From Candidatus Aminicenantales bacterium (lineage in GTDB: Bacteria; Acidobacteriota; Aminicenantia; Aminicenantales; UBA4085): a stretch of DNA of 64,000 nt. Numbering within the stretch: the stretch's first letter is position 1; each line of letters opens with the position of its first letter. Location of the stretch: contig JBEKTZ010000002.1 of assembly GCA_049515535.1 (NCBI GenBank), positions 211,467 to 275,466 of the forward strand, written 5' to 3'. Below the pieces are notes generated by a model, which was given only the letters and a program-made list of their open reading frames with translations, did not search any database and was not told where the DNA came from. The translations under genes and the position numbers were made by a program. This document shows, in pieces, positions 1 to 64,000 of this stretch.

Positions 1-155
1 CCGCGGCTGATGCGTCCCACGGGCCTCCCTTTTTCGTCCACTCGGATGATGGGTTCGAGGGCCTCGTCCTCTTGGCCGGCGCGGTACGCCGCGCGAATGG
101 CCGGACCGAGGGAGAAAGTTCTATCCGTCACATCGTTCACATTAGCACCGCTCAT
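1..155 (-). CDS. Partial CDS running off the window start; 2,3-BPG-independent phosphoglycerate mutase-like segment
   Basis: Manual translation from ATG at 155 (alternative in-frame ATG at 170): MSGANVNDVTDRTFSLGPAIRAAYRAGQEDEALEPIIRVDEKGRPVGRISRG. This resembles the iPGM internal motif A..AY..G..DE...P.........G.I..G. Not in the ORF track. Confidence 0.55.
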   Translation of the reverse strand, partial: MSGANVNDVTDRTFSLGPAIRAAYRAGQEDEALEPIIRVDEKGRPVGRISR

Positions 156-194
156 AAAAAATGAATTCATACTATAGAAGGCACCGGAGGGGAA

Positions 195-380
195 GTCAAC
201 TTTAGGGGGGACCGCTTCGCGTTCCCCCTCCAACGGGCACCGGGAAGACCCGGCCGCCCTGCCCCCCTTCTCGGGCGGGGAATGGACCCCGCTCTGCGAC
301 CAAGGGGGCATGCCCCCTCTGGAACCCCCACGAGCGGCTCCCCGCGGCAAGCCCCGGGGCATATTCGCCGCTCGTCAACT
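195..380. repeat. Structured multi-hairpin element, family A, copy 1
   Basis: Homologous to 15722-15928; five hairpins; bounded by the direct repeat GTCAACT (195-201, 374-380). Confidence 0.8.
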
Positions 381-382
381 GA

Positions 383-593
383 CACGGATGATCCGAAATT
401 GCCGATAAGATGCGACGCGGAATTCCGGGACTTGAACGGAAAATTCATGGGACACAATCCCATTTCGAGAGAAATGGGTTATGTCCCGAATTTTCCGGAT
501 CGTGTACCAGGGAATTCCGCGTCTCACCCAAAAATCCCGATCTCCCAGAGGAACAATAGATCAATCGGCAATTTCGGATAGGATCCATCCGTG
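383..593. repeat. Nested inverted-repeat (MITE/REP-like) element, family B, copy 1
   Basis: Perfect 16-bp IR ATCCGAAATTGCCGAT at 391-406/564-579; inner IRs at 414-426/511-523, 437-446/488-497 and 459-466/471-478 (GAGA loop); homologous to 15472-15616. Confidence 0.8.
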
Positions 594-646
594 GGACGCG
601 GACTTTTTCTTCGGACGAGAACAGCCAAGATAAGGAATTTTGAAGA

Positions 647-674
647 TTGACGCCAAGCGCTCCCTTTGTATAAT
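647..674 (+). promoter_or_regulatory. Sigma70-type promoter for the S9 peptidase
   Basis: TTGACG(647-652)-16bp-TATAAT(669-674); RBS AAGGAGG at 711-717. Confidence 0.65.
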
Positions 675-721
675 ACAATAGAGCCGCTTCCATTCCTAAA
701 AACGGAGATCAAGGAGGATTC

Positions 722-2761
722 ATGAAAAAGTCTATGGTCGCCGCCGTCATCGTTTTTTTGTTTTCGAGCGTCAGCGTTTTGATGTCTCAATCCAAGCCTC
801 TGACCTTCGACGATTTCATCAAGATCAAGCGCGTGACCGACCCGCAGCCTTCGCCCGACGGGCAGTGGATCGCCTACGTCATCACGGTCATGGATAAAGA
901 GGCCAACCGCGGCAACAGCGACATCTGGCTCGTTCCGGCCGGGGGCGGCGAATCGCGCCTCCTGACGGCGAGTCCGCAGGCCGATAACAATCCGCGGTGG
1001 TCGCCGGACGGGAAGAAGATCGCGTTCATCTCGACGAGGAGCGGATCGTCCCAAATCTGGATCATCAACCCGAATGGCGGAGAAGCCCGTCAACTGACCA
1101 CCCTCTCCACCGGGGCTTCGGGCGTCGTCTGGTCGCCGGACGGAAAGCGCCTCGCCTTCACATCCTCGGTTTATCCGTTATGCCCGGATGATAGTTGCAA
1201 CAAGAGAAAAACCGAAGCCTGGGAGAAGAGCAAGATCAAAGGCCGCGTTTACGATTCTTTGTTTTTCCGCTATTGGAACGCCTGGCGGGACGGCACGAGA
1301 AACCACGTCTTCGTCATTCCCTCCGAAGGCGGTCACGCCGTTGATGTCACCCCGGGTGATTTCGACGCGCCGCCCCTGGATTTGGGGGGAAATCCGGATT
1401 ACGCTTTCGCGCCGGACGGGAATGAGATCGCCTTCGTCCGCAATGTCGATCCGGACCTCAAACACGGCATCGGCACCAACAATGACGTCTTCGTCACCAG
1501 CGTGAAGGGCGGCGAGATCCGGCCGATCACGACCAGCAAAGCCAACGACAATATGCCCGTTTACTCGCCCGACGGAAAAACCCTGGCCTACCGGGCCATG
1601 GCCCGTCCCGGATATGAATCCGACAAGCTCGATGTTATGCTTTACGACCGCAGGACCGCGAAGACCGTCAACTTGACCGCCGATCTCGACGTCTCCGTCA
1701 ATGAAATGCTCTGGTCCAAAGACGGCTCGACCCTCTTCTTCGAGGCGGACGAAAAAGGACGGAACGCCTTCTTTAAGATCACGATCAATAGCGGCAAAGC
1801 CGAAAAAATCCTGGACGGCCAGACGTTCAGCTCCATCAGTTTGCTCCCCGACAATAAGACGTTCATCCTCCTCAAGCAGGCCATGAATCAGCCCGCCGAT
1901 ATCTTCGGTTTCGATGCGGTTTCGAAAAAGCTCACCCGGATCACCGCCACGAACCGGGACCTGCTCGCCCAGCTCCAGATGAACCCAGCCGAGGAATTCT
2001 GGTTCGAGGGCGCCGCCAAGGATAAGGTCCACGGCTGGCTGCTCAAACCGCCCGCCTTCGACCCGTCGAAAAAATACCCTCTCCTCTTCCTGATCCACGG
2101 CGGCCCTCACGGCCCCTGGAAAGACGAGTTCCATTACCGCTGGAACGCGCAGATGTTCGCCGCGCCCGGATACGTCACGGCCATGATCAATTTCCATGCG
2201 AGCGCGGGCTACGGCCAGCGCTTCTCGGACGCCATCGTCGGCGATTGGGGCGGCAAGCCCTACGAGGACATCATGAAAGGCCTGGATTATTTATTGGCGA
2301 CCTATGCGTTCCTCGACAAGACGAAGCTGGGCGCGGCCGGCGCATCCTACGGCGGATACATGATCGATTGGATCGAAGGACAGTCCTCCCGTTTCAATTG
2401 CCTGATCTCTCACGACGGGGTGTTCGACCTCCGCTCGATGTACGGCGCCACGGAAGAACTCTGGTTTCCGGAGTGGGAGCAGAAAGGAACGCCGTGGACG
2501 AACCCGGAGCAATACACGAAGTGGTCGCCGAGCTATTACGTGAAAAATTTCAAGACGCCCTGTCTGGTCATTCACAGCCAGAACGATTACCGCGTGCCGC
2601 TCGAGCAGGGCCTCCAATTCTTCACCTCCCTGCAACGAATGAACGTCCCCTCGAAATTCCTCTATTTCCCCGACGAGGACCACTTCATCTCGAAGCCGCA
2701 GAACGCGGAAATGTGGTGGAAGACGATGCTCGACTGGCTGGCGACCTATCTCAAAAAGTGA
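722..2761 (+). CDS. Secreted S9 family peptidase (dipeptidyl/acylaminoacyl peptidase) with PD40/TolB-like propeller
   Basis: Signal peptide; repeated WSPDG motifs; HGGPH, catalytic GASYGG, D(YRVP) and DEDH motifs. Confidence 0.9.
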   Translation: MKKSMVAAVIVFLFSSVSVLMSQSKPLTFDDFIKIKRVTDPQPSPDGQWIAYVITVMDKEANRGNSDIWLVPAGGGESRLLTASPQADNNPRWSPDGKKIAFISTRSGSSQIWIINPNGGEARQLTTLSTGASGVVWSPDGKRLAFTSSVYPLCPDDSCNKRKTEAWEKSKIKGRVYDSLFFRYWNAWRDGTRNHVFVIPSEGGHAVDVTPGDFDAPPLDLGGNPDYAFAPDGNEIAFVRNVDPDLKHGIGTNNDVFVTSVKGGEIRPITTSKANDNMPVYSPDGKTLAYRAMARPGYESDKLDVMLYDRRTAKTVNLTADLDVSVNEMLWSKDGSTLFFEADEKGRNAFFKITINSGKAEKILDGQTFSSISLLPDNKTFILLKQAMNQPADIFGFDAVSKKLTRITATNRDLLAQLQMNPAEEFWFEGAAKDKVHGWLLKPPAFDPSKKYPLLFLIHGGPHGPWKDEFHYRWNAQMFAAPGYVTAMINFHASAGYGQRFSDAIVGDWGGKPYEDIMKGLDYLLATYAFLDKTKLGAAGASYGGYMIDWIEGQSSRFNCLISHDGVFDLRSMYGATEELWFPEWEQKGTPWTNPEQYTKWSPSYYVKNFKTPCLVIHSQNDYRVPLEQGLQFFTSLQRMNVPSKFLYFPDEDHFISKPQNAEMWWKTMLDWLATYLKK

Positions 2762-3650
2762 GCGGGAGGCTGAGGAGCGATTCCGGATCGACGCGGCTGT
2801 TGAAGACTTTGAAACCCCAATGCAGATGGGGACCGGTGGACCGGCCGGTATTGCCGATTTTGGCTATGACCTGGCCTTTTTTGACCATGTCTCCCCGTTT
2901 CACGAGGATCGTGGAGAAGTGGCAATACAGGCTGAACACTCCCCGGCCGTGATCGATGATCACCGTCTTGCCGCTCAGATAGAGGTTGCTGGCGAGCACG
3001 ACCCGGCCCGCGTTCGAGGCTTTCACCGGGAAACCCCAGGGCGCGGCAATGTCGACGCCCGCGTGGACCGCCAGCCGCTTTTTATTGTAAATCCGCAATT
3101 GCCCGAAATTCGGGAAGGGTTCTCGGCCCGGAAGGGGGGAGAGGAAATTCCCCGTTCCCAGCCATTCCGGCGTAATGACGGAATAGACCTCCGCGACGAG
3201 CTCCTGCTCTCTCCGGACCCTTTCCTCCTCCGCCGCCGGCGGGTTCAACATGGCTTCGTTGACGTAAAAATTTCTTTTGGGAAATTCCCTCGATTCGATC
3301 GTTATTTCCTCCTGGTATCTCTCGATCGTCCCGTCCGTCTTTTCTTCCGTCACGCCGACGGTCAGAGGCTGGGGCTTGAGCTCGACATCGATTCCGATCA
3401 AGGCGAACGCTCGGGCGCCCGGCTTTGAGCCGTCCAGGACATATTTTTGATCCTGGACCTGGAGGATCAGCTTTTTCACGGAAGGGTCGGATTTCATTTC
3501 AGCCAGGATGACTTCCCCCGGCTGCAGGGATCTGAAGACTAGCTCCACGGGAACGCCTTGGAAGGAGATCGTCTGCATGGCCCGCGGGGGCGTCGTCGCC
3601 AGCGCCGCGATCGCGATCAGGAGCGGCGCAACGAGCAGAGCTTTCTTCAT
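2751..3650 (-). CDS. M23 family metallopeptidase, secreted
   Basis: HAGVD and GPHLHW zinc motifs, IIDHGRG; signal peptide. Confidence 0.9.
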   Translation of the reverse strand: MKKALLVAPLLIAIAALATTPPRAMQTISFQGVPVELVFRSLQPGEVILAEMKSDPSVKKLILQVQDQKYVLDGSKPGARAFALIGIDVELKPQPLTVGVTEEKTDGTIERYQEEITIESREFPKRNFYVNEAMLNPPAAEEERVRREQELVAEVYSVITPEWLGTGNFLSPLPGREPFPNFGQLRIYNKKRLAVHAGVDIAAPWGFPVKASNAGRVVLASNLYLSGKTVIIDHGRGVFSLYCHFSTILVKRGDMVKKGQVIAKIGNTGRSTGPHLHWGFKVFNSRVDPESLLSLPLTF

Positions 3651-5350
3651 GGCGAGTCTTTTTTCCTCAATATCATTCCCGGGAGCTTCCCTGTGTGTTT
3701 TTCCTGGTCGATGACGATCTCTCCGTTGATCAGAACGGTGGACACCCCGGCAGGGTATTGATGAGGATCGGCCCAGGTGGCCTTGTCGATGATCTTATCG
3801 GGATTGAAAACGACCATGTCGGCGTAATTCCCCGCCTGAAGGACTCCCCGCTTGAGAAGGCCGAATTTCCGGGCGGGCATCGAGGTCATTTTCTTGACCA
3901 TCTCCTCGAGCTTAACGAGCTTCGCCTCGCGGACGTATTTTCCCAGGATACGGGGAAACGTCCCATAGACCCGGGGATGAGGTTTTCCCCGACCGAGGGG
4001 GCCATAGGGCGCCAGCGCTTCACCGTCGGTGCCGACGCCGACCAGCGGATGGGCCAGGATGCGCTTGAGATTCTCTTCCTTCATCATGAAGATGACCATT
4101 CCGACCTGGTCATTCTCCTCGATGAGCAGGTCACGCATGTATTCATAGGGCGGTTTTCCGGCCTCCCTGGACGCTTCGAGGATGTTCTTGCCTTCGTATC
4201 TTCTATTCTTGTCATTGAGGACATGCGAGATGACGACCTTGTCCCAGGACCCCAGCTTTTTCTCCCGTTCGGCGACGTAGGCCCGCAGCTTGGCGTCCTG
4301 ATAAGGATCTTTCAAACGGGTCAGGAATTCCTCCGTCGTCCCCTGCCGGGCCCACATCGGAAAATTGAAATCCAGGCTCGTGGCGCCGGCGATATAGGGA
4401 TAGCGGTCGCAGAAGATATCGAGGCCATCCCTCTTGGCCGCTTCGATCTTGGCGATCGCGGCGGAAATCTTGTTCCAGTTGGCGGGATAAGCGACCTTGA
4501 AATGCGAAATCTGGACACTGACTCCCGTTTTTTTGGCCACGTCAATCGTCTCGTCGAGCGATTCGAGAAGCCGATCCCCTTCGTCGCGCATGTGCGTCGC
4601 GTACACGCCGCCGGCCCGGGCGACGATCCGGCACAGCTCGACGAGCTCATCCGGCTGGGCGAAACTTCCGGGCGTGTACTCGAGGCCGCTGGTCAGTCCC
4701 AAAGCGCCGTCCCTGAGGTTTTCCGTGACGAGCGCTTTCATTTTCTCCAGCTCTTCGGGCTTCGGCGCGCGATCGTTGAATCCCATCGCCGCCCCGCGGA
4801 TGGCGCCGTGGCCGACGAAGGTCGCGTAATTCAAGGCCATGCCCTTTTCCTCCAGGCGGGCGAAAAAACCACGGATATCGCGCCAGGTTAAATCGACGTT
4901 GTATTGCTTTTTGAGCATGGCTTTGGCTTCTTCGAAGATCTCGGAAGCCATCGGAAAAGGCGAAGAACCGCAGTTGCCGCTGACCGTCGTCGTGATGCCC
5001 TGATGGACGGAACTCTCGGCCCTGGGGTTGACCAGGAGATGGACATCGGTATGGTCGTGAGCGTCGATGAAGCCGGGGGCCACGATCAAGCCGGCGGCCT
5101 CGATGACGGCGCGTCCCCGCGAAGCGGGGATTTTTCCCATGGCTTTGATGAAATGGCCGGAAACTCCGATATCGGCCGGTGCGGCCGGATTCCCCAGCCC
5201 GTCCAGAACGAGTCCGTCTTTGACGACCAGATCGAAATCCTTGCGCGAGGAACATCCTTTGAGAACGAGCCCGCCGCCGGCCAGCGAAGCCGCGGCGACG
5301 ACGCGGCCCCCGCTTTCGAGGAAGCGTCTTCGCGTGATCCGATGTATCAT
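3647..5350 (-). CDS. N-acyl-D-amino-acid deacylase (D-aminoacylase) family amidohydrolase with a Tat/lipoprotein leader
   Basis: APGFIDAHDHTD, GNCG, THMRDE, ISHFK, HPRVYGTFPR; N-terminus TRRRFL...LKGC. Confidence 0.88.
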   Translation of the reverse strand: MIHRITRRRFLESGGRVVAAASLAGGGLVLKGCSSRKDFDLVVKDGLVLDGLGNPAAPADIGVSGHFIKAMGKIPASRGRAVIEAAGLIVAPGFIDAHDHTDVHLLVNPRAESSVHQGITTTVSGNCGSSPFPMASEIFEEAKAMLKKQYNVDLTWRDIRGFFARLEEKGMALNYATFVGHGAIRGAAMGFNDRAPKPEELEKMKALVTENLRDGALGLTSGLEYTPGSFAQPDELVELCRIVARAGGVYATHMRDEGDRLLESLDETIDVAKKTGVSVQISHFKVAYPANWNKISAAIAKIEAAKRDGLDIFCDRYPYIAGATSLDFNFPMWARQGTTEEFLTRLKDPYQDAKLRAYVAEREKKLGSWDKVVISHVLNDKNRRYEGKNILEASREAGKPPYEYMRDLLIEENDQVGMVIFMMKEENLKRILAHPLVGVGTDGEALAPYGPLGRGKPHPRVYGTFPRILGKYVREAKLVKLEEMVKKMTSMPARKFGLLKRGVLQAGNYADMVVFNPDKIIDKATWADPHQYPAGVSTVLINGEIVIDQEKHTGKLPGMILRKKDSP

Positions 5351-5486
5351 CGTATTCTCTTTCGTTCGGACGGCATCCCGTTCATATTATTCAAACACGC
5401 GGGCCTTGTCCAGATAGCGTTGAAAATGGCGCTCTCCGTCCGAAGGATCCGGGATTCCATTGAGCTCGAGACATAAGGCATCAAGG

Positions 5487-5606
5487 GACGAGCCTTCGGC
5501 TCGCCACTTGCCCGTGGCTTATATCCACGGACGAGTACTGCGGAAATGGACCCCCGGGCAAAGCCCGGGGCCCCGGCCGCCGTCGAAAATACGAAATGCG
5601 GCGGCG
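5487..5606. repeat. Intergenic cluster of four GC-rich hairpins
   Basis: CGAGCC-TTC-GGCTCG; CCGTGG...CCACGG; CCCCGGGC-AAA-GCCCGGGG; GCCGC...GCGGC. Confidence 0.5.
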
Positions 5607-5610
5607 ATGA

Positions 5611-6465
5611 TCAAAACGATAGAATCAGCGTAATGGCTTGTCGGCCCGGCGTGAGCTCGAACGCGACGCGATAATTCCCGGACGGATTTTTTTCGTTGAG
5701 ATGCGCTATTTTTTTCCCGACGAAAAATCCGAGGGCCGAGCCGGCGAAAACGTCGGACGGCCAGTGCTTCCGGTCGTGGACGCGATAGACGGCGACGAGG
5801 CCGGCCAGTCCGTAGGCGAGAGCGTCCACGAGGACTCCGGGCGATTGATCGGCGATGACCGAAGCGACGGCAAAAGCGCCGGCCGCGTCGCCCGACGGGA
5901 AAGACGTATGTCCGGTACTGAAAGAGAATGGATAGAAGCTATGTGAGGATTCTCCGGTGTTGGGACGGGCCCGCCCCACGGCGACCTTCAGGGCGAGAAC
6001 GAAGGCCGTCGTCGTCAAAAAGCTTTCCAAACTGAGGAGCGCGGTTTTGCGCAGGTCCGAGCTATCGAAGACTTCGCCGGAGACATAAAGGGCGGCCATG
6101 AAAGCCGTGAGATATCCGCCATTCCCGAATTTGGATATGACCGGCGACGCATCCAGGGACGCGGAGCTTTTTTGCCGTTGGACCCAATCATAGATCTCCT
6201 TGTCAAAACCGTAAATGAGCAAGCCGGTCCCGACAAGGGCGCTGAACCTGAGGAAATCGCCGCTCCCCCATCGGGCCGGAGAGGTGACGACCTCTCCGAA
6301 ATCAAGTCCGAATTTCTTGAAATAGGAAGAATCGAGCCGATCGGAGCTTGAGTGCTCCGGAGAAGCCTGGACCGGCGGAAAGGCGTAAAACGGCGTCCAA
6401 AAAATGAGGGCGGCCAGGACGGCCGCGCCTATACGCGTCCGCATTTTATTGACCGTCATGGCCAT
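5611..6465 (-). CDS. PAP2 family phosphatase
   Basis: K..VGRARP, SFPSGD and RVHDRKHWPSDV motifs; overlaps the waaA 3' end. Confidence 0.85.
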   Translation of the reverse strand: MAMTVNKMRTRIGAAVLAALIFWTPFYAFPPVQASPEHSSSDRLDSSYFKKFGLDFGEVVTSPARWGSGDFLRFSALVGTGLLIYGFDKEIYDWVQRQKSSASLDASPVISKFGNGGYLTAFMAALYVSGEVFDSSDLRKTALLSLESFLTTTAFVLALKVAVGRARPNTGESSHSFYPFSFSTGHTSFPSGDAAGAFAVASVIADQSPGVLVDALAYGLAGLVAVYRVHDRKHWPSDVFAGSALGFFVGKKIAHLNEKNPSGNYRVAFELTPGRQAITLILSF

Positions 6466-7729
6466 GGGATATGAAATACTCGATGGCGGCCAATGTCTTT
6501 TCCGTGGCTCCTTGGAGCGAGGCGAGGATGTCCCTGGATCTCAGCCCCATCGCCTGAAGAGCCTGCCTGTCCTTGAAGAGAAACATCTCGACCAGGTCTT
6601 CGGTATTTTTCACGATCCGGGCTGCGCCGCCGCGCACAAACTCGTCGGCGAGAGCCGCGAAATTTTCCATGTGAGGTCCGAAAAACACGGGCTTGCCGTA
6701 GAACGCGGGCTCGAGCAGGTTTTGTCCTCCCCAGGGAATCAGACTCCCGCCGATAAACGCCGCGTCCGAAAGCGCATAACAGCGGGCCAGATCGCCGATC
6801 GTGTCGAGGATCAGGACGTCCCAGATCGAACCGGGCAGGAGCTGACTTTTCCGGCGGATGACGAAGGAATCACTCGAGAAGGCCTTTTCGATTTCCCCGA
6901 ATTTTTCCGGATGGCGGGGGGCCAGAACGAGCAGAACGTCCGGCCTCGTCTTTCGCGCTTCCCTGAACGCCTGAAGGAGCAGGTCATCCTCGCCCCTGTG
7001 AATACTGCCGGCCACGATCACTTTTTTATCATCGGCAATGGATAAATCATATCTCGACTTCAGGATGTCCTCTTCCGAAAGGAGAGGAAGGCGGACCTCG
7101 CATTTCAGGTTTCCGGACACAGCGATGCAATAAGGCGCGACGCCGATCCTTTCCAGCCTTTCCATATCTTGTCGGGACTGGACGAGGAAGCGGTCGATAT
7201 TCTGAAACAGGGGGCCGATGATGCTTTTCCAGCGTTTGAACCGTTTGAACGAACGGTCCGAGATCCGACCGTTCACGAGCAGCGCGGGACAATGCTTGCG
7301 GCGGGCTTCACGCAGAATCCGCGGCCAGAATTCCGATTCCGCCAGAACCAACAGCCGGGGTTTGAGTTTCTTGAAATAGCGGCGAACGGCCCAGCCAAAA
7401 TCGAAGGGGACGAAGAAAAGGACGTCGACATCCCGCAATTTGGCCGCCGCAACCTTATATCCCGAGTTCGTCAGGGTTGAAAATCCGATTTCCCAATCCG
7501 GATGTCCGCGTCTGATCTCATGGATGAGATTCTGGAGCGAGAGGACTTCTCCGACCGAAACCGCGTGGATCCAGAGAAAAGGCCGGACGGTCGTCCTGTT
7601 CGGGACCCGGAATCCCAGCCGTTCCCGGAGATGAAGCGGTTCATTTCTCAGGATCCGGAGCTTGACGAAATAAGCGGGGATTACGGCCAAAAGAGCCAGG
7701 CCCAGCAGCAAAGAATAAAAGAAATACAC
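6446..7729 (-). CDS. waaA: 3-deoxy-D-manno-octulosonic acid (Kdo) transferase
   Basis: WIHAVSVGEV, ESEFWP, LAPRHPE, GGQNLLEPA. Confidence 0.93.
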   Translation of the reverse strand: MYFFYSLLLGLALLAVIPAYFVKLRILRNEPLHLRERLGFRVPNRTTVRPFLWIHAVSVGEVLSLQNLIHEIRRGHPDWEIGFSTLTNSGYKVAAAKLRDVDVLFFVPFDFGWAVRRYFKKLKPRLLVLAESEFWPRILREARRKHCPALLVNGRISDRSFKRFKRWKSIIGPLFQNIDRFLVQSRQDMERLERIGVAPYCIAVSGNLKCEVRLPLLSEEDILKSRYDLSIADDKKVIVAGSIHRGEDDLLLQAFREARKTRPDVLLVLAPRHPEKFGEIEKAFSSDSFVIRRKSQLLPGSIWDVLILDTIGDLARCYALSDAAFIGGSLIPWGGQNLLEPAFYGKPVFFGPHMENFAALADEFVRGGAARIVKNTEDLVEMFLFKDRQALQAMGLRSRDILASLQGATEKTLAAIEYFISHGHDGQ

Positions 7730-7771
7730 AGGCCTGACTATACTAAAAAAGGCCGGTGGCGGTCAAACCGG

Positions 7772-7800
7772 TTGACCCTAGGGGATGGTTCTGCTATACT
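7772..7800 (+). promoter_or_regulatory. Sigma70 promoter with extended -10
   Basis: TTGACC-17bp-TATACT, with TG immediately upstream of the -10. Confidence 0.7.
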
Positions 7801-7844
7801 GGACCGGAAAAAAACAAAAAGGTAAAAAATACGAGGAAAAAAGC

Positions 7845-8069
7845 ATGGCCGACAAAAAAGAAACAGCCAAGCCGGAGACGGCCCCAAAAACTCAAGGCGC
7901 CGCGGAAGGCGCCGGCGAAGCGGACAAAGAACAGGACAACAAGAAAATCAATAAAATGACCACGGCCGAGATTGACGCCAAGCTCAACGCGATCAAAACA
8001 TCTCAAGGCGGCCTGCGATCGCGATATGCCAAACAGCTTTTCCAGCACCGGAAAGCGCTGGGCAAATAG
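7845..8069 (+). CDS. Small Lys-rich hypothetical protein (74 aa)
   Basis: ATG at 7845 after GAGG SD and the promoter; lies upstream of rpsO. Confidence 0.7.
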   Translation: MADKKETAKPETAPKTQGAAEGAGEADKEQDNKKINKMTTAEIDAKLNAIKTSQGGLRSRYAKQLFQHRKALGK

Positions 8070-8183
8070 AACGATCCTGAATCTTTCACATTCCCCAAAA
8101 CGGGCCCATGGCGTTCTTCCCGCGTGTTTACATCATCCCCCCATTTCTGCTAAGATATCAAGGATTTAAAGGAGAAACATAAA

Positions 8184-8450
8184 TTGTTGACGAAAGAAAA
8201 GAAAGACAAACTCATCCATGAGAACAGAGTCCATCCGACCGATACGGGCTCGGCCGAGGTCCAGATCGCACTCTTGAGCGAGCGGATCACCCATCTGAGC
8301 AGCCATATGACCTCGTTCAAGAATGACAGTCATTCCAAGACCGGCATGATGAAACTCGTCGGCCATAGGAAAAGGCTCCTCACCTACCTGAAAAGAGAAG
8401 ACAGCTCTCGCTACGAAAAGCTCATTCAGAAACTCGGACTCCGCAAATAA
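8184..8450 (+). CDS. rpsO: 30S ribosomal protein S15
   Basis: DTGSAEVQIALLSERITHL...HSKTGMMKLVG..KRLLTYL; TTG start with AAGGAG SD. Confidence 0.96.
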   Translation: MLTKEKKDKLIHENRVHPTDTGSAEVQIALLSERITHLSSHMTSFKNDSHSKTGMMKLVGHRKRLLTYLKREDSSRYEKLIQKLGLRK

Positions 8451-8470
8451 CGGTCCACCCCCGGATAAAA

Positions 8471-10657
8471 ATGTCTCACACAATCAGTCTTGAAATCAAT
8501 CATCGTATCCTGTCCATCGAAATCGGCAAGATCGGCAAGCAAGCGGACGGAACCGCTCTCGTCCGGTATGGAGACACGGTCATGTTCGTCTCCGCGACAT
8601 CGAAGCGCGAAGCCAGGGAAGACAAGCCCTTCCTGCCCTTGATCGTCGATTACAGGGAAAACACCTACGCCGCCGGAAAGATTCCCGGCGGTTTCTTCAA
8701 ACGGGAAGGCCGGCCGACAGAGCGCGAGATTCTCGTCGCCCGGCTGATTGACCGGCCCGTCCGGTCCCTCTTCCCCGACGGCTATTTCTTCGAGACCCAG
8801 GTCGTGGGACTGCTCCTCTCGGCCGATCTCGAGAACGAACCCGACATTCTGGGCCTGATCGGCGCTTCCGCGGCCCTGTACTTTTCCGACATTCCTTTCA
8901 CGACACCTATCGGCGCAGTGAAAGTCGGCTTGATCGACGGCCAATATGTCATCAACCCGCCGGCCAAAGAACTCGAGGCGAGCCCTCTCAATTTGCTCGT
9001 CGTCGGAACGGAGGACGGGGTGACCATGATTGAAGCGGCGGCCAAGGAAGTGGACGAGGAAAAGATCCTCGGCGCCATCGCCGCCGCCATGGTCCCGATC
9101 CGCCAAATCATCGAAATCCAGAAAGAACAATATCGGAAACTCGATATCAAGAAGCGCGAATTTACGCCCAAGCTGCCCGACCCGGCCAAATTGACCGACC
9201 TGGAAACGAAGATCGGGCTGGCGTTATTCCAAGCCATCCAGACTCCGGGCAAGAAGGCCAGCGAAGAAGCCGTGACGAAGATCCTGAAAAGTCTGCTCGA
9301 GCCCATCCCCGAAGAGAAAGCCAAGGAAAAGCTCGAGACCAAAGAACTTTTCCATAAGGTCCAGGAAAAACTGGCCCGCCGCCTGATCCTCGACCACGGC
9401 CGTCGCGCCGACGGACGGGGTTTTGAGGATATCCGTCCGATCCAGATCGAGGTCGGCCTGCTGCCGCGGACGCATGGCTCGGCCCTTTTCACCAGAGGCG
9501 AAACCCAGTGCCTCGCGACCGTGACCCTGGGGACCCCCGAGGACGTCCAGAGACTCGACAGCCTAGGCGAGGAAACCGAGAAGCGGTTTATGCTCCACTA
9601 CAACTTTCCGCCCTTCTCGGTCGGCGAAGTGGGCTTCCTGCGAGGCCCCGGACGGCGCGAGATCGGCCACGGCGCGCTCGCGGAGAAATCCATCCTGCCG
9701 GCCATGCCCGACGAGGACAAGTTTCCCTACACGGTCCGCATCGTCTCCGACATCATGGAATCGAACGGATCGTCCTCGATGGCCACGGTCTGCGGCGGCA
9801 TGCTGGCGCTGATGGACGCCGGCGTCCCTCTGTCGATGATCGTCGCCGGGATCGCCATCGGCCTGGTCAAGGAGAACGATCGCCACATCGTCCTGACCGA
9901 CATCGCCGGACTGGAAGACCACTTCGGCGACATGGATTTCAAAGTCGCGGGCACAGACAAGGGGATCACGGCCATCCAGCTTGATCTGAAGCTCGGTTCA
10001 ATCTCGTTCGATATCATCCGCGAAGCGCTCGAAAAAGCGAAGGTCGCCCGGCTCTTGGTCCTCGAGAAAATGAAAGAGGCCATCGCGGCGCCGCGGCCGG
10101 ACATTTCCCCCTACGCCCCGCACATTTTCACCCTGTTCATCAACCCCGAAAAAGTCGGCGAAGTCATCGGACCGGCGGGCAAGGTCATCAAGCGCATCGT
10201 CGCCCTGACCAAAGCCAAAATCGACATCGACGAGACCGGCAAGATCACCATCGCTTCGACCGACATCGAAGCGGCCGAAAAAGCGAAACAGATGATCAGC
10301 GAGATAACGGCGGAGGCGGAAGTCGGCCGAACTTATACGGGCAAAATCGTCAGGATCGAAGAATACGGCGCTTTTGTCGAAATCCTGCCTAACCTCGTCG
10401 GCTTGATGCATGTGTCCGAGATCGCTCACTACAGGGTCTCCAGCGTGCGCGACGTCCTGAAGATCGGCCAAACCGTCAACGTCAAGGTCCTTAACGTCGA
10501 AGAGGGCGGCAAGATAAAACTTAGTATGAAAGCGTTGGAAGAGAACCCGAACCCCGGAGCGGAAGGACAAGGCCAAGAAGGGTCCCGGAACCATGAGCGG
10601 CGATACAATAACCCCCGCAGCTCCAGCCCGCGGTCCGATCGGCGGGGCCGGTACTGA
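8471..10657 (+). CDS. pnp: Polyribonucleotide nucleotidyltransferase
   Basis: GKIPGGFFKREGRP, RREIGHGALAE, DHFGDMDFKVAGT; KH and S1 domains. Confidence 0.97.
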   Translation: MSHTISLEINHRILSIEIGKIGKQADGTALVRYGDTVMFVSATSKREAREDKPFLPLIVDYRENTYAAGKIPGGFFKREGRPTEREILVARLIDRPVRSLFPDGYFFETQVVGLLLSADLENEPDILGLIGASAALYFSDIPFTTPIGAVKVGLIDGQYVINPPAKELEASPLNLLVVGTEDGVTMIEAAAKEVDEEKILGAIAAAMVPIRQIIEIQKEQYRKLDIKKREFTPKLPDPAKLTDLETKIGLALFQAIQTPGKKASEEAVTKILKSLLEPIPEEKAKEKLETKELFHKVQEKLARRLILDHGRRADGRGFEDIRPIQIEVGLLPRTHGSALFTRGETQCLATVTLGTPEDVQRLDSLGEETEKRFMLHYNFPPFSVGEVGFLRGPGRREIGHGALAEKSILPAMPDEDKFPYTVRIVSDIMESNGSSSMATVCGGMLALMDAGVPLSMIVAGIAIGLVKENDRHIVLTDIAGLEDHFGDMDFKVAGTDKGITAIQLDLKLGSISFDIIREALEKAKVARLLVLEKMKEAIAAPRPDISPYAPHIFTLFINPEKVGEVIGPAGKVIKRIVALTKAKIDIDETGKITIASTDIEAAEKAKQMISEITAEAEVGRTYTGKIVRIEEYGAFVEILPNLVGLMHVSEIAHYRVSSVRDVLKIGQTVNVKVLNVEEGGKIKLSMKALEENPNPGAEGQGQEGSRNHERRYNNPRSSSPRSDRRGRY

Positions 10658-10712
10658 TCGCTAGCTGAATATTTCGAACGATCGATCCTTTCATCGCTCG
10701 CGGCCGGCTATA

Positions 10713-11198
10713 ATGTTACGAACGATCCGTCGGCAAAAAGGCTTCACGCTCACTGAAATGCTGGTCGCGGCCGCCATTTTGGCCATCTTGGCCGGAGCGG
10801 CGATGCCGCTCGCCAAGATCGCCGTCCAGAGGGAAAAAGAGATCGAGCTGCAGCGCAGTCTCCGCCTCATCCGCGAGGCGATCGACGCCTACAAAAAGAT
10901 GGCCGACGAGAAAAAGATCGACATCGAAGACGACAGCCAGGGTTATCCCCCGAAACTTGAAACCCTGGTGAACGGCGTTACGCTGAAGGCGGACGCCAAA
11001 GATAAAAAAGGCGGGGAAAAAATCGTAAAATTCCTCAGGAGAATTCCCGAGGACCCCATGACCCATTCCAAGGAATGGGGACTCCTCTCGAGCCAGGACG
11101 CGCCCGACGCCGAATCCTGGGGCGAACAAAACGTCTTCGACGTCTATACCAAGAGCCGGAGGATCGCGCTCGACGGCACAAAATACAGGGATTGGTGA
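10713..11198 (+). CDS. Type II secretion GspG-like pseudopilin
   Basis: Class III signal KG|FTLTEML; FLRRIPEDPMT...EWGL...DVYTKS...ALDGTKYRDW. Confidence 0.85.
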   Translation: MLRTIRRQKGFTLTEMLVAAAILAILAGAAMPLAKIAVQREKEIELQRSLRLIREAIDAYKKMADEKKIDIEDDSQGYPPKLETLVNGVTLKADAKDKKGGEKIVKFLRRIPEDPMTHSKEWGLLSSQDAPDAESWGEQNVFDVYTKSRRIALDGTKYRDW

Positions 11199-11208
11199 GG
11201 GATCGCCG

Positions 11209-11610
11209 ATGTTTCGCTCCAAAGACAAAGGATTCACGCTGATCGAGATGCTCATCGTTTTCACCCTGATCGGCATCCTCGTCGGCCTCGCCCTTCCCCA
11301 GTACCAGAATGCCATGAAAAAAGCGCGCGAATCCGTTCTCAAAGACACGCTCTTTCAGTTGCGCAAGCTCATCGACCAATATTTCGCGGACAAGGGAAAA
11401 TACCCCGCTTCCCTTCAGGCCCTGGTGGACGATAATTATTTGAGAAAGGTCCCGCTCGACCCGATCACCGGCAAATCCGATACCTGGATCGAAGTCAAAG
11501 AGCAGCCGTCTGTGGACGAGCTCGAGCCAGGACAGGTTTTCGGCGTTTCGGACGTGCGTTCGGGATCGGAAGAGAAGAGCATGGACGGCACGCTTTACAG
11601 CGCATGGTAA
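11209..11610 (+). CDS. Type II secretion GspG-like pseudopilin
   Basis: KG|FTLIEML; YPASLQALVDDNYLRKVPLDPIT. Confidence 0.88.
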   Translation: MFRSKDKGFTLIEMLIVFTLIGILVGLALPQYQNAMKKARESVLKDTLFQLRKLIDQYFADKGKYPASLQALVDDNYLRKVPLDPITGKSDTWIEVKEQPSVDELEPGQVFGVSDVRSGSEEKSMDGTLYSAW

Positions 11611-12152
11611 TGAGAAGGAACGAGGGCTACGCCATCGTCATGCTGCTCGTGGCGGCCGCGATCCTGGCCGTCGGGCTGCTCGTCGCCGTTCCTGTCTGGC
11701 AGACCCAGATCCAGAGAGAGAACGAGGACGAGCTTATCTTCCGCGGAAACCAATACGTCGAGGCGATCCGGCTCTATCAGAAAAAATTTCCCAACCAATG
11801 GCCGAAATCCATGGAGGAGCTTTATAAGCAACGCTTTTTGCGGCGTCGTTATCGCGATCCCATGACCAGGGACGGCCGATGGAACATCATCCTCCAGGAT
11901 ATGAGCTTCCCGTCCGGAACTGGCAGCGTGGCCAAATCCCAGGCCGGCGGCCAACGGCTTCTCCTCGTCCCCGAAGCCAGCCTCCCCGATATACCCAATC
12001 CCCGCGTCCTCGGCGTGGCTAGCATTTCGACCAAGGCTTCGCTTCGTCTCTATAACGATGAAGACAGCTACGATAAATGGCTCTTTTATTACGGCCAGGA
12101 CCCCAAGGTCAAGCCGGAAATCTCTTATTACGGACGGACCGAAAAGCAATGA
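11604..12152 (+). CDS. Pseudopilin-like type II secretion protein lacking Glu5
   Basis: EG|YAIVMLL hydrophobic helix; REnEDELIFRG; FLRRRYRDPMT. Confidence 0.75.
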   Translation: MVMRRNEGYAIVMLLVAAAILAVGLLVAVPVWQTQIQRENEDELIFRGNQYVEAIRLYQKKFPNQWPKSMEELYKQRFLRRRYRDPMTRDGRWNIILQDMSFPSGTGSVAKSQAGGQRLLLVPEASLPDIPNPRVLGVASISTKASLRLYNDEDSYDKWLFYYGQDPKVKPEISYYGRTEKQ

Positions 12153-13282
12153 AGCCGGGCGTGCTCATCGTCGCGGGAGAAAAATCCGGGGAAAATTACG
12201 GCGCGGCCGTCGTACGGAGGTTCAAGGAATTCTTTCCCGGCGCGAATTTCTTCGGCATCGGCGGGGCCAAAATGGCGGCCGAAGGGGTCGACGTCCTTTT
12301 TCCTATGGACGACCTGGCCGTCGTCGGCGTCTTCGAGATCATCTCCGAGCTTCCGCGGATCCGGAGAATCTTCGGCCGTATTCAAAAAGAAATCAAAGCT
12401 CGCCGGCCGGCCGCGGCGATCCTCATCGACTCTCCGGACTTCAACCTGCGTCTGGCCAAAAAACTCCACAAGTTCGGGATTCCCGTCCTCTATTACATCA
12501 GCCCGACGGTCTGGGCCTGGAGAAAAGGGCGCCTGAAGACCGTCAAGAAATGCGTCCGCGAAATGTGCCTCATCTTCCCGTTCGAGGAAGAGATCTATCG
12601 CCGGGCGGGCATTCCCGCGCGATTCGTCGGCCATCCGCTGATCGAAAGAATCAAGACGGAGTTCGGCAGGTCGGACTTCCTGAAAAAATACGGCCTTGAT
12701 TCCGGCCGGAAATTGATCTCCGTTCTTCCCGGGAGCCGGCGAAGCGAGCTCCGTTTCCATATGCCCATCCTCATCGAAGCCTTGAAAAAGATCGATCGCG
12801 AAATCGCGGCCCAATTCGTCCTCGTGCTGGCCGAGGACCTCGACCTCGATGTCCTCAAATCCCTCCTGCCTGCTGACGCCCCTCCCGTCAAGATCCTCCG
12901 TGAGCACGCTTACGAAGCCATGGCCGCCTCCGATCTCGTCCTCTCCGCGTGCGGAACGGCCAACCTGGAAGCGGCGCTGCTCGAGGCCCCCTTGTTGGCT
13001 TTTTACCGACTCTCGCCTCTCACCTATTGGGCCGGCGTTCATTTCGTAAAAATCAAGACCTACAGTATCGTCAATATCCTGGCCGGCGAGAAGGTCATCC
13101 CCGAGCTCATCCAGCGTGATTTCACAGCGGCCAACCTGGCCCGGGAAGCGCAAAGGATCCTCTCGTCGGACGCGGCCCGCGAGGAGATGAAAACGCGATT
13201 CCGGAGCATCCGGATGAGCCTGGGTCGGGAATCGGCCTCGGAGAATGTCGCCGCCGAACTCGCGCGGCTGATCAAAGCCTGA
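12149..13282 (+). CDS. lpxB: Lipid-A-disaccharide synthase
   Basis: VAGEKSG, IDSPDFN, YYISPTVWAWR, FVGHPL, LPGSRRSE; ATG at 12149 overlaps the upstream stop. Confidence 0.94.
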   Translation: MKPGVLIVAGEKSGENYGAAVVRRFKEFFPGANFFGIGGAKMAAEGVDVLFPMDDLAVVGVFEIISELPRIRRIFGRIQKEIKARRPAAAILIDSPDFNLRLAKKLHKFGIPVLYYISPTVWAWRKGRLKTVKKCVREMCLIFPFEEEIYRRAGIPARFVGHPLIERIKTEFGRSDFLKKYGLDSGRKLISVLPGSRRSELRFHMPILIEALKKIDREIAAQFVLVLAEDLDLDVLKSLLPADAPPVKILREHAYEAMAASDLVLSACGTANLEAALLEAPLLAFYRLSPLTYWAGVHFVKIKTYSIVNILAGEKVIPELIQRDFTAANLAREAQRILSSDAAREEMKTRFRSIRMSLGRESASENVAAELARLIKA

Positions 13283-13400
13283 CGGACGACAGACAAGATC
13301 CGGTTCTTCCCTGAGAAAAGACGTCCCATTGGCTTTTGGAGAGGCCCTTGATGAACGGCCTGAGCCGGGCATCGAGGCCTGCCGCGAGAAAAAAAACTCT

Positions 13401-14288
13401 TCACGAAACCGTTTTTTTAGAGAGGCTCTTATCGATACGATTCTGGATGAGGAACATGACCGCCGCCCAGATATTGCCGACAACGATCAATCCCCAGAAT
13501 AAAAATTCGATCCGGCCGATAAGGGTCGAGACGATCAGGAGCGTGCCCCCGGTCGAGGTACCGAGGAAGGTCCAGCCGCGCATGGCCGCCCTGTTCCTGC
13601 GGGAGAATTCTTCCCGGTCGAATTTCTTCCTCGATGCCGTTTCTTCGCGCTGAAAAGTCATTTTTTTTTGGAAGTTCAGGTATCTCAAGTAACTTTTAAT
13701 GGCCGTTTTTGTGAAGGACTTGCCTTTCTGGGTCCTGAGGACGTCGAGTTCTTTTTTGAAGCTCCGGCAGTCGTCCTCCTCCGTTCGCGAGACCGGGCCC
13801 TGGACGATATCGAGGAAACGGGACCGGTAGTAATCGAGCGTGACCGAATGAAAAATATTGCTCGCGCCGGTCGCGGCAAGGAACAGCCAAAACACTGCGG
13901 GATGTTCCGATTTCGACGCGAATCCAAGGCCGAGACCGAGATAGAGCGCCGCGGATACGACATAATCGATGAGGCCGTCCAGGATGCGTCCCAGCCGCGT
14001 CCCGTTCTTTTTGAGACGCGCAAGCTGGCCGTCGGCGCAGTCGAGGACGATGCACAAGGCGTAAAGAAGAGCGCCGGCTATAATGGCCGCCCGAGAGCCG
14101 AATCCGAGAGCGACGCCGGCGATGACCCCGACGAAGAGAGAAAATACGGTGACTTGATTGGGAGTGATGTTCGTCCGATAGATGGCTTTGACGAGGACGA
14201 AGGCCAGGGGACGGTACAAATAGAGATCCAAGATCTCTTCGACCTCGATAAGCTTCAAGGATCGTCTATATTCCGCGAAAATGCTCAA
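13401..14288 (-). CDS. CDP-alcohol phosphatidyltransferase family protein
   Basis: Signature DCADGQLAR...GRILDGLID; TPNQVT. Confidence 0.88.
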   Translation of the reverse strand: MSIFAEYRRSLKLIEVEEILDLYLYRPLAFVLVKAIYRTNITPNQVTVFSLFVGVIAGVALGFGSRAAIIAGALLYALCIVLDCADGQLARLKKNGTRLGRILDGLIDYVVSAALYLGLGLGFASKSEHPAVFWLFLAATGASNIFHSVTLDYYRSRFLDIVQGPVSRTEEDDCRSFKKELDVLRTQKGKSFTKTAIKSYLRYLNFQKKMTFQREETASRKKFDREEFSRRNRAAMRGWTFLGTSTGGTLLIVSTLIGRIEFLFWGLIVVGNIWAAVMFLIQNRIDKSLSKKTVS

Positions 14289-15334
14289 CGAAGCTTTTTC
14301 TCCTCGGCGTAAGCTTTGATCGCTTCGACAAGAAGACGGTTTTGTTCTTGCGTCCCGATAGTGATCCGGATGCAGTCGTCGAGGTTCTTCTCATTGAAAA
14401 ACTTGATGATCAGCCCTTTCTGACTCAAATAATCTTTGAGCGAGGCTTTGTGTTCTCGGGGAATTTCGGCCAGGATAAAATTGGCGTTGGATCTGTAGGT
14501 TTTGAATCCCGGAATGCCGCCGACCTCACGATAATACGTTTCCTTGTCCGCGATCATTTTCCGGGTGATACTTGCATAGTACTCCGCCGAGTCGAGCGCG
14601 GCCAGGGCTAGGCGTTCGGACAGGCGATGGTAGCCGAGATAGCGGGCGCTGAACTGGGCGAGATTGGCCAGGTTTTTGCCCAGGAACGCGAAGCCGATTC
14701 GGACGCCCGCCAGAGCATAATACTTAGAGAACGTGCGGATAACGATCAAATTGGAAAATTCGTTGATGAGCTCTTTAACGTAATTCGTCCGCGTGTTGCC
14801 GAACCCCCAATAGGCTTCGTCCAGGACGACGACTGTCTCCGGCATTTTTTTGATGATGGACTTAACATCCGCGATTTCCAGAGAGTTTCCGGTCGGGTTG
14901 TTCGGCGAGCTGATGAGGATGAACCGGGGACGATGCTTCGCCGCGATTCGGAGCAGGCTTTCGATGTCGTAGGAAAAGGACTCGGCACCGGAGACGATGG
15001 GATATTCGACGGTGATGCCTCCTTTCTCGTCGGCGATGGATTTGTAATACCACCATGAATGCGTCGGAATCATGATCGTCTCGTTTTTGGCCAAAAAGCA
15101 GTGAATGGCCTGTTTGAGAAGATCCTCGGCGCCGTATCCAAGAAGGACGATTTTTTCGGGGACCTCGAAATCCTTGGCCAGGCGCTCAGAAAGAACGCTC
15201 TTCACATTCCTCACGAAATCCCTCGAATACCAGCTAAAATGCTCCAGGCCGGCGGTTCTTAGGAATTCGTAGCAGGCAGGCGCCGGCCCGTAATTGTTTT
15301 CATTTCGGTCCAAATAAATGATTTTTTCCGGCAT
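14285..15334 (-). CDS. PLP-dependent class I/II aminotransferase (HisC/CobD-like)
   Basis: LDRNENNYGP, SPNNPTGN, DEAY, RTFSKYYALAGVRIG; ATG at 15334 follows an AGGAAGGAG SD. Confidence 0.85.
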   Translation of the reverse strand: MPEKIIYLDRNENNYGPAPACYEFLRTAGLEHFSWYSRDFVRNVKSVLSERLAKDFEVPEKIVLLGYGAEDLLKQAIHCFLAKNETIMIPTHSWWYYKSIADEKGGITVEYPIVSGAESFSYDIESLLRIAAKHRPRFILISSPNNPTGNSLEIADVKSIIKKMPETVVVLDEAYWGFGNTRTNYVKELINEFSNLIVIRTFSKYYALAGVRIGFAFLGKNLANLAQFSARYLGYHRLSERLALAALDSAEYYASITRKMIADKETYYREVGGIPGFKTYRSNANFILAEIPREHKASLKDYLSQKGLIIKFFNEKNLDDCIRITIGTQEQNRLLVEAIKAYAEEKKLR

Positions 15335-15471
15335 AATCTCCTTCCTTTCTTGATCTGTCAAAAACCGATCGCTCCTTCAAAAAAATTCCGGACGCCTCGA
15401 GCCAAAATCCCTCTCTATTACGGCAGGTAATTATACATATTTAGAATGGGCAATTCAATAAATCCGGTCCG

Positions 15472-15616
15472 GCCCAAAATTGCCGATAGAAAGCGTTACG
15501 GAATTCCGGGACATGAACCAAATCTCTGGACTTGGTATCGTCTCCCTGGAATTCCGGACTTCACCTCTATTCTTGATCTGATCAGAGAAGAAAGAATCCT
15601 ATCGGCAATTTTGGGC
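15472..15616. repeat. Nested inverted-repeat element, family B, copy 2
   Basis: Perfect 18-bp IR GCCCAAAATTGCCGATAG at 15472-15489/15599-15616; inner CGGAATTCC IR. Confidence 0.8.
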
Positions 15617-15721
15617 TCCGGGCTTGAAATCGGCGGGCAAAAAAAAAGTTTGGAGACCAGGAAATAAAAAAACGGGGTTCGTCGCTGTTTTCAATATGAT
15701 GAAGGGAAAAACTCTGTCGGA

Positions 15722-15928
15722 GTCAATTTGGAGGGGGAACCCGCTTCGCGTTTCCCCCTTCCAACGGGCACACCGTTTTGTACTCTAGGGTACAAAACGG
15801 CGTCGCCCTGCCTCCCTTTCTCGCCCTATGCTCCGCATAGGACTGCGACCAAGGGGGCGGCTCCCCCTTGGATCCCTCTACGAGCGGTTCCCTATGGCGA
15901 GCCATAGGACTTATCAACCGCTCGTCAA
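15722..15928. repeat. Structured multi-hairpin element, family A, copy 2
   Basis: Same scaffold as 195-380; GTCAA at both ends. Confidence 0.8.
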
Positions 15929-15944
15929 AAAAGCGGCGGGTTCC

Positions 15945-16409
15945 TCATTCTTTGCTTTTCGGCAGGACGAACTCCAGCCGATCGAAAAGCTTGAGGCCGA
16001 GACGGTCAGCGGCTCCGCCGGCCAGCTCGAGAACGTAAAGTCCCGGGCGGTCCGGCCCATACGAGGGACAGGGGTCCTCTTTGCAGGGAGGCACGTTCCG
16101 GGCGATATGGACGATCTTCCGGTCCTTATCGATCCAGAGCATGTCCAGATAGATCAACGTGTTCTTCATCCAGAAGGAATGGCGGCTTTCCTCCTCGAAG
16201 ACAAAGAGCATTCCCTGGTCGGGCTGGAGCTTTTCCCGGAACATTAGACCCCGCTGCCGCTCCTCGTCGTTGACCGCGAGCTCGGCCGTGATGGATTTGC
16301 CGTCGGGAAGGTAAATCTTGATGAATTTGTCCTTGGGTGCCGCCTGGCAAAAGACCAAGCCGCAAGCCATGAGAAATAGCAAAAATTGGCTCTGAAGACG
16401 TTTGTTCAT
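15945..16409 (-). CDS. DUF192 domain exported protein
   Basis: ERQRGLMFRE...GMLFVF...FWMKNT...LDMLWID...VLELAGG. Confidence 0.88.
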   Translation of the reverse strand: MNKRLQSQFLLFLMACGLVFCQAAPKDKFIKIYLPDGKSITAELAVNDEERQRGLMFREKLQPDQGMLFVFEEESRHSFWMKNTLIYLDMLWIDKDRKIVHIARNVPPCKEDPCPSYGPDRPGLYVLELAGGAADRLGLKLFDRLEFVLPKSKE

Positions 16410-16440
16410 GGCGAATTCCTTATCCATAATTTCTGTCGGA

Positions 16441-17073
16441 TTAATGGGCCGCGACGAGCGGGACGAAACGGACGGGCAGCAGCCGCGTCTCCTTGAACGT
16501 CGTCTCCTCCCGCCGGATGAGAACGAGCTCCTGATAATCCACGCCGACGGGAATGATCATCCGTCCGCCGACCATGAGCTGTTCTTGCAAAGCCGGAGGC
16601 ACCGAGACCGAAGCCGCCGTCACCATAATGGCCAGAAAGGGGGCGAAATCCTTCCATCCCTCCGCTCCGTCGCCGATCTTGAACCGGATATTGGCATACC
16701 CCGCCTTCCCTAAATTCTCCTGCGCCCGGCGGGACAGCGAAGCGATCCGCTCGATCGTGCAGACCTCCCCCGCGATTTCGGCGAGCACGGCGGTCTGATA
16801 GCCGGATCCGGTCCCGATTTCCAAAACCCGTTCTCCTCCTCCAAGGGCCAGGATCTCGGTCATATAAGCGACGATATAAGGCTGGGATATGGTCTGGCTT
16901 TCACCAATGGGAAGCGGCTCATCCGCGTAGGAAAGTTCCTTCATGCCTTCCGGCACGAAAGCATCGCGCGGGATTTTCCGCATGGCCGAGAGGACTCTAG
17001 CGTCTCGAATGCCGCGCGCGGCGATTTGAGTCTCCACCATCCTCTCCCTTAGGGAAGAAAAATCGTCGCGCAT
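16441..17073 (-). CDS. pcm: Protein-L-isoaspartate O-methyltransferase
   Basis: QTISQPYIVA, VLEIGTGSGYQTAVLA, VRFVPLV. Confidence 0.95.
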   Translation of the reverse strand: MRDDFSSLRERMVETQIAARGIRDARVLSAMRKIPRDAFVPEGMKELSYADEPLPIGESQTISQPYIVAYMTEILALGGGERVLEIGTGSGYQTAVLAEIAGEVCTIERIASLSRRAQENLGKAGYANIRFKIGDGAEGWKDFAPFLAIMVTAASVSVPPALQEQLMVGGRMIIPVGVDYQELVLIRREETTFKETRLLPVRFVPLVAAH

Positions 17074-17079
17074 CTTTGA

Positions 17080-18537
17080 TCAATACGCCCGCGCGAAACA
17101 CGCCAGAGCCCTGGCGTCCTTTCCGCAGCTGACGCAGACGCCCTCAACAAGCCGATCTTCGGTCTCGAGAGGAATGACGCGGATCGTGGCCATGGTCTCG
17201 TTTTTGATCCTGTCTTCGCAGCTTTCGCTCCCGCACCAGAGGCTTTTCACGAATCCCCGCTTGTTTTCGAGATTGTCCTTGAACTCGTCATACGTTCGAG
17301 CCTCGCGAATGTTTTCGGAGAGATATTTCTTCGCGTCCTCAAAAAGCGAAGCCTGGATGTCCTCGAGCAGAACGGACACTCTGGCGGCCAACGACTCAAG
17401 CGGCGCGGTTTCCTTCGTCTTTTTGTCCCGACGGACGAGAACGGCTTGACCGGACTTGACGTCCCGTGGGCCGATTTCGATCCGCACGGGCACCCCCCTC
17501 ATCTCGTATTCCGCGAATTTCCAGCCGGGCGTAAACTCCTCGCGGATATCCAAATGGACCCGCACACCCGCTTTTTTCAGATTTTCCTCGGCGGTTCGGG
17601 CCGCGGGCAGGATGGTTTCCTTCCAGTTGCCCATGGCGATCGGGACGATAACGGCCTGAATCGGCGCCACTCGCGGGGGCATCTTCAGCCCGGAATCATC
17701 GCCATGGCTCATGACAACGGCGCCGATGAGCCGGGTCGTCATGCCCCAGGATGTCTGCCACACGTATTGAAGGTTCTGGTTCCGATCCTCGAATCGGATA
17801 TTGAAGGCCTTGGAAAAATGTTGGCCCAGATTGTGCGACGTCCCCATCTGGAGCGCCTTGCCGTCCGACATCAGGGCTTCGATGGCATAGGTCTCCTCCG
17901 CTCCGGCGAACTTCTCGCGCCACGTTTTCCGCCCGGCGAGGACGGGAATGGCGAGCTCGGTCTCCACGAATTCCTTATACATTCCCAGGATCAGGAGCGT
18001 TTCGTTCTGTGCTTCCTCGGCCGTTTCATGACAGGTGTGGCCTTCCTGCCATAAAAATTCCGTCGTCCTCAAGAAGGGACGCGTGACTTTCTCCCAGCGG
18101 ACGATATTGGCCCATTGATTGATCAATACGGGCAGGTCCCGCCATGACTTGATCCATTTGGAATACATATGGCCGATGATGGCCTCCGACGTAGGACGGA
18201 CGGCCAGCCGTTCATCGAGATTTTCTTTCCCCCCCGCCGTGACCCAGGCCACTTCGGGAGAAAATCCTTTGACGTGCTCCGCCTCCTTTTGTAAAAAACT
18301 CTCCGGAATGAAAAGAGGAAAATAGGCATTGACATGGCCCGTAGCCTTGATTCTCTGGTCCAATAGCCGCTGAATGTTTTCCCAAAGGGCATACCCGTAG
18401 GGACGGATGACCATCATGCCCTTCATCGGAGCGTAGTCGGCCAGCTCCGTTTTTTGGATGATCTCGACGTACCAGCGAGAAAAATCCTCCGTTTTCGGCG
18501 TAATCTGTTTCACGAATCGCTCGTCTTTGCTCACCAT
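17080..18537 (-). CDS. proS: Prolyl-tRNA synthetase, archaeal/eukaryotic type (no INS domain)
   Basis: RPTSEA, RTTEFLWQEGHT, SHNLGQHF, QTSWG; C-terminal ARAY. Confidence 0.95.
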   Translation of the reverse strand: MVSKDERFVKQITPKTEDFSRWYVEIIQKTELADYAPMKGMMVIRPYGYALWENIQRLLDQRIKATGHVNAYFPLFIPESFLQKEAEHVKGFSPEVAWVTAGGKENLDERLAVRPTSEAIIGHMYSKWIKSWRDLPVLINQWANIVRWEKVTRPFLRTTEFLWQEGHTCHETAEEAQNETLLILGMYKEFVETELAIPVLAGRKTWREKFAGAEETYAIEALMSDGKALQMGTSHNLGQHFSKAFNIRFEDRNQNLQYVWQTSWGMTTRLIGAVVMSHGDDSGLKMPPRVAPIQAVIVPIAMGNWKETILPAARTAEENLKKAGVRVHLDIREEFTPGWKFAEYEMRGVPVRIEIGPRDVKSGQAVLVRRDKKTKETAPLESLAARVSVLLEDIQASLFEDAKKYLSENIREARTYDEFKDNLENKRGFVKSLWCGSESCEDRIKNETMATIRVIPLETEDRLVEGVCVSCGKDARALACFARAY

Positions 18538-18563
18538 GTTCTCCGCAGTTAAAATCCGGGGTC

Positions 18564-18593
18564 ATTCTATCGTTCACCCCCCTGCCTTGTCAA
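18564..18593 (-). promoter_or_regulatory. proS promoter
   Basis: Minus-strand TTGACA-18bp-TAGAAT. Confidence 0.6.
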
Positions 18594-18667
18594 CAATGCC
18601 ACGGGGCGAGAGGGATCGAGGGAGGAAAAATCCCGGGGCGCCGCCGGCCGAAAAAACGGCGCGGTCA

Positions 18668-18750
18668 GGAGGTGAGGAATTAAAAAGCGAATATCACCCC
18701 TTTTTTCATCCAAAGGGGTGATTGACCCAATGAAACGGCCGATTTAACAT
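18668..18750 (+). promoter_or_regulatory. Promoter with an upstream operator-like motif (shared with 33411-33491)
   Basis: 11-bp IR ATCACCCCTTT/AAAGGGGTGAT (18693-18722) abutting TTGACC-17bp-TAACAT. Confidence 0.7.
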
Positions 18751-18788
18751 ATCCGCGAGGCTAAGGAAAAGAAAAAAAGGAAAAGGAA

Positions 18789-19157
18789 GTGAGAATGATA
18801 AAACAGCCGCTGGCCGAAGACGTCGATGTCCTCGGCGCCAAAGATCAAGGGTTCACCTTCCCCCTGCCGACCCTGGTGGAAGGCCTAAACGCTCGGGGCA
18901 AGGAATTCACGGAAGAAACCGTCCTTTCGTACATCAGCCACCAGGGCTCCTCGTTTCTCCTCAAAAATCCCGTCAATATCGACATGCGATTGAAATTGAT
19001 CGTCGATTTGCCGGAGAAGCTTTCCGAGGAAAAAACTCTGAAGCTTGTCATTAAAGGCAAGGTCTCCCAAGTCGAAGCCTGCCGCGAAAAGGTCGCCGGG
19101 CAAAGGGTCACGATCAGGTTCGACAGCAAATATATCATCCGGCCCGACGCATCATAA
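18789..19157 (+). CDS. Degenerate PilZ-like protein
   Basis: Paralogous to 20415-20819 (LPTLVEG...GKEF.E...L..IS..G..F...LKLIVDLP); RxxxR motif lost. Confidence 0.75.
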   Translation: MRMIKQPLAEDVDVLGAKDQGFTFPLPTLVEGLNARGKEFTEETVLSYISHQGSSFLLKNPVNIDMRLKLIVDLPEKLSEEKTLKLVIKGKVSQVEACREKVAGQRVTIRFDSKYIIRPDAS

Positions 19158-19161
19158 CGCC

Positions 19162-19527
19162 ATGGAAATGCAAGTCAACGGGGTTTTCGGACAAGATCTC
19201 CCCGGAACCCAGAAGAAAGAAAGGACGTTCGAACTTTCTCTTCCCGCCCTGATCCGAGGATTCGACGCCGCGGACAGGGAATTCTCGGAAAAAACGGCCG
19301 TGTCCTCGCTCAGCGCCCAAGAAGCCGTTTTCTGGCTCCGGGCCAAGGTGACGAGAGGGACGAAACTCGCGCTCAACCTCCTGGTCCCGCAGACGTCCAT
19401 GCTCAAAAAAAAGCTCGAAGTCCGCCTCACCGGAACCGTGGATATCGTGAGATCGGACGGCCCGGACAAAACCAGGCACCGGCTCATCGCGGTGAAATTG
19501 GACCGGAATTTCCAAATCCAAGCATAA
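19162..19527 (+). CDS. Degenerate PilZ-like protein
   Basis: FELSLPALIRG.D...REFSEKT...SLSAQEAVF; same fold pattern as its neighbours. Confidence 0.7.
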   Translation: MEMQVNGVFGQDLPGTQKKERTFELSLPALIRGFDAADREFSEKTAVSSLSAQEAVFWLRAKVTRGTKLALNLLVPQTSMLKKKLEVRLTGTVDIVRSDGPDKTRHRLIAVKLDRNFQIQA

Positions 19528-19610
19528 TTCCTTCGCGCGGAGCTCTTTCCTTCCAAAAAAAAAAGTCGAAATCGCGGTGATATTCTTCATTTTCCGGCGC
19601 CTCCGGTTCC

Positions 19611-19639
19611 TTGACAACCCTTTTTTGATTGTATAGAAT
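19611..19639 (+). promoter_or_regulatory. Sigma70 promoter of the LuxR gene
   Basis: TTGACA-17bp-TAGAAT. Confidence 0.7.
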
Positions 19640-19696
19640 TCAAGTCAATCGGAGAGGACGACAAGGAGCAATATCGCCAAAGGGACGTAAAAACGC

Positions 19697-20386
19697 ATGA
19701 TCAAGAAAAAACCTCAGATTTCGGACTCCTCAAAAATCAAGACCCTGATCTTCTGTCCATCGGACCTGATCCTGTCCGGCATCCTCAAGGCCCTCGAGAC
19801 CGATGCCGAGATCGAAGTCGTCAACATCGAGAAAAATACGATCGAGTCGTTCATGAACTCGATCCGGAAACTCCAGCCGCACGTCATTCTTTTCGCCAGC
19901 ACCGAAACGCTTCCCAACATGCGGGAGATCTGCAAAGCTATCCGCGAAATCGCCAAGGACCAGATCAGGTCGCAGATGCTCCTCTTGGGCAACATCCCCT
20001 CTCATGAGGAGATCGTGAGCCTCATCAATGTCGGGGCCCGCGGCTATTTCGATTTGAACGATCCCTCCGGCCAGCTCCCGGAGGCCGTCCGCGTCATCCA
20101 TAAGGGCGAAATTTGGCTGCCCCGGGACAAGATGAGCAGCATCATGGACCGGATCATCTCGGTCGTCGGCCGCGATATGAAGGAGAAGACGCTGGATCAA
20201 CTCACGCCGACGGAGTTCCAAGTCTTGAAGCTCATCGGTCAGGGCAAGAGCAACGACGGCATCGCCGAGATCCTTTTCATCAGCAAGAACACCGTCCGCT
20301 CCCACATCAAGAGCATCTACGCCAAGCTCGACACGCACAGCCGCCTCCAGCTGGCGCTTTACGCCATAAACTCGGCCCTCTTTTAA
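19697..20386 (+). CDS. LuxR/NarL-family regulator with an atypical (pseudo-)receiver domain, VpsT/CsgD-like
   Basis: C-terminal LTPTEFQVLKLIGQGKSNDGIAEILFISKNTVRSHIKSIYAKL HTH; receiver lacks the acidic pair and the phospho-Asp (PHVILFA). Confidence 0.88.
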   Translation: MIKKKPQISDSSKIKTLIFCPSDLILSGILKALETDAEIEVVNIEKNTIESFMNSIRKLQPHVILFASTETLPNMREICKAIREIAKDQIRSQMLLLGNIPSHEEIVSLINVGARGYFDLNDPSGQLPEAVRVIHKGEIWLPRDKMSSIMDRIISVVGRDMKEKTLDQLTPTEFQVLKLIGQGKSNDGIAEILFISKNTVRSHIKSIYAKLDTHSRLQLALYAINSALF

Positions 20387-20414
20387 CATCGAAAGGAAAA
20401 AGGTTGAGAGTGTC

Positions 20415-20819
20415 ATGAAGAAAGCCGCCCCAAAAAAAATCGCCTCCGCAAGAAGGACGTCGAAAAAGGCCGTCGCGCCGGTCGACATCAACCGGCGCCG
20501 CGAATGGCGTTTCGACCTTCCGCTGATCGCCTATGTCGAAGGCCATCTCCCCCAAGGCAAGAAATTCCATGAATCCGCGAAACTCGAGAATATCAGCTCG
20601 AGCGGCGCCTACTTCTGTCTGGACTCCGGCGTCGTGGTCGGATCCAAGCTCAATCTCATCATCGACCTCCCCAAAGAGATCACCGAAGGGAAAAAGATCA
20701 AGCTCAAGATCGGCGGCATGACCATCCGTTTGGAAAAGCCCAACCAAAAGACCAGAAAGCAGGGCGTGGCCGTCCGTTTCAGCAGAGATTTCCAATTCGT
20801 CCCGAGCCGTAAAAAATAA
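20415..20819 (+). CDS. PilZ domain protein with canonical motifs
   Basis: RRREWR (RxxxR) and NISSSG (D/NxSxxG). Confidence 0.85.
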   Translation: MKKAAPKKIASARRTSKKAVAPVDINRRREWRFDLPLIAYVEGHLPQGKKFHESAKLENISSSGAYFCLDSGVVVGSKLNLIIDLPKEITEGKKIKLKIGGMTIRLEKPNQKTRKQGVAVRFSRDFQFVPSRKK

Positions 20820-20835
20820 CCGGGGAATCTCCCGC

Positions 20836-21471
20836 ATGCTCACCGTCGCCCTGACAGGGGGAATCGCGACCGGGAAGACCATCGTGGCGGACGTCCTCCG
20901 CAGGCGAGGCTGCCATGTCGCCGCGGCCGATGCCGCCGCCCATGCCGTCATGGAGCCGGAGAAACTGGCCTGGAAACGCATCCTCGCCCGTTTCGGAGCG
21001 GATATCCTGAACCCGGACAAAACGATCAATCGCGCCAAGTTGGGCGACATCATCTTTCGAGACGCCGGAGCGCGAAAGTTCGTCGACGGCATCGTCCATC
21101 CCCTTGTCATGGCCATGGTAAGATCCGAAATCGCCCGGCTTAAGAAGGACGCCCGAACGAAAATCTACGTCTCCGAGGCCGCCCTCACGATCGAAGCCGG
21201 ATATGCGGAATTTTTCGATAAAATCGTCGTCACGTATTGCCCGGAGGAGGAACAGCTCCGGAGATTGACGGCGAGAGACCGGATCTCGCGCGAGGCCGCG
21301 CAACTCAAGATCGGGGCGCAGATACCGTCCGAACAGAAATTGGCCTACGCTGATTACATCATCGACACAGGGAGCGCCGTGGAGGATACGATCGCTCAAG
21401 CGGAAGAGCTCTACGAAGAGCTCTTGCTGGATTTCCGGATCAAATATGGAGCCGCCGATACCCCGGGTTGA
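20836..21471 (+). CDS. coaE: Dephospho-CoA kinase
   Basis: ALTGGIATGKT, INRAKLGDIIF, IVHPLV. Confidence 0.93.
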   Translation: MLTVALTGGIATGKTIVADVLRRRGCHVAAADAAAHAVMEPEKLAWKRILARFGADILNPDKTINRAKLGDIIFRDAGARKFVDGIVHPLVMAMVRSEIARLKKDARTKIYVSEAALTIEAGYAEFFDKIVVTYCPEEEQLRRLTARDRISREAAQLKIGAQIPSEQKLAYADYIIDTGSAVEDTIAQAEELYEELLLDFRIKYGAADTPG

Positions 21472-21475
21472 CCGC

Positions 21476-22420
21476 TCAAAGCGCCTTTAGGGCCGCGGCG
21501 AGCAGCGGGATCATGATCTCGTGGTGCCCGATGAAATAATATCCTCTCCCCTTCTTTCCCAACGGCCGGCGGGCGACGTTCTCCGCGGGCCGATAATGGC
21601 GGATAAAATCGAAGACGGCGGTCGTATAATCATCCAACCGCCGGCCCTTGTTACGGACAAGCGCGACGGCTTTGAGAAAAACCTCGGGAAGGAGAACGGC
21701 CGATCCGATATTGAGAAAAACCCCCCCGCCTTCCAATTTTTGGACCAGCGCGCTGAACAGAAAGAAATCCTGGAGCGATGTCTTGCCCAACGCCTCGCCG
21801 CTCGCGCGCGGATGCATGTGGATGATGTCCGTTCCGAGGGCGACGTGCACCGTCGCGGGGATATTCAGGCGATACGCGGCGCCGAGCAGGCTCATTTTTT
21901 TGTATGGGAAATTCGACCTCGCGATCATCCGCCCGACGGCTTCGCCCAGGCCCAAGCCTTCCTCTGCTCCCCGGCGGATCGTTTCATTCAAGAGATCTCC
22001 CGTTTCCCTGGCCATGCCGAACGTTCCCGCCTTGATCCCGGCCGCGACATTTTCGGAGGTCGCGCCGCCGTAGGCCAGCTCGAAATCGTGGATGATCCCT
22101 GCTCCATTGAAGGCCAGGGCTGAGATCCAGCCGCCTGTCATCAGGTCGAGGAGCACCGGGTTCAAACCGACCTTGATCACGTGAGCGCCCATCGCCCAGA
22201 TCAGGGCTTTTTTCTTTTCTTTGGCCGTCTTCATGCGGGCCGTCAGTTCCCTGAAATCCTTGGCCGCCAGAAAATCCGGGAGATTCTTGATGAAGCGCGA
22301 AAAACGATCGTCCCGCCGCGTCACTTTGGCGAAATCCGCGACGTAGACATGGCTCAATCGCGAGTGCAACGAGGTGGTTTTCAGCCCTTTGGACGACAGC
22401 GGTTTCTCTTTATAGGCCAC
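21476..22420 (-). CDS. Conserved hypothetical protein with a deoxyhypusine-synthase-like fold
   Basis: MGAHVIKVGL...NGAGIIHDFE...GSAVLLPEVFLK...GHHEIMIPLL pattern recalled from a conserved anaerobe family. Confidence 0.65.
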   Translation of the reverse strand: MAYKEKPLSSKGLKTTSLHSRLSHVYVADFAKVTRRDDRFSRFIKNLPDFLAAKDFRELTARMKTAKEKKKALIWAMGAHVIKVGLNPVLLDLMTGGWISALAFNGAGIIHDFELAYGGATSENVAAGIKAGTFGMARETGDLLNETIRRGAEEGLGLGEAVGRMIARSNFPYKKMSLLGAAYRLNIPATVHVALGTDIIHMHPRASGEALGKTSLQDFFLFSALVQKLEGGGVFLNIGSAVLLPEVFLKAVALVRNKGRRLDDYTTAVFDFIRHYRPAENVARRPLGKKGRGYYFIGHHEIMIPLLAAALKAL

Positions 22421-22475
22421 GTCTTACTCCCTTTAGCGAACGTGTCTGGAAAACCGAGCGTAGACGGGATCACGT

Positions 22476-22754
22476 CTATGGCTTGACGGTGATGTTTTTG
22501 AGTTCTTGGCCGCAGCGGAACTTGATCCGTTTGCCCTCCGTGATATGAATCTGTTTTTTGCGGCGTATGTCCCGGCCGTATCCCGTTTTTTTGGCCACGA
22601 CCTTGAAGCTCCCGAATCCGCGAATCTCGACTTTTTGTTTCTTGGCGAGGGCTTCTTTCAGAGCTTCCAGGATCGTTTCAACGATCAACAATGACTTCGC
22701 CCCGTTGAATTCGGACTTCTTTTCGATCATCAGGGCGATATCATTCTTAATCAT
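22476..22754 (-). CDS. HU/IHF family DNA-binding protein
   Basis: KVEIRGFGSFKV...GRD...IKFRCGQELK. Confidence 0.9.
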   Translation of the reverse strand: MIKNDIALMIEKKSEFNGAKSLLIVETILEALKEALAKKQKVEIRGFGSFKVVAKKTGYGRDIRRKKQIHITEGKRIKFRCGQELKNITVKP

Positions 22755-22815
22755 GAGGAACTCCTTCGTGTTAATAATAATTAATTTATTGATAGCCGTT
22801 TGTCAAGACAATTTA

Positions 22816-22844
22816 TTGACTTGACGAGGGCTCCTTTCTATAAT
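22816..22844 (+). promoter_or_regulatory. Sigma70 promoter
   Basis: TTGACT-17bp-TATAAT; a second extended -10 (TGATATAAT) lies at 23005-23013. Confidence 0.65.
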
Positions 22845-23068
22845 GAAATCAACGTGAAGAAAATCATTTTGACGTTCTCATCTGGGCCGTTTTTTGAGGA
22901 TTTTCCCGGGGCCTGGATGTCGGAAACCGCGGTTTTCGCGGCCATAAACCGGAGCCTTAAAAGCACCGGAACCGCGCCTGACCGATCGATCGCTCACGGA
23001 ATCGTGATATAATAGGGCCATCCTTGGAAACCGTTTGCCGATGAATAAATGAAGATTAAGGCGGGACC

Positions 23069-23845
23069 ATGACCATCGAAAAGCCATTTCGCGAACTCAA
23101 ATTTTCAAGCGCCCATCTCATCATCGTTTTTCTGGCCATTCTGGTGCTCGGCGTTTTTATTTTTCTCCTCGGGATCTCCGTGGGCAAAAAACAATCCCAG
23201 CTCACGGCGATGGTTTCCAGTTCCACGGACATCAAAAACGAACAGGTCGGCCAAAAGCCCGCGATCCCCGAGGGCGCCGCGGCGCAGACGATGGGGACGC
23301 AAGCTCCGCCCGCGTCGCAATCCCAGCCGTTGGCGGCCCAACCGGAAACCAAGAACGCGCTTCCCTCGGCGAAGAGGGCCGAAGAAAAAAAGACGGAAAC
23401 CCAATCCGCTAGTAAACCCAAAGAAAATCAAACGATGACGTCCGCCGGCAACAAGCCCGACGATAAAAAGGAAACGCCCCCGATCAAGGAAAAATCCGAT
23501 GAAATGAAACCGGCGATGGAAACCAAAAAGCCGGCTGAGATCAAAGAGAGCAAAACCGAACCGGCGAAAAAGGCCGTCTCACCCGCGGCGATGAAACAGG
23601 AAGGGATTTTTTATGTTCAGATCGGCGCCGTGACGGACAAGGAAGCCGCCGATGAGTTCGCCCAAAAGGTCCAAAAGCTGGGCTTCCCGTCGATCGTCAA
23701 ATTGCCTTCAGCCTCGGACAAGAAATCCATCTACCGCATCCAGATCGGTCCCTACGACTCGAAGCAGAATGCCTCCGGCGCCCAAGAGAAGATCGCGGCC
23801 GCCTTGAAGAAAAAGAAGACCGACTTCTTCGTCGTCAAGGGCTGA
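23069..23845 (+). CDS. SPOR domain protein (DedD/FtsN-like)
   Basis: N-terminal TM, low-complexity linker, FYVQIGA...YRIQIGPY. Confidence 0.85.
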   Translation: MTIEKPFRELKFSSAHLIIVFLAILVLGVFIFLLGISVGKKQSQLTAMVSSSTDIKNEQVGQKPAIPEGAAAQTMGTQAPPASQSQPLAAQPETKNALPSAKRAEEKKTETQSASKPKENQTMTSAGNKPDDKKETPPIKEKSDEMKPAMETKKPAEIKESKTEPAKKAVSPAAMKQEGIFYVQIGAVTDKEAADEFAQKVQKLGFPSIVKLPSASDKKSIYRIQIGPYDSKQNASGAQEKIAAALKKKKTDFFVVKG

Positions 23846-23858
23846 GCGCGCCGCGATC

Positions 23859-25379
23859 ATGAAGCTCAAATTCTCGGATCTCATCTTTGCCGCCTTCAGC
23901 GGATTTCTCACGGCCCTGGCGTTTCCGAAAATCGGTCTGCCCTTCTTCGTTTGGATCTCGTTGATCCCGCTCTTCTTCCTTCTGGCCCGCCTGAGGCCGG
24001 GATCTTCGTTCCTGGCGGGTTGGATCGCCGGAACGGTTTTCTACGGGATGCTGCTCTATTGGATCCCCGCCGTCCCCGCGCATTACGGCAACATGTCCCG
24101 CATCGTCAGCCTCCTGATCTATTTCGTCTTCATCCTCGTTCTAGCCCTGACCTGGGCCCTCTTCGGATATCTTTTTTCTTTTCTGCATCGGAGCCGCCCC
24201 GCGGCCGCCTTCATCGCGGCGCCGTTTCTCTGGGTGACCATGGAATACATCCTGACGCACGTTCTCACGGGATTCCCATGGGGCCTTCTGGGGCTCAGCC
24301 AGTTCAAAAACCTGTCTTTCATCCAAATCGCGGCCGTCACCGGGGTTTATGGCGTCTCCTTCGTCCTGGTTCTCTTCCAGGGCTTTTTCGTCTTTTCCAT
24401 CCTATCCTCGAAAAGAGGTCCGTTCGCCGCGGGGATCATCCTCCTTGTCCTCGTTCACCTCGGCGGATTCTTGAGCCTTCATAAAGTCCCGGAGACGCCG
24501 GACTCCTTCCCCGCCGCGGTCATCCAAGGAAATGTCTCCTCGGACATCTATTGGAACCAAATCGCGGCCAGCGAAGTCCTGACCCTCTTCGAAAATCATG
24601 TCGAACTCACGCGGCAGGCCTCCGAAAAAGGCGCCCGGCTCATCATCTGGCCGGAATTCACGGTCCCCCTCTGCTTTTCGTGCGAGGATCCGATCTATCA
24701 GAGCTTCCGGCGCATCCTTTCCCAGTTCGTCCAGGACACCCAAAACACGCTTCTCCTGGGCACGAACGAGACGACCGGACCTCCCGGCAAAGAGAAATAC
24801 TTCAACACGGCCCTGTGCCTGGGGCCGGACCTCCGAATCACGAAATACGCCAAAATGCACCTCGTTCCATTCGGCGAATATACGCCGTATAAAAAGATCT
24901 TCGGCTTCATCGAAAAAATGACGCACGCCATCGGAGAAGTGACCCCCGGAACCGAGCCCGTCCTCCATTCGTTCAACAATCTGAAATTCGGCTCGCCGAT
25001 CTGCTACGAGATCATCTTCCCCGATCTCGTCCGCCGCTTCTCGAAAAAGGGCGCGGACTTTCTCGTGACCATCACCAACGACGGCTGGTATGGGGCGAGC
25101 GCGGCCCCTTATCAGCATTTCGCCAATGCCGTCTTGCGGGCCGTCGAGAACAGGCGATTCCTCCTCCGCGCGGCGACGACGGGCATCAGCGGCATCATCG
25201 ATCCATACGGCCGGATAGTCGTCCAGTCAGAAATCGGGACGAAAACATATCTGACGGGCACGATCACGCCGTCGAAGGCCATGACCTTTTATGCCCGTTT
25301 CGGAGACGCCTTCTCCCTCCTCTGCTTGACGGCGAGCCTGGTCTTCTTTATTCTGGCCATTTTTAAGAGAAAACCATGA
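23859..25379 (+). CDS. lnt: Apolipoprotein N-acyltransferase
   Basis: GFPW, IWPE, KMHLVPFGEY, ICYEIIF, TNDGWYG. Confidence 0.95.
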   Translation: MKLKFSDLIFAAFSGFLTALAFPKIGLPFFVWISLIPLFFLLARLRPGSSFLAGWIAGTVFYGMLLYWIPAVPAHYGNMSRIVSLLIYFVFILVLALTWALFGYLFSFLHRSRPAAAFIAAPFLWVTMEYILTHVLTGFPWGLLGLSQFKNLSFIQIAAVTGVYGVSFVLVLFQGFFVFSILSSKRGPFAAGIILLVLVHLGGFLSLHKVPETPDSFPAAVIQGNVSSDIYWNQIAASEVLTLFENHVELTRQASEKGARLIIWPEFTVPLCFSCEDPIYQSFRRILSQFVQDTQNTLLLGTNETTGPPGKEKYFNTALCLGPDLRITKYAKMHLVPFGEYTPYKKIFGFIEKMTHAIGEVTPGTEPVLHSFNNLKFGSPICYEIIFPDLVRRFSKKGADFLVTITNDGWYGASAAPYQHFANAVLRAVENRRFLLRAATTGISGIIDPYGRIVVQSEIGTKTYLTGTITPSKAMTFYARFGDAFSLLCLTASLVFFILAIFKRKP

Positions 25380-26513
25380 ATCCAAACAATCCGGCGGCCC
25401 TTGAACATTATAACGACCTCGAAGCCCAAGCCCGAACGGCCTTCGCCAAGTTCGAAGAACTGCGAGGTTTTCTTTGACTATGACCGAAAAAGGGTCCAGA
25501 TCGAAGCCCTAGGCCGAGAACTCGGCACTCCCGAAGTTTGGCAGGACCAGAAGAAATCCCAATCCCTGCAGCAGAGCAAAAAGCGTCTGGATCGCGAAGT
25601 TCAATTCCTGGCGGGCCTCTATCAGAAAAAGGAAGATCTCGACGTCCTGCTCGAGCTGGCCAAGGAAGGAGAAAACGTCGACAAGGAATTCGAACTTGGT
25701 CTGGCCGCGTTCGGCAAAACCCTGGACGAAGCGGAACTTCAGACTCTGTACTATGAGACGGACGACGCGCGCAACGCGATCCTGACGATCCACCCCGGCG
25801 CCGGCGGAACCGAATCGCAGGATTGGGCTTCGATGTTGATGAGAATGTATCTCCGCTACGCCGAGAGAAAAGGGTTCAAGACCGAAATTCTCGATATGCA
25901 GCCGGGGGAAGAAGCCGGCCTCAAGAGCGCGACCATCCGGATCGAAGGCGATTACGTCTTCGGCAACCTCAGCCAGGAGACCGGTGTCCACAGGCTGGTC
26001 CGGATCTCTCCTTTCGATGCCAATAAGCGGCGGCACACGTCGTTCGTGGCCGTCTTCGTTTATCCTGAAGTGGACGAGGACATCGAGATCGCGGTCAACC
26101 CCGACGAGCTGCGGATCGACACCTACCGCGCCGGCGGCAAAGGCGGCCAGCACGTCAACACGACGGATTCGGCCGTCCGCATCACGCACGTTCCGACGGG
26201 TATCGTCGTCCAGTGCCAAAATGAGCGCTCACAGCACAAGAACAAGGCCGCGGCCATGAAGGTCCTCAAAGCCCGGCTCTACGAGCTCGAGCGCAAAAAG
26301 AAGCTGGCCAAGGTCGAGCTACTCGAGGACACGAAGACCGAGATCGCCTGGGGGAACCAGATCCGCTCCTACGTCCTCCATCCATACAAGATGATCAAGG
26401 ACCTCCGGACGCGCGTCGAAACCGGAGATACGGACAAGATCCTCGACGGAGACCTGGATGAATTCATCAAAGCCAGCCTGAAATTGCGGAAATCCAAGCC
26501 CGCCGAAGGCTGA
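25376..26513 (+). CDS. prfB: Peptide chain release factor 2, programmed +1 frameshift at 25472-25478
   Basis: ATG at 25376 reads MNPNN...RGFL to CTT TGA C, with internal SD GAGGT; the +1 frame continues DYDRK and contains SPF and GGQ motifs. Confidence 0.96.
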
Positions 26514-26519
26514 CGATCC

Positions 26520-26580
26520 ATGGCCGGAGACTCCCTGTCTCGGCCGGGGAAGATCCCCGGTGGAAGCGGCTTTTTTCCAA
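26520..26580. terminator. Hairpins between convergent prfB and mazG
   Basis: GGCCGGAGAC/GTCTCGGCC and CCGGG/CCCGG stems, with a T-run nearby. Confidence 0.4.
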
Positions 26581-26583
26581 CGC

Positions 26584-27384
26584 CTACGATTTTCCGCGAC
26601 TCCGCTTCCTCTTCGTCTCTTCCCAGGCGGCGTCCATTTCCTCGAACGTCGCCGCGCCCAGGGACTTCCCCTCCTCGTGGAGTTTCTTTTCCAGCTTTGT
26701 AAATCTCCCGATGAATTTATCGTTGGCCTGGCGTAGGGCGGTTTCGGGGTTCAGGCGCAACTTTCGAGCCACGTTGGCCAGAGCGAAGAAACAATCGCCG
26801 ATTTCTTCCTCGACGCGCCTGCGCGTCCCGGAAGCCATGGCCTCTTCGAGCTCGCCGATCTCCTCTCTGACTTTTTCGAGGGCCGCGGCCGGGGAAGGCC
26901 AGTCGAATCCGAAATGAGAGACGCGCCGGCCGATTTGGAAAGCGGCCAGAAGCGAAGGGGCCTGGCGGGATATGCCTTCAAAATGGCTGGCCCGCTTCTT
27001 TTCGGACTTTTTTTGTTCGATCCAGGCATCCAGTACGCGCTCGGCCGATTCGATCTTCTTTCCGCCGAAGACGTGCGGATGCCGCCGGATCATTTTCTTA
27101 TTGATCCCGTCGAGCGCGTCGGCCACGGAGAATTCGCCCTTTTCCTCATAAATCCGCGAAAGGAAAATCACCTCCATGAGCACATCGCCCAGTTCCTCGG
27201 CCAAAGCCGCGGAATCGTTCCGGACAAGGGCGTCGATCGCCTCGTAGACTTCCTCCAAAAAATAATCGGCGATCGAGCGTTCATCCTGTTCCTTGTCCCA
27301 AGGGCAGCCGTCCGGCCCGCGCAGAGCGGCCAGGATTTCGACCAATTCCTGGAATTTCCCGCCGGCATTTTGTGATCTTCTCAT
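26584..27384 (-). CDS. mazG: Nucleoside triphosphate pyrophosphohydrolase
   Basis: LRGPDGCPWD, EEVYE, EELGD, RRHPHVF, GFDW, EEEIGD. Confidence 0.94.
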   Translation of the reverse strand: MRRSQNAGGKFQELVEILAALRGPDGCPWDKEQDERSIADYFLEEVYEAIDALVRNDSAALAEELGDVLMEVIFLSRIYEEKGEFSVADALDGINKKMIRRHPHVFGGKKIESAERVLDAWIEQKKSEKKRASHFEGISRQAPSLLAAFQIGRRVSHFGFDWPSPAAALEKVREEIGELEEAMASGTRRRVEEEIGDCFFALANVARKLRLNPETALRQANDKFIGRFTKLEKKLHEEGKSLGAATFEEMDAAWEETKRKRSRGKS

Positions 27385-27532
27385 GGAAACCTCATCATAG
27401 AAGGCTCTCCCGGTCAGGGGATATTTTCATCTTAACACAAATGACCTCGAGATCATCGGCTAAAAGGACATGGAACATTCCTGCTCTCCTCGTCTTGAAT
27501 TTTCCCCCTATTCCAGGTAATATGTGACGGCC

Positions 27533-27832
27533 ATGACCGACGAGCAGGAAACGAACGGCCGATTCGATGATTTTCTTCCTCCGCTGGATTTCAGCTCCAT
27601 CGTTTTTCCATTGTATACGCAGGCGCTGGTGAAGCTCGGCCTGTTGGAGGATCCCCTGAAAAAACGGAGCGAGGAGAATCTGGAGCTGGCCAAACGCCTT
27701 ATCGACCTTCTTGACCTCTTGAAGGAACGGACTCAAGGTAACCTCAAGGAGGATGAAGAGAAATTCCTCGAATCCTGCGTTCTCCAGCTCAAGATGAACT
27801 ATATGCAAAAAGCGAAGATCATTAAGACCTGA
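27533..27832 (+). CDS. DUF1844 domain protein
   Basis: LELAKRLIDLLDLLKERTQGNL..DEEKFL...LQLKMNY. Confidence 0.8.
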   Translation: MTDEQETNGRFDDFLPPLDFSSIVFPLYTQALVKLGLLEDPLKKRSEENLELAKRLIDLLDLLKERTQGNLKEDEEKFLESCVLQLKMNYMQKAKIIKT

Positions 27833-27924
27833 GCCGGGGAGTGATTGCCGCGCCTCGCGCGCGATGAAAGGGGAACGAAGCATCATCACGGCCTATCGCC
27901 GGCGGTGATAGTCGATATCGGAAC

Positions 27925-28857
27925 ATGAAAATCTATCGTTCGCTCGAGGCGATTCCCTCCGTCCTTAAAAATACAGCCTTGACCATCGGCAACTTCGACG
28001 GCCTCCATCTCGGACATCAGAAAATCCTGAAGATTTGCATAAGAACGGCGCGCGAAAGGGATTTGCTCGCCGCCGTCCTCACGTTCTCGCCCCACCCGGA
28101 AAAGATATTCAGTCCCGAGAAAGTCTGCATGATCCAGACGCTGGATCAAAGGCTCGAAGGCATCGCCGCATCCGGAGCGGACATGGCCCTCGTCGTCCCG
28201 TTCACCAAGGAGTTCGCCGGACTCCCCGGGGAGGAGTTCGTCCGCAAGATCCTGGTCAAAAAGCTTCAGACCCGCACCCTTATCGTCGGGCCGGATTTCA
28301 GGTTCGGAAAAAGCCGAAGGGGCGATATTCCGGCGCTGAGAAAGTTCGGCAGGCGTTTCGGATTCGACATCCGGGTCGTCCCGCCCGTCCGGAAAAAGGC
28401 CCTCGTCGTCAGTTCCAGCCTGATTCGCGAACTTCTCAAGCTCGGCCATGTCGGATCGGCCCATCAGATGCTCGGCCGTCCGTATGCCATCGAAGGCGAC
28501 ATCGTCCGCGGGGACACCCGGGGCCGCGGCTTGGGATTTCCCACGGCGAACATCGAGACGCCGAACGAGATCATCCCCAGGGGAGTCTTCCTGACGCTGT
28601 TCGAAATCGGAGGCAAAACGATGCTTTCGCTGACCAATATCGGGGTCCGACCGACCTTCCAAAAGAAGAGCATGACCATCGAGACGCATGTTATCGACGT
28701 TCAAAAGAATTTTTACGACAGCGCGGTAAAGCTCATTTTCCTCAAGAAAATTCGCGACGAGCACGCATTTGGCGACAGCCAAGAGCTTACGGCTCGGATC
28801 AGGAAGGATCTGGAAGACGCGCGCCGCTATTTCCGAAAACGGGGACAAAGCGCCTGA
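27925..28857 (+). CDS. ribF: Bifunctional riboflavin kinase/FAD synthetase
   Basis: IGNFDGLHLGH, SSSLIRE, GFPTAN, NIGVRPTF. Confidence 0.95.
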   Translation: MKIYRSLEAIPSVLKNTALTIGNFDGLHLGHQKILKICIRTARERDLLAAVLTFSPHPEKIFSPEKVCMIQTLDQRLEGIAASGADMALVVPFTKEFAGLPGEEFVRKILVKKLQTRTLIVGPDFRFGKSRRGDIPALRKFGRRFGFDIRVVPPVRKKALVVSSSLIRELLKLGHVGSAHQMLGRPYAIEGDIVRGDTRGRGLGFPTANIETPNEIIPRGVFLTLFEIGGKTMLSLTNIGVRPTFQKKSMTIETHVIDVQKNFYDSAVKLIFLKKIRDEHAFGDSQELTARIRKDLEDARRYFRKRGQSA

Positions 28858-28962
28858 AGCAGGATGGTCAGGGTAAACGCCTCGGAAAAACACGCGCCGT
28901 TCGTCAAGGAGATGTCCCCAATTTTCCGTTTTTGTGGTATAAAATAGATCGGGAGGCCGAAC

Positions 28963-29538
28963 ATGGACGTGAAGATCAAAGCCAGCGTCATGGACGCGAC
29001 CAAGATCCGGCGCATCATCTATCGCATGGCCACCGAGATCCTCGAGCGCAACCGCAATCTGAAGAATCTGGCAATCGTCGGGATTCGCACGCGCGGCATC
29101 TTTATCGGCAAGCGCATCGCCAGGATCATCCAAGAGATGGAGAATGTGGAGATTCCCGTCGGCGTCATGGATATTACCCGTTACCGCGACGACTTCGCCG
29201 ATCAAGCGGCCCCTCCCAAGAGCAGGAAGATCGACATCCAATTTTCCATGGCCAAAAGGGACATCATTCTCGTCGACGATGTCCTGATGACGGGCCGGAC
29301 GATTCGAGCCGCCATGGAGGGCCTTTTCGAAAGGGGCCGGCCGAAATCGATCCAGTTGCTCGTTCTCATTGACCGCGGTCACCGCGAGCTTCCCATACGC
29401 GCCGACTATATCGGGAAACAGCTCCCGACCTCCCGCCGAGAGATCGTCCAAGTCCGGCTCAAGGAGATCGACAACCGCGATGAGGTCCAGATCACGGAGC
29501 CCATCGCGCTTAAAAAAAAGGGGAAGAGCCGCGCATAA
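28963..29538 (+). CDS. pyrR: Pyrimidine operon regulator / uracil phosphoribosyltransferase
   Basis: DITRYRDD, VDDVLMTGRTIRAA, DRGHRELPIRADYIGK. Confidence 0.94.
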   Translation: MDVKIKASVMDATKIRRIIYRMATEILERNRNLKNLAIVGIRTRGIFIGKRIARIIQEMENVEIPVGVMDITRYRDDFADQAAPPKSRKIDIQFSMAKRDIILVDDVLMTGRTIRAAMEGLFERGRPKSIQLLVLIDRGHRELPIRADYIGKQLPTSRREIVQVRLKEIDNRDEVQITEPIALKKKGKSRA

Positions 29539-29571
29539 CCGCGATGCGAGTCCATCAAGGAGGTTCGGACC

Positions 29572-30858
29572 TTGAAAATTCTGATTAAGAACGGACGTGT
29601 CGTCGATCCGGAATCCGGAACGGACGAAACTCTCGACATCCTGATCAACGCGGGCAAGATCGTCAACATCAAAGCCAGGATCGATGTCAAGAACACCACT
29701 CTCATCGACGCTTCGCGGCTTGTCGTCGCGCCCGGTTTCATCGATATGCACGCTCATCTGCGCGAGCCAGGCCAGAGCCATAAGGAGACCATCGAAAGCG
29801 GAGCTCGGGCGGCGGCAAAAGGGGGCTTCACGTCGATCTGCGCCATGCCCAACACCAAGCCGGTCAACGACAATCGGGACGTGACCGAATATATCCTCGA
29901 TCAGGCGGCTCGCAAGGCTTCCGTCAATATCTATCCGATCGGCGCCATTACGAAAGGGCTTCTTGGATCGGAGCCGACGGACATGGCCGATCAGATGGCC
30001 GCCGGCGTCATCGCCTTCTCCGACGACGGCCGCTGCGTCCAAGACAGCCGCGTCATGTGGAGGGCGCTCGAAGGGGCCAAGGCCCTGAACGCTCTCGTCA
30101 TCGACCACTGCGAGGACCGATCCTTGTGGGAAGGCGGAGTCATGCACGACGGCGCGGCCGCGCGCCGCTTCGGCCTGCCCGGCATACCGGCGGCGGCCGA
30201 AGACATCATGGTCGCCCGGGACATCATCCTGGCCGAAAGCCTCGGAGCGCACGTCCATATCGCCCATCTCAGCACGAAGGGCGCGGTGCAGCTGGTCCGG
30301 GAGGCGAAAAAACGGAACGTGCCGATCACCGCCGAGGCCACGCCTCACCACTTGATCCTGAACGACGGTCTTCTCGAGAAACATGGGACGGATTACAAGG
30401 TGAACCCGCCCTTGCGGAGCCCCGAAGACGTCAGGGCGCTGATCGGCGCCGTCAAAGACGGCACCGTGGACGTATTCGCCACGGACCATGCCCCTCACAC
30501 GGCGAAAGAGAAAGACGTCGCCTTCGAAAAAGCGCCGTTCGGCATGGTCGGGCTGGAGACCGCCGTCTCGCTTCTTCTGGACAAAATGGTCAACAAGAAC
30601 GTCATTTCCCTGGCGCGCTTCATCGAAATGATCTCCTCAAAACCGGCCCGCATCCTCGGTCTCAAGACCAAGGGCAGGATCGCCGTCGGGGCCGATGCGG
30701 ATCTGACGGTCCTCAATCTTCATAAGACCATTGTGGTCGACGTCGCCGCGTTCCAATCCCGGAGCAAGAACAGCCCGTTTGACGGCTGGAAACTCAAAGG
30801 CGCGCCCGTGATGACGATCGTTGCGGGCAAGATCGTTTATCCATTCGCCGCACGATAG
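29572..30858 (+). CDS. pyrC: Dihydroorotase (class I)
   Basis: DMHAHLREPG, MPNTKP, EATPHHL, KVNPPLR, TDHAPH. Confidence 0.93.
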   Translation: MKILIKNGRVVDPESGTDETLDILINAGKIVNIKARIDVKNTTLIDASRLVVAPGFIDMHAHLREPGQSHKETIESGARAAAKGGFTSICAMPNTKPVNDNRDVTEYILDQAARKASVNIYPIGAITKGLLGSEPTDMADQMAAGVIAFSDDGRCVQDSRVMWRALEGAKALNALVIDHCEDRSLWEGGVMHDGAAARRFGLPGIPAAAEDIMVARDIILAESLGAHVHIAHLSTKGAVQLVREAKKRNVPITAEATPHHLILNDGLLEKHGTDYKVNPPLRSPEDVRALIGAVKDGTVDVFATDHAPHTAKEKDVAFEKAPFGMVGLETAVSLLLDKMVNKNVISLARFIEMISSKPARILGLKTKGRIAVGADADLTVLNLHKTIVVDVAAFQSRSKNSPFDGWKLKGAPVMTIVAGKIVYPFAAR

Positions 30859-30866
30859 GAATAATT

Positions 30867-31622
30867 TTGAGAAAAAAGAAAAAAAAGGGTGCCGTTTCCG
30901 AGGTCGAGCAGGAGCTCCGATATTCCTTTCGGAATAAAGATCTCCTTCTCAGGTCACTGACACACAGTTCGTTCGCCTATGAAAACGCGGAACAGACCAA
31001 GGACAACGAACGGATGGAGTTCCTCGGCGATTCCGTCGTCGGCCTGATCGCGGCCGATTTCTTTTACGGCTCCCATTCCGAGGCGACGGAAGGCGACTTA
31101 TCGAAACTGAAATCCTCCGCGACGAGCACGATCGCCCTGGCGGAATTCGCGCGACAGATCGGACTCGACAAATTCATGCGCGTCGGCCGCGGAGAGGAAA
31201 AAAGCGGCGGTCGGAAAAAAGACAGCATTCTCGCCGGCACGTTCGAAGCCGTCATGGCCGCAATCTACCTTGACGGCGGCTATGCCGCCGCGCAGGATTT
31301 TTATCTGTCGCTGCTCCGCGGTTCGTTCCGGAAGATCAAGGACGCAGGCCAACTCGACATCAACAATTATAAATCCGCCCTCCAGGAATTCTTGCAAAAA
31401 GAAGATTTGCCGGCCCCCCACTACAAGACGTTGAGGACGACGGGACCCGATCACAAGAGGGAATTCGTCGTCGAAGTCTTCGTGAACAAGACGTCCCTGG
31501 CCAAAGCGAGCGGACCGTCCCGCAAGGCCGCCGAGCTCAAAGCGGCCGAAAAAGCGCTCAAAAGCTTCTTCGGGAAAAAGATCAAGGCCCTGACTCAGGA
31601 AACGTTCATCTTTAACAAATAA
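30867..31622 (+). CDS. rnc: Ribonuclease III
   Basis: NERMEFLGDSV; C-terminal dsRBD (YKSALQE...GPDH). Confidence 0.94.
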   Translation: MRKKKKKGAVSEVEQELRYSFRNKDLLLRSLTHSSFAYENAEQTKDNERMEFLGDSVVGLIAADFFYGSHSEATEGDLSKLKSSATSTIALAEFARQIGLDKFMRVGRGEEKSGGRKKDSILAGTFEAVMAAIYLDGGYAAAQDFYLSLLRGSFRKIKDAGQLDINNYKSALQEFLQKEDLPAPHYKTLRTTGPDHKREFVVEVFVNKTSLAKASGPSRKAAELKAAEKALKSFFGKKIKALTQETFIFNK

Positions 31623-31632
31623 ACGCCGAGTC

Positions 31633-32283
31633 ATGACCAAGTGCTCCCGCTGCCGGCAAAAAAAGGCCAAGCGCCGCTGCCCGGCGTTACGAAGCGACTT
31701 ATGCCCTTCCTGCTGCGGCAGTCTGCGGGAGAAAGAGGTGGCCTGTCCGCCCACGTGCCGCTTCCTGACCGAGCACAAGCCCTATCAGGAGAAGAGAATC
31801 CTCCGGAAAGACAAGCCCATCCCGCCGGACCCGGTCCACAGGAAGGATGACATCTTGAAGGACGAACGGCTCGCTTGGCTGGCGATGAATATCGAGGCGC
31901 CCATCAAGAGCATCGGAGAATCGAATCCCTCATTCACGGACGGCGCCGCCATCCTGGCGCTCGAATACGCGAAAGAAAAACTGACGAGGAACCGGAACAT
32001 CCTCTTGATCCCGGGGCAAGATCGAAAGCCCGGAAATGAGGTCGGGGAGAAGGTTTTCCTGGGCATGGAGAACTGCCGATATGAAGGAAGTGTGCTCTTG
32101 GCCTCGGGCGCGGAAGGCTATCCAAGCGATGAAAAACTCCGCTGCCTGGAACATCTCATTCGGGTCGCAAAATCATGGAGCCGGGAGAATTTCGAGGGCC
32201 GCGCCTACATCGATCATCTTCGAGATCAGTTTGCCGAAATCGCGACCCTGGCTCGCCAGTCCAAGGTCATCACCCCGCGCTAG
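31633..32283 (+). CDS. Hypothetical protein with an N-terminal Cys-rich (probable Zn-binding) domain
   Basis: CSRC...CPA...CPSCCG...CPPTC...H. Confidence 0.75.
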   Translation: MTKCSRCRQKKAKRRCPALRSDLCPSCCGSLREKEVACPPTCRFLTEHKPYQEKRILRKDKPIPPDPVHRKDDILKDERLAWLAMNIEAPIKSIGESNPSFTDGAAILALEYAKEKLTRNRNILLIPGQDRKPGNEVGEKVFLGMENCRYEGSVLLASGAEGYPSDEKLRCLEHLIRVAKSWSRENFEGRAYIDHLRDQFAEIATLARQSKVITPR

Positions 32284-32329
32284 CGAGGACCTCTCGCCGG
32301 CCGACCTCGGCCGCCCCGCCTTGATCTCT

Positions 32330-33352
32330 TCACTTGCTCAGCAGCGCGCTCATGAATTTCAAATCGGGGATATTGGCGCAGACGATCTTCAGGATGACCA
32401 TCATCGGAACGGCCAGGATCATGCCTGGAATGCCCCATAACCAACCCCAAAAGAACAGCGCGAACAGGATGCCCAGCGGGCTCAGACCCAGCCCTTTTCC
32501 CATCAGCCGAGGTTCAACCGCCATCCCGAGGATACCGTCGAAGACGAAAAGGACGATGAGCATCCAGAACGCCAACCAGAAATTGTCGAACTGAACAAGG
32601 GCGAAGAGGAACGGGAATATTTTGGCAATCAGGGATCCGATATTGGGAATGTAGTTCAGCAAAAAAGTCAGGAACCCGAAGAGGACCGCGAAATTCAAGC
32701 CGAAAACCATCATGATCACCATCGCGATCAGTCCGGAGACGATGCAGATGACGGTCTTGAGCGCCAGGTATTTCTGGACCTGATGGTCGATGTTCTCGAC
32801 GATTTTGTTGAGCTGGGAGGCCCTCTGTGGCTGGAAGGAATTCATGATCTTGATATTCAGTTTGCCGCGTCCGGCGAGCATGAAAATGAGGAAGATCAAA
32901 ACCAGGAACAGATTGGACAGGAAGGAAACGACCGTGCCGAGCGACGACAGGAAGAACGAACCGACTTTGTCGATATCCAGGCTTTGCAGCCACACCAGCG
33001 GGTCGAGCTTGGATTTAGGGAGCTTGAATTCCGACTGGAGGGACTCGATCATGCCGCTGAATTTCTGCCCGTATTTCGGGAACTCCGAGGCAAACGTCTC
33101 TCCGCTCGAATAGAAGAGAACCCCCATGAGGTAGAGAGCCAGAAACGTGAAGAAAAGGATGACCACAACGGCCAGCGTCTTGGGGATTTTCAGCCGGTTC
33201 GTCAGAAGATCCAGGATGGGAGAGAGCACGAAATAAAAAAAGATCGCCAGGAAAAACGGGAAGAGCACGGACTTCGCCAGACTGAGAACGAGGCCGACGA
33301 CAAAGATCGCGACGATCGCGCTCGAGAACGTCAGAACCTTGTTTTTTTCCAC
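32330..33352 (-). CDS. AI-2E family transporter
   Basis: LLNYIPNIGS, EPRLMGKGLGLSP, WGWLWGIPGMILAVP; start uncertain (GTG at 33352). Confidence 0.88.
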   Translation of the reverse strand: MEKNKVLTFSSAIVAIFVVGLVLSLAKSVLFPFFLAIFFYFVLSPILDLLTNRLKIPKTLAVVVILFFTFLALYLMGVLFYSSGETFASEFPKYGQKFSGMIESLQSEFKLPKSKLDPLVWLQSLDIDKVGSFFLSSLGTVVSFLSNLFLVLIFLIFMLAGRGKLNIKIMNSFQPQRASQLNKIVENIDHQVQKYLALKTVICIVSGLIAMVIMMVFGLNFAVLFGFLTFLLNYIPNIGSLIAKIFPFLFALVQFDNFWLAFWMLIVLFVFDGILGMAVEPRLMGKGLGLSPLGILFALFFWGWLWGIPGMILAVPMMVILKIVCANIPDLKFMSALLSK

Positions 33353-33410
33353 GGGACCTATTGTAAACAATTTGGGGCTCGATTGTCCAATGCGCCGTCT
33401 CCTCCCCCCT

Positions 33411-33491
33411 GGGGATGACCGCGGAGGGAAAAAAATCACCCCCGGCCTCATCGCCCCCGGCGATTGACCGCCTCGCCCGATAGATTAAAAT
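33411..33491 (+). promoter_or_regulatory. Promoter with an operator-like motif shared with 18668-18750
   Basis: ATCACCCC(33435)-N5-TCATC-N9-GATTGACC; TTGACC-16bp-TAAAAT. Confidence 0.7.
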
Positions 33492-33532
33492 CATGAGCGT
33501 ACGAGCAAGGAGAACCTATCGGGAAAGCGCCG

Positions 33533-35938
33533 ATGAAAGAACCGTCTCATAGCAACCCCTTCTTTCTGGAATCTCTCTTGAACAGCCTTAACGACGGCAT
33601 CGTTTCCATGGACAAGAAGAACATGATCACGGAATGGAATCAGGCCGCCGAGCGGATTTTCGGTTATCTCCGCCAAGAAGTCTTGGGAAAGAACCTGGAC
33701 CGTCTGATCGGCGGATCCAAATCCCTGGAAGCGACCCTCGTCACCGCGAACGTGATGATGAAAAGACAAAGAATCGTGAATTTGGAAACCGTCCGCTTTC
33801 GTCATGATGGCACTCCCGTCCCGGTCAGCATTTCGGCCTCTCCAATCCTCTCGGACGATAAATTCCTGGGCAGCGTGGCCATTTACAAGGACATCACCGA
33901 ATGGAAAAGGAGAGAAGAGGAGCAGCGCCTCATCGAGAGAGAAATCCGCGCGCTCAAGGAATTCAACGAGACCATCGTGACCAGCCTGGCCGAAGGCATC
34001 GTTCTCGAGAACGCCAAGGGCTTCATCACCTTCGCCAATCCTACCCTTGAAAAGCTCCTGGGGTATTCGCCCGGAGATCTCATCGGCTCCCACTGGAAAG
34101 CCCTCGTCCATCCCGCTGAATTGAAAAAAATCAAGGAAAAGACCCGATCCCGGACGAAGACGACGATCGAACATTATGAATCCCGTTTCATGACCAAGGA
34201 CGGAAAGGCCATCCCGGTCCTCGTCAGCGCTCAATCCCTGTTTTATAAGACCCGCTTCAAGGGTGTCCTTTCGGCCATTTCCGATATCACCCCTCAAAAG
34301 GACATCGAGCGCGAGCTCCAAACGGCCAAGGAAGAAGCGCTGTCCGCTAATCGCGCCAAAGGCGAATTTCTGGCCAATATGAGTCATGAGATTCGGACGC
34401 CGATGAACGGGATTATCGGCATGATCGAACTCGCCCTGGGCACATCGCTCACGACTGAACAAAAAGACTTCCTCAAGGCCGCCCGGGCCTCGGCCGAATC
34501 GCTGCTGAAGATCCTCAACGACATCCTCGACTTTTCCAAGATCGAAGCGGGGATGATCGAGTTCGAGTCCATTTCGTTCAACCTCCGCGATTCGATCACG
34601 GACATCGTCGCCACGCTCGCCCTCGCCGCTCACAAGAAAAATCTTGAACTGGCCTGTCGCGTGTCGCCCACGATCCCGGACCTGGTCGTCGGAGATCTGG
34701 GCCGCCTGCGTCAGATCATCGTCAACATGGTCAGCAACGCCATCAAGTTCACGGAAAAAGGCGAAGTCGTCGTCGAGGTCAAGGCCGAATCCCGAACCGA
34801 CAGGGATATCGTCCTCCATATCGCGGTGAAGGACACGGGCATCGGCATTCCCGCCGCCAAGAAGGACGACATTTTCCGCGCCTTCGTCCAAGCCGACGGG
34901 TCCATGACCCGGAAATACGGCGGGACAGGACTGGGATTGGCGATCTCGTCCCAGCTCGTGGAGATGATGGGCGGTAAGATATGGGTGGACAGCACGGTCG
35001 GCAAGGGAAGCACATTCCATTTCACGACGCGTCTGGAGCTTCGGAAACAAGCCGAACCCCCGCGGTCGGCCGTGGAACCCAAAGTCCTTCAGGATCTTCC
35101 CGTTTTGATCGTCGACGACAACGCCACGAATCGCTCAATTCTCAAGGAAATGCTGGAAAGCTGGTCGATGAAACCGGTCGTCGCGGACAGCGGATTGTCC
35201 GCGCTATCGCTCTTGAAGATCCGCGAGCGGAACCGCAATCCCATCAAGCTGGCCCTTGTCGATTCCAATATGCCGGGCATGGATGGATTCTCTCTGATCG
35301 ATCGAATCAAGAACGATCCGGCCTTTTCCGGCTCCACCATCCTGATGCTGACGTCCGCCGAGCGGCTCGGCGATCTGAAGAAATCCAAAGACCTGGGAAT
35401 CGCGGCCTATCTGACCAAACCCATCAAGCCCTCCGCCCTTTTCGACGCCATCATGATGGGTCTCGGCTCCGCGTCTTTGAACAAGGAAGAGCGGCCCCTG
35501 GTCACAGGGCAATATCTCCGGGAAAACCGTCGCCATCTCCGGATCCTCCTGGCCGAAGACAATCTTATCAACCAGAAAGTCGCCGTCCGCCTTCTCGAAA
35601 AAAACGGTCATAAGATCACGGCCGCAGACGACGGGAAGAAGGTGCTGGGCGCTTGGAAAAAAGAGCATTTCGACCTGATCCTCATGGACGTCCAGATGCC
35701 GGAATTGAACGGCTTTGAAGTCACCACGGCGATCCGAAAGGCCGAAAAGAAGACGAAAGCGCATGTGCCTATCGTGGCCATGACGGCTCATACCATGAAA
35801 GGTGATCGGGAGCGTTGCCTGGACGCGGGAATGGACGACTATCTCTCGAAACCTCTCCGCCCCGAGGAATTGCTGGCAACGATCGAGCGTGTGGTGGCCG
35901 ATCGGAGACCAGCCTTGCTGAAGAAGACGGAATCATGA
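33533..35938 (+). CDS. Cytoplasmic hybrid histidine kinase (PAS-PAS-HisKA-HATPase-REC-REC)
   Basis: SHEIRTPMN H-box, NAIKFT, DTGIGI, GGTGLGL; two receiver domains; no TM segment. Confidence 0.93.
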   Translation: MKEPSHSNPFFLESLLNSLNDGIVSMDKKNMITEWNQAAERIFGYLRQEVLGKNLDRLIGGSKSLEATLVTANVMMKRQRIVNLETVRFRHDGTPVPVSISASPILSDDKFLGSVAIYKDITEWKRREEEQRLIEREIRALKEFNETIVTSLAEGIVLENAKGFITFANPTLEKLLGYSPGDLIGSHWKALVHPAELKKIKEKTRSRTKTTIEHYESRFMTKDGKAIPVLVSAQSLFYKTRFKGVLSAISDITPQKDIERELQTAKEEALSANRAKGEFLANMSHEIRTPMNGIIGMIELALGTSLTTEQKDFLKAARASAESLLKILNDILDFSKIEAGMIEFESISFNLRDSITDIVATLALAAHKKNLELACRVSPTIPDLVVGDLGRLRQIIVNMVSNAIKFTEKGEVVVEVKAESRTDRDIVLHIAVKDTGIGIPAAKKDDIFRAFVQADGSMTRKYGGTGLGLAISSQLVEMMGGKIWVDSTVGKGSTFHFTTRLELRKQAEPPRSAVEPKVLQDLPVLIVDDNATNRSILKEMLESWSMKPVVADSGLSALSLLKIRERNRNPIKLALVDSNMPGMDGFSLIDRIKNDPAFSGSTILMLTSAERLGDLKKSKDLGIAAYLTKPIKPSALFDAIMMGLGSASLNKEERPLVTGQYLRENRRHLRILLAEDNLINQKVAVRLLEKNGHKITAADDGKKVLGAWKKEHFDLILMDVQMPELNGFEVTTAIRKAEKKTKAHVPIVAMTAHTMKGDRERCLDAGMDDYLSKPLRPEELLATIERVVADRRPALLKKTES

Positions 35939-36897
35939 AAGACAAGATCACCAGGACCATTCTTATCGCCGATGATGATCCGATTTCGAGCCGCATCCTG
36001 GAAAACAACCTCATCAGTTGGGGTTACGAAACCGTCCTCGCTAAAAACGGCGATGAGGCCTGGAAAGCGATCCAAAAACCCGACATCCGCATGGCTCTCC
36101 TGGACTGGATGATGCCCGGCATCGAAGGCATCGAGCTCTGCCGCAGACTGCGGGAGAAGAGCAAAGAGAAATACACCTATATCATTCTTCTCACCGGCAA
36201 AAACCAAGCCCAAAATCTCATCGACGGCTTGCAGGCCGGAGCGGATGATTACATGACCAAGCCGGTCAATTTCCTGGAGCTGAACGCCCGGCTGCAGACG
36301 GGCTGTCGCATCATCGAGCTCGAGGATAAGCTCCTGGAAAACCAGGAACGGCTGACCGAGCTGGCGACCAAGGACAGCTTGACCGCCCTCTGGAACAGGG
36401 CGACCATTCTCACATTCCTCGATGAGGAGATCGACCACGGCACCCGAGACGGGTATCCTGTCAGCGTCATCATGATGGATGTCGATAACTTCAAGAAGAT
36501 CAACGACGGCGGCGGTCATCTCGCGGGAGACAAGGTCCTCAAGCGTCTGGCCCTCAATCTGGAAAAATGCATGCGGCCGTACGATAAGGTCGGCCGCTAC
36601 GGCGGCGATGAGATGTTGATCGTTCTCCCCAATTGCCATCTCGACCAGGTCGCGAAAATCGCCGAACGTCTCCGCATCCGATGCGATAGAACAAAAGTCA
36701 AGGTCAACGGCGGCTCTATCTCCTTTACAATCTCCATCGGATGCGCATCCTCGGAAAGTTTTGCCCGGCCTTCCGCGGATCGCTTGATCCTGGTCAGCGA
36801 CCGGGCCCTCTACGAGGCGAAGCAAACGGGGAGAAATCGCGTCGTTCTATCTCAACCGGCGAAAAAAACGGCCAGGAGGAAAACGGATGGGAAATAA
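35935..36897 (+). CDS. Response regulator diguanylate cyclase (REC-GGDEF)
   Basis: ADDD...LDWMMP receiver; DVDNFKKIND; RPYD I-site; RYGGDEM active site. Confidence 0.92.
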   Translation: MKDKITRTILIADDDPISSRILENNLISWGYETVLAKNGDEAWKAIQKPDIRMALLDWMMPGIEGIELCRRLREKSKEKYTYIILLTGKNQAQNLIDGLQAGADDYMTKPVNFLELNARLQTGCRIIELEDKLLENQERLTELATKDSLTALWNRATILTFLDEEIDHGTRDGYPVSVIMMDVDNFKKINDGGGHLAGDKVLKRLALNLEKCMRPYDKVGRYGGDEMLIVLPNCHLDQVAKIAERLRIRCDRTKVKVNGGSISFTISIGCASSESFARPSADRLILVSDRALYEAKQTGRNRVVLSQPAKKTARRKTDGK

Positions 36898-37237
36898 GAA
36901 CACGGCGAGGGACGTACCCATTCAAAAAGAGGAAGTCCTGGAGAGGATCGGAGGAGACGCCTCGTTTCTCGAGGAGCTTTTAACTCTCTATGACGAGGAG
37001 TTCGCGACAAAAACGGAAGCTCTTGAAAGCGCCTTGTGGAAAAAGGATTTCGCTTCTCTCGAGAATCTGGGGCACAGCCTCAAAGGCTCATCGGCGAATC
37101 TCAGCCTTCCCGGCCTCCGGGAAGCGTCATACGGAATGGAGACAGCCGGACGGGAAAAGGACATCGCCGCGGCCAAAACGGCCATGGCCGAGCTCAAACG
37201 GGAATATGCGCGCCTGAAGGAATATTTCGCCCGATAA
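36887..37237 (+). CDS. Hpt phosphotransfer protein
   Basis: GHSLKGSSANL. Confidence 0.9.
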   Translation: MGNKNTARDVPIQKEEVLERIGGDASFLEELLTLYDEEFATKTEALESALWKKDFASLENLGHSLKGSSANLSLPGLREASYGMETAGREKDIAAAKTAMAELKREYARLKEYFAR

Positions 37238-37300
37238 AATCAGGGGAGCCATCGCCTCTTTCGAATCGAAGCGGCGGATGTCTTTTGGCTTTGAGCCGAT

Positions 37301-38218
37301 TTATGGATTCAGCGCGCGGACCATCGCTTCCAGGAACTTCACCCCTAACGCTTCCTGTCCGTCCTTGATCTTGGCGACGCCGCAAAGGGTACTTCCCGTC
37401 CGCGCCACGAAGACGTTTTGGAGATAAGCGTCTTTGAATCCCAGGCCGGCGGGATTCTTTTCCGGAGATCGCCCGCTCTTGGCGAAGCTGGCGGCAAGCT
37501 GCTCAAACATGGCCTTGGCGTCCTCGGCCGATTGGCCTTCGATGAGGAAACAATCGAATTCCTGGCCGTCCGTCTTATAGTTCGCCAGGAAGCCGTTCTT
37601 CAGAAACTTAAACCCCAAAAAATTGCGGAGGATGAATTTTTCGCTGTTGGGAACGAGCCCCACCTTGGGAAAAACGCGAAGGAGCGCCGGGAAATCCCCC
37701 CGGTCCTTGATCTTCCCCGCGATGGAGTCGGCGAAGAGCCTCAAAAACTCGTCGTTCTTGTCGCCGCCCTCATAGCACATCAGCTTGACATAGTAACGGC
37801 CGGCCAGAAAATTCAAGGATCCTTCTTCCTCGTATCCCTGGATGCCGATGGGAAGAAAATGGCTCTCCGGAAAACGCTCGGCGCCGTAGATGCCGAAGGC
37901 GTTCAATCCCTTCCCCATATCGTAGATCTCGACGGTGATTGAGGTTTTCGGCCGGCTTCCCTGGAACAAGGCGACGATCAATTCCTTGAAATCATAGCCG
38001 ATATAAGCTTCGGCGGCCCCGTCGATGTACTCGAAAAGAGTCTGGGGATCATATCTCTGGACGTCCTCCGCGACCCTCCAACCGGCGACGGTGGGCAAGA
38101 GCGAATTCAATGAAGACGCCCCGCTTTTTTGAGCGCTCGGAAGAAGGAAGGGCAGGGCAAGGAATCCGCAGAACCCGAGGATCCCAACGAAAGCTTTTCT
38201 CGCTTTTTCGGCCGTCAT
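37301..38218 (-). CDS. Secreted hypothetical protein (DUF6599-like)
   Basis: Signal peptide; LFEYIDGAAEAY..Y.F...VEIYDMG...AFGIY pattern; start at 38218 or 38236. Confidence 0.7.
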   Translation of the reverse strand: MTAEKARKAFVGILGFCGFLALPFLLPSAQKSGASSLNSLLPTVAGWRVAEDVQRYDPQTLFEYIDGAAEAYIGYDFKELIVALFQGSRPKTSITVEIYDMGKGLNAFGIYGAERFPESHFLPIGIQGYEEEGSLNFLAGRYYVKLMCYEGGDKNDEFLRLFADSIAGKIKDRGDFPALLRVFPKVGLVPNSEKFILRNFLGFKFLKNGFLANYKTDGQEFDCFLIEGQSAEDAKAMFEQLAASFAKSGRSPEKNPAGLGFKDAYLQNVFVARTGSTLCGVAKIKDGQEALGVKFLEAMVRALNP

Positions 38219-38310
38219 TTCGCGACTCCTGTTCATACGAACTCGAGCTCTCACTATAAGCGCATCGCGACGGATTGACAAGACCGGAGCGCTGGAGTAC
38301 TTTGACAGCG

Positions 38311-39210
38311 ATGACCGCCCTTTCGAAGGTCGTGATCGTCCGGGGAAAAGGCGTCCTAGCGCGTAAAAACAGCGCCGATCCCAAGATCCTTTCGCGGATG
38401 TACGAGCGCGGCGTCCGGCTCCTCGCCGGACAGAGCGACATCGCGGCGGGGTTGCGGGCGATCTTCTCGCCCTCCGATCGCGTCGGGATCAAGATCAACG
38501 CGATCGCCGCTCCCGAACTCACCACTCCGCCCGAGGTCAGCCTTCCTTTCGCCCGCCTCTTGACCGGAATCGGAATTCCGGAGAGCAACGTCATCATCTG
38601 GGACCGGACGAACCGGGAACTCAAGGACGCGGGCTACCGGCTCAACCTCGACGGGGGCGGCTTCAAGATATTCGGAACGGACACGGCGGGCGCAGGATAC
38701 CCGGGCGAGCCCGTCTCCCATCTCAACATCGGGAGCCTTTTTTCAGCGATCCAGATGAGCCGAATCACGGCCTCGGTCAGCTTTGCGGTCTTGAAAGACC
38801 ACGGGATGGCCGGGATCACGGCCGGCTTGAAAAATTATTATGGCGCCGTTCATAATCCGAACAAATACCATGACGACAACTGCGACCCGTTCGTGGCCGA
38901 GCTTTTCGACACGCCTCCGATCAAAGCCAAGCACCGATTGACCATCCTCGACGCCCTCGTCGTCCAATATCACCGGGGACCTTCCTATCACGCCCGCTGG
39001 GCGGAGACCATGGAAACGCTCGTTTTCAGCCTGGACCCCGTCGCCGCAGATTTTATCGGCTGGCAAATCGTCGAAAGACTCCGCAAGGATAAGGGTCTTC
39101 CTTCCTTGGAGGAGGACCGGCGCCTCCCCTCCTACATCCGGACCGCCGAACGGATGGGGCTTGGGAAAGCCGCGCCGGCGGACATTCAGGTCGTCGAGGA
39201 AGAGGTCTAG
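38311..39210 (+). CDS. DUF362 domain protein (putative Fe-S)
   Basis: DRVGIKIN, LKDHGMAGITAGLKNYYG, HDDNC, DPVAAD. Confidence 0.8.
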   Translation: MTALSKVVIVRGKGVLARKNSADPKILSRMYERGVRLLAGQSDIAAGLRAIFSPSDRVGIKINAIAAPELTTPPEVSLPFARLLTGIGIPESNVIIWDRTNRELKDAGYRLNLDGGGFKIFGTDTAGAGYPGEPVSHLNIGSLFSAIQMSRITASVSFAVLKDHGMAGITAGLKNYYGAVHNPNKYHDDNCDPFVAELFDTPPIKAKHRLTILDALVVQYHRGPSYHARWAETMETLVFSLDPVAADFIGWQIVERLRKDKGLPSLEEDRRLPSYIRTAERMGLGKAAPADIQVVEEEV

Positions 39211-39218
39211 TAACGGCC

Positions 39219-40340
39219 ATGCGAAGACGACAGTTCATCCGGACGGCGGCCGGGGCCGGCGTCGCTCTCGGCGCGAATCCCGGCCCGGCCTTGCGGAACC
39301 TCTATGCTTTCGGCGACACGTCCAATCTCTCTCACGTCGAGGCGCGCTATTACAAGCGTCTTCCCGATCGGGAAATCGAATGCGAGCTCTGCCCGCGGCG
39401 CTGCAAGCTGGGCGACAAAGAACGCGGCTACTGCGGCGTCCGACAAAACGACGGAGGCGTCTACTATACGCTCGTCTACGGCAAAGTTTGCTCGATGCAT
39501 GTCGACCCCATAGCGAAAAAACCCTTTTTCCATGTCCTTCCCGGGACGAACGCCCTGTCCATCGCCACGGCCGGCTGCAACGTGAATTGCAAGTTCTGTC
39601 AGAACTGGGAGATCTCCCAGGTCCGTCCGGAACAAGTGGACGCCGTGGACGCGCCTCCCCGCGTCATCGCCGAGACGGCGGTCGAATACCGGTGTCCAAC
39701 GATCGCCTATACCTATTCCGAGCCCACGATCTTTTACGAATATATGTATGATACGGCCGTTGAAGCCCGTCGTCAGGGCGTCCGAAGCGTCGTCGTTTCG
39801 GCAGGTTACATCAACCCCGAGCCCCTGGAGACCTTGATCAAAGTCGTGGACGCCATCAAGATCGACCTCAAGGCGTTCGATCAGGATTTCTACCGGAAAT
39901 ACGTCCGTGGTGAGCTGCCGCCCGTGTTGGAAACCCTCAAATTGATCGCCCGGAAAAAAGTCTGGCTGGAGATCGTCTATCTCGTCATTCCCACGTTGAA
40001 CGACGCGGCCGAGAGCGTCCGGAAAATGTCCCAATGGATTCGTCTGGAAATCGGGCCTGAAACTCCCCTCCATTTCACGCAGTTCCACCCGATGTATCTC
40101 ATCAAAAACCTTCCGCCGACGCCGATATCGACGCTCGAGAATCTCCGGCGGATCGCCCTCGAGGAAGGACTCTCCTTCGTCTATATCGGAAACGTGCCCG
40201 GCCATGAGGGCGAGAACACCTTTTGTCCCAAATGCCGGACGATGCTCATCAGGAGAAACGGCTATGAGATCGAACGGAACATGATCGAGAAAGGAAAGTG
40301 TCCAAACTGCCAATATCCGATTCCGGGAATCTGGACCTGA
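39219..40340 (+). CDS. amrS: AmmeMemoRadiSam-type radical SAM enzyme with a twin-arginine leader
   Basis: CELCPRRC...GYCGVR, DPIAKKPFFH, CNVNCKFCQNWEISQ (CxxxCxxC), YIGNVPGH...CPKC; N-terminus MRRRQFIR. Confidence 0.85.
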   Translation: MRRRQFIRTAAGAGVALGANPGPALRNLYAFGDTSNLSHVEARYYKRLPDREIECELCPRRCKLGDKERGYCGVRQNDGGVYYTLVYGKVCSMHVDPIAKKPFFHVLPGTNALSIATAGCNVNCKFCQNWEISQVRPEQVDAVDAPPRVIAETAVEYRCPTIAYTYSEPTIFYEYMYDTAVEARRQGVRSVVVSAGYINPEPLETLIKVVDAIKIDLKAFDQDFYRKYVRGELPPVLETLKLIARKKVWLEIVYLVIPTLNDAAESVRKMSQWIRLEIGPETPLHFTQFHPMYLIKNLPPTPISTLENLRRIALEEGLSFVYIGNVPGHEGENTFCPKCRTMLIRRNGYEIERNMIEKGKCPNCQYPIPGIWT

Positions 40341-42466
40341 GATTCTCGCCGGCGGCGTTTCTCCTCGGCTGGCTCGCTGTGTCTTATCAAATCTTCCTTT
40401 TGCGGGAATTTTCCGCCCATTTTTACGGCAACGAGCTCGTCTTCGGCCTCGTGCTCGCCGCCTGGCTCCTATGGGGAGGACTGGGAAGTCTTTGGGCTTC
40501 CCGACGCGGCGGCGCTCGTTGGCCGGCCCTGTTTTTCGCCGCCCTGCTCATCGCCCCGTTCTGTTTCTCGGCTCTCCGCTTTTCGCGGTTGGCTTTGGGC
40601 CTTTTGCCGGGCGAATTGACCGGGCTTCTTCCGATCTTCATCTTCGCTTTCATCCTGACTTTTTTCATCAATTTTCCCCTTGGGGCCGCCTTTGCCTCCA
40701 CGGTCAGACGCGAAGGCCCCCTGCCTCGGATTTATTTGTGGGAATCCGCGGGCGCCGCGACGGGGAGCCTCGTCACCTATTTGGGACTCATTCCCCGTCT
40801 TTCCAATTGGCGGGCGATTGCGGTCACCGGCGCAGTCGCGGCGACGGCGGCGTTTATCAACTTCCGAAAAAAGATTCCAGCCGGGCTTTTGATCGCGGCC
40901 TTGTCGATCTCTGTCGCGTTTTTCGTCCTGGATATTCCCACGCAAAGAATGATTTGGAAACCGTTCACGCTCGTAGAGAGTCGAGACGGCCGCTATGGCA
41001 AGCTGCAGGTGATCAAAACCTCCGAACAGGTGACTCTGTACGACAACGGTCTCCGCGTCTATTCCTTTCCCGATCCGGCTTCCGCCGAGGAATCCGTGCA
41101 TTTCGCCCTTCTCCAGAATCCCGAGGCCCGACGCGTCCTTCTCATCGGCGGAGGCGCCGGCGGAGCGCTGGCCGAAGTTTTGAAATATCCGAAGACTGAA
41201 GTGGATTATGTCGAGCTCGATCCCGATATCATCAGGATCTCGGAATCGTTCCTCCCGCCCTCGGCGTCAGGCGTCCTTAAAGATCCGCGGGTGCACATCA
41301 TCCTCGGGGACGGCCGCGCGTTTTTGGAAGCGACGACGGCGTTCTACGATATCGTCATCCTGAACTTGCCCGAACCCGCGACGGCCCAGATCAATCGCTT
41401 CTACACGCGGGAATTTTTTTCCAGGGTCCGAACCAAATTGAACACGGGCGGCGTCTTTTCCTTCCGCGTTCCCTCAGCCGAAAATTACATCAGCCCGGAG
41501 CTTCAAAAATTTCTGTCGACCATGTCGGCCACGCTCCGCCAGGCGTTCCCTGAGATCAAAATCATCCCCGGAGACTCGAATATCTTTCTGGCCTCCGCGA
41601 GCCCATTGCATGCGGATGCGGATGACTTCATCCGCACGATCAAGCGGTTCCGGATCCAGAACAAATTCATCAGCCCGGAACAGCTTCCCGCGCGTCTTCA
41701 TCCGCTGCGGATCCGGGCGCTCGCGGAAAAGATCGCATCCGGACCGGGCCTCCTGAATTCCGACCTGCATCCGGTCAGCTATTTCTTCGATTCCGTCCTG
41801 TGGAGCGCCCAGTTCAAAGGCGCGGAATCGAAGATCCTCACGTTTTTCGCGCGAATTCCGGTCCATTGGCTGCTGGACATCCCATTGCTTCTGCTGGCCG
41901 GAATCCTCGTTTTCATCAGGTTCGGATCTTCCTCTTCCGGAAATTCGATCGTCCCGGTCGCCCTCATGGGAATGACCACCATGGCCGGCGAGATCATGCT
42001 GATCCTCATATACCAAACCCTCTATGGATACGTGTACGGCCAAATCGCCCTGCTCCTGACAGCGTTCATGTCGGGCTTGACGTTGGGCGCATTCGTCAGC
42101 TCGAAGAGGAAAAAACACCGGTATTCCCACCTGATCCTCCTCCAATCGGGCCTTCTCATCCTTGTCGCGGCCGTTTGGTTCTCTCTCGGTTCACGCCTGG
42201 CTGGGCCGCTTCTTTATCCTTTTTTGCTTTCGTTGGGGTATCTGGGAGGAGATTTCTTCATCGTCGCCAACACCCTCTTCTTCAAAGAAAAGACCCAAGC
42301 CGGGCAGGCTTATGGCTGGGACCTCCTGGGCTCTTTCCTGGCCGCCGCCGGTTTGTCGTCGGTGCTTATCCCGCTGGCCGGCCTGCCGATCCTCTTTCAA
42401 TACCTTCTGCTGGTCAACTCCTTCGGCCTGTTGTTTATCGTTACCGGCCGGAAAAAAGCGCGATGA
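40298..42466 (+). CDS. Multi-pass membrane protein fused to a spermidine-synthase-like SAM-binding domain
   Basis: TM bundles on both sides of LIGGGAGG...VELDP...DGRAFL...YDIVILNLPEP...RFYTREFF. Confidence 0.82.
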   Translation: MSKLPISDSGNLDLRFSPAAFLLGWLAVSYQIFLLREFSAHFYGNELVFGLVLAAWLLWGGLGSLWASRRGGARWPALFFAALLIAPFCFSALRFSRLALGLLPGELTGLLPIFIFAFILTFFINFPLGAAFASTVRREGPLPRIYLWESAGAATGSLVTYLGLIPRLSNWRAIAVTGAVAATAAFINFRKKIPAGLLIAALSISVAFFVLDIPTQRMIWKPFTLVESRDGRYGKLQVIKTSEQVTLYDNGLRVYSFPDPASAEESVHFALLQNPEARRVLLIGGGAGGALAEVLKYPKTEVDYVELDPDIIRISESFLPPSASGVLKDPRVHIILGDGRAFLEATTAFYDIVILNLPEPATAQINRFYTREFFSRVRTKLNTGGVFSFRVPSAENYISPELQKFLSTMSATLRQAFPEIKIIPGDSNIFLASASPLHADADDFIRTIKRFRIQNKFISPEQLPARLHPLRIRALAEKIASGPGLLNSDLHPVSYFFDSVLWSAQFKGAESKILTFFARIPVHWLLDIPLLLLAGILVFIRFGSSSSGNSIVPVALMGMTTMAGEIMLILIYQTLYGYVYGQIALLLTAFMSGLTLGAFVSSKRKKHRYSHLILLQSGLLILVAAVWFSLGSRLAGPLLYPFLLSLGYLGGDFFIVANTLFFKEKTQAGQAYGWDLLGSFLAAAGLSSVLIPLAGLPILFQYLLLVNSFGLLFIVTGRKKAR

Positions 42467-42598
42467 TCGGGATCTCCCATTCATGCCGAAAATTTATCTT
42501 GTCACGTCCGTCATCGATCGGATATCATGAAGGCGTGGCGATCAGAATTTCGCTTCGCGCCATGAATCGTCCTTGTCTGTATTCAGAGAGGGATCATC

Positions 42599-43588
42599 AT
42601 GATTAAGGTTGAGCAGACTTTTATGGACTTTTTGCTCGAGCATCAGGAACGTCATAAACGCAGCTATCATTTCTTGATCCTCATGAACTCCATCCTCAAC
42701 GCCGCCAAGCGCATCCAATTTTTCTATTCGACCGGAGCCCTGCAGGGAAACTTGGGATTGACGGGATCGGTCAATATCCAGGGAGAAGACGTGCTCCATA
42801 TGGATATGATCGCCAACGAGATCGTCAAGCATTCCCTGGCTCAATCGGGCCGGGTCATCTCTGCCGTAGGCGAAGAGGAAGAAGAGGTCATAGCGATGAA
42901 CGAGGAAGGCGGGAGATATTTCGTCTATTACGATCCGATGGACGGATCGTCCAATGTGCCGCACAACCTCCCGATCGGGTTCCTCTTCGGGGTGGCCAAA
43001 CGCAATCTCGAGGGCCATGAAGATATGCATCTGAGGACCGGCCGCGAATTCATCGCCGCGGGCATGTTCGTCATCCCCACCGGAACGTTCACCATCGCCC
43101 TCCACAACGCGGGCTGCTGGCGCTTCCACCTCGACGAGACCTTCAACTATGTCAAGCCGACGAGCATGATGCTGCCCGTCAACACGAAAACCTGGGAGCT
43201 CTCCTTCAATTCCGCCAACCGGGAAAGCTATGCCCTTCCCATCCAGAAATGGATCGCCGAGAACGAAAAGAAATATGCGTTCCGCTACATGGGCGCCCTA
43301 GCCGGCGATTTCCATCGCATTCTGACCAACGGCGGGATGTTTATGTATCCGGCCATCGTCAACCATCCCGATCCGCGGAAGAACCGTCCCCAGGGAAAAT
43401 TACGGCTGCTGTACGAGGCGTCGGTCGTGTCCTTCATGTGCCACGAAGCCGGCGGCGAAGCCATCGATGAAAATGGAACGCCGATCCTCGACATCATCCC
43501 CGAAAAACCCCACCAGCGCACCGCGCTGTATATTGGGTCGAAGCCTTTGGTGGCTGAGATCGCCAAGATCCTGAAGGAAAAAAAATAG
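42599..43588 (+). CDS. fbp: Class I fructose-1,6-bisphosphatase
   Basis: NIQGED, DPMDGSSN, RYMG...DFHRIL..GG.F.YP, GKLRLLYE. Confidence 0.88.
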   Translation: MIKVEQTFMDFLLEHQERHKRSYHFLILMNSILNAAKRIQFFYSTGALQGNLGLTGSVNIQGEDVLHMDMIANEIVKHSLAQSGRVISAVGEEEEEVIAMNEEGGRYFVYYDPMDGSSNVPHNLPIGFLFGVAKRNLEGHEDMHLRTGREFIAAGMFVIPTGTFTIALHNAGCWRFHLDETFNYVKPTSMMLPVNTKTWELSFNSANRESYALPIQKWIAENEKKYAFRYMGALAGDFHRILTNGGMFMYPAIVNHPDPRKNRPQGKLRLLYEASVVSFMCHEAGGEAIDENGTPILDIIPEKPHQRTALYIGSKPLVAEIAKILKEKK

Positions 43589-43631
43589 GACTTCGATGAC
43601 CTTCAGGTGAGCGGTCAAAAGGGACGAGGGA

Positions 43632-46163
43632 ATGAAATGCCCGCGCTGTCAGGCTGATAATCCCCCGGCGAACTGCTATTGTGCCGGCTGCGGGACGTCG
43701 CTCACGTCCGCGCCGGGCACGGCCTCTCCGCTCCGGACCCAAACGCTCGTCCCATCTCCCGATCCGTTTTCCACGGGAACATTGTTCGCCGGCCGTTATC
43801 GTATCATCGAAGAACTCGGCCGCGGCGGGATGGGACGAGTCTACAAGGCCTTCGATACGAAGATCCAGGAACGGATCGCCATCAAGATCATCCGGCCGGA
43901 AATCGCCGACGACCCAAAGACGATCGAGCGCTTCCGGAACGAGCTCAAGCTGGCCCGCCAGATCACCCATCGCAACGTCTGCCGAATGCACGACCTCGGA
44001 GAGGACGGACGCACGCATTTCATCACCATGGAATATGTTTCCGGAGAGAACCTCGACAAGATCATCCGGAGGATGAAAGCGCTGAACATCGGGACGGCCG
44101 AGGATTATGCCCGCCAGATCTGTGAGGGGCTGGCCGAGGCCCACCGCCTGGGCGTCGTTCACAGGGACCTTAAGCCCCAGAACATCATCATCGACGAAAC
44201 CGGGATGGCCAGGATTATGGATTTCGGCATCGCCCGGACGCTCGCGAGCGGAGGCCCGACCGGCGAGGGAATGATGATCGGAACGCCCGATTATATGGCC
44301 CCCGAGCAGGCTGAAGGGAAAACAGCCGACCAGCGGACGGACATCTATGCCTTCGGCCTGATCCTCTACGAGATGGTCGCGGGAAAGCGTCCCTTTGACA
44401 GCGATACGCCGATCAGCGTGGCCATGAAACACAAGACGGAAATCCCGCGACCGCCGCGGGATTGGAACGCCCAGGTCCCCGACGAGTTGAACGCACTCAT
44501 TCTCAAGTGCCTGGAAAAAGACAAAACAAAAAGATATCAGAGCGCCTCTGAGCTCCTGGCGGAATTGGGGCGGATCGAAGTCCTCCTGCCGCGGCCGAGG
44601 GAAGACGGACAACCGGCTCGTTCCAGGACCGTCCCAGCCGTCCGTAAACGCCTTCTTATCGCGGCGCTGGGAGTCCTGGCCGGCCTGGCGTTTATAGCCG
44701 TCATTGGATACGTCCTTCAGCATAAGACTTCTGAGATGACCTCTTTGGCTATCCTGCCCTTCAAAGACCTGAGCCGCGAGCAGAACCAAGGAGTTTTTTG
44801 CGAGGGCATATCGGATGACATCCGGAGCCGGCTCTCAAGCATCGAGAAACTGAACGTCATCTCAAAATTCTCGTCGGACCAGTACAAAAACACGGCCAAA
44901 GGTCTCAAGGAGATCGGACGGGAGCTGGACGTCCGGAAAACTCTGTCCGGAACCCTGGAGATCGAGAACAATGTCATCCAGGTCAGGATCGAACTCGGCG
45001 ACACGCGTAGCGAATTCACGTCGTGGTCCAAGACTTACAAGGATACGCTGGACGGCTACTTTAAAGTGGAGGCCCAGATCGCCGGCGCCATCGCCCAAGA
45101 ATTGAGCGTTCGACTCGCCCCCCGGGACATCCAGCAGGCGAAAGGACGGGAGCCGGCGAACTTGAACGCTTATATGGAACTCCGCTGGGGAACGCATTTT
45201 TTGACGAATTATAGAAACTTGAGGACGGAAGAAGATTTCTTCGAGGCGGTCAAGCGCTTCGGGAAAACCATCGAATTGGACCCGGCCTGCGTCCCCGCCT
45301 ACTGGGGACTGGGCGACGCTTACGAAGCCCGATTCGTCCGGACGGCCGACCTCGCGGACCAGGCCGCGATGGAGCGGTATTATGGGCGGGCCTACGAAAT
45401 CAACGGCCGCCTGCCGGAATCGGCCATGGGCATGGGCTGGATCTATTTTCACCGCGAGGATCCGGACAAAGCCTACGGATTCTTTCGCCAAGCGGTCGAG
45501 GCGGACCCGAACAACCCTCTGGTCGACTACGGGGTGGGATCGTTTCTGCGCAGCATCGGCCTCTATGAAAGCGCCCTCAGGCATTACCGGCGGGCCATCG
45601 AACTGGACCCCCTCTCCTACCGCGCCTACATGACCGGCATCAGCTGTTACAGCTACATCGGAGAATTCGAGAAAGCCGTGGCCCTGGCCAAACAGGCTGT
45701 CGACATCGAGCCCAACATCCCGCGGACCCACGCCATTTACGCCCGCCAGCTCCTCTTGGTCAAAAGATATGACGAAGCCGAACAGGAACTGATCAGGGCC
45801 GAAAAGATCATGGGGGTCGAGCCCCAGGAATTCCGGCTGAGGGCTTGGCTGGCCGCGGTTCGCGGGGACAAAAAGCTCGCCTTGGATTTGATCGATAAAA
45901 TCGCCAAAATGAAGGACCCTCTTTATGCCTACGAGATCACGAACGCGTACTGTCTGTTGGGGAAGACGGATGAGGTCATCAAGCTCATCCGGGAGGGGAT
46001 TGACGTCGGATTTCACACGGCCCGGGATTACCTCTATTCTTATCCCTATCTGGCCACGAATTTCTATTTCGACACCCTCAGAAACGATCCCCGGTTCCGC
46101 GAAATCCTCACCGCCGAAAAGATCAAATATGATGAGAAGTTGGCGAAATTCGGGAATCTCTGA
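43632..46163 (+). CDS. Hanks-type Ser/Thr kinase: zinc ribbon, kinase, TM, TolB-N-like domain and TPRs
   Basis: CPRC..CAGC; GRGGMG, HRDLKPQN, DFG, GTPDYMAPEQ; TM; SLAILPF domain; TPR repeats. Confidence 0.92.
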   Translation: MKCPRCQADNPPANCYCAGCGTSLTSAPGTASPLRTQTLVPSPDPFSTGTLFAGRYRIIEELGRGGMGRVYKAFDTKIQERIAIKIIRPEIADDPKTIERFRNELKLARQITHRNVCRMHDLGEDGRTHFITMEYVSGENLDKIIRRMKALNIGTAEDYARQICEGLAEAHRLGVVHRDLKPQNIIIDETGMARIMDFGIARTLASGGPTGEGMMIGTPDYMAPEQAEGKTADQRTDIYAFGLILYEMVAGKRPFDSDTPISVAMKHKTEIPRPPRDWNAQVPDELNALILKCLEKDKTKRYQSASELLAELGRIEVLLPRPREDGQPARSRTVPAVRKRLLIAALGVLAGLAFIAVIGYVLQHKTSEMTSLAILPFKDLSREQNQGVFCEGISDDIRSRLSSIEKLNVISKFSSDQYKNTAKGLKEIGRELDVRKTLSGTLEIENNVIQVRIELGDTRSEFTSWSKTYKDTLDGYFKVEAQIAGAIAQELSVRLAPRDIQQAKGREPANLNAYMELRWGTHFLTNYRNLRTEEDFFEAVKRFGKTIELDPACVPAYWGLGDAYEARFVRTADLADQAAMERYYGRAYEINGRLPESAMGMGWIYFHREDPDKAYGFFRQAVEADPNNPLVDYGVGSFLRSIGLYESALRHYRRAIELDPLSYRAYMTGISCYSYIGEFEKAVALAKQAVDIEPNIPRTHAIYARQLLLVKRYDEAEQELIRAEKIMGVEPQEFRLRAWLAAVRGDKKLALDLIDKIAKMKDPLYAYEITNAYCLLGKTDEVIKLIREGIDVGFHTARDYLYSYPYLATNFYFDTLRNDPRFREILTAEKIKYDEKLAKFGNL

Positions 46164-46236
46164 AAACATTTGACATCAAGATGTTGATTCTGTTATGAAT
46201 GCGATTAAGCACGCTTTATTTTAAGGAGGAATGACC

Positions 46237-46677
46237 ATGTCAAAAAAATTGAGTCCGGAGGAACTGGCAAAAATCGAATCGAAATTCCAGACGCAATGGA
46301 AAAATTTTCGCGGTTTGCTGAGAAACCAGGATTATAAAAGCCTCCCGATCAATGATCAGGCGACCCTGATCCATAGGATCGGACATAAAATCAAAATTGT
46401 CCATGGCAAGGACAAAGTCGTCGATTACATCGCTAAAAATTTGCCGAATCTCAGCCTGGTCCCGGAGGCCGAGACCGATCCCGTCGACTCCGGATTATTG
46501 ACGCATACCGATCTCGTGATCGATACACGCCCGATCAAGGCCTTCCTGAAACACGATGCCATGAAAGGGATGGCCGGGACGTATTCCAAGGATCCTTCGG
46601 GCGAATTCGACAGCGTCTGGATTCATCAAGACGAATGCTTCTGGGAAATCATGTTCATCAATTTCCGCGATAATTAA
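46237..46677 (+). CDS. Hypothetical protein (about 146 aa)
   Basis: Strong SD AAGGAGGA and a TTGACA promoter-like site at 46170; no recognisable motif. Confidence 0.7.
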   Translation: MSKKLSPEELAKIESKFQTQWKNFRGLLRNQDYKSLPINDQATLIHRIGHKIKIVHGKDKVVDYIAKNLPNLSLVPEAETDPVDSGLLTHTDLVIDTRPIKAFLKHDAMKGMAGTYSKDPSGEFDSVWIHQDECFWEIMFINFRDN

Positions 46678-49600
46678 TCGGCGCCGGCCTTCTTTTTTCC
46701 AAACTTCAGAACGACATCGTCCAGGATCGAATAGACAACCGGGATGACGACCAGCGTCAGAACCGTCGAGCTGATCAGTCCGCCGATGATCGTGTAGCCG
46801 ATCGCCGCGCGGAATCCGGAGCTCGTCCCGAATCCGACCGCCACCGGAATCATGCCCAGGATCATGGCCATCGAGGTCATCAGAATGGGCCGGAGGCGCG
46901 TCGAGCCGGCTTCGATGATGGCCTCAAAACGCTTCATCCCCCGCCGCCGTAACACATTCGTGTAATCGACGAGCAGGATCGAGTTTTTCGTCACCAGTCC
47001 CATGAGCATGATCAGGCCGATGAAGGCGACCATGTCGAAGAGTTTATTGGCGAGCAGGAGTCCGAGGACTGCGCCGATGATGGAGAGGGGGAGGGCGAGC
47101 ATGATGATGAACGGCTGGACGAAAGACCCGAACTGGGAGGCCAGGACCATGTAGATGAGCACGATGGCCAGGCCCAGCGCGAGGAAGAAAGAGGCGAACA
47201 TTTTGCGGTTCTGTTCGACCTGCCCTCCGAACTGATAGGTCACGTCCTTGGGGAGATTGAGCGCGGCGAGCGATTCATTGACCTTCTGGGTGATCTCGTT
47301 CAAGGGCCGTCCCCTGAGGATGTTGGCCCCGATCATGATCTGCCGCGTCCGATCGGCCCGCCGAATCTGGGTCGGGCCGCTGACGGTCACCAATCCGCCG
47401 ATCTGATCCAAGGTGATGGTCCCGCCGCGCATGGTCGGCAGATAGACCTGCCCGAGCTTTTCGAGATTGGACCGCACGCTTTCCGTCGCCCGGACGCGGA
47501 TGTCGTAAAGCTTTTCGTTCTCCCGGAATTTGGAGGCGATATCGCCGTCGACGATCGAACGCATCGTCGCGGCAATCTGGGCCGTTCCGGTCCCGAGGCG
47601 GGCGGCCCGATCGCGATCGATTTTGATCTGGATTTCGGGCTTGGGCGGCCGGTTGTCGCTGTTGACGTCGACCAGGCCGTTGATGTTCTGGAGCGCAAAC
47701 TTGACCCTTTCACTGGAGGCGCTGAGGACGGCGAGATCCGTCCCCTTCAGGTTGATCTGGATGGGGAGCTGTTGCAGGGCGGCGAACGCCGCGCCGCCCA
47801 TGGAGCTGGCTTCCTGGAACGTAATGGTGGCGCCCGGGATATCCGCCAGCTTGGGACGGAGCTTGTCTTGATAATCCCGGGCCTCTTTGGTCGGGATCGT
47901 CAGCTTGACGTTGAGGGAAGCCACGTCGGATGAACCATCCGTGGATCCCACGACCGCGGCCACGTCCCCGACTTCGGGCTGCTGTTTCAGGATTCTCTCG
48001 ATGTCATGAACGATCTGGTCGGTCTGGTCGAGCGAACTGCCGGACGGAGTCTGGACGACGAGGTTGAATTCGGCCCGCTCCCCGTGGGGCGTTCCGCCGG
48101 TCCCGACGACGGTGAAGAGATACGCGCTGATCAGGAAAACGACGGTCGTGATCGCGATCATGGTTTTCCGGTGCTTGAGGGCCCAGCGAAGGATAGGACG
48201 ATAGTTCTGTCCGAGTTTATCGTAGAAGAATGTCACCATCCCCTGGAAACGCGACCCCAGAGTTTTCTTCACGCCGGGCTTGGATTTTTTAAAGAAATAC
48301 GCCGACAGCATGGGCGCGAACGTGAACGCCTCGAAGAGCGAGATCAGGACGGCGGCCGTGACCGTGATCCCGAATTGGCGGAAAAATTTTCCGGCGATTC
48401 CCGTCGTGAACGCGACGGGAAGGAAGACGGCGACGAGGGTCAACGTCGTGGCGGTGACCGCCAACCCGACTTCCGACGTGCCTTCGCTCGCCGCGACGCG
48501 GGGGTCCTGTCCCAGTTTCTCCATATGCCGGAAAATATTCTCGCGGACGACGATGGCATCATCGATCAGGAGGCCGACCGACAGACTCAAGGCCAGCAGG
48601 GTGATCATGTTCACCGTGTACCCGAGCGCGGCCATGACGGAGAAGGAGGCGATGATGCAAACCGGCAATCCGGCCACGGTGATCAGCGTATTACGGAGGT
48701 CGCCGAACGAAAAGAGCACGACGAGCGCGGCGAACAGAATGCCGAGGACCAGGCTGTTGATGACGTCGTCGCGGGATTCGTTGATCATGACGGACGAGTC
48801 CGTGGACGTCCGGATGTCGAGATCGGGATTGGCTTTTTTGATCGCCTCGATCCTTTTGCCCACCTGGTCCGCGACCTTGACCGTATTCGTTCCGGATTGT
48901 TTCTGGACGATAAGCGAAATGCATTCCCGGCCGTTGATCCGGGAAATCGCCCGCTTGGTTTTGAAGTCATCCTTGACGACGGCGAGATCTTTCAAGTGGA
49001 CCGGCATGCCGCCGACATTGGCGACGACGATATCCAGCATCTCCGCGAGGTTCGTGAACTCGGCCTTGGTCCGGATCAGGAAATCCTGGGACTTCTCGGT
49101 GACGCGGCCGGCGGGCAAATTCAAATTCTCGCCCCGGATGGCCTGCGTGACCTGAGCGATGGAGATCCCTTGAGCGTTCATGACTTCCAGGTTCACTTCG
49201 ACCTGAATCTCGCGCTCCAAACCTCCAATGAGGTCCACGGCCCCCACCCCATCCACCTGCTGGATCAGGACCTTGATCTTGTCGTCGACGAACTCCCGGA
49301 CCTGCGGAAGGCTCATGCGTCCGCTTTTGCTCAGGATGGCGAAGGAGATGATCGGGACCGCCGAGGGATCGAACTTATTGATGATGGGTTCGATGATTTC
49401 GCGGGGAAGCGTGTTCCGGATCGCGGCGACCTTTTCTCGGACCTCGGTCGCGGCCAGTTGGGCGTCCTTCTCCAGGACGAATGCGGCAAGGATGGTCGAG
49501 ATGCCTTCGGCCGAGGTCGAAGTGATCTTGTCGAGGCCGTTGATGGTGCTCAGAGCGTCCTCGATCGGCTTGGTGACCTGGGATTCCATCTCCTCGGGGC

Positions 49601-49763
49601 CGACTCCGGGGTTGGCGATCACCACGGCGACGTAGGGCAGCGAGACGTCGGGCATCAGATCGACGCCCAGCCGGGAGTAAGAGAGAACGCCCACGACCAC
49701 CAGGCTCAGGATGACCATGGTGATGAAGACGGGCTGTTTGATCGAAATATCGGCGATTCTCAT
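46674..49763 (-). CDS. RND efflux permease (AcrB/AcrD/AcrF family)
   Basis: LLIDDAIVVRENI, GLVTKNSILLVD, RLRPILMTS. Confidence 0.95.
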   Translation of the reverse strand: MRIADISIKQPVFITMVILSLVVVGVLSYSRLGVDLMPDVSLPYVAVVIANPGVGPEEMESQVTKPIEDALSTINGLDKITSTSAEGISTILAAFVLEKDAQLAATEVREKVAAIRNTLPREIIEPIINKFDPSAVPIISFAILSKSGRMSLPQVREFVDDKIKVLIQQVDGVGAVDLIGGLEREIQVEVNLEVMNAQGISIAQVTQAIRGENLNLPAGRVTEKSQDFLIRTKAEFTNLAEMLDIVVANVGGMPVHLKDLAVVKDDFKTKRAISRINGRECISLIVQKQSGTNTVKVADQVGKRIEAIKKANPDLDIRTSTDSSVMINESRDDVINSLVLGILFAALVVLFSFGDLRNTLITVAGLPVCIIASFSVMAALGYTVNMITLLALSLSVGLLIDDAIVVRENIFRHMEKLGQDPRVAASEGTSEVGLAVTATTLTLVAVFLPVAFTTGIAGKFFRQFGITVTAAVLISLFEAFTFAPMLSAYFFKKSKPGVKKTLGSRFQGMVTFFYDKLGQNYRPILRWALKHRKTMIAITTVVFLISAYLFTVVGTGGTPHGERAEFNLVVQTPSGSSLDQTDQIVHDIERILKQQPEVGDVAAVVGSTDGSSDVASLNVKLTIPTKEARDYQDKLRPKLADIPGATITFQEASSMGGAAFAALQQLPIQINLKGTDLAVLSASSERVKFALQNINGLVDVNSDNRPPKPEIQIKIDRDRAARLGTGTAQIAATMRSIVDGDIASKFRENEKLYDIRVRATESVRSNLEKLGQVYLPTMRGGTITLDQIGGLVTVSGPTQIRRADRTRQIMIGANILRGRPLNEITQKVNESLAALNLPKDVTYQFGGQVEQNRKMFASFFLALGLAIVLIYMVLASQFGSFVQPFIIMLALPLSIIGAVLGLLLANKLFDMVAFIGLIMLMGLVTKNSILLVDYTNVLRRRGMKRFEAIIEAGSTRLRPILMTSMAMILGMIPVAVGFGTSSGFRAAIGYTIIGGLISSTVLTLVVIPVVYSILDDVVLKFGKKKAGAD

Positions 49764-49777
49764 GGCGGAACCGTTTC

Positions 49778-50695
49778 TCAGTCGGCCGTTGTCGACCGGT
49801 CGACGATCTTGATCTTGTCTTTGTCGTTGAGCTGGCCGGCGCCCGTGGTGATAACCTGCTCGTCCCCCCTGAGGCCCGAAAGGATCTCCAGGGCGTCACC
49901 GACGACGGCTCCGACGGTCACGATATTCAGCCGGGCCCGGTCGCCATCGACGAGGAAGACGCCCTTCCGACCTCCCCGATCCACGACCGCGCTCAAGGGA
50001 ACGACGACCGCCGCCCTCCTGCCGATCGTCCATTCGACCTCGGCGTACATTCCCGGTTTGATCCGGTGGCTGGGGTTCGGAATGGTCAATTCGACGTCGA
50101 CCGCGCGGCTGAGGGGATTGCCGACCGGACTGATATTCGTGACTCGGGCGGAAAAGATTTCGCCGGGATAGGCTTCGAGGGTCACGAGGGCGCCCTGGCC
50201 GATCGCGATAAAGCGGATCTTCTTCTCATCCACCGCCGCGACCGCTTTCACGAGGTCGATATCGACCAAGTTCATGATCGGCGAGTTGGGATTGACCGAA
50301 GCCCCGGGATTCAGGAGGATCCGGGCCACGACCCCCTTGGCATCGCTCTTGACCTCGAACGGCTTGTAATCGTATCCGACCTCGTCGCGATTGACGACGC
50401 ATACGATCTGGCCGGGCTGGATGACGCTTCCCATCTTGACCAGGTTATTGGCGATCTTGCCGCTCACCTTCGAAAAGACGGAGACCTCGGCGTCCGACTG
50501 GATGCCGCCGACCGCGTGGACCTTCTCGGCAATCTCCGTCCGGCTCGGCCGGACGGTTTCCACCGGGACAATGGTCTCGGCGACGGGCTGGCTCATGGCC
50601 TTTTTTTTGGCTTGAATGTTCTGGTTGGCCCGGAAACCCACGAGGGCCGCGAGAACGATCAAGATGAGAACGATCAGAATTCTTCCGATTTTCAT
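49778..50695 (-). CDS. RND periplasmic adaptor (MFP), apparently lacking the alpha-hairpin
   Basis: SKVSGKI lipoyl half, YPGEIFSARV..ISP, IKPGMYA, GLRGDEQVIT.G. Confidence 0.88.
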   Translation of the reverse strand: MKIGRILIVLILIVLAALVGFRANQNIQAKKKAMSQPVAETIVPVETVRPSRTEIAEKVHAVGGIQSDAEVSVFSKVSGKIANNLVKMGSVIQPGQIVCVVNRDEVGYDYKPFEVKSDAKGVVARILLNPGASVNPNSPIMNLVDIDLVKAVAAVDEKKIRFIAIGQGALVTLEAYPGEIFSARVTNISPVGNPLSRAVDVELTIPNPSHRIKPGMYAEVEWTIGRRAAVVVPLSAVVDRGGRKGVFLVDGDRARLNIVTVGAVVGDALEILSGLRGDEQVITTGAGQLNDKDKIKIVDRSTTAD

Positions 50696-51996
50696 AATTT
50701 CCTCCCACAAGAGCGGAACAGACTGAATTTGCTCAATGTATGGCCATAGATCAGTTGCAGATAATTCAGACGGGCGCCTTCAAGCGCGTTCTGCGTATCG
50801 ATGAGTTCCGTGGCGCTGAGAAGGCCGTTCCGATAGCGCTCCTCGGCGATCCGCAGCGCGTTTTCGGCCTGCTTGATCTTTGTTTTTTCGATCTCGAGCT
50901 TCAACTCGGCGGTTTTGATATCCGCCAGGGCGGATTGGATTTCCAGGTCGACGTTCCGCTCGAGGTCGGTTTTTCTCATTTCAATGGTTCTCATATTGGA
51001 TTCGGCCTGGGCCACCTGCGCGGCCGTCCGCTTGCCGTCGAACACCGGATAGGAAACCGAGAGCGTCGCGGTCCAGTTCCCTTGGATTTTTTCCATGTCC
51101 GGCATGAATCCATTTCGGAATTGATAGGCAAACGCGGCGGCCACGGTCGGTTTATCGGACGTCTTGGCCAGATCGCGAGAGGCCCGACCGAGATCGAGCT
51201 GGTGTTGGACCTGCTGGAATTCGAGCCGGTTAACCAGAGCTTCTTTGATCAGATCGTCCCCACGAAAATTCATGGCTTCGAACGCCAGATCGGCGGCCGG
51301 ATCGAAGGGCGCGCCGTCTTCGCGGCCGGACAGGACGTTGAAGGCGATCCGGAATTTGTTGATATTGTTCTCGAAATCGAGCTTCTGGGCTTCGAGAGCG
51401 CTGATCTGGACCTTGATCAGATCCAAGTCGAAGCTCGAGGTCAAGCCGGCATCGAACCGCTGTTTCGTGATATCCAGCTTCTTTTCGAAGGCCATGAGAT
51501 TTTCATCCAGGACCTTGATCGCCTCCTTGAAAAAGACCGTCCCGTAGAACAGGGGAACGACCTGATAGGCCAGCGCGTGTTTGGCCAGGGCGACGCCGTC
51601 CAAGGCCAGGTCCCACCCGGCCTTGTTCATCTCGACCATCCGCGCCGTCCGGCCCCAGTTGAACACCTGCTCCGCCACCGAGGCCTGCATGTTGTAGTTG
51701 TTCGGCAGCCCGAATTTGAAATTGAATGTCTGGCCCAAGAACTCCATGGTCATTTCGCTGATGAGGCTCATCCGCGCATAGCTCGCGCCGACGCTGATCT
51801 GAGGCCAATAAAGGCTTTTGGTCTCTTGGATTTTCATTTCGGCGCCGGACGCGGATTCTTCCGCCATCAGGACCTGCGGGCTGTTCTTCAGAATGAGATC
51901 GACGGATTCCTTGAGCGTCAGCTTGTCCTGGGCAAAGACCGCCGTCGCTCCCATGAGCGCCAGGGCGATGACGGCTCTATGAAAGGAATTTTTCAT
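50692..51996 (-). CDS. TolC family outer membrane protein
   Basis: Signal peptide; [22 protein letters not shown] repeats. Confidence 0.9.
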
Positions 51997-52604
51997 GATG
52001 GATCCTCCATGACGCGTTTGACAAGATCGATAAAGAAGCGGACCGCCGCCTGGGCTTCGGCCTTCTGTCCCTCGAGAAGCTTGAGGCCTATGCCGATATG
52101 CAGCGTCCGGACGAATTTCAGGAGATCTTCGAGTTTGAACGGAACGCCTTCCTTCCGGATTCTTTTCCGCAGTTCCTCAAGGAGGGACTTGACGTGGACA
52201 TCGTAGGTATGGGTCGAGGCTCGGATCGCATCGGGATTTTCGAACCGGATGACCCCGCAAAGACACGGAAGGAAGATCTTGAGATAGCCGATGTTCCGAT
52301 CGAAGTATTCGATATAGAAGTCGAAAGATTGCTCCAGTATCTCGATGAACGTGGACGATGTCGAGATCATCCGCCGGACCTCGGCATGAACCTTGGCCGA
52401 TTCCCGCTTGAGAAGATGCATGAAGATCTCGTCCTTGCTCTTGAAATAATAATAAAGCGTCCCCTTGGCCAGCTCGGCCGCTTCGGCGATGTCGTCCATG
52501 CGGGCGCGGTGATAGCCGTGTTCGGCGAATATATTCTCGGCCGCCACCAGGATGGCCGCCAGCCGTGACTTCTCTTCGCGTTCCCTGCGCTCTTTCACGC
52601 TCAT
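51993..52604 (-). CDS. TetR/AcrR family regulator
   Basis: [26 protein letters not shown]. Confidence 0.93.
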
Positions 52605-52607
52605 TTT

Positions 52608-52670
52608 TCGACCCTCCGGTCATTTTAAAACTAGAAAGTCATATTATGCCGATTAAGTCGTATTTGTCAA
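52608..52670 (-). promoter_or_regulatory. Promoter and probable TetR operators for the RND operon
   Basis: Minus-strand TTGACA-18bp-TAATAT; GACC-N4-GGTC palindrome and repeated AAGTC(A/G)TATT. Confidence 0.55.
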
Positions 52671-52786
52671 GAGGACGACGGCGAAACGCGTATTCGCCTC
52701 GTCTTGGAAACTGGGCTACGGTCAGGATGATGGCGAAACGCGGATTTGACATGAAAAAACGAGCTGGTATAAGCTGGTCCCTCCTC

Positions 52787-53203
52787 ATGAAAAGCTTCCG
52801 CAAAGAACTGTGGTTCGATGTGCCGGCCCGCCGGGCCTTCATCAATATCACCCCTCAGGTCGAAGACTGTCTCCGGGAGAGTGGAATCCGCGAGGGCCTC
52901 GTCCTGATCAATGCCATGCACATCACGGCCTCCGTCTTCGTCAATGACGACGAATCCGGTCTGCATCATGACTTCGATGTCTGGCTCGAATGGCTGGCCC
53001 CCCATGAGCCCGTCTCCGCCTACCGCCATAACACGGGCGAAGACAACGCCGACGCCCATCTCAAGCGGCAGGTCATGGGCCGAGAGGTCGTCGCGGCGGT
53101 GACGAACGGCCGTCTCGACTTCGGTCCGTGGGAACAGATCTTCTACGGCGAATTCGACGGCCGGCGCCGGAAGCGGGTTCTGGTCAAGATCATCGGGGAA
53201 TGA
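52787..53203 (+). CDS. yjbQ: YjbQ/UPF0047 family protein
   Basis: [32 protein letters not shown]. Confidence 0.9.
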
Positions 53204-53232
53204 GAGATATCCTATCGAGACGCGGAGGAAAC

Positions 53233-54762
53233 ATGACGTCTAAAGCCTTATCCAGATTTTTTATCGTCGGCCTCATCCTTCTTCTTTGTCAGCCGGTTTT
53301 TTATGGACAGGCTCCGGCCAAAATGAAGGTCGCCAAGGAAAAGCAGCTCGTCCTTGACTGGCTCAGTCAACCCCCGACCGTGGAAAAGTTCGGCAAGATT
53401 GCGGATTCGATCTGGTCGTACGCCGAGCTCGGGCTTCAAGAATTCAAATCCTCCAAGCTCCTGGCCGACACCCTCGAGCAGGCCGGGTTCAAGGTCGAGC
53501 GGGGGCTGGCCGGCATGCCGACCTGTTTCGTCGCGACCTACGGCTCCGGAAAGCCGGTGATCGGCCTCCTCGGGGAATTTGACGCCTTGCCTATGCTTTC
53601 CCAGAAGGGCCGGGTCCCTACGCAGGACCCGTTGATCGACGGAGCGCCGGGACACGGCTGCGGCCATAACACGATGTGCACGGCCGCCGCGGCCGCGGCC
53701 ATCGCCGTAAAAGAGGCCATGGACAAAACCGGCATCAAAGGGACGATCAAGGTTTTCGGCTCCCCGGCCGAAGAAATCGTCGTCAGCCGGCCTTTCATGA
53801 TCCGGGCCGGGCTTTTCAACGACGTCGACGCCGTCATCGACAACCACAGCAGCAGCGGCTTCGGGACGAGCTACGGAAGAGGAGGCAACGCCGTCTTTTC
53901 CGTGATGTTCTCGTTCAAGGGAAAAACCGCCCATGGGGCCGCCGCCTGGGCCGGCCGCAGCGCCCTGGACGCCGTCGAGATCATGGATGTCGCGACCAAC
54001 TTCCTGCGCGAGCATCTTGACCCCGCCTATCGTCTGCATTATGTGATCACCGAAGGCGGCCAGGCGCCGAACGTCGTCCCCGACCGGGCCAGCGTCTGGT
54101 ATTACGTCCGGAACAGCGACGAGAGCGTTGGGGACATGTTCGAGCGGGTCCTCAACTGCGCGAAGGCCGGTGCCCTTGCCTCCGGGACCGAACTCCTACC
54201 GCCGCAATTCATCGCCGCCGTCCACCAAACCCATAGCAACCGGGCCGCGGCCGAGCTCTTCCAGAAGAACATCGAGCTGGTCGGCATGCCCCAGTGGACG
54301 GAGGAAGAACATGCCTTTGCCAGAGCCCTTCAAAAATCGCTGAACGCGAAGGAAGAAGGCATGCCGACGAAAGTGGATCCTTTCCGGGCCCCAAGCGGCG
54401 TTTCGATCGGCGGCGGATCGACCGATGTCGGGGACGTCACCCTCATCGCCCCCACGGCCACGATCCGTTTCCCCGGCCAGGCGCCCGGCGTGATCAACCA
54501 TCATTGGTCATGCGTAGCCTGCAACTACGGCTCGACCGCCTGGAAAGGGCTGAACGCGGGAGCTAAAGCCATCGCCGCTTCCGCCATCGATCTTCTGACG
54601 AAGCCGGAAGAGCTGAAAAAACTGAGGGCTGAATTCGAAGAATATGCGAAGAAGTATCCCTACAAGCCGTTTCTCCCAGCCGATGCTAAACCACCCCTCT
54701 CCCTCAATGAAGAACTGATGAAAAAATTCGGTCCGTTGCTTGAAAAATTCGAGATTCGGTGA
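53233..54762 (+). CDS. M20 amidohydrolase, AbgB-like, with a signal peptide
   Basis: AELGLQEF, EFDALP, GHGCGHN, PAEE, GGSTDVGDV. Confidence 0.88.
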   Translation: MTSKALSRFFIVGLILLLCQPVFYGQAPAKMKVAKEKQLVLDWLSQPPTVEKFGKIADSIWSYAELGLQEFKSSKLLADTLEQAGFKVERGLAGMPTCFVATYGSGKPVIGLLGEFDALPMLSQKGRVPTQDPLIDGAPGHGCGHNTMCTAAAAAAIAVKEAMDKTGIKGTIKVFGSPAEEIVVSRPFMIRAGLFNDVDAVIDNHSSSGFGTSYGRGGNAVFSVMFSFKGKTAHGAAAWAGRSALDAVEIMDVATNFLREHLDPAYRLHYVITEGGQAPNVVPDRASVWYYVRNSDESVGDMFERVLNCAKAGALASGTELLPPQFIAAVHQTHSNRAAAELFQKNIELVGMPQWTEEEHAFARALQKSLNAKEEGMPTKVDPFRAPSGVSIGGGSTDVGDVTLIAPTATIRFPGQAPGVINHHWSCVACNYGSTAWKGLNAGAKAIAASAIDLLTKPEELKKLRAEFEEYAKKYPYKPFLPADAKPPLSLNEELMKKFGPLLEKFEIR

Positions 54763-54852
54763 CAGGCGACCCGTCGCCTAAATATCTCCTCCTGCAATCG
54801 ACATTACGCTAGAGGATTGTATATCGCCGAGGAGAGCTCATTCCCGTGTTTG

Positions 54853-55299
54853 TCACAGGAATTCTATGTCGTCGGGGAGCTCGTTTTTATCGGTCAACGG
54901 ATCGTAGGGGAAATGGACGGCCAACTGTTCTCCGGCTTTGGCGATGCCTTTGACGAGTCCTTCTTGAAAACGGCCTTTTCGGAAATCCTCGGACATGACC
55001 ACCGCCAGATTCTCCCAAAAATCCTGGCCGACCTTGGCGTGGATGCCTTCGTCACCAAGGACGACGAACCGGCGGCGCGAGGGCACGATAAAAAAGAGGA
55101 TCCCGTTCCGCAGCTTCGTATTGGTCATACCGAGGCGGACAAAGGCCTTTTCGGCGACGGATCGGACTCTTCCCCAAAAAAACCTCGAAACGGATACCCG
55201 GATTTCGCCTGATGTCCTTTTTTCCGCGGTTCGAATGGCCGCCGTGATCTTGTCCGAATCTATGCGTTTTACGAGTTTCCGCCGATGCATGAACGCCAT
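54853..55299 (-). CDS. TPM domain protein
   Basis: AEKRTSGEIRV, RNGILF, GDEGIH, NELPD. Confidence 0.88.
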   Translation of the reverse strand: MAFMHRRKLVKRIDSDKITAAIRTAEKRTSGEIRVSVSRFFWGRVRSVAEKAFVRLGMTNTKLRNGILFFIVPSRRRFVVLGDEGIHAKVGQDFWENLAVVMSEDFRKGRFQEGLVKGIAKAGEQLAVHFPYDPLTDKNELPDDIEFL

Positions 55300-55326
55300 G
55301 ACGTCCTCCTCGCTCTGACCAGGATA

Positions 55327-56088
55327 TCACCACCCGCCCGAGGCGCCTCCGCCTCCCGAGCGGCCTCCTCCTCCGCTGAATCCCCCGCCGCCTCCTCCCC
55401 CGCTTCCGCCGAATCCGCCCCCTCGGCCGCCGCTCAGCATGTTGAACAACAGCCAGAGGGCCAGGGACGGGTGCGTGATGAAGATGATCAAGAAGACAAG
55501 AGCGCCGATGATGAGGAAAATAGGCGGGATCTTGGATCTTGAGGGGGACGGCTCCGGGCCCTGCTCGCGACCCGGCGGCGTATCGTTTAGGATCCGGCCT
55601 TCGATGATGCCGAGGAGGGCGTCCACGGCCCCTTTGACCGCGCCGTCATTGTCGCCGGCCTGGATGCGGGGAAAGAGGATCTCATTGATGACCCGGGAGG
55701 ACTTAGCGTCGGTGACCAGGCCTTCAAGGCCATAGCCGACTTCGATCCTGAGTTTGCGGTCCTCGGCCATGATGAATAGCACGAGGCCGTCATCGATGCC
55801 CTTGCGCCCGGGCTTCCAGGCCTCGAACGCTTTGACGGCGAACTCTTCGATCGGATAACCGCCGGTCGTTTTCCCTATATAGACCAGGACCTGGCGGCCG
55901 CTGGTTTGCGAATAGTTTCTGAGCTCCGCGTTGACGGCTTCGAGGGCGCCCGGAGACAGGAATCCCACCGTATCCGTCGCCCACTGCGCGGGTGACGGGG
56001 GAATGATGATCTCAGCGCGCGCCGACGTGAAGAGGGACAGGCACAGAGCCAGCGCGGCCGGAATGAAACAGAGGCGAAATGCGCGCAC
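55327..56088 (-). CDS. TPM domain protein (YgcG-like) with a Gly-rich tail
   Basis: RIEVGYGLEG; C-terminal GGFSGGGGRSGGGGASGGW. Confidence 0.9.
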   Translation of the reverse strand: MRAFRLCFIPAALALCLSLFTSARAEIIIPPSPAQWATDTVGFLSPGALEAVNAELRNYSQTSGRQVLVYIGKTTGGYPIEEFAVKAFEAWKPGRKGIDDGLVLFIMAEDRKLRIEVGYGLEGLVTDAKSSRVINEILFPRIQAGDNDGAVKGAVDALLGIIEGRILNDTPPGREQGPEPSPSRSKIPPIFLIIGALVFLIIFITHPSLALWLLFNMLSGGRGGGFGGSGGGGGGGFSGGGGRSGGGGASGGW

Positions 56089-56090
56089 GA

Positions 56091-56747
56091 TCAGAATTTG
56101 ACTTTGGGAGCCGTCTCAGCGCCGGCCTGCGCTTTAAAATAGGGTTTTTCGGCGAATCGGGAGCCGAAGAATCCGGCGATCAGCACCGTCGGGAAACTCA
56201 TCCGCTTCGTATTGAAAGCCTGAGAGACCTCATTGAAGCGCATGCGTTCCACGGTAATGCGGTTCTCGGTTCCCTCAAGCTGGGACTGGAGGTCCCGGAA
56301 ATTGGCGGTAGCTTTGAGTTCCGGATATTTTTCGACGACGACCATGAGGCGCGACAGGGCCGAGGACAATCCATCCTGCGCCTGTTGGAATTTGGCAAAG
56401 GCTTCGGGGTTATTGAGAGAGCTGGCATCGAGCTTGACCTGGCCTACTTTGGCCCGCGCCTCCGTCACAGCCGTGAACGTATCCGTTTCAAACTTGGCCG
56501 CGCCTTTGACGGTCTCGACGAGATTCGGGACAAGATCGGCCCGCCGCTGATAGACGTTTTCGACTTGCGCCCACTGGGACTTGACGGTCTGGTCGAGCTT
56601 GTTGAGGCTGTTGTACGTGCCGATCGCCGGCAGGGCGACGATGATAGCGACGATAACCAAGACTCCGAGACAGCCGAGAAGGACGGGGAGAAAACCGATT
56701 TTCCTCTTCGGCGCCTGAACCGGTGTGTTGAGAGTTCCATTTGTCAT
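56091..56747 (-). CDS. lemA: LemA family protein
   Basis: YQRRADLVPNLV, EKYPELKA, LEGTENRI. Confidence 0.93.
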   Translation of the reverse strand: MTNGTLNTPVQAPKRKIGFLPVLLGCLGVLVIVAIIVALPAIGTYNSLNKLDQTVKSQWAQVENVYQRRADLVPNLVETVKGAAKFETDTFTAVTEARAKVGQVKLDASSLNNPEAFAKFQQAQDGLSSALSRLMVVVEKYPELKATANFRDLQSQLEGTENRITVERMRFNEVSQAFNTKRMSFPTVLIAGFFGSRFAEKPYFKAQAGAETAPKVKF

Positions 56748-56933
56748 GTTTTTCCCTTCCTTTCATTTAGATTATATCACACAAGTTTTCCGGAGATACA
56801 TACGGTCTACGCTATAAGCGGTCATACGATTGACGCCCAAAATAGTTTTAAATGGATTTCTCGCAAATCGGGAGCAAGGCCGATTCCGGATCTTCTCTAT
56901 CTCCTCTTCGAGCCCGCATAAAAGCCTAAAAAA

Positions 56934-58211
56934 TCAAATGACCGTCCCGTCCGGAATGACGGCGTTCTTCGGGACGACGACGATCCCGGAAACGATACTG
57001 TAGTTCTCGGCGGTTTCGTCCTGGACGTCCCGGACATTGAGGAGCTTCACCCCGTTCCCGATCCGGGCATTCTTGTCGATAATGACGCGGCAAACCTCGC
57101 ATCCCCGGCCGACGCCGATCGGAGGGATCCCCCGGACCGCGTTCCGCTCCAGTTCCTCCCGGGCCTCGAAGTAGTCGGCGCCCATCATGACCGTCCGTTC
57201 CAGAACGCTTCCCTCCCCGATCCGGGATCGGACGCCGATGATCGCCTTCCGGATCCGGGAGCCGTTAATGATACTCCCTTCGCACAAAATGGATTGGACG
57301 ACGTCCGAGGCGATGATCTTCGACCCCGGCAGAAAGCGGGCGTGGGTGAAGATCGGCCTGTCCTCGTCGTAGAAATTGAACAGCGGCAGCGGCTCGGTTA
57401 GCTTCAGATTAGCCTCGAAAAAATTCTTGATCGTTCCGATGTCCTCCCAGTAGCCGTCGAAGAAATAACCGAAGACCTTCTTTTGCCGGATGGCCTCGGG
57501 AATGACCTGTTTGCCGAAATCCTCGTGCCTATTGTTTTCGAGAAGTTCGCGGAGCACGGACACGTTGAAGATATAGATCCCCATGGAGGCCAGGTGCGTC
57601 CGTCCGGCGGGATCGACGCCGTGAGCGCGGAACGCGTCATCCTCGACCGCCATGGCCTCGACGGCCGCGGCCTCCCTGGGCTTTTCGCGGAACTCCGTGA
57701 TGCGGCCGGTCCGGTCGACCTTCATCACGCCGAAATCCTTGACCGCGTCGGCTCGGACAGGGGTCACCGAGATGCTGATTTCCGCGCCCGTCTGGAGATG
57801 GAAATCCACGAATTTCCGGTAATCCATGCGGTAGAGATGGTCGCCCGAGAGGATGAGCACCAGGTCTCCCTGATTCTCCAAAAAAGGGAGATTCTGGCGC
57901 ACGGCGTCGGCCGTGCCCTGATACCAATCGCGGTTTTCGAGGGTCTGCTGGGCGGACAGGATCGTCACGAAATCCTTTTGAAAGATGTCGAACCGGTAGG
58001 TCAAGAAGATATGGCGGTGAAGGGATTCGCTGGCGAACTGGGTCAGGACGAAGATTTTCCGGTAGCCGGAGTGGATGCAGTTGCTGATGGGGATATCGAT
58101 CAGCCGGAACCGCCCGGCGATCGGGACCGCCGGCTTGCTGCGCATCTTGGTCAGCGGATAAAGACGGCTCCCCTGCCCTCCAGCCATGATCATCGTCGCG
58201 ACATTGGCCAT
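56934..58211 (-). CDS. glgC: Glucose-1-phosphate adenylyltransferase
   Basis: AGGQGSRLYPLT..RSKPAVP, GTADAVRQN, GYWEDIGT. Confidence 0.95.
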   Translation of the reverse strand: MANVATMIMAGGQGSRLYPLTKMRSKPAVPIAGRFRLIDIPISNCIHSGYRKIFVLTQFASESLHRHIFLTYRFDIFQKDFVTILSAQQTLENRDWYQGTADAVRQNLPFLENQGDLVLILSGDHLYRMDYRKFVDFHLQTGAEISISVTPVRADAVKDFGVMKVDRTGRITEFREKPREAAAVEAMAVEDDAFRAHGVDPAGRTHLASMGIYIFNVSVLRELLENNRHEDFGKQVIPEAIRQKKVFGYFFDGYWEDIGTIKNFFEANLKLTEPLPLFNFYDEDRPIFTHARFLPGSKIIASDVVQSILCEGSIINGSRIRKAIIGVRSRIGEGSVLERTVMMGADYFEAREELERNAVRGIPPIGVGRGCEVCRVIIDKNARIGNGVKLLNVRDVQDETAENYSIVSGIVVVPKNAVIPDGTVI

Positions 58212-58286
58212 GGGAACCTCCTGAGGAACGCGTTCATCGAAATATACCTTTTTTAAGGCCGAATTTCCATGCTTTCGCTTGACGAA

Positions 58287-58348
58287 AGATCCCTCTTGGA
58301 CTTTCGTCCTGGAAGCTAAACTACGGCCAGAGATCCCTCTTTGACTTT
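58287..58348. promoter_or_regulatory. 18-bp direct repeat in the divergent glgC/PilZ intergenic region
   Basis: AGATCCCTCTTGGACTTT (58287-58304) and AGATCCCTCTTTGACTTT (58331-58348). Confidence 0.6.
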
Positions 58349-58397
58349 TTTCCTGCCTGTGTTATATTTTCCATCAGCGAAGAAACGGGAGGAACGC

Positions 58398-58823
58398 ATG
58401 GACGATGAAAGCCTGGAAAAACGGATATGCGTGCGGTTTCGGATTCCGGATGCCGAGATCAGGTATAAAAAGGAAAAGTTCTTTATCAAGAGAACCGATT
58501 TCATCGACGAGCCGCTTCCCATGCTTGACATGAGTCGCGGCGGAATCCGGTTCTTCTCCCGGGAACTCTTGAAATTCGACAGCATCGTCACGGTGAAGAT
58601 CACCGTCCTCGAAGAAAAAGAGCCGCTGATTCTCAGAGGCACGGTGCGTTGGTATATGATGAATTCGGACCCGACCTACAAGTATCAGCTGGGCGTCCAA
58701 TTTCTTCCCTATGGCGAAAAAAAAGACCAGAACTCTTCTCAAACCCTGGCGAGGATCATCACCCTGGAGCAGAAGTATATGGATGAGACGATGATCCCGG
58801 AAAATCCCCCGGAGTCGTTTTGA
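58398..58823 (+). CDS. PilZ domain protein with canonical motifs
   Basis: KRICVR (RxxxR), DMSRGG (DxSxxG), GTVRW...GVQF; GGAGG SD. Confidence 0.85.
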   Translation: MDDESLEKRICVRFRIPDAEIRYKKEKFFIKRTDFIDEPLPMLDMSRGGIRFFSRELLKFDSIVTVKITVLEEKEPLILRGTVRWYMMNSDPTYKYQLGVQFLPYGEKKDQNSSQTLARIITLEQKYMDETMIPENPPESF

Positions 58824-58853
58824 GGGCGATCCCGGTGGGCAAGCCCGATCGCC

Positions 58854-60938
58854 CTATTTCTTGACCGCGGGTTTTTCCCCTTCGACGACGACCTGCGCAT
58901 AGTCCGCCATCGGGATCAGAATTTTGCGGATCGCCTGGAGCAGGGACAAACGGTTTTTCCTCAGCTTGTTCTCCTTGGCCATGACCAAAACCCGATCGAA
59001 GAAATCGTTGAGGCACGGCTGGAGGCGGAAAACCATTTTCTGCGCCTGAGAAAAATCGCCTTTGGCAAACATCGGGACGACGTTCTCCTTGACGATCGAA
59101 AACGTCGAAAACAGATCGCGTTCAGGCTTTTCGGCGAGGAGATCCGGGCTGAACGCATAGACCGGCTGGCCGGCCAGGATGTTGTTCACCCGTTTGGCCA
59201 TCAGGATGAACGGCTCGAATTGGGAGCTGGCCTTGAGCGTGTCCAGCGCCTTGACCCGAAGATAAGCATAATAAATGTTATCGACCCCGGCTCCGAGCGC
59301 CGCGTTGATCAGATCATAGCGGTAGCCTTCGCGCTCGCAGATGTAACGCAGCCGGCCAAGAAAGAAATCATGGCAGAATTCGAGAATCTCTTTTTTCGGC
59401 CGTTTGAGCCTATCGCCGTAAACCGTCAGGACTTTTTCCAAGAGCCGCTGAAACGAAAAATTCATTTTCCAGTCCAGGATGATCTTGCAGACGCCCTGGG
59501 CGTTGCGGCGCAGCCCAAACGGGTCGCTCGACCCCGTGGTTTGGACGCCGATGCCGACCGCTCCGACGATGGAATCCAGTTTATCGGCGATGGATAGGAT
59601 CGCCCCGCCTTGCGTCTCCGGGGAATCGTCATCCAAGCTGACCGGCCGATAATGCTCGTAGATCGCACGTGAAACGACGGAGGACAATCCTTCGGCTTTG
59701 GCATAGAGTCCGCCGACTCTGCCCTGGAGCGAGGGAAATTCACGGACCATGTCCGTGACGAGATCCGCCTTGCAAAGTTCCGCGGCGAGGAGGACCTCTT
59801 TGCCGTCCTTGCCGTCTTCCACCTTGGCATTCAAATAGGAGACGATCTTTTTCAACCGTTGGGTCTTATCGTCGTAGCTGCCGAGTTTCTCCTGGAAGAG
59901 GACGTGTTTGAGGGCGGGGGCCCGTTTCTTCAGGCCGGTTTTGAGATCGTGTTCCCAGAAGAACCGGGCGTCCTCGAGCCTGGCTTTAAGGACCCGCTCG
60001 TTGCCTTTTTGAATGAATCCCTTGGCGTCGGAAGGCGCGTCCGCGACTCCTAAAAAACAAGGGATCTGCTTTTTCGCTTTGACGACGGAAAAAAGCTTCT
60101 GCCCCTCGCGCATGGCGGTGCTCAAAATCTCGAGCGGAAGGTCGAGATAGCGCTCGGGAAACCCGCCCATAAAAACGAAGGGGTACTCGACATCGTTGGC
60201 CAGACGCTCCAAGAGGCCGGGATCAGGATGAAGCTGGGCCTCGAGGGGGGACAGAAGCGCCTCGATCTGATCCAGGATGCTTTTTTCCCGCTCCTCGGCA
60301 TCCACGATGACCATGTTCTCCTTGAGCGCATCCCGATATTCCCGGAACGACTTCACCGTGATTCTTCGCGGCGACCGGATCTTATGGCCGAACGTCGTGT
60401 CGCCGGCGCTCACGCCGCCGATCTCGAAGGACAAGGGACGTTCCCCCAAAAGACAAAGGACGTTGCGGATCGGGCGCGAGAACCTGAACTGTCCCTCGCC
60501 CCAGCGCATCATCTTGGGAAAAGACAGGGCGCCGACGATCTGGGGAATGATCCCGTTGAGGATCTCCTCCGCGCTCCTCCCCTTTTCGGTCTTCTTGAAG
60601 CCCACGTATTCGCCCTTTTCAGTTTTGATGATTTCGAGATTGGCGATATCGATCCCCCTGGACCGCGCAAAACCGAGCGCCGCCGGAGTGGGGGTCCCGT
60701 CCGCCGTGAAGGCGACGGCCCTGGGCGGACCGGTGATGATTTCCTCGCGGGCCTCCCGGCCTTCGGCCAAATCGGCGAGAACGACGAGCCGTCGGCAGGT
60801 GCTGAAGGTGCGGAGCTCGGTCCAGGAGATCTTGGCCGCGGAGAGCTCCCGGGCGAATTTTTCTTTCAGGTCGAGAAGCGCCGTCTTCACGTGCGACGAC
60901 GGCATTTCTTCGACGTTGATCTCTAATAGAAATTCCAT
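58854..60938 (-). CDS. glyS: Glycyl-tRNA synthetase beta subunit
   Basis: FLLEINVEEMP, FPKMMRW, ARLEDARFF, DPFGLRR; ATG at 60938 overlaps the glyQ stop. Confidence 0.95.
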   Translation of the reverse strand: MEFLLEINVEEMPSSHVKTALLDLKEKFARELSAAKISWTELRTFSTCRRLVVLADLAEGREAREEIITGPPRAVAFTADGTPTPAALGFARSRGIDIANLEIIKTEKGEYVGFKKTEKGRSAEEILNGIIPQIVGALSFPKMMRWGEGQFRFSRPIRNVLCLLGERPLSFEIGGVSAGDTTFGHKIRSPRRITVKSFREYRDALKENMVIVDAEEREKSILDQIEALLSPLEAQLHPDPGLLERLANDVEYPFVFMGGFPERYLDLPLEILSTAMREGQKLFSVVKAKKQIPCFLGVADAPSDAKGFIQKGNERVLKARLEDARFFWEHDLKTGLKKRAPALKHVLFQEKLGSYDDKTQRLKKIVSYLNAKVEDGKDGKEVLLAAELCKADLVTDMVREFPSLQGRVGGLYAKAEGLSSVVSRAIYEHYRPVSLDDDSPETQGGAILSIADKLDSIVGAVGIGVQTTGSSDPFGLRRNAQGVCKIILDWKMNFSFQRLLEKVLTVYGDRLKRPKKEILEFCHDFFLGRLRYICEREGYRYDLINAALGAGVDNIYYAYLRVKALDTLKASSQFEPFILMAKRVNNILAGQPVYAFSPDLLAEKPERDLFSTFSIVKENVVPMFAKGDFSQAQKMVFRLQPCLNDFFDRVLVMAKENKLRKNRLSLLQAIRKILIPMADYAQVVVEGEKPAVKK

Positions 60939-61786
60939 CAGAGTTTCCCCTCGGTGTTCGCGTATTTCATGGCCACCTGATTTACGACCGTCCGGATCTG
61001 GGCGATCATCTTCACACGTTCGGTGACGCTGATCGCGCCCCTGGCGTCCAGGAGATTGAAGACGTGCGAACATTTCAGGCACATGTCATACGCGGGCAGG
61101 AGAAGGTTCTTTTCGATGAGCCGGCCGGCCTCTTTTTCAGCCAGGGCGAACGACTCCTGGAGGGATTTGATCGACGCTTGATTGAAATTGTATTCCGAGA
61201 ACTGACGTTCGTCTTCGAACCTGAGATCGCGGTAGCTGACGTCTTCGGACCATTTCAAATCGTAGATATTGTCCTTTTCTTCGAGGAACATTTCGAGCCG
61301 TTCGAGGCCGTACGTGATCTCGACCGGAATCGGAAAAACGTCAAGCCCCCCGGCCTGCTGAAAGTAGGTGAACTGAGTGATCTCAAGGCCGTCGAGCATG
61401 ACCGACCATCCGACCCCCCAGGCTCCGATGGTCGGGGATTCCCAGTCGTCCTCGTCAAAGCGGAGATCATGGTCCTGCAGGTTGATGCCGAGCGAAGTCA
61501 GCCCGTCGATATAGAGTTTCTGGATATCCGCGGGCGAAGGTTTGATGATGACTTGGAACTGGTGATGTTTCTGGACGCGGTTCGGGTTTTCGCCGTAGCG
61601 GCCGTCCGTCGGCCGGCGCGAAGGCTGGACATAGGCCACTTTCCAGGGCCGCTTGTCGAGGACACGGAAAAACGTGTCCGGCGTCATCGTCCCCGCGCCG
61701 ACTTCGACGTCGTAGGAAGGCGCCAGATAGCAGCCCTGGTCCGCCCAGTATTTCTGCAGGTTCATGATGAGGTTCTGGAGGCTCAT
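60938..61786 (-). CDS. glyQ: Glycyl-tRNA synthetase alpha subunit
   Basis: QPSRRPTDGRYGENPNR, EITQFTYFQQ, EITYGLERL. Confidence 0.96.
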   Translation of the reverse strand: MSLQNLIMNLQKYWADQGCYLAPSYDVEVGAGTMTPDTFFRVLDKRPWKVAYVQPSRRPTDGRYGENPNRVQKHHQFQVIIKPSPADIQKLYIDGLTSLGINLQDHDLRFDEDDWESPTIGAWGVGWSVMLDGLEITQFTYFQQAGGLDVFPIPVEITYGLERLEMFLEEKDNIYDLKWSEDVSYRDLRFEDERQFSEYNFNQASIKSLQESFALAEKEAGRLIEKNLLLPAYDMCLKCSHVFNLLDARGAISVTERVKMIAQIRTVVNQVAMKYANTEGKL

Positions 61787-61789
61787 GGA

Positions 61790-63238
61790 CTATCTTTCTT
61801 TCTCCCACTTGAGGACCGGATTGCGGGCCGCCGCCGTTTCGTCCAGCCGCCGGACATAGGAGTGATGCGGCGCGGATTTGAGAACTTCGGGATTTTCCTT
61901 GGCCTCCCGGGCGATCTGCTTCATGGCGTCGATGAACATATCGAGATCCCGCTTGCTCTCGGTTTCCGTCGGCTCGACCATCAGCGCCCCGTGGACGATC
62001 AGGGGAAACGACATCGTCGGAGGATGGACGCCGAGGTCGATCAATCTTTTGGCGATATCGAGATTCGAGACGCCGTATTCCTTTTGATATTTGTCGGAGA
62101 AGACGCATTCATGAAGGGTCGGCGTCGTATATTTGAGATGGTAGTCCTTGTCCAGGCTCTTGCGGATGTAGTTGGCGTTGAGCACGGCGATCTCGGCGAT
62201 TTCTTTGATCCCGTCCGGGCCGAGGGCCAGGATGTACGCCAGGGCCTTGACGACGACGAGAAAATTGCCAAAAAAACTGCGCACCCGGCCGATGGATTCG
62301 GGAAGGTTGGTGTTCAACGCCCATTTTCCGCCGCGTTTCTCCACGCGAGGGATGGGGAGATATGGCTCCAGGGCTTTTATCACGCCCACGGGACCGGAGC
62401 CGGGACCTCCCCCGCCGTGCGGCGTCGCGAAGGTCTTATGAAGGTTGATGTGGATGACATCCACGCCCATATCCCCCGGCCGGCAAATGCCGGTCAGGGC
62501 GTTCATGTTGGCCCCGTCCATATAAAGAAAGCCGCCTTTGGCGTGGACGATCTCCGCGATCTTACGGATGTCGTATTCGAAAACGCCCAGCGTATTCGGA
62601 TTCGTCACCATGAGCGCCGCGACGTCTTCGTTCATGCGCTTGGCCAGGTCTTCGAGGTCCACGGTTCCGTTCTCGTTGGACTTGATCTCCTGGACGGTAT
62701 AGCCGCATAGGTGCGCGCTCGAGGGGTTGGTTCCATGCGCGGAATCGGGAATCAGGACATATTTCCTCGCCTTGCCCCTCGCTTCGAGGCTGGCCCGGAT
62801 GAGCATCATGCCCGTCAGTTCGCCTTGGGCGCCCGCGGAGGGCTGGAGCGTGAAGGCGTCCAGACCGGAGATCTCGCAGAGATAGTCTTCGACAAGCTTG
62901 ATGATTTCGAGGTTGCCCTGGACCATATCCTCGGGGGCGAAGGGATGGGACAGCGCGAATTCGCGGAGCGCCGCCACCTTCTCGTTGATCTTGGGGTTAT
63001 ATTTCATCGTGCAGGAGCCGAGGGGATAGAATCCGATATCCACGCAGTAATTCTGTTGGGAGAGCCGGGTGAAATGGCGCACGATTTCGATTTCGGAGAC
63101 CTGGGGGAAACCCGGGATTTCGTCCCTCACCGGAAGCCCCCGGAGGATGTCTTTCTTCCCGGGCACGTCGAGCTTGGGAAGGGCGAACGCCCGCTTGCCT
63201 TTATCGCTGATCTCGAAGATCAAGGATTCGCGGATCAT
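61790..63238 (-). CDS. gcvPB: Glycine dehydrogenase (decarboxylating) subunit 2
   Basis: YPLGSCTMKYNP, SAHGTNP, NLHKTFATPHGGGGPG. Confidence 0.96.
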   Translation of the reverse strand: MIRESLIFEISDKGKRAFALPKLDVPGKKDILRGLPVRDEIPGFPQVSEIEIVRHFTRLSQQNYCVDIGFYPLGSCTMKYNPKINEKVAALREFALSHPFAPEDMVQGNLEIIKLVEDYLCEISGLDAFTLQPSAGAQGELTGMMLIRASLEARGKARKYVLIPDSAHGTNPSSAHLCGYTVQEIKSNENGTVDLEDLAKRMNEDVAALMVTNPNTLGVFEYDIRKIAEIVHAKGGFLYMDGANMNALTGICRPGDMGVDVIHINLHKTFATPHGGGGPGSGPVGVIKALEPYLPIPRVEKRGGKWALNTNLPESIGRVRSFFGNFLVVVKALAYILALGPDGIKEIAEIAVLNANYIRKSLDKDYHLKYTTPTLHECVFSDKYQKEYGVSNLDIAKRLIDLGVHPPTMSFPLIVHGALMVEPTETESKRDLDMFIDAMKQIAREAKENPEVLKSAPHHSYVRRLDETAAARNPVLKWEKER

Positions 63239-64000
63239 CGGAGCACCTCCTCGAGAGCGCCGGCCAGCCTGTCGATTTCGTCCTTAGTGTACACTTCCGT
63301 CACGCAGAACAGAACGCAGTTCCCGAGCTCGGGATAAAAGGTCTTGAGACTCAGGCCACCGACGATGCCCTTCGTTCTCAGGGCGTCGTTGATCTTTTGG
63401 CCGTCTTTGCGAAACTCGAGGACGAACTCGTTGAAGAACCGGCCGCTGAAATGCCGCTTGATCCCCTTGATCCCGGAGAGCCTTTCGGCCGCGTAATCCG
63501 ATTTTTGGATGTTTTGAACGGCCATTTCCCTTAAACCGTCATGTCCGAGCGTTTCGAGGAACATGGTCGCCCGCAGCGCGCACCAAGCCTGGTTCGTGCA
63601 GATATTGGACGTGGCCTTTTCGCGGCGGATGTGCTGCTCGCGGGTGGACAAGGTCAGGACGAATCCGCGTCGTCCGTCGACGTCCTTCGTCTGTCCCGCG
63701 ATTCGGCCGGGAAGCTGTCGTAAATGCTCTTTTTTGCAGCCCATGAAGCCCAGGTGGGGACCGCCGAAGCTCGGAGCGAGGCCGAACGACTGCGCTTCGC
63801 CGCAGACGATGTCCGCGCCGAACGCGCCGGGCGCTTCGAGGACTCCGAGCGAAGCCGCTTCCGCGACCGCGACGATGAACAGCGCCTGATGGCCGTGGGC
63901 CAGGTCGCTGAATGTCTTGAGATCTTCGACGACGCCGAAGAAGTTGGGCGATTGGAGGAGAACCGCGCTCGTGTCTTTGTCCAGCTTATTCATGAGATCG
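63235..64000 (-). CDS. gcvPA: Glycine dehydrogenase subunit 1 (5' part outside the window)
   Basis: SFGGPHLG, TREQHIRREKATSNICTNQ. Confidence 0.94.
   Translation of the reverse strand, partial: DLMNKLDKDTSAVLLQSPNFFGVVEDLKTFSDLAHGHQALFIVAVAEAASLGVLEAPGAFGADIVCGEAQSFGLAPSFGGPHLGFMGCKKEHLRQLPGRIAGQTKDVDGRRGFVLTLSTREQHIRREKATSNICTNQAWCALRATMFLETLGHDGLREMAVQNIQKSDYAAERLSGIKGIKRHFSGRFFNEFVLEFRKDGQKINDALRTKGIVGGLSLKTFYPELGNCVLFCVTEVYTKDEIDRLAGALEEVLR

Follow-up and report, generated by a model that had tools for sequence, protein, structure and literature searches.

Family A is a gene-less, roughly 190-base hairpin repeat of uncultured Aminicenantes that is inserted at dozens of TTGACT-like sites, and our leading explanation, which we hold to be probable on balance, is that it is a mobile element that travels as a single strand, which an HUH tyrosine transposase, the IS200 type being likeliest, cuts and rejoins in trans. 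Two copies lie in the window, which is the 64,000-nucleotide stretch of a Candidatus Aminicenantales genome that was analyzed, and they have the ordered scaffold and swapped stems that the original prediction described. That prediction left two explanations standing, one of which, a nonautonomous PATE-like element mobilized by an HUH enzyme, is supported by empty and filled sites, by homology to an IS200 end, and by a bias between replication strands.

Family A is a multicopy repeat of one bacterial order

The likeness of the two copies and their folding are far beyond chance (z of −3.25 for copy 1 and −8.27 for copy 2 when RNA folding is compared with shuffled sequences). An nhmmer search with a hidden Markov model (HMM) of the two copies gave 38 matches at E < 1e-5 in the 3.45-Mb draft genome that holds the window (G000), 25 of them near full length; among the 38, one element is counted twice and two are a sister composite, and family A occupies about 35 places in this genome. 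A covariance model built from 37 copies returned 37 matches at E ≤ 1e-10 in G000. The elements are dispersed, have sharp ends, are 160 to 300 nt long, and contain no gene.

The covariance model also matches 13 of the 27 genomes of the taxonomic family and 65 of the 150 genomes of the order, a figure that includes core-only composites, with per-genome copy counts given up to at least 17. One weak match was found in 149 genomes elsewhere in the phylum, and none in the viral contigs, plasmids, and phages that were searched. The exact end motif occurs in records titled Eubacteriales, which we did not count as spread because genome searches show family A within one order, and the idea of a cross-phylum distribution was dropped. 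An Rfam scan at gathering and E-value thresholds, HEARO included, gave no match. Among the papers listed by the literature searches, none describes family A, and none of those listed by the search that named Aminicenantes contains this word.

Ordinary genes surround both window copies, their products being a peptidase, a small hypothetical protein, and an aminotransferase of the HisC type. Next to each copy there is also a member of another repeat family, which has inverted ends (window positions 388–589 and 15466–15629); this family is found at 10 places in the genome, and only these two lie within 300 nt of family A.

Family A is a mosaic of hairpin modules

The informative strand is the minus strand. 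Read on it, family A forms a first stem right from its first base (ACGAGCGG), with a guide-like NATG and an IS200-type hairpin inside; next come a G/C-run hairpin, a pair of swappable hairpins, the far-end hairpin, and a terminal TTG (Table 1).

Table 1. Features of the two family A copies, in window coordinates
Feature	Coordinates	Strand	Remarks
Family A copy 1, 179 nt	197..375	-	Starts ACGAGCGG, ends TTG; from sequence, with boundaries from junction tallies of other copies and empty sites
Target left half TTG, probably host-derived	376..378	-	Inferred from register at other sites
Target right half ACT, probably host-derived	194..196	-	Inferred register and promoter match; with the element's terminal TTG would form a −35-like box
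First (terminal) stem	330..375	-	Arms 367–375 and 330–338, around guide and IS200-type hairpin
Guide tetranucleotide TATG	360..363	-	Placed where IS200 has its left guide, by comparison with tnpA elements
IS200-type subterminal hairpin	340..359	-	One change relative to the hairpin at both L001 ends
G/C-run hairpin	300..322	-	Like the second hairpin of the IS200 left end (HMM matches ~1e-5)
Swappable hairpin module 3, allele x	273..294	-
Swappable hairpin module 2, allele a	235..259	-
Far-end hairpin module 1	201..233	-	With GCGAAGC DNA mini-hairpin at 214–220
Putative sigma70-like promoter	171..199	-	TTGACT, 17 nt, TATAGT; spans the far joint and faces the minus-strand gene to the left; consensus match only
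Family A copy 2, 202 nt	15724..15925	-
First stem of copy 2	15880..15925	-	Around a non-IS inner hairpin allele (15890–15909), with TAAG at the guide position
G/C-run hairpin of copy 2	15849..15871	-
Module 3 of copy 2, allele y	15825..15841	-	GCGGAGC mini-hairpin cap
Module 2 of copy 2, allele b	15766..15808	-
Far-end hairpin module 1 of copy 2, long allele	15728..15764	-	GCGAAGC at 15743–15749

Among the 22 full copies in G000, all four allele combinations are found for each pair of modules 1 to 3 (6, 6, 3, 3; 6, 6, 3, 3; and 4, 5, 7, 6 copies for the three pairs), so exchange between copies is needed. The hairpin modules assort freely among copies, which is shown in the draft assembly G000 only; the copies in G013 are nearly uniform. 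Assembly chimeras are an unlikely source of the mosaics because the shared spacers are short and the same module alleles recur in other combinations in other genera.

A core of 100 to 125 nt, without the IS hairpin, is also found inside at least four other composite repeats. Other repeat families have this core in their loop and are also found without it (G000:C3:68949, C5:56210, and C8:163300; L403, L406–L413, L418–L420, and L016).

Insertion splits TTGACT without target duplication

Comparison of filled and empty sites showed that family A inserts without duplicating its target. L004 is the filled version of a host repeat that is empty, with a single pentamer, in L091 and L092, and three more host repeats (L107, L224, and L225) show the same pattern, again without duplication. 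Orthologous sites free of family A were also found in congeners, those at L083–L090 and L216 being too diverged to place joints at base level. The two flanking pentamers deviate alike in 0 of 50 rows, and a five-base duplication of TTGAC is ruled out by these deviations together with the empty sites.

The joint itself was located by tallying deviations from TTGAC at 84 distinct sites, anchored on TTG within one mismatch. Across the five positions, the hairpin-side word deviates 17, 6, 18, 3, and 2 times and the far-side word 3, 1, 0, 9, and 11 times, a split that is highly significant (Fisher P = 2e-9) and persists without the TTG anchor, where six rows are misregistered (P = 3e-7). In addition, congeners were compared at five copies selected for a far word with an ending other than AC, the flanks being 72 to 98% identical. 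In each of the four readable empty sites, the far-side dinucleotide comes right after the three left bases; the fifth copy is unreadable. Since the tallies and the four empty sites place the joint there, the element spans AC to TTG and its target is TTG^ACT. On the minus strand the joint thus reads TTG^AC, and the canonical IS200 cut would come two bases later. Our initial reading, a canonical cut after TTGAC, is ruled out by the same tallies and informative empty sites, and the cleavage at a TCAA-like motif that had been proposed is not borne out either. The GTCAA words that had been noted at both ends are indeed present in both copies (195–199 and 374–378 in copy 1; 15722–15726 and 15924–15928 in copy 2), but they are hybrids of element and target and not a duplication.

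An abundant small hairpin family, at window positions 5552–5570 and at about 106–110 places in G000, also ends in TTGAC. Its deviations (left −2, 16/110 and −1, 1/110; right A, 5/106 and C, 11/106) point to a joint one base before the end, and the two families may use different registers.

One end of family A carries the hairpin and guide of a local IS200 clade

The IS200-type hairpin of family A is the same as the one found at both ends of L001, a tnpA element of IS200 type on another G000 contig (C9, about 107895–108505) that is apparently inserted in a gene resembling an IS1-family transposase, and as the one in intact tnpA homologs of relatives. Likewise, the family A HMM matches IS left ends over about 70 nt, with E values from 1e-5 to 1e-2. 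Most copies have an NATG guide at the IS position; the guide linker is present in 59 of 85 copies and absent in 26, which lie at separate sites, and the non-IS inner hairpin allele occupies five places in G000. The base after the end pentamer is T in 62 of 64 IS copies and in 61 of 85 family A copies. At the far end, an IS200 hairpin and guide are both missing, and there is no resemblance to any IS end; the hairpin there is unrelated to the IS hairpin and more than 100 nt away from it.

In the IS clade (L023–L052, L171–L187, and L318–L397), the target can be read from the tetranucleotide ahead of the hairpin in 62 of 66 copies at the best of six offsets, while shuffles give a mean of 7.9 and a maximum of 15. 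The rule is followed by 13 of the 15 guide types, a CATG guide predicting TGAC, and this pairing follows the rule described for IS608, which is cut 3′ of the guide-paired tetramer (PMC3201880 and PMC5934647). These 66 natural guide–target pairs of the parent clade are a ready retargeting table for single-strand transposases. At some IS right ends TGAC persists although the guide, GATG or AATG, calls for a different word. Among family A copies, the common guide TATG mostly goes with a TGAC target, which involves a wobble, and guide-less copies exist.

One IS lies in frame within a permease gene, at a place where four homologs have I or V, and this site fits a canonical cut slightly better, a weak hint that the IS itself may use that cut; a search for empty sites of autonomous IS copies found none. 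A 36-nt near-perfect palindrome at G000:C13:38160–38195 consists of two IS200 right ends back to back and precedes a copy of the small hairpin family.

The elements and the enzyme do not track each other across genomes. L001, the sole matching tnpA in G000, has an in-frame stop; the query used found no matching TnpA clade in the single-contig genome G013; and G028 has 11 IS copies and zero family A matches. Overall, the TnpA clade and element-rich genomes show no co-occurrence (2/15 versus 13/135, P = 0.65, in incomplete drafts and assuming that the TnpA and element searches drew the same genome sample).

Strand bias and mini-hairpins point to single-stranded DNA

In G013, the replichores were set by dnaA positions and GC skew samples, with the skew switch 0.1 to 0.2 Mb from dnaA. 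The minus-type strand is on the template of the lagging strand in 20 of the 24 copies (P = 8e-4) that remained of 27 rows when two flank matches and one half-duplicate were left out. Of 17 IS copies from G028 and G041, 15 share this polarity. In G000, it is seen in 28 of 38 matches with 80-kb windows, or 27 of 35 without one double count and two sister elements, and in 24 of 38 with 30-kb windows, which is not significant (P = 0.07); genes are co-oriented at 54% by the same measure. Since an orientation bias on replication strands has been reported both for IS200 (PMC5027513) and for IS91 (PMC3971601), it does not name the mover.

The motif GCGNAGC was found in 119 cores 87 times on the minus-type strand versus 3 times on the other, in three module contexts and with all four bases at N, these copies not being independent. 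Motifs of this type are described as unusually stable DNA hairpins, with a related eight-base form weaker as RNA and related mini-hairpins at phage priming sites (PMC13037366). Departures of the G-T and A-C kind are equal between strands (20 versus 21 column types). Because of the lagging-template bias, the strand-specific mini-hairpins, and this lack of wobble-pair asymmetry, the sequences point to single-stranded DNA, not RNA, as the family A molecule, and selfish DNA, not a new RNA gene, is the likely nature of family A.

Candidate movers

In the mechanism that we favor, the minus strand would be peeled off at the replication fork and close to a circle whose junction is again TTG^AC, and the circle would be pasted into single-stranded TTGACT targets. 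The probable cutting point is the foot of the first stem, where AC makes up the first two paired bases. The core of GCGNAGC-capped hairpins may protect or prime the single strand, and modules would be exchanged by recombination between the many copies. An IS200-type TnpA is our best guess for the enzyme, in view of the hairpin, guide, target word, T at +1, and polarity, but it fails on register, on the second end, and on co-occurrence, and the 26 of 85 copies that lack a guide also speak against it. TnpA is reported to tolerate distant or altered right-end motifs (PMC10055086), and PATEs with a single palindrome have been described (PMC3119063). We also put forward, tentatively and as a possibility only, that the chemistry is an undescribed one, in which an HUH enzyme, either a Y1 TnpA with a shifted register or another transposase, would cut in the middle of TTG^AC at the stem foot, and the exchangeable GCGNAGC mini-hairpin cassette would be a single-strand origin shared by several repeat families.

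The rival that survives best, although we consider it doubtful, keeps the same single-strand element and assigns it to another HUH enzyme, of the rolling-circle IS91 or Rep kind, which would nick TTG^AC, the IS200 hairpin being a captured module. IS91 has unlike ends, makes no duplication, inserts beside CTTG or GTTC, and has a similar tetranucleotide beside a palindrome at its end (bioRxiv 10.1101/2025.01.24.634351), a layout fitted by the NTTG target and RTTG end of family A. The spread of guide-less and non-IS alleles, the 6 of 85 copies that abut another copy's far end, the orientation bias of IS91 (PMC3971601), and the presence of Y2 transposases in 16 of the 27 genomes of the taxonomic family are in keeping with this rival. 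However, 0 of 30 Y2 loci share sequence with family A (best E 0.11), and no autonomous element with family A ends was found in 20 regions around partial matches, at 8 Y1 loci, or in viral contigs, plasmids, or phages, and several families of the order retain the IS200 guide and hairpin. The IS91-family Y2 transposases (L264–L293) share a downstream end motif, and at L041 an IS200 lies inside an apparent IS91-family Y2 gene. A candidate longer autonomous form at an orthologous gap was ruled out, the insert being an unrelated kinase.

A double-strand site-specific recombinase, IS110-like or tyrosine, that inserts across a short core is unlikely. It would explain why a six-base target resembling the element's own junction is split halfway by the joint, and copies are often inserted in other repeats, but mismatched cores are mostly one-sided (20 right versus 5 left), when double-strand exchange would be expected to give both, and single strands are indicated by the strand bias and by the mini-hairpins specific to one strand.

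The other explanation in the original prediction, a structured noncoding RNA family kept for a cellular function, is now very improbable. Its folding is strong, 94.9% of cells are paired, with double changes in 14 of 53 pairs, and copies are mostly intergenic, some of them starting at a stop codon (nine begin within 20 nt of one) and thus expected to be transcribed. The compensatory changes, however, are mostly whole-stem allele swaps, with none in the two best-conserved stems; Rfam is silent, wobble pairs are symmetrical, and the mini-hairpins are of DNA type. Moreover, family A is patchily present, with recent insertions and no fixed gene context, and TnpB was not found in G000. Neither was IscB, in a search whose control was silent too.

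Finally, a REP-like repeat spread by a RAYT transposase is likewise very improbable: a RAYT-like Y1 gene does occur in G000 (L002) and in genus g8, and family A is sometimes inserted in repeats flanking such genes, but the inverted repeats that flank them are unrelated to family A, which has no GTAG foot, and the TnpA-REP enzymes tested in PMC8266576 cut at CT or CA. The RAYT-like transposases at L002, L424, L427, and L428 have a C-terminal extension, and the inverted repeats at their borders are found as gene-less copies too.

Insertion can remodel promoters

Because its target is a −35-like word and its own end rebuilds that word, family A can remodel promoters: a −35 box hit by insertion is rebuilt on the far side, since the element ends in TTG. 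A −10-like TAnnnT stands 16 to 18 nt past the far joint at 18 of 85 sites, copy 1 included, versus 2 to 10 in eleven shifted controls. Crude gene calls make the gene past the far end co-oriented 28 times out of 35; 19 of these cases fall in divergent gaps and are uninformative as to orientation. A near-consensus sigma70 promoter (11 of 12) is also seen at window positions 647–674, ahead of the peptidase gene at 722.

Comparison with known systems

Gene-less IS200 derivatives are already known; the new aspect of family A is that the IS200 guide and hairpin are kept while the joint lies two bases off the textbook cut and a single end is IS-like. Family A is therefore a cheap natural test of the flexibility of HUH transposases or else a pointer to a different mover.

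With IS200/IS605 tnpA elements (the IS608 model; here L001, L024, and L171–L187), family A shares the hairpin, the position of the guide, and the second hairpin of the left end and, with the local clade, also the TTGAC word, the T at +1, and the lagging-template polarity of the active strand (20/24 in G013 and 27/35 in G000). In contrast to these elements, it has no tnpA and no right-end hairpin or guide, it does not insert 3′ of the guide-paired tetranucleotide, the joint being shifted, and it does not co-occur with the TnpA clade.

IS91 resembles family A in its two unlike ends, lack of duplication, target ending in TTG, and terminal tetranucleotide beside a palindrome, but the ends of family A are unlike those of local Y2 elements, there is no preference for C before TTG, and no transposase is present. 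REP/BIME repeats with TnpA-REP are likewise abundant intergenic hairpin repeats of mosaic build, from which family A differs by its greater length, its fixed unlike ends, the missing GTAG foot, and a different cut site.

Family A works like a PATE, yet it departs from what defines such elements in two respects. Like the PATEs of Haloquadratum (PMC3119063) and Geobacillus (PMC10055086), it is short and gene-less, has no terminal inverted repeats, and makes no duplication; it has a near-terminal palindrome related to an IS200/IS605 end and a short conserved terminal word, and it is nested in other mobile repeats. Family A has a single IS-like end, where a PATE would carry a palindrome of IS type with its guide at each end or a fused terminal palindrome close to both, and the cut that the guide defines comes two bases after its joint. 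Also unlike PATEs, it is built on a multi-hairpin core of 100 to 125 nt that is common to other repeat families, and its modules are combinatorial.
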